A stretch of 63,421 nt of DNA, filler included, from Reclinomonas americana ATCC 50394 (taxonomy: Eukaryota): assembly GCA_048213135.1 (NCBI GenBank). It is 14 parts of 14 records of this genome, joined end to end, with 100 filler letters (N's around TTAATTAATTAA, not from the genome) between each part and the next. Parts side by side here need not be neighbours in the genome. Positions count along the whole stretch, not along the records: positions 24,155 to 32,519 come from AFZH01018271.1; 13 more parts are not named here. One strand, written 5' to 3'. A model generated the notes under the pieces. That model was given only the letters and a program-made list of their open reading frames with translations. It made no database searches and was not told the origin of the DNA. Position numbers and translations under genes: made by a program. The stretch's first letter is position 1, and each line of letters starts with the position of its first letter. Of this stretch, positions 1-63,421 are shown piece by piece.

Positions 1-26838: not shown

Positions 26839-27186
26839 ACTCTCTCTCTCTCTCCCGCACAAATACACACACACACCTTGAATGCAACAACGAATCAAAC
26901 ATGAGTGCTTTCGCCTCTCGCGTCCCTCTCTCCCTCGCTCGCGCATTCTCGCACACCCCGCACTCTCTTCCTCACTCATCCATGACACGTGGCACAGCAG
27001 GCGACCATCAAACACGGGCGTGCTGCAGAAAGAAAGGTACGTCGGATGTCCCGCATGACATTGATCTCACGCACAGCACAACGTACACAGCCACGAGAAC
27101 ACGCCGACTGTCTGTGTGAGACGTGTATGCAGCAAGGTGCATCGTGCTGAAGAGCGAGAAAAGAAACAAAGAGCTGCGACGAGAAG

Positions 27187-30100
27187 ATGTCGGTGAGTTG
27201 TATTGATTGCGTGGGGGACGCTTGTTGCTCGCTTGCTTCTCCCTCTCTTCTCTCACTCTCATCACTTGTCGCTTACTGCATTGTGTGTGTGACAGTTCTC
27301 TGTGAATGTGAGTGCGGCGCATGATTCGTCGCTGTCGGTGGTGGTGGAGGGCATGTCTGCCATGTCCACTCTCGCGGACTTGCTGCGCGAGGCCACGCGC
27401 TTGCTGCGCGAGAAGAGTGGAGATGGGGAGATGGAGATTGTGGGAGTGGAGAAGCCTGTGCCGTACGACTTGGAGGATGCGAGCGTGACGAAGCTGAAGA
27501 CACTCGGCATCAACGCATCCACTCATCTCGTCGTCCGTGTGAATGTACGCGTGGCGCTGCAGTTGAGTGGAGAGAGTGGGAGTGGGAGCGGAAGGCATGT
27601 GTGCTGGATGGTTGCGAATCATCTCTCTGTGCCAAACATGCCACTCACTGTCGTGTCCTCGCGCAGCAACTCGGAGCGAGTGACTCGGTTTGTTTTTCTT
27701 GCCTTGTCATTCTCCTCTCTCCCCTGTTTGTTCTTCTCTCGATGTGAGTCTGTGCTGACTATGTGTGTGTGCATGCGCAGCATGATCAACTTCAACCGCA
27801 TCAACATGGCCTCTGAGGTGGTGGAGGAGGCGGTGCGTCTGCGCTGTCAACGCGCACTGGCGCAGTTCAGTCGCGATCATTCCGACTTTGATGTGCGGGC
27901 GTGGGTGCCGACATTCACGCCTGCCGGCATGGATGCGGCGGCAGTGAAGGCGTGGCGTGAGCGGCATGCTCCACTCCATCCATCTCGAGTCAAGTTGTTT
28001 GAGGAGAAGCAGTCGGTGGTATTGGCTTGGCGTGCTGCATTCGACGCCGACCCCTCGTCCGACCCTCCCTGTGACGGTTTTGACACGACGGCACTCACGT
28101 CCATCGTGATGTATGGTGGCTTCGTTGTGGACGACCATCGCAAGCTGCAGCTGATACATGATGTTGATGAACGGAAGGCGGTGGAGGAGCTGAATGACGC
28201 GAGAAAGGCGTTGGCGCACAAGGACCTCGAGATGACGGATGCCACTGTGCATCAGTACCTTGGTGACGGCGGTGTCTTCTTCTTTATCCTCTCTCGACTG
28301 CAGGTCACGGCCGACGAGGGTGACCGATTCTCTGCTCGCATCTGCGAGGCACGTCACGCCCGTCACATCGTGGACACATTCGAGGAGCGACTGCATCGAC
28401 TGGCTCTGCGTGAGCTGTCGTTCTACCAGCACGACGAGAGTGTGCACAAGGACATGCAGATGTATGTGTCACTTCTGTGTTCACGTGATCGTGATGTCTC
28501 CTCGAGCGACAAGATGACGGATCTGCTGACCGAGGTGGATGCCTTCCTCTCCGAATTCAACACCACCCACCGTGTGCTGGTGCTTTTTGGCAACAGTGGA
28601 GCCGGCAAGACCACCGTCATGTCGGTGTTGGCCGAGCGAGCATGGCGACAGTGGCAGACGAGAGAGAGCAGACGAGTGCCTGTGCGTGTGCCTCTTGGTT
28701 CACTGCGCAATGCCGACGAGCGACTGTTGGAGGAGGCACTGGAGCGACTGTCACCCGAGTTGGGATTCAGTGAGTCGGATGTACGGCGGCTGAAGGAGGA
28801 ACCACTGCTGTTGTTGGTTGACGGGTACGACGAGTTGTATCGTGGTGTGAATCTGTTTGTCAAGAACCAGTTGGACGTGTGTCGCGATGTGAAGGTGATT
28901 ATCACCTGTCGTGGTGATTATGCACTGACGGCACTGGGTGGGCTGACGCAATATCGACGGTACTTTGCACCGGTGGATGCACGCGGACAGTTGTGCATGC
29001 AGCAGCTGATGGAGCGACACATTGCACCGTTCAACAAGGAGCAGATTGAGGATTACTTTGCGCGCCTGGTGCAAGTGGGTGGTGATGATGACGGTGAAGT
29101 GCGATGGTCGACTGCTGAAGAGTACATTCGTGCAATGGAGAGTGTACAAGGACTGGATGCACTTGTGTCGAATCCGTTCCTGCTGGCAGTGGTGGCTCGT
29201 GTGTTGCCGCAGTTGGTTGCGAATGGTGTGCAGCGCCCGACTCGGCGTGATGTGTTTGACCGATTCATTCGACAGTGGATTGTGAGGGAACAAGAGAGAC
29301 AGACGCGTCTTGGCGCGGAGCGTGTGCCGAGTGAGGAGACGTGTCTCGCATTCTGTGAGGGACTGGCACGGTTGATGCACGAGCGAAATGTGGTTCGTGT
29401 TTCTGTGACTGAGAGTCGGTCAGATGATGAAGGGGAGGAGGATGACTTTGGTGGTGCGCCACTCGCCTTACGGCAAATGGAAGAGGGACCGATTGACAAG
29501 TTCCTCGGCCGCAAGAACCAGCATGTGCGAGTGTGCTGTCCGATTGTGCGACGGTATGGGACGACGCAATGGGGATTTGTGCATCTGTCGTTGCTGGAGC
29601 ACTGTGTGGCGCGGCATGTGTTTGCGTGGGAGACGTGGGATGAAGAGAGGAGATTGACGGTGCAAGATGTGCAGCAGCATGTGTTGGGAGTGCGACTGCT
29701 GAACGACAGACCATCGTTGGTGGAGCAGATGGCCGAGGTGGTGCGACGGTCTCCTCGATTGCAAGCGAGACTGTGGGAGGTGATTGAGATGTCACGAGTG
29801 GTGGACAGTCGGCGAATTGTGACGGCAGCAGCGAATGCAGCGACGGTGTTGTGTGTGGCACAAGTGTCGTTCAGTGGGCGGGATCTGTCGGGTGTGCGAG
29901 TGAGGGGTGCGGATTTGAGGGATGCGGTAATGCACCGGACGGTGTGGAGGGGAGCGGATTTGCGTGGGGTGAACGTGTGCATGGCGTATGCGAGGGAGGC
30001 GGATTTCCGGGGGGCGGATATGACGAGCGTGAGGTGGCCGAGGAAGCCGCTGAAGGGGCACACGAGTGTGGTGTCTGCAGTGGCAGTGACACCCGATGGC

Positions 30101-31975
30101 CAGCACATTGTGAGTGGCAGTGTGGACAAGACTGTACGGGTGTGGTCGGTGACAAGCGGTGAGGAGGTGCGCCGACTGATAGGTCACACGAGGCACGTGT
30201 GGGCAGTGGCAATGACACCCGATGGCCGGCACATTGTGAGTGGGAGTGAGGACAAGACTGTGCGGTTGTGGTCGCTGGCAAATGGCGAGGAGATGCGCCG
30301 ACTGGAGGGACACACGAGTGAGGTGCATGCAGTGACAGTGACACCCGATGGCCAGCACATTGTGAGTGGCAGTTCGGATAACACTGTACGGGTGTGGTCG
30401 GTGGCGAGTGGCGGGGAGGTGCGCCGCCTGGAAGGCCACACGAGCGCTGTGTTTGCAGTGGCAGTGACTCCCGATGGCCAGTACATTGTGAGTGGTAGTG
30501 ATGACAAAATTGTTCTGGTGTGGTCACTGGCGAGCGGCGAGGAGGTATGTCGACTGGAAGGCCATACGGGCGAGGTGTATGCAGTGACAGTTACACCCGA
30601 TGGCCAGCACATTGTGAGTGTCAGTGGTGACCAGACAGTTCGGATGTGGTCGGCGGCAAGTGGCGAGGAGGTGCGCCGACTGGAAGGCCACACAAGGGAG
30701 GTGTGGTCAGTGGCAGTGACACCCGATGGCCAGCACATTGTGAGTGGCAGTGGGGATAGGACTGTGCGCGTATGGTCACTCGCAAGTGGCGAAGAGGTTC
30801 ACCGACTGGAAGGCCATACCGATTCTGTGGATGCAATGGCAGTGACACCCGATGGCCAGCATGTTGTGAGTGGCAGTGGTGACAGGACTGTACGGGTGTG
30901 GTCGGTTGCAAGTGGTGAGGAGGTGCGTCGACTGGAAGGACACGCTGGTGTGGTGCCGGCAGTGGCAGTGACACCCGATGGCGAGCACATTGTGAGTGGC
31001 AGTCGGGATAATACGGTGCGGGTGTGGTCGGTGGCAATCGGCGTGGAGATGTACCGACTGGAAGGCCATACCGATTCTGTAGATGCAGTGGCCGTGACAC
31101 CCGATGGTCAGCGCATTGTGAGTGGCAGTCATGACAAGACTGTACGAGTGTGGTCCGTGGAAAGTGGCGAGGAGGTGCGCCGACTGGAAGGCCACACGGG
31201 CTGGGTACGAGCAGTGGCATTGACACCCGATGGCCAGCACATTGTGAGTGGCAGTTCGGATAACACTGTACGGGTGTGGTCGGTGGCAAGTGGCGAGGAG
31301 GTGCGCCGATTGGTGGGACACACGGGTGAGGTGAATGCAGTGGCAGTGGCACCCGATGGCCAGCATATTGTGAGTGGCAGTAATGACAATACTGTACGGG
31401 TGTGGTCGATGGCAAGTGGCGAGGAGGTGCGTCGATTGGTGGGACACACGTGGGTGGTACTCGCAGTGGCAGTGACACCCGATGGTCAGCACATTGTGAG
31501 TGGCAGTTATGACGAGACTGAACGGATGTGGTCGCTGGCAAATGGCGAGGAGGTGCGCCGATTGGAAGGCCACAAGAGTTGGGTGTGTGCAGTGGCAGTG
31601 ACACACGATGGTCAGCACGTTGTGAGTGGCAGTAATGGCGGGACTGTGCGGGTGTGGTCACTGGCTAGTGGCGAGGAGATGCGCCGACTGGAAGGCCACA
31701 CGAGTTCGGTGTATGCAGTGGCAGTGACACCCGATGGCCAGCACATTGTGAGTGGCAGTGATGACCATACTGTACGGGTGTGGTCGCTGTCAAGTGGCGA
31801 GGAGGTTCGCCGACTGGAAGGCCACACTGGTGAGGTGTATGCAGTGGCAGTGGCACCCGATGTCCAGCATACTGTTCCGAGGGGGAAGGATGCAGCTGTT
31901 GTGCGCCGTCGTCAAGGACTGCTCGAGCGCATTTTCGGCTCCTTCCTGCCTGATTTCACCGATGTAATTCGGTGA
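27187..31975 (+). CDS. NLR-like STAND protein: ubiquitin-like + HEPN-like + NACHT + pentapeptide repeats + WD40 repeats (NWD/HET-E-like)
   Basis: ATG-TCG then GTGAGT at 27187-27198, spliced in frame to 27296. Walker A GNSGAGKTT (~28589), Walker B LLLLVDGYDEL, VIITCR, NPFLL and FVHLSLLEH winged-helix motif. Pentapeptides FSGRDLSGVRVRGADLRDA...ADFRGADM. Then 14 full GH...WS-type WD40 repeats. Probable in-frame introns at 27595-27666 and 27688-27780. Confidence 0.92.
30050..31880 (+). repeat. Coding tandem array of 126-nt (42-aa) WD40 repeats: 14 complete plus 1 degenerate
   Basis: Consensus LEGHTxxVxAVAVTPDGQHIVSGSxDxTVRVWSxASGEEVRR, recurring every 126 nt with high nucleotide similarity. Confidence 0.95.
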
Positions 31976-32336
31976 TAATCACAACTGCGAGCGTGTATGA
32001 ACCCTCGAGTGTAAACCGGATTAATTGCAATGAGATTGCATGTGATGTAGACCCTCAAGTTGCATGCCGTGTGTGTTGATTGACCATAACGAGGTAATCC
32101 GCTCGTTGCCCACCTCCTCTGTTAGAAGAAACCTCAGCGACCTGACGATGCACTGCACAGCCTGTTTATCTGATGTGTCTCCTCTGCTTATTGCTCACCA
32201 TTTGTGGCCAACAGCTACCACTTTGTGAGCATACTCGGTTGCCCGTATGTCATAGTCCCGACTTCGGCTCTCGTAGTCGGTATGCCAACAGCTTCCTGTC
32301 CATGTTTGGAAACCACTGCTGCTTCCGTTCGCTCGC

Positions 32337-35300
32337 TTGTGTGACCAGTGTCGAGTGCCGATGCTTTCACTCCTTCCACCATCACCGGTTAGCTGCGCGC
32401 TGCTGACTGTTACCGGTCACGGATCGCTGGCATCGGATAATGTGCAGCTGATGCCATCTGGAACGTGTTCGGGGGCGACTGCCTATCGTCTCGCAGCGCA
32501 GTCGTTTGGCGGAGTGGCANNNNNNNNNNNNNNNNNNNNNNNNNNNNNNNNNNNNNNNNNNNNTTAATTAATTAANNNNNNNNNNNNNNNNNNNNNNNNN
32601 NNNNNNNNNNNNNNNNNNNTCGGCTCGTGAGGTTGTCGTGGCGACGACTACGGAGAGCTCTGTGCCTGTTGGATCATTCTATGTGTGGTGAGTGGGGAGG
32701 GGAAGGAAAGGGGGGAGGAGAAGGGAAGGGGAAAAGAGGAGAAGTGAAGGGAGGAGAGGAGAAGGGAAATGGGTGAAGGGAAGGAAGAGAAGAATAAGGG
32801 AAGAAAGGAGAGGAGAAGGAGGAGAAGGGAAGAGAGGAAATGAAGAGAATGTGTGAGAGGGGGGATGAGAGGAAAGATGAGAGGAGATAAAGGAATGTAA
32901 GAGAAAGGAGAGGGGAAGAACTGAGAGAAGAGAGAAGGTGAGAGGTGAGATGGAGTGAATAGAAACTGGGACCAATGAGATTGTGCGGTTGTTTTCCGTG
33001 TGCGAGAGTTTGTCCAGTGTGACTGTGTGTATATATGTGAGTTTGTGAGCGAGGGCGAGAGACGAGACCAGCTCAGCCGGCAGGGATAAAAAGGAGGTGA
33101 AGAGAGGAGGAACGGGGAAGTAACGGTGAATAGAATGAGTGAGTATTAAGATGCGTCATGTGGCCAGAGAGACACTTAGAATGAAAGCATGTATGTTGAG
33201 CGAGGTGCACGAGTTTACGTTGGAATAGAGCCCTGTATTGCAGAGGATAGTGGATGGACTTTGTAGACTGGAGACATTTGCAGCATTCCTGGTCGTTGGT
33301 CGTGGTTTCTTTGTATGTTTTATTGTCGAATCGTGTCAAAAGCTCGTTTTCCTTTCTGTTACTCTCCGTGAGAAGCGAGCTTGAGTCAGTGTGAATGTAT
33401 TCCATTCACTCACACTGTGTATTACAGCATTCAATTTGGTGGCGTCGGATCGTTTACTGCCGTCGCTGGTGGCCAGCTTACCGTCTGTGAGTACGAGTGG
33501 AAGAGTGCGAAGAGTGCAGAGATCGAAATGAGTTGCTCATGTGCTTGTGTTTTTCGGCAGTGCCGTTGCCAACATTTTCATTCCCAACTGTGGCGTCGTC
33601 GTACACGGTGACAATCGGCAACACAACCACTATTGGTACGGTCACCCAGCACGTCATGCTCACATCTATCATCCTTCTCATACTCCTGCATCTGTCTGTA
33701 GTCACTGGCGCAACAACATCGAGCACAATCGGTCTTCGCGTCGGTTTGTCCGGACAAGTGGTGGTGTTGACGGTGCCAGTGGCCTCGTTCCCCTTTGCCA
33801 CGCCGTCANNNNNNNNNNNNNNNNNNNNNNNNNNNNNNNNNNNNNNNNNNNNTTAATTAATTAANNNNNNNNNNNNNNNNNNNNNNNNNNNNNNNNNNNN
33901 NNNNNNNNTTTACACTGTTCAAGAACGCCGACTGCCGCGGGAATGTGGCCACCATCATCAGCGGCTTCAACATCGCGTCTGATGGCACGACCTATACCAT
34001 CACATTCACATTCGACACGACTGGAGAGCCAACACCAACGAAGCAGCAGTTGTGCCTGTCGTCCACTGATCTGGCAGGCTACTTTAGCCTGGCGTCTGTA
34101 TCCATTTGTTGCGTTCCTGCTGGAGATGTTATGCTGTCATGTTTATTTCCTTTTTCTTTTAACGAGGCGACCATGCAGATCGTGTCAAGAGCACTTCCGC
34201 GCCGTCCATATCCCAGGGCATCAAGTCGCAAACTGTTGTCTTGTCGGGTGGTGACTTCCCGTTGCTGGCTACAAGTGCCGCCAATGGCAGTAATCCAGTC
34301 ACACCTGGAGGCACACCACTGGCATTCTTCTTGTCACTCGCCACCGACTGTTCGTCGATGGACTTGCGGGCGGCTGCCTTTGTGATCAGTGCGGTGTCGC
34401 CGACGCGTATTACGGCCACGGTTTCCACCATTTCTGCGGTCTCACTCGCCTCGTGCACGCTGGATCCGCCTGGCACGTATCAAATTTGTGGTCGGTGTTA
34501 CGAAGGGAAAGAGGGAAGGGAGGGGAGGGGGAGGGGGAAAGGGAGGGGAGGGAGAAAGAGGGTGGAGGGGGGAAGGCGGAGAAGGGGGAGGGGGGAACGA
34601 CGGTGAAGGAAGAGAGGCAGGGGAGAGAGAGAACAGAAACGTTGAGTGAGATATGAGCGAGGGGGGATGGTGATAGAGAAAGGGCGTGAGAGTGGATGGT
34701 GTGGGGCACAAAGAACAAGCAGTGGGTGCCGGGAGGAGAGATGAAGTAAAGCGGGAGAGGCAGGTGAGCCACGAAGTAGACCGTCTGTATGTGCGAGAGA
34801 ATGGTGGGATGTGAATGAGAGGGCGGTTGCGAGAGGCAAGAGGGCTGAGGAGCAATAGGATAAGTGAGTGAGAGGCTGCAGGTGAGCCACGTATATGCGA
34901 GAGATATGCGAGGATGTGAACGAGAGCGCGGTTGCGAGAGGCAAGACGGCTGAGGAGGAATAGGAAAAATGATTGAGAGGCTGCAGGTGAGCCACGTATG
35001 TGCGAGAGCTACGAGAGGATGTGAATGAGAGGGAGGCTGCGAGCGTCAAGAGGGCTGAGGAACAGTAGGAAAAATGAGTGAGAGGCTGCAGTAGACCGTC
35101 TGTATGTGCGAGAGATACGCGAGGATGTGAATGAGAGGGCGGCTGCGTGAGGCAAGAGAGCAGAGGAGCAATAGGAAAATGAGCGTGAGAGACTGCATGC
35201 ACGAATGAATGGGACATTTTGTCATTCTCTTTCATGTTCAACGAGAAAAAAGTGGAAGGATAAGAGAGAATGCGACGGATCTAATGACGTTTCACCACCG

Positions 35301-38300
35301 TCGACTATTCCACTGACAAAATATCTGCGAACAGCTTCCAAGACGGCTCGTATGTGCCTCTCGGTGTGACATTGACCATCACGACCGTCACCGACCCCGA
35401 TGTCGGCTTCATTTCTCCAAAGTCGTTGCCTCTCGGTGTGCCAACTACGTTGGTGTTGCATTCGCCATCGCGCACGGTGTCGAATTGTACTCGTTTCAAG
35501 GTCGTCGACGCTGGATCCGACTGCAATGGTCCGGCTTCGGGTGAGTGCTGAAAATGAGAAGACTTTGCGCGGGCGGTTGATGGAGGAGATCTGTACTCAC
35601 GGTTCACCCTCTTTGCATATCTCTCTCTCTCGTCAGCGGCCCTTGCGCTTACGGCCTTCCAGGACGGCGTGTTTGATACATCATCATGCTTCTATGGATC
35701 TGTTGCTGGCGGCTGTGGACAGTTCAAGGTGCAGTTCACGAGCTCCAAGGCGGTGTATGCCACATTGTGTGTGGCAACCACTCCAGGGGCGGCGTACAAG
35801 GCGGTGTCGAACAGCGACATTCGTGTTACCTCGGGTATGCTGGTGCAGACGTCGTCGGTGGTGGCCAACCAGGCGGGGACAATTGTTGCGTGGTGAAGAG
35901 CGAAGGCGGGTGAAGAGGGAAGGCGGGTGAAGAGGGAATAAAGAGGGAAGGGAGGTGAAGAGGGAATGGAGAAAAGAGGGAAGTTGGAGGAGGGAGTTTC
36001 GACAAGGAGAAGGGAGGGAGATAAAGGGCGATGTGGAAGGATGTGAGACGAGGAGAAGAGAGCTTAGGTGGGAAGGGTGAGGGAGGGAGGTGAGGCAAGG
36101 AGAAGGGGGGTTTCGAAGGCATTTTCCGTTTAAGAGACAGGGTGGAAGTGTGTTGATGAGAAAGCAAGAGAGAGAGAAACAGACTGAAGAATGTCTGTTG
36201 AGTTTGTGTGCTCTGCAAGAGAGGAAAAGGCAGAAGGGAGAAAGGGAACAGATTAGCTTTGGAAGTGTGTGGATGGGAACGCGTTGGGGAGTGTAACGAG
36301 GAGAAGTGTGTCCGTGGAGTGTTTGTGGCGCAAGAGAGGACCGTCAGGGGATGAATAGGTTGTTCAGTGCGTGTGTGGGGATTGAAACGATTGAGAGAAT
36401 GAGAGTGCCAAGAATGGAAAGAAGAAGGAGGAGAAAAGGAGACGGATTGGTTGCGGCAGTGAGTGTGTTGATGGAGATGTGAAGGAGAGAGAAACAGAGA
36501 GAAGTGTGTCGGTAGAGATTGGATGGCAAGAGAGAATTGTTAAAGGGGGGGATGTGACGGATTGGTTGTGGTAGATTGTGCGTGCATGGATGCAAGGAAG
36601 AGAAAACCAAAGTGAAGTGAGTTCGAGGAGATTGCGTGTGGCATGCGAAGAAATGCAGAAGGGGGAGGGAAAGGATTCGTCGTGCTAGATACCGTGTGGA
36701 TGGATGCAAGGGAGAGCAGAAGAATGTCTGTGGAAATATGTGTGAGTGTGACAGAGAGAATCGTCCGATGGGGAAGAAAATGATACGTTGATTAAGTCTG
36801 TGTGGATGGATGCAAGGGAGAGGAGAAGACTGTCTGTGGAAATATATGCGTGTGACAGAGAGAATCGACAGAGGAGGGATGGAGCGGATTGGTTGCGGTT
36901 GAGGGTGTACACATGGGAATGCATTGGAGAGAGAAACAAAGAGGAGAATGTTTGCGGAGGCTGCTTGTGTGTGTGTGTGGCAAGGGAGGATCATCAGACG
37001 CGGGAAGGGAAATGATACCTTCTTTGGTGGTGTGGATGAGAATGCATTGGAGAGATAGTAAGAATGAGACGTGTGCCGTGGAGGCAGTGTGTGTGGTAAG
37101 AGAGGATCGTCAGAGGTCAAGGGTCAAGGGAATTGATACGGTGTGGCAGTGTGGATGAGAATGCATTGGCGAGATAGTAACAGTAAGAAGTGTGCCATGG
37201 AGACTGCGTGTGTGGCAAGTCAGAGGGGGAAAGGGATAGCATACGTTGTGGTAGTGTGTGGATTGGATGCCATTGAGAGGGTTACAAAGCGAGCGCTGTC
37301 AATGGAGGCTGATTCTGTATGCGAGAGAAAGGTTGGAGGGAGAAGAGAGGAAGGACAATTTGTCAATATTTGTGGTATTGTGTGACGACGGTAAGAAGGA
37401 GAGAGTGAGAAAGGAGGAGGGCATCAGTGGAGATTGTTCTTGTCCTACGAGAGTGAGAGACCGACTGTGGAGAAGAAAGGATTAGTTGTTCCCATGTGTG
37501 ATGTGAATGCACCGCATGAGGGGGCGGGTGGTGGGTGACAGGAGTGGAAGACTTGAGGAGGGGAGTGGCTGAGACTTTTGGGAGTGTGTGCTTGGGGATT
37601 CAACAGATGAGTGACATAGAGGATTGAAGGTCAACTGTGCGTGTCAGGAGAGGAGGTTGGGGACAGAAGGGAAATGTTGAGGTGCTGTTGATGAGAGAAA
37701 CAACAACAAGAGAGTGAGTCAGAGAGTTTATGTGTGAACCAGAGAGGAGTGGTACGGAGGAGCGGGTTGGATAGCATGACATTTTCGATCACATGGTGTC
37801 CACGGCTTGCATGCTGACGTTTGCTTCTTGATTGTGCGACAGATGAGCACTGGCACTGGCACTCGCACCGTGGAGATCCCACACCGCTTTGTGCAATCGT
37901 TCCCGGCGATTCCCACTGTACTTAAGCTGCCAATGAGTGGCTGAGCCTGGCCACCGACAAGAATTTCACCACGGTTTGTTGATGCAAGCAGACCTGTACA
38001 TGGTCCCTGAACTCATTCATCGCAACCACGCGGCTGTGTGTGCAGGAGGTGGTGAATGCCCATGCGTTCGGATTCCAGACAATCCCCTCGATTGCGCTGG
38101 CGCTGACGGGTGTGCGGTCCATTCGACTCGATCCGAGTGGCACGGCGCGCAGCGACAACCTTGAGGTGGCCGTCGGTGAGGCGGCCGCTGCCACCTCGCA
38201 GGTGCTGATGACGGTGCGCGGCGATAGTCGCGTGCAGGCGTTGGAGCTGCGTTCCATGCTGGTGGGATCGCGGCTGGTGCCGCGTGACAATTCCAGTGGC

Positions 38301-38651
38301 TACGTGATGGTGTCGGGCGGTGAGTTTGTCCGCGAAGATTTGCCGGCAGTTGTGCACGATTACTGACCTAGATCACCGTCATGTTGCACAGAGAGCACGC
38401 TCGTGGGCAACACGCCGGTGGTGGTCACCCTCGTTAGCCGTCAGTCAACCCGCGGGTTGAAACAGACTGATTTCCATACCGCCGCGTTCTTGCGTGGATG
38501 GAAGACGATCGGCACTGGTGGTGCATCGCAGGTCAATCCGTCGATTTTGCCGACAGATGTTGTTCCGCCACAAGGCAGCGCGTCGAGTGGAGCGTACGGG
38601 CAGCTGACGGTGACGGCGAGTAGTGGGGCGAGAAAGGAGAAGGGAGGGTAA
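32337..38651 (+). CDS. Large putative secreted protein with Cys-containing beta-rich modules and H-type-lectin-like repeats (ends uncertain, spans gaps); paralog of the gene at 59877-63361
   Basis: Exons VVLSGGDFP..FFLSLATDCS..SCTLDPPGTYQIC, FISPKSLPLGVPTTL..NCTRFKVVDAGSDC, RTVEIPHRFVQSFPAIPT, HAFGFQTIPSIALALTGV and FHTAAFLRGWKT each align by eye with the minus-strand gene at the window end. Confidence 0.65.
34755..35190 (+). repeat. Intronic ~105-bp tandem repeat, about 4 copies
   Basis: Recurring GAGAGGCTGCAGGTGAGCCACGTAT.TGCGAGAG..GAGGATGTGAA..GGCAAGA.GGCTGAGGA..ATAGGAAAA. Confidence 0.85.
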
Positions 38652-52480: not shown

Positions 52481-54759
52481 TCAGGCACACAGGCATCGAT
52501 CCTGTCGCCAGAGCAGATTTGTGGGGCAGGTAGGCTTGCTGCATGTGTTGGTGGTCGGATCGTATGTGCTACCGCTGGGGCACTTGCACTGCAGCGTCGG
52601 GTTGGTTGACGGGATGCCGCCGGTTGAGCAGCGAGGACACGCTGTCAAGCGGCACGACTTGGAGGTGTTGTCCCTGTAAGTGTGGAGAACGGTCTGTGTG
52701 GAGTACGGCGATGGCAGACAGAAGTTGTAATGTGTCTCACCACTGTTGCTGAATAGTGTATGTACGGGGAGTTGATGTCGGCTGCACGCTTACAGTATTC
52801 CATTCACACTTGGAGGCGACAGTGTCGATGCCATCTGCGTGTAGTTGCAGTCGTTCAGTGTACATCAGTCGAGTGCAAGAGTTACATGATGATGAGTGCG
52901 TGTATGCCACAAGGCAGCGAGGGAAAACAGTGAAGAAAGAAAGGTGAGAGGCAGTACTTGCTCCCTTCTCTGCAGTACGAAACTCTGATCAAGCCAGCCA
53001 TGCATGTAGCGATCCGTGTGTGCCCCGGCAATCTGCGCCGTGAGCAGCGTAACGAGACTCCTGGCCTCCCAGTCAAAGGCCTCATAGTCCGTGTACGTTG
53101 CCGAGCACAGCTTCGCGTTCCCAGAGCGGAGGCAAGAGCGCGGCGAGATGACAGCCGAGTAAGACAGGCCCCATGGGATGGATCGGCTGATATTCTGCAG
53201 CTTGTACCACATGTGCGAGCGATATGCACACATGTGTCTGTGACCAGCGAAAGGTGTAAGTGAGTGACAGGTGGCAGAGAAACACCTCGCATGTGGAAGT
53301 GACGCAACGTGCACGAATACCGGAATCCACCGTATGTGTTGTCGCCAAAGTTTTTGTCTGCAACGTTCAAGACGGCAGTCTCGTCCACAATCACAATCAC
53401 ATGCACCGGCGTGAACGGCCCAATCGACGGCGGTGGAGCAAGGCCCATCTGCACAATGTGTCCAGATGTTTCCGACAGCACCTCACCGAGGTTCGTGCTG
53501 TTGTCGGCCAAGCAGATAATCAGGCTCTGCGACAGACAACTCATCAAAGTCAGCGCGAGCTGCTGCATTAATATTAATACTCCTGGCACTCGGGATGTAT
53601 GCACACCCAACTTCAATGTCGGCCTGCGTCACCAAACCGTCAGCTCCGTACGGACGACCGCACACCTTGCTCACATGGTGCGTCGAGTCGTTGGGGACGT
53701 TGGCGGGGTTCGTGCTCACTGGCGTGACGTACACCTTCGGCAGGCGATCAAGTGAGAGATCTTGCGGCCCTGCCGCACCACTCCCAGCCACGCTGTTGCC
53801 GCCGGGGTACTGGCCAGTCTGGATCAACTGTGTCGGCTGCGGATTGACATACTGATCAAGGAGCTTGTGGAGCTTGATGTTGGTGCCGTCGAGGTAGAGA
53901 TCAGCTAGAATGGTGGACACCAACTCGCGAGTAGTGGTGATGCCTTGCCAGTTGGTTCCCGACGGCTGTGCTGGGAATGTCTTGAAGTGGTCGCCCCAGA
54001 AGACAAGCTGATAGAAGATGGTGTCCACAACATTGGTGTTGTCTGGTGGGCGAACGAGGTTCGTCTGCACGCTGTTCAGAGGAGGGCGAGGTGGTGAGAC
54101 ACCGCTTGCTGGATTGATGTAGTGGAGCTTTGCTCGGTTGCCTGGGAGGAGAAGGAGAGAGAGGGAGAAGAAGAGAGAGAGGAGAGCGAGAGAGGGAGAG
54201 AGAATAAGTCGCCTAGTACCTGCAAATAATACTCACTCACATGTAGCACTCAACATGGGCACTGGGCTGGCGTGTTGTTCGAGTTGATGAGGTACGACAC
54301 GCCACCGGTGGCGGAGCCCGACACACCGACGCCCACTGGGCACTGGCCGGTAAGCGACACACTGCACGGCATTGCCGTCGGGCAGAAGCCAGCGCAGTAC
54401 CTGCCACAAAGAACCGGACAAAGTGAACATGACACCCGATGTCATCGTCATGCGTCTGCAGCCAGAAGGGACTGCACTGTACATTCGGGCGTTGGTGAGG
54501 AGGCGGCCGACAGAGGTAGCTACATACTGAGACTGAGCGCGGTGGTGCCAGCCATCTGGAGCGATAGCTGCGCTGGTTACACACTTGACGAGCCAGTTTC
54601 CAAATGCGGAGAAAATTCAGTTCTAGACGCGGCTTTCTGCTGCAAGCATCTTGCTGCGTGAGCAACGCAGTGGCTGGTGTGCACTGAGAGATGCGCAGAG
54701 CGATGGTGATGTTTCAGTAGCCAGGAAGAACACCAACAGCGAGAAAAAAAATTCGCCAT
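52481..54759 (-). CDS. Secreted PHI-1/EXORDIUM-like domain protein with Cys-rich termini
   Basis: Spliced product contains YQLVFWGDHF, MCAYRSH, SYSAVISPRSC..LC, SLVTLLTAQIAGAHTDRYMHGWLD and TVASKCEWN, matching the PHI-1 pattern (WxG; CAYH; LAHELAExxTDP..W.D..ADKCAW). It ends CKCPSGSTYDPTTNTC..CLCA-TGA at 52481. The start is uncertain. Confidence 0.6.
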
Positions 54760-55422
54760 GTGTTCGACAATGCAAAAACTCTGAAGGTCTACAGAGGGTT
54801 TACATAGCAAATTCATCCGTCGGACCGAACATCGCACGAACACAGAAGGCGAGCGAAGCCCCTCATCCCCTTGCGGACCAGAGGTCTGATAGAAACAGCT
54901 AAGGGCGAGACATTGCGGGCGAAAATAGGGAAAGAGACGACACCACTAGCGGTGGAGCCAGCAAACACTGTCCAAATGTCAGCTTCGGCTCAATTTGTCA
55001 AAACCTCCGGACAGATGTCCACAGTGTTTTTGTCGCACTGCTTCACTTTCTCTCCTATCAAAGTGGTGGATGTGGTAGGAGGATGTCTTGTGATCTTATC
55101 CGGACACGTTTCCGGCCGAAGGGAGCACTCATTCGTCTTTGCTGCCTTGCCGGACACGACGACCGTCAAAATGGCCGAAACTGCCGCCAAACTCGGTCAA
55201 CTTGGACACAGCAGTGCGCGACGCCAACTGATCGGTGACCACCGAGACGCATGTCATTCGATAGAGGAACATGTCGGGATACTGACCGGACACTTTTTGC
55301 AGTGATTATCATGGTGGCTACGCTCTATGGACAGCGTTTCGTCCAAGTGTCCGGGAAATCTGTCCGGTTCCAGTAGCAGGTACTGCGGTGATAGGCTTCT
55401 GCTGGCCGACGCCGACGGGTGT

Positions 55423-57552
55423 CTACGATCTCCCGTCGTTGTACAGTGTGTCGACCGGGTTGCAGAGTGAGGTGTTGATGACGCCGGAGTCGGTGTGGAA
55501 CTCGTGAGTGGTGGAGTCTGTGTTCGAACGAATGAATGACGGTCGCACTCTCTCTCTCTCTCTCTGAATGCACACCACGAACCGCCCACTGCCGTGGTTG
55601 ACTTGACCTCCGAGTCAGCATCGGCGCTGTCTGCGAGCAGGCATGGGCAACGCAAAGGAAAAGAGTTAGACAGTGAGTCGTTGACATGGCGCAGCGCAGC
55701 GCGCGCAGCCCATTATGTGCTTGTGCACGCCCGAGTACACATATATACTGCACGCTTAAACGCACCACTAACATCAAAGTGCACAATATACGCTGCGCAG
55801 CGGGCTACCTCCTCGGTGATAGAATTGCAAACAAAGATGTGGTAGGGAACGGGAAAACATGAGATGCAACATGCACGACGCAGCGCCCCAAACTCAACTC
55901 GGCACGTGCGGCTCCAGGTCCAACTTCGAAGTCAGTGGCACATCTACGTCTGCAAACCACGAAATCACAGATGTCAGTGTCGACAGTACAAGAGAGCCGA
56001 GGTGTGGCGATGTTCTTGACGTGTGCGCGACATTCTCCCGACGACATCTCACGCACTCGCAGCAAGAGCGCGACACACAGAGAAGTACGCAGGTACCTTG
56101 GCCAATCAGTGACAGTGAAACACGAACATAGTCTACGTCGACTGCGATGGGTTTCGCTGCCGCGTGCACCGCAACAATGCAGCCCCACGGCGATGCATAC
56201 AGATTCTTCCACAGAGAGAGAGAGAGGCGCAAAGCAAAGAGCAACTCAAACCTTCTGATGCAGTCGCGGTGCCGACGCACGCAAGAGCGGACAAACAGAG
56301 GAGAGCGAGGAGAAACAAAGCAGCAAAACAAGGTTTGCATGATTGACGGCAGAAATTAAACTTACTTTTTTTGTCTGCGCTGCACATCATATGTTTTGGA
56401 CATTGTGCAGGCACCGCATATTCACGGAAAACAGCCTGGTCGCAAAACATGACGTCGGAAATGCAACTCTCACCGCGATCCATGGTGCACGCGCAACGGT
56501 ACCGGTGGTGAAGGTGGTGGCGGCGATCATCCTCATGTACACGTGCGCGTCTGCGCAACATCTTTGCATTGGTATACAGAAGAGTGCTGTCGATTGGCTC
56601 AGTGTGTGCACAGTGAATGAGCAAGGCAGAATCACAGCTGCTGACTCTCAGCACTTGATCTCACACAGAACTCGTTCTCTCGTCTGTGCAGAAGATCTGG
56701 CAAACCACAGCCATTACAATGGTCGCCATCAGGCCTCGTGTACTCAACCAAAGGAAAGCCACGTTTAGAATCATGGCACACGTGTACGTGCTGGCGCTGT
56801 CGGACGAGCAATTGCAAGCGGGCGACTGTTGAAATAGTGTGAGTGAGAACGTTAACAGTCTCGATTGCAGCTCACTGCATGGAAGAAAGCGCACTGAAAT
56901 GAGCATCCGCCTCTCTCGTCGGAGAGCCGTGGTGGCAGAGGCAGTTTTGGCCACCACATTGTACGATTGAAGACCGGTGGCACTGAAGACTGATGATACG
57001 CCCGACAGCGAGAGCAGAGTAGAATGGCTGTCGGTGGTCGGAGCGTCTTGGAAACGGTACGTTTCTGGCAGTTGGCCGACTGTGGTGGAAGGAGGAGGAG
57101 GAGAGCAAACGCAAAAGTAAGGACTCGTACAAGTAGCGCAGAATCGCAACGCCATTGGCGAGGAGCTGCGGTCCAGTTGTTGCTTGGCGCAGTAAGCCTA
57201 TACGCAACAACAGTGCAAACGGCGTGCGCAGAGTGTTGTTGAGGGCGGACAGAGCGCCGGTAGTGATAAGTGCGGAGCTGGTGAGTTGCGAGAATGTGCT
57301 GATGAAGTTGCGTTCCGAGAATGACAACCGAAGTCACGTCACCGGCAGTGATGGTGCCAGTCAGTGGTACGTTGATGACAGTGGTGCTGGAAGATGTCGC
57401 CGTCGTGGGTGAGAAGGCGCTTTGCTGGAGGTGTGTGGAGTGAGGGCGAAAATCACACGGACACATGCATGGTGCGTACAGAGATGGTCACTCACTGCGT
57501 TTTGGGAGTCGGCGGTACACAGCACAGCAACGGCAACACACAGCACCATCAT
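55423..57552 (-). CDS. Hypothetical multi-exon secreted or membrane protein
   Basis: Signal-like MMVLCVAVAVLCTADSQNA then GTGAGT. Ser/Thr-rich exons. Last exons DSADADSEVKSTTAVG|DSTTHEF...NDGRS-TAG are phase consistent. Internal structure is only partly resolved. Confidence 0.5.
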
Positions 57553-57931
57553 CGCCGCCACCGCAAGTGGCGACAGCAGAGTACGGCGGACATTATCTCC
57601 GTAAGTTGAATGGTGAAAAAGAATCAAATGGCAATTGTTAGACACTGGTGTGTGCGCTCTCGATGTTATGCGTCTTCATAGTAGTGACAGATGGCTCACA
57701 ATGAGCGCGGGATGACAGCGTTGGTGCGCGACATAGATTTAAGCGCACTACAACCTGCCATCATGACATACTACATTCAACACTTCCTGTTTCTTGAAAA
57801 GGAAAGTAAATAGTGCATATTCACGCAGTTTGCGTTCGAGAAGAAGGGATAAAGCACCTGCGTTGTTTTTTCCTCAGAAACATGCTTCGTTGCCTGCTAC
57901 TCCTCTTGATTGCGGTGGTGTGTGGCAGCAG

Positions 57932-58407
57932 TCAGTGACTGACGACACCGATGGTACTTTTCATGAAGTGGTGGCAATGGAAATCCACAGCATGCAAGCG
58001 CACCAGGTCAGTGTGCGATTGCAAGAGAGAAGCTTGGAAAGAAGTGCCGAAGAGAGCGCGAGAAACGAAGAGAGAGAGAGGGAGGGAGGGAGGGATCGGA
58101 GAACATATGTGCATCTGAGAGTTGCAGATATTGATTACAAAGCAGTGCAGAGAGACAGAGACNNNNNNNNNNNNNNNNNNNNNNNNNNNNNNNNNNNNNN
58201 NNNNNNTTAATTAATTAANNNNNNNNNNNNNNNNNNNNNNNNNNNNNNNNNNNNNNNNNNNNGAGAGAGAGAAAGAGAAAGAGAGAGGAGAAGGAGAAGG
58301 AGAGGAAGGAGAAGAAAAAGAGAAGAAAAAAGAGAAGAAAGTTGTGCCCTTTCGTTCCAGTTTTATGTTGCGATGCGCAGCGCGCCCTATCCACTTCGCT
58401 CAGCACA

Positions 58408-58445
<38 letters not shown>

Positions 58446-59256
58446 TCCAACACACAGCATCAGGCGTTGGAGGTGAACCATCAGCATCTGACACGCACAC
58501 CATCGCCGACGATCACCGCACTTCTGATCATGAGGAAGCCTCTGACCTCCGCAGCGTACTGTCGCGCGCTGCGTTGGTGCTGGCACTGAAGATGAAGTGC
58601 TCTAACTTCTTTCCTAACAGCAGCAGCAGCTCTCTTCGCAACCATCTCGGCCACCACCACCACTATCAATGTACCGCTGATGTCGACTGGCTCGATTACC
58701 GTCGGCCTTCGCCGTGCTTGCCGCCGGTGCGGTGATGTAGAATGTGCCCTGCAAGTTGCCGCGTGCCACAATGCTTGTGGGCGAGTCTGCGCGAGTGATG
58801 ACCACGTCGGACAGCGACAGTTGCAGGGAGCTGCCTGCGTATTGACTCTCGTATGGCAACACGGCGATGCCGTCCGCCAGCATGCCGGGCGACGATTGCT
58901 CTTGCTCACTGTCAGAATGTACGACTTACGCAAGCTGTTGCTGTTGCTGGCCGATAGAGACATGGTGGTGGTGAAGGTGGCGCTGGTGGGCTTCGAGAAC
59001 TGGCGAATGTGCAGCAGCGTGTTCGGAACGCTGACGTCCACCACAGTGCGGCCACGGCCACCTTCCAGCTGAGTTGGTCGCAGGCGGTCGACGACACTTT
59101 CGTGGCGGGAGATCTGCAAGCACTACAGGATTCCAACCTGCTGCGCCTCGTGTTCACGTCGCTCACGGGTATTGGGGAGTGCAAAAACTGTCCGACAACT
59201 GATAACAATAATAATAAAAATAGAAACTTCACTGATCCATACACAACAATGAGCAT
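57932..59256 (-). CDS. Hypothetical secreted protein, apparent tandem paralog of 55423-57552 (interrupted by a gap)
   Basis: Hydrophobic N-terminus MLIVVYGSVKFLFLLLLLSVVG. IRQFSKPTSATFTTTMSLSASNSNSL resembles ISTFSQLTSSALITTGALSALNNTL, and PGMLADGIAVLPY resembles PQLLANGVAILRY, in the neighbour. Confidence 0.45.
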
Positions 59257-59466
59257 CTACCAGTGATCGCCAACTGCCAAGCAATGTCTAGCGTCAACAC
59301 ACAGAACTGCCCAGCTGCAGCAACAACCTACACTCATTGTGATGTGCTAAAAAGCGACCTATGCAGTACATGTGCGTGAGGCGTCCTTTCATCAGGTTAT
59401 ATTTGCATGGCACATGTGAACTTGTGTCGACCTTGGTGATTGTTGTATGTCGTGCTTGGCGACTAC

Positions 59467-59515
<49 letters not shown>

Positions 59516-59876
59516 GAGAGGAAACAGAACAATAAGAACAAGAACAAGAACAAGAATAATATGGAGAAGGAGGTGGAAGATGCATATGAGAATGTATGTG
59601 AACTTGTGAGTGTTGCTTGTCGTGCTTGGCGACTGCAGTCATGTGTGACAGTGCTCTACGAGAGAGAGAAAGAGAGAAAGAAATGCGCACACTTGCAACC
59701 TGTCCGCTTTCCTATCCTTCTCCACCCATAGCTGACACCATCTACTTCATTCACCTTCAAAAAACATTCAAAAAACAAAAAACTGCTACAAATGCATTGA
59801 TAACCAAAAGAAACAATTGTAACACACCTCTTCCCGCCCCCCTCTCCTCCCCCTTCTCCCCCACCCTCTCCTTCTA

Positions 59877-62800
59877 TCACACCACATCCGTCTCAAAACA
59901 AGCACCCCCCACCAAAACCACCGCCGACGGGGTCCTGTTACTCGCGGCAATCGCGATCGGCGATTCCTCCGCCACAGCCACAGCGACCCAAAGATAGGTC
60001 GGATAGGTGGTAGTCAGACTCGTCGTCTTCCACGTCGCGCCACCATCCGTTGATCGCTGAATGTTGGTACGATTGGGCGAGCCGGAGAGCCGCAAATAAG
60101 TCGAGTAAATAGATCCATCGGCAGCGCGGAGGGTAACGTCGGTGAAATAGCTGGAAAGCGAAGCATTGTCGATTCTGGTCCACGTCCTCGCGCCGTCGAA
60201 ACTCTCGCGAACTCCATTCACAAGTGCAGCAGCCAAGACGGTCGAACCGGTATGATCGACATGGAGTCTGTAAAACTGCGTCACATCAGCCGGTCCGCCA
60301 AGAGCAGTCCAAGTGACACCCAGGTCGGCCGACACGAAGTTGTGGTGGGAGTTGACTTGCGAGGCGTACAGCAACCGCCCGTCGCCGCTCAATTCCACGG
60401 CATTCACGTACGCGAACACACCCATGGGCAAGCTGCGCTGCGCCCATGTATAGCCACCATCCGTCGACACAGCAATGTCGTCATCGATGCCAGCAGCAGA
60501 GACGACCACTGTCGTGCCGTCCTCGCTCATCGTTATCGACTGGAAAGAGACGTTGGAACCGGTGGACACGCCAGTCCAAGTCGCCCCACCGTTCTCAGAG
60601 ATCCGAACGTCCACCGGCTTGGCTGTGGTGATGGCGGCCAGCCTTCCCCCGTCGGTTCTCATCACAACGGCGGCCACGAGCAGAGAAGCGGTGTTGCTGA
60701 GGACTTTCGTCCATGTCGCGCCCAGGTCTTGCGAAGTGAAAACGCCACCGGATGGGTCTGGATACGAGACAGCAAGGTTTCGACCACTGCGACTGGTTGC
60801 AACAGTCGGTATGTAGCCGGCCAAGACGCCGATCGGGGGGCTGAAGCGCTGCAGGCAAGAGGCCGCGCAGATTGCCACAGTCGCCGTCTGCTGCAAGCAC
60901 ACTTTTCCGCCCGTGCATGCCACCGTCACCGGCGCGCCATTGCATGAGAGCACGCTCATGCCGTCGGACGAGCACACTGACTCGCCGACGCCCAGCTGAC
61001 ACTGGCTGCAGTCCGATCCGAAGAAGCCAGTGGGACACTGCGGTGACGCACCGACAGTGACTCGGCCCACGGCGGTCCACGTGACAAGCGTCGTGTTGCC
61101 GGCTCCCGGATCCTCAGTGGCAAACGTAAAGCCAGTCACAAATGTCTCGCTGCCGACCACGTGCGTCTGCAACTCGAGCGAGCTGTTCAACACGTGGTGG
61201 CTGATCACGGCTCCGCCACCGGACTTGGACTTCCAGCCGCGCAAGAACAGCTGCGTCGATAGAGTATCGGCGAGCAGTCCATTCGGCGTGTCCACTGAAA
61301 TCAAGCTGACCGTGGCCGTGAGCGCATCAGAGGTGTGCGTGGTCTCTGTTTTGGTGGACAGGCGTGAGAGGTGCCTCCCAATCAAGCGAAGAGAGACACG
61401 ACAGCAGCACACGCACCACCAGCTCGCATGACAAACCCCGTACGGTTTGAAGCATCTTCACGAGCAGGGCCAAAGGCGACTCGCGCATACAGACGCTCTA
61501 CTTGCGCGTCGCCGGTGACAATGCCAAGAATGTCGCCTTGTGTGCGGCTGACAGATCCGTGTGACAGCACAACGTTGTCAGAGAGAGTGGCGGATCCACC
61601 AGAAACAAGCGACGACCGTCGTCTGGCGCGCACGCCAGTCAGTGCGACGGCCAGTGTTGGCACGGATGCAAAGGGATACACGGTCGACACATTGCGTCGC
61701 TTCATTGACCAAGGTAAGCAAAACACCGCGTAGTATAATGAAATACCCGATCACACTCACCACCAGCACAGACTTGTTGGTGGCTGCACTGAGCCAACCA
61801 TTGCTACTCAGTTGAACAGTGCGCGTGAGAGTGAAGGCGTCGGAATGATGCACATAGTACGCGAGGTACGCTGCACGAATATGAATGACGATCGTGAGCA
61901 CAAAGTATTATCGAGGGAAGTTACACCCCACACAGACACTCTGTCTCTCTCATTCTCTCTCAGACTCTGTCAGTCTCTCTCTCTCTCCCATATCTCTCTC
62001 ACTCTCTTTTTCTCTCTCCCGCCACCTCCGTCTCTCCCCCTCTCTTCTCTTGCACACGCACACATGCATACACCAAGCACGACGACGCACTCAATTCAAT
62101 CTGCGGCACGTCGACAGCGTCGGCACTGGACATCACCACACACGAGACCACCACCTTCTTGCTCGTCACCGCCGGCTCGCCACAAAACACACTGGTGTCG
62201 CCCACAACGTCACTTGCGTCAACACTCGTGTATCCAGTGAGCCCGACAAGTACTTGCGGTGTGGCGTAGAACGCACGCGCAAAAGTGAAACTCGTGGTCG
62301 TGCGGGTCGACACCACGCCGGCATTCGGCGTCGCCATGGTGCTGAACGCGGATCGCTGCTGCGAATCTGTACCGCCGGCGGTGACAGTTGACTGGGTGGT
62401 GCCCATGGAGGACAGCTGCAGTGCGGCGGAGCTGACCACCACCGGTACTTGTCCAACCAAAACCGAGTAGCCCGACACCAGCAACTGGCCAGTCGATGTG
62501 TACGGTCCGTTGTTGATGGCCACACACAGGTTGGCGGCGGCACCGCCCGTCGGTGAATTGGGGGTGATCGACAGGCTGAAGAGGGAGCAGCCACCGCCCG
62601 AGGTCGACTTGCACAGCGACGGACCGAGTACGCTCAACGAAGCGCCGACGCCAGTGAGCACCGAGTCGTAGATCGGCGTGTCGCTGCACTGCTGTCCGAT
62701 GGCCACTAACTTGAATGTCGTGCAGGAGTTGAAGCCGTTGGTGATTGAGCCAACGTGGACGGTGTTGGCACGTCCAAATGCAAGCACATGCGGGTTCACG

Positions 62801-63361
62801 AATGACACTGTTGTTGCTGACGATGAAGGCGGATCCACCAACATAATCGAGCTATTGGAGAGGAGGAGCAACGGCGAAGTGGCGGAGGTGGGATGGAATC
62901 TGTGAGTAGTTTAAAACATGGCCGAGGAGGGGTGAGTGAAAACAGGCACTCATCGAGAGACAGCTCATGCCGGCGACATTGACAGACCTTCCACACAAGT
63001 GGTACACGCCGGCGGGGGCCGCAAGACACGTGCCTGAAGCCGTGGTACCGAGCGACGGAGAGCCAATGTACGTCGCCGTAGCAACCGAAAAGATGACGGA
63101 GGTTTCGGTGACTCCTGCCGGGCCAAGGAAGACGGAAGTTGCTACCGCTGGCGAGCCGCTGCAATCGCTGGCGGCATACAGACCAAAGGAGCCCAGAGTG
63201 GGATTCCAAGTGACGAACGGAGGAAAATTGTCACCCTCAACCGTCAGCACAAGCGAAGCGTGACCAGTGTGCAGTACACTTGGAGTGCCGTGGGACTCAG
63301 CCAGCGTAACTGCATTCACGAAGAGCAATTCAGCAGCAACGGGGGATTGGCGGAAGAGCAA
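59877..63361 (-). CDS. Secreted modular protein: beta-rich modules + H-type-lectin-like repeats + EGF-like + BNR/Asp-box propeller (5'-partial)
   Basis: FTFARAFYATPQVLVGLTGY and YPFASVPTLAVALTGV (H-lectin-like). CPTGFFGSDCSQC. Asp-boxes TSQDLGATW, ISENGGATW, VSTDGGYTW, VSADLGVTW, ESFDGARTW and RSTDGGATW. Stop at 59877. Confidence 0.78.
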
Positions 63362-63421
63362 AGGGGGAAGAGCAGGGGGAAAGTAAGGAGGAAGAGCATG
63401 GGAGAGAGAGAGAGAGAGAGA

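Follow-up and report, generated by a model that had tools for sequence, protein, structure and literature searches.

The window, meaning the whole 63-kb stretch of Reclinomonas americana DNA that was analysed, contains 13 artificial spacers of 100 nt (Table 1). Since the N runs are artificial contig spacers, the idea that the window is organised polycistronically, as in kinetoplastids, was dropped. An open frame on the + strand (27302‒31975; 1557 codons, stop to stop) holds both FDTTALTSIV and RKALAH, the motifs in which a first-pass annotation saw a HEPN ribonuclease effector fused to a NACHT-WD40 sensor, and the DNA reads as claimed there at 28079 and 28202‒28219. Residues are numbered from the ATG at 27806 (MASEVV...). 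The head, NACHT and WD40 regions have a common codon-position GC pattern.

Table 1 Features of the receptor gene and its contig, in window positions
Feature	Position	Strand	Remarks
Contig holding the gene	24155..32519		Artificial 100-nt spacer on either side (44 N, TTAATTAATTAA, 44 N)
In-frame segment upstream of the head	27302..27541	+	Coding-like signal; first ATG 27353
Spacer without coding signal, pyrimidine tract 27680-27745	27542..27805	+	-0.11 and -0.05 bits per codon
N-terminal all-helical domain (head), residues 1-205	27806..28420	+	No family, no homologue; helical models
FDTTALTSIV	28079..28108	+	TTT GAC ACG ACG GCA CTC ACG TCC ATC GTG; paired by MAFFT with the family D..ALL helix, at chance level
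Helix, residues 121-147, DERKAVEELNDARKALAHKDLEMTDAT	28166..28246	+	Sole stretch matching HEPN_Swt1; helix-3-like, Rx4H at its end
RKALAH, R133-H138, candidate catalytic Rx4H	28202..28219	+	AGA AAG GCG TTG GCG CAC
NACHT NTPase core, residues 256-375	28571..28930	+	Pfam NACHT E 8.1e-9, 36.0 bits, cut-off 26.7
Pentapeptide repeats, best stretch residues 687-721	29864..29968	+	Pfam E 5.3e-7, 29.5 bits, cut-off 20.2
WD40 array, short tail and stop codon	30056..31975	+	14 full 42-residue units, broken 15th

Chassis and 5' part of the gene

The protein also carries an nSTAND1 Pfam match (28.6 bits, cut-off 27.1), and the Walker A motif (GNSGAGKT, from residue 262) and the Walker B-like motif (LLLLVDGYDE, at 334) are both intact. 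The pentapeptide region is MfpA-like as well in a family scan (E 4e-6). Pfam WD40 covers 15 matched stretches (E 3.8e-163), and the tandem repeat has a period of 126 with 14.4 copies and 80% matches. The WD40 units are near-identical, with entropy peaks at unit positions 4, 5, 7, 23, and 25, and the array amounts to two propellers' worth of repeats with a hypervariable surface. Pfam matches above cut-off and the variation among repeat units bear out the proposed chassis of NACHT, pentapeptide repeats, and hypervariable WD40. The domain order, the identities of these three modules, and the one-helix match described below are established, and the gene product is best explained as a STAND-type, NLR-like receptor that would comprise an N-terminal effector slot, a NACHT switch in the middle, and a C-terminal pentapeptide/WD40 sensor.

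The seven nearest relatives of the NACHT region (P0004‒P0010) show 25‒30% identity over residues 200‒700. One of them is from the fungus Linnemannia gamsii, and close copies of P0010 occur in metagenome genomes of Acidobacteriota type. They have the chassis of NACHT, helical, pentapeptide, and WD40 regions in common with the present gene, whereas their heads differ from it and include TPR (P0004), PRTase-CE (P0007), and ParA with an Mrr-type nuclease (P0010); none resembles the head studied here (blastp best E 0.22). Since the relatives keep the chassis but swap heads, the position before NACHT seems to be an effector slot.

Upstream of the head, the segment 27302‒27541 has a GC content by codon position of 0.64/0.40/0.78 and gains 0.35 bits per codon under the codon usage of the gene, in frame 0 only. 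The first-pass annotation had placed a ubiquitin-like domain ('UBL') here. The coding signal is present, and the domain was not borne out: scans of 27302‒27700, 27353‒27541, and 27302‒27541 gave no ubiquitin-type Pfam family at E≤10, the first two gave no Pfam family of any kind at that threshold, and the sole match for the third was Methyltransf_8 at noise level (E 0.11). The following stretch (27542‒27805) is possibly an intron or a 5' leader. A candidate intron of 210 nt, with splice sites read by eye, runs in frame from GTGAAT at 27539 to AG at 27747‒27748, and in-frame ATGs in this region lie at 27762, 27782, and 27806.

HEPN_Swt1-like signal in the head

The segment flagged as a HEPN domain (27781‒28330) lies N-terminal to NACHT as proposed but not directly so, since about 80 residues (28331‒28570) intervene. 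At the sequence level the head is an orphan, and we regard it as a candidate divergent HEPN-like effector. A word-index search with residues 1‒250 scored 0 of 3498 candidates, and phmmer against 1.84 billion representatives returned two matches, both tandem-repeat proteins (10 and 6 stretches) that we read as artefacts. The head occurs only once in the window (next best tblastn E 0.49). The whole head had no match at E≤10 in Pfam, NCBIfam, or PADLOC, and a PDB search by sequence gave only WipB (E 1.3). The DZIP3-type HEPN family suggested earlier was likewise absent: HEPN_DZIP3 did not appear at E≤10 for the head, 13 tiles, or three segments, in a search whose HMMER filters drop most weak matches and could have missed a remote relation.

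The bare motif is at chance expectation: the 253 residues before NACHT contain six Rx4-6H matches against 3.2 expected (5000 shuffles; P≥6 = 0.088), and at least one Rx4-6H or Rx4H occurs in 97% and 70% of shuffles, respectively. The sequence around it is more specific. In the context DERKAVEELNDARKALAHKDLEMTD, the 17‒27 residues around RKALAH, ERKAVEELNDARKALAH, show a real but narrow resemblance, beyond chance, to the putative counterpart, the catalytic helix of Swt1-like HEPN domains. When all 24736 curated Pfam families were scanned, HEPN_Swt1 (PF18731) was the sole family for segments of 27, 51, and 77 residues (E 0.046, 0.018, and 0.033), which had been picked with the motif position already known. 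These matches cover only positions 73‒100 of the 115 in the profile and score 14.4‒15.8 bits against a cut-off of 27.5. When the head was covered with 13 tiles of 51 residues, the two that bear the helix matched PF18731 (E 0.019 and 0.032), and the other 11 gave nothing or noise (E 0.11‒0.26). Among antisense-frame nonsense tiles, 0 of 40 gave a match at E≤0.05.

We built a profile of our own from HEPN_Swt1 domains gathered from bacterial genomes, where Pfam confirmed PF18731 in three host frames, and scored it against the head (245 residues). With 33 cyanobacterial domains, the head scored 7.5 bits (E 1.8e-4 for one sequence), a score reached by 4 of 5000 shuffles and by 7 of 5000 with the R and H held in place. 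Broader profiles (33 and 73 domains) gave 9.5 and 9.8 bits (E 4.8e-5 and 3.6e-5), reached by 2 and 1 of 5001 shuffles. The alignment always pairs RKALAH with the family RNxWAH. We also scored 767 real open-frame segments, drawn from the window and from every fetched locus. The profile score is reached by 73 of them; since 72 lie in loci fetched as PF18731 matches and the other is the head itself, none of the 694 remaining segments reaches it. The 27-residue helix alone scored 14.3 bits, above all of 3000 shuffles (best 12.2). An ESM Atlas feature search with the head returned as its top match a cluster with PF18731 in 99% of its members, at a weak score of 0.78 that makes it a lead only; six of the ten best family-bearing matches share a family or clan with it. 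The language-model search limited to residues 55‒200 and named clusters yielded no usable match. A search for longer proteins with the profile from our alignment A1 scored 0 of 7999 candidates, and it is uninformative because known DUF499 fusions were among those unscored.

The signal is confined to this one helix, and its flanks do no better than shuffles. The head does not reach the PF18731 gathering cut-off (27.5 bits), whole or in segments. The N-terminal part of the profile scored -0.8 bits (E 0.11) on residues 1‒119, and the C-terminal part scored 0.2 bits (E 0.035) on residues 139‒245, at a non-collinear place. A collinear MAFFT alignment of all family motifs looked persuasive; it was dropped as evidence because the conserved columns proved to be at shuffle level. 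The 31 family-conserved columns outside the helix contain 8 identities against a shuffle mean of 9.1 (582 of 755 shuffles equal or better), and all 40 columns contain 15 against 12.0 (110 of 755). The FDxxxL helix and the downstream TD, cited in the first pass as support for HEPN, therefore add nothing measurable beyond shuffles. With hhalign, the head against the family alignment gave P 0.021‒0.044 and a probability of 1‒2%, and 8 of 406 shuffles reached the score, so that a profile match at family threshold was obtained neither there (P about 0.02) nor with HMMER segments, which stay below cut-off.

The head keeps the motif R and H, Ala137, and Glu128-Leu129. As had been noted in the first pass, Lys (Lys134) replaces the Asn that follows Arg in 91% of the collected Swt1-like rows; a few divergent family members, with RAPIAH and RGPIAH (L122 and L118), also lack this Asn. 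Gly105 stands in place of a Trp that all 33 family rows keep, Gln150 in place of the family Arg (94%), and Asp109 in place of the family Phe (85%). In the HEPN superfamily, the cited parts of PMC3710099 describe the residue after Arg as mostly N, D, or H, and a second conserved acidic residue in helix-2, typically within Ex3[KR]. The head has no counterpart of the latter where MAFFT pairs the family E-R-E-[LM]-K; beyond helix-3 this alignment is at chance level, so the place of the helix-2 motif is uncertain. Only 2 of 251 genomes yielded the sister family Abi_2, too few for a second HEPN profile.

A single-sequence AlphaFold2 model of the head is helical and, at pLDDT 38, unusable; the model with A1, an alignment unreliable outside one helix, is also helical (pLDDT 67, pTM 0.49). 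The motif helix is predicted to end at residue 139 and 137 in the two models, respectively. In both, RKALAH is thus placed at the helix end and loop start, as in the HEPN superfamily, where Rx4-6H sits at the end of core helix-3 and the start of the following loop (PMC3710099, in the part cited). In a Foldseek search of the PDB with the head model, the best entry had E 1.9, above the threshold of E≤0.001, and no usable fold match was obtained. The homodimer prediction scored 0.00, with the alignment unused and the fold uncertain, and speaks neither for nor against dimerisation. The proposal of a HEPN effector is partly supported, by a Swt1-like match of one helix but not by a whole-domain profile match, a fold match, or the flanking motifs.

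Readings of the head

The helical head of about 200 residues most probably represents a highly divergent member of the HEPN superfamily, whose helix-3 with R133...H138 retains a likeness to that of the Swt1/Ava_2192-type clade. That it is a divergent but active HEPN effector on a NACHT-WD40 receptor we put at a probability of about 0.4 (0.4‒0.42). For the head as a whole we infer a HEPN fold, along with catalysis, dimerisation, and an immune or cell-death role. A ligand on the WD40 surface would free NACHT for nucleotide-dependent oligomerisation, oligomerisation would bring the heads together so that two Rx4H motifs build a metal-independent RNase site, and RNA cleavage by the paired heads would arrest or kill the cell.

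The strongest competitor, to which we give appreciable weight though well short of even odds, is that the head is a lineage-specific helical domain non-homologous to HEPN, such as an adaptor, an oligomerisation module, or another effector, and that the likeness of its ER..V.EL...R...AH helix to HEPN_Swt1 is fortuitous or reflects convergence of an amphipathic helix. The signal spans only 17‒27 residues between flanks at shuffle level, no whole-domain family match was found (hhalign P about 0.02), several near-invariant family residues are missing, and the bare Rx4-6H is at chance level. Furthermore, the motif was picked by eye among many possible ones, and any later targeted test is therefore inflated. 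On the other hand, of 24736 Pfam families the only one reported for the helix had been predicted in advance. The E-value of the helix is reached by none of the 40 nonsense tiles or the 11 other head tiles, the profile score is reached by none of the 694 real non-family segments, and the independent language-model search puts HEPN_Swt1 first.

Rather improbable is a head that descends from HEPN and is catalytically dead, serving as an RNA-binding or interaction module, the role proposed for HEPN in eukaryotic Swt1. The cited parts of PMC3710099 list inactive Swt1-type domains and report for the KEN domain a catalytic contribution of the polar residue that follows R; in the present head, Lys stands for the near-invariant Asn beside Arg, and no acidic motif of helix-2 is seen. 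However, the motif R and H are present, Ala137 and Glu128-Leu129 are kept, the family itself includes members without the Asn (RAPIAH and RGPIAH), and enzymes are among the heads that relatives carry in the same slot. A decaying or misassembled gene, from whose head no function could be read, would fit the fragmentary assembly with its 13 artificial spacers in 63 kb, the broken 15th WD40 unit, and the 5' stretch within the open frame that lacks a coding signal, but it is very improbable given 1557 codons without a stop, a codon-position GC alike in head, NACHT, and WD40, and intact Walker A and B motifs.

Relation to known HEPN-NTPase systems

The first-pass annotation did not recognise the full architecture from earlier descriptions. 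HEPN-NACHT fusions are, however, already documented: the cited parts of PMC3710099 and PMC8260672 describe them in the DZIP3 and CXorf38 families of animals and in STAND NTPases of bacteria, and an N-terminal HEPN on NACHT or STAND proteins is found in animals and bacteria (PMC3710099, PMC8260672, bioRxiv 10.1101/2022.07.19.500537). The combination of an NTPase switch, an RNase head, and a repeat sensor is known in NLRs of cnidarians and other invertebrates and in bacterial anti-phage STAND proteins. Such fusions have been published since 2013, and the present gene opens no new mechanism; it is a plausible but unproven addition to the known HEPN-armed NACHT receptors. If its head is a working HEPN RNase, this design arose once more, in a further eukaryotic lineage and on a chassis common to fungi and bacteria, which would provide a data point for the modular, repeated evolution of cell-autonomous immunity and an effector that, at about 200 residues, is small and open to testing.

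Cnidarians and other invertebrates carry DZIP3/hRUL138-like HEPN joined to NACHT (PMC3710099 Table 1), with 17‒83 such proteins per anthozoan genome (PMC8260672, in the part cited). As in the proposal made here, an N-terminal HEPN RNase-type head precedes NACHT and repeat sensors, with expansion and fast variation, and the logic is that of the first-pass proposal. The DZIP3-like heads are recognised by Pfam HEPN_DZIP3, whereas the present head resembles only the Swt1-like family, and they are animal proteins, whereas the nearest NACHT relatives of the present gene include a fungus. A eukaryotic parallel within the Swt1-like group is the CXorf38 family, described in the relevant part of PMC3710099 as fused to NACHT and DEATH in cephalochordates and cnidarians and predicted there to be active and immune-related; its HEPN domain has a Zn-ribbon inserted, a feature not seen in the present head. 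Bacterial NACHT/STAND defence proteins have in common with the present gene the tripartite logic of effector, NTPase, and repeat sensor; their listed RNase effectors include HEPN, and their sensors include beta-propellers and pentapeptide repeats (bioRxiv 10.1101/2022.07.19.500537, PMC3710099, and PMC8195603, in the parts cited). They are prokaryotic, however, and no PADLOC model matches the present head.

We consider it somewhat unlikely that the head is the founder of a new and rapidly evolved HEPN family in a non-animal eukaryote, derived from the bacterial Ava_2192/Swt1-type clade and here first connected to a receptor of NACHT, pentapeptide repeats, and hypervariable WD40, possibly with an upstream ubiquitin-like exon. 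If so, an RNase-armed NLR would have been assembled independently outside Metazoa and Bacteria. In Ava_2192-type bacterial proteins, the kind gathered for our profile, a Swt1-like HEPN is fused to a DUF499 AAA+ ATPase (PMC3710099, in the part cited) and so stands N-terminal to an NTPase, as proposed for the present gene, and their helix eRslVsELrevRNkWAH is the best match to that of the head. The bacterial domains score 25‒147 bits with PF18731, whereas the present head scores 14‒16 bits on the helix only, and the bacterial partners are DUF499, RNase III with dsRBD, or AAA_35 with dynamin, whereas here the partner is NACHT-WD40. The eukaryotic Ava_2192-type copies described in the cited part of PMC3710099 (Naegleria, dictyostelids, and Daphnia) are solo domains.

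Gene model and receptor chassis

The gene occupies a single long open frame (Table), and residues are numbered from the ATG at 27806 (MASEVV...). Only 13 ATG-started frames of at least 250 codons occur in the 63 kb of the window; together with a fungal protein among the nearest relatives, this makes a eukaryotic source plausible. Pfam matches NACHT, pentapeptide repeats, and WD40 in this frame, and the Walker A (GNSGAGKT, residue 262) and Walker B-like (LLLLVDGYDE, residue 334) motifs are intact. The WD40 array is built of 42-residue units, 14 complete and a broken 15th (period 126 nt, 14.4 copies, 80% matches), and the variation among units clusters at unit positions 4, 5, 7, 23, and 25. The chassis of NACHT, pentapeptide repeats, and hypervariable WD40 is therefore real, which confirms the NACHT-WD40 body proposed in the first-pass annotation. 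The two strings reported in the head, the N-terminal helical domain before NACHT, were likewise read in the DNA where they had been placed.

The 15th WD40 unit (31820–31975) leaves the repeat after about 15 residues for a short unrelated tail and a stop codon, and the array end may be a truncation by a frameshift or recombination event. Several long ORFs, antisense or out of frame and reaching 358 codons, lie over the gene (minus strand, 29053–31661). Rather than genes, they are by-products of composition and of the repeat array, and served as nonsense controls.

Table. Features of the NACHT-WD40 gene and its contig setting.
Feature	Position	Strand	Detail
Contig carrying the gene	24155–32519		
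Open frame	27302–31975	+	1557 codons
FDTTALTSIV	starts 28079	+	read in DNA
RKALAH	28202–28219	+	read in DNA
NACHT	residues 256–375	+	Pfam, E 8.1e-9, 36.0 bits (cut-off 26.7)
Pentapeptide repeats	residues 687–721	+	Pfam, E 5.3e-7
WD40, 15 stretches		+	Pfam, E 3.8e-163
Spacers 1–7	5881–5980, 10985–11084, 14978–15077, 20239–20338, 24055–24154, 32520–32619, 33809–33908		
Spacers 8–13	38657–38756, 39844–39943, 41239–41338, 43826–43925, 52042–52141, 58163–58262		

Upstream of the head, 27302–27541 shows the codon-position GC pattern of the gene and an in-frame codon-usage score of +0.35 bits per codon, and the following 264 nt (27542–27805), which include a pyrimidine tract, lack coding signal. A 210-nt in-frame intron, from GTGAAT at 27539 to AG at 27747–27748, is possible and fits the letters; alternatively, translation possibly starts at 27762, 27782, or 27806. 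The "UBL" suggested upstream of the head gave no ubiquitin-type Pfam match.

Thirteen identical 100-nt blocks of 44 N, TTAATTAATTAA, and 44 N, with stops in six frames, are artificial spacers that separate small contigs, of which the window joins at least 14. Across such spacers, gene order and strand are not linkage evidence. On other contigs, frames at 22527–23735, 44165–46781, 49992–51821, and 59877–60959 match BNR/Sortilin-Vps10, Chlamydia-PMP-repeat, and right-handed beta-helix families, which suggests that the assembly encodes families of repeat proteins that are secreted or lie at the surface.

A Swt1-like helix in an orphan head

Residues 1–245 matched no family at E ≤ 10 in Pfam, NCBIfam, or PADLOC. 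No PDB relative was found by sequence, 3498 word-sharing candidates yielded no homologue, and the only two matches among 1.84 billion representatives were tandem-repeat artefacts. Fold comparison gave no usable match, and no second head copy was found within the window.

The bare Rx4-6H motif on its own is not beyond chance: the 253 residues preceding NACHT contain 6 matches where 3.2 are expected, and at least one occurs in 97% of shuffles. The top ESM Atlas feature-search lead for the head was a cluster with HEPN_Swt1 (PF18731) in 99% of its members, at a weak score of 0.78. Because this lead needed testing, HEPN_Swt1 domains were gathered from bacterial genomes (matches in 3/5, 34/301, 12/401, and 40/401) and built into profiles; three host frames were confirmed by Pfam. 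With a profile of 33 cyanobacterial domains the head scored 7.5 bits, and wider profiles raised this to 9.5 and 9.8 bits (E-values of 1.8e-4 to 3.6e-5 across sets, as a one-sequence search), and every alignment placed DERKAVEELNDARKALAHKDLEMTDAT on the family pattern ..ERslVsELrevRNkWAH..fs.dd. Shuffled heads attained the score in 4 of 5000 cases, in 7 of 5000 when R and H kept their positions, and, for the wider profiles, in 2 and 1 of 5001; among 694 real non-family segments, none did.

The curated Pfam model reports the head only in short queries, which HMMER's filters let through. With segments of 27, 51, and 77 residues, PF18731 was the sole family reported of 24736 (E 0.046, 0.018, and 0.033). 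Among 13 tiles over the head, it was matched only by the two containing the helix at residues 121–147 (E 0.019 and 0.032); the remaining tiles gave noise (E 0.11 or worse), and 0 of 40 nonsense tiles attained E 0.05. When the family profile was divided into N-terminal, helix, and C-terminal parts, the helix alone scored 14.3 bits against its matching part, a value attained by 0 of 3000 shuffles. A helix ends at residues 137–139 in both predicted head structures, corresponding to the site of Rx4-6H in the HEPN superfamily, whose families show poor conservation outside the motif (PMC3710099).

Limits of the match and alternative readings

The entire HEPN_Swt1 signal is confined to this one helix. 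The N-terminal profile part scored −0.8 bits against residues 1–119, and the C-terminal part 0.2 bits against the head in a non-collinear placement. A collinear MAFFT alignment pairs RCQRAL, FDTTAL, and MTDAT of the head with RVGRAL, D.SALL, and STDDA of the family. We rejected it as HEPN evidence, since beyond the helix shuffled heads align equally well. At 31 conserved columns there, 8 residues of the real head are identical to the family, where shuffles average 9.1, and in 582 of 755 shuffles the count is as high or higher. The "FDxxxL" and downstream "TD" features, offered earlier as family hallmarks, therefore add nothing measurable. With hhalign, the head gave P 0.021–0.044 against the family alignment, a score attained by 8 of 406 shuffles. 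A Pfam HEPN match was obtained for short segments around the helix, at scores far under the PF18731 cut-off of 27.5 bits, and not for the whole head. That the head is a helical domain unrelated to HEPN, leaving the helix match as a chance or convergent resemblance, is a serious alternative of less than even probability, slightly behind the active HEPN reading.

Four near-invariant family residues are replaced in the head: Asn by Lys134, as the first-pass annotation had noticed after the Arg, Trp by Gly105, Arg by Gln150, and Phe by Asp109. A HEPN-derived but dead module with such losses, still carrying R133 and H138, is unlikely, and a decaying gene, with a broken last repeat beside intact Walker motifs, is very improbable.

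We favor a WD40-triggered NACHT receptor with an active HEPN RNase head, at a probability of roughly 0.4. The sequence observation, the chassis, and the one-helix Swt1-like match hold; the whole-domain family match and the FDxxxL/TD features fell away.

Head swapping, proposed activation, and published systems

Seven proteins, one of them fungal, are nearest to the NACHT region and have the chassis in common at 25–30% identity. Their heads differ, and none is similar to the present one: P0007 carries PRTase-CE, P0010 carries ParA and an Mrr-type nuclease, and P0004 carries TPR. Since differing heads, some of them enzymes, sit on a common chassis, the head position is an exchangeable slot, occupied by enzymes in relatives. 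Heads have clearly been swapped on a conserved NACHT-pentapeptide-WD40 body across fungi, bacteria, and the present source.

By analogy with what is established for STAND NTPases and HEPN RNases, a ligand would bind the hypervariable WD40 surface, and nucleotide exchange by NACHT would lead to oligomerisation, bringing the heads into proximity. HEPN RNases use composite sites formed by two Rx4-6H motifs; should the head be an active HEPN, RNA would be cleaved without metal by paired R133/H138 motifs, resulting in growth arrest or cell death.

HEPN-NACHT fusions are described in the animal DZIP3 and CXorf38 families, bacterial STAND NTPases are joined to N-terminal HEPN, and the Ava_2192/Swt1-type domain occurs as solo proteins in Naegleria, dictyostelids, and Daphnia (PMC3710099). 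Anthozoans encode 17–83 DZIP3-HEPN-NACHT proteins per genome (PMC8260672), and oyster TRADD-N proteins combine HEPN with WD40 (PMC8195603). In bacterial NACHT proteins, RNase effectors include HEPN, and sensors include beta-propellers and pentapeptide repeats (bioRxiv 10.1101/2022.07.19.500537). The interpretation in the first-pass annotation is partly supported, and the gene would belong to a known kind, the nuclease-armed STAND receptors. Among the titles and abstracts listed in literature searches, none described a HEPN of Swt1 type on a NACHT-pentapeptide-WD40 protein. What draws attention is how divergent the orphan head is, together with its non-animal setting.

Cyanobacterial HEPN_Swt1 domains also have hosts beyond DUF499 ATPases (fetched loci L105:1399-2652 and L111:1-3078): one is fused to RNase III and a dsRNA-binding motif, and another has an AAA_35/ATPase_2 module on one side and a dynamin-like GTPase on the other.
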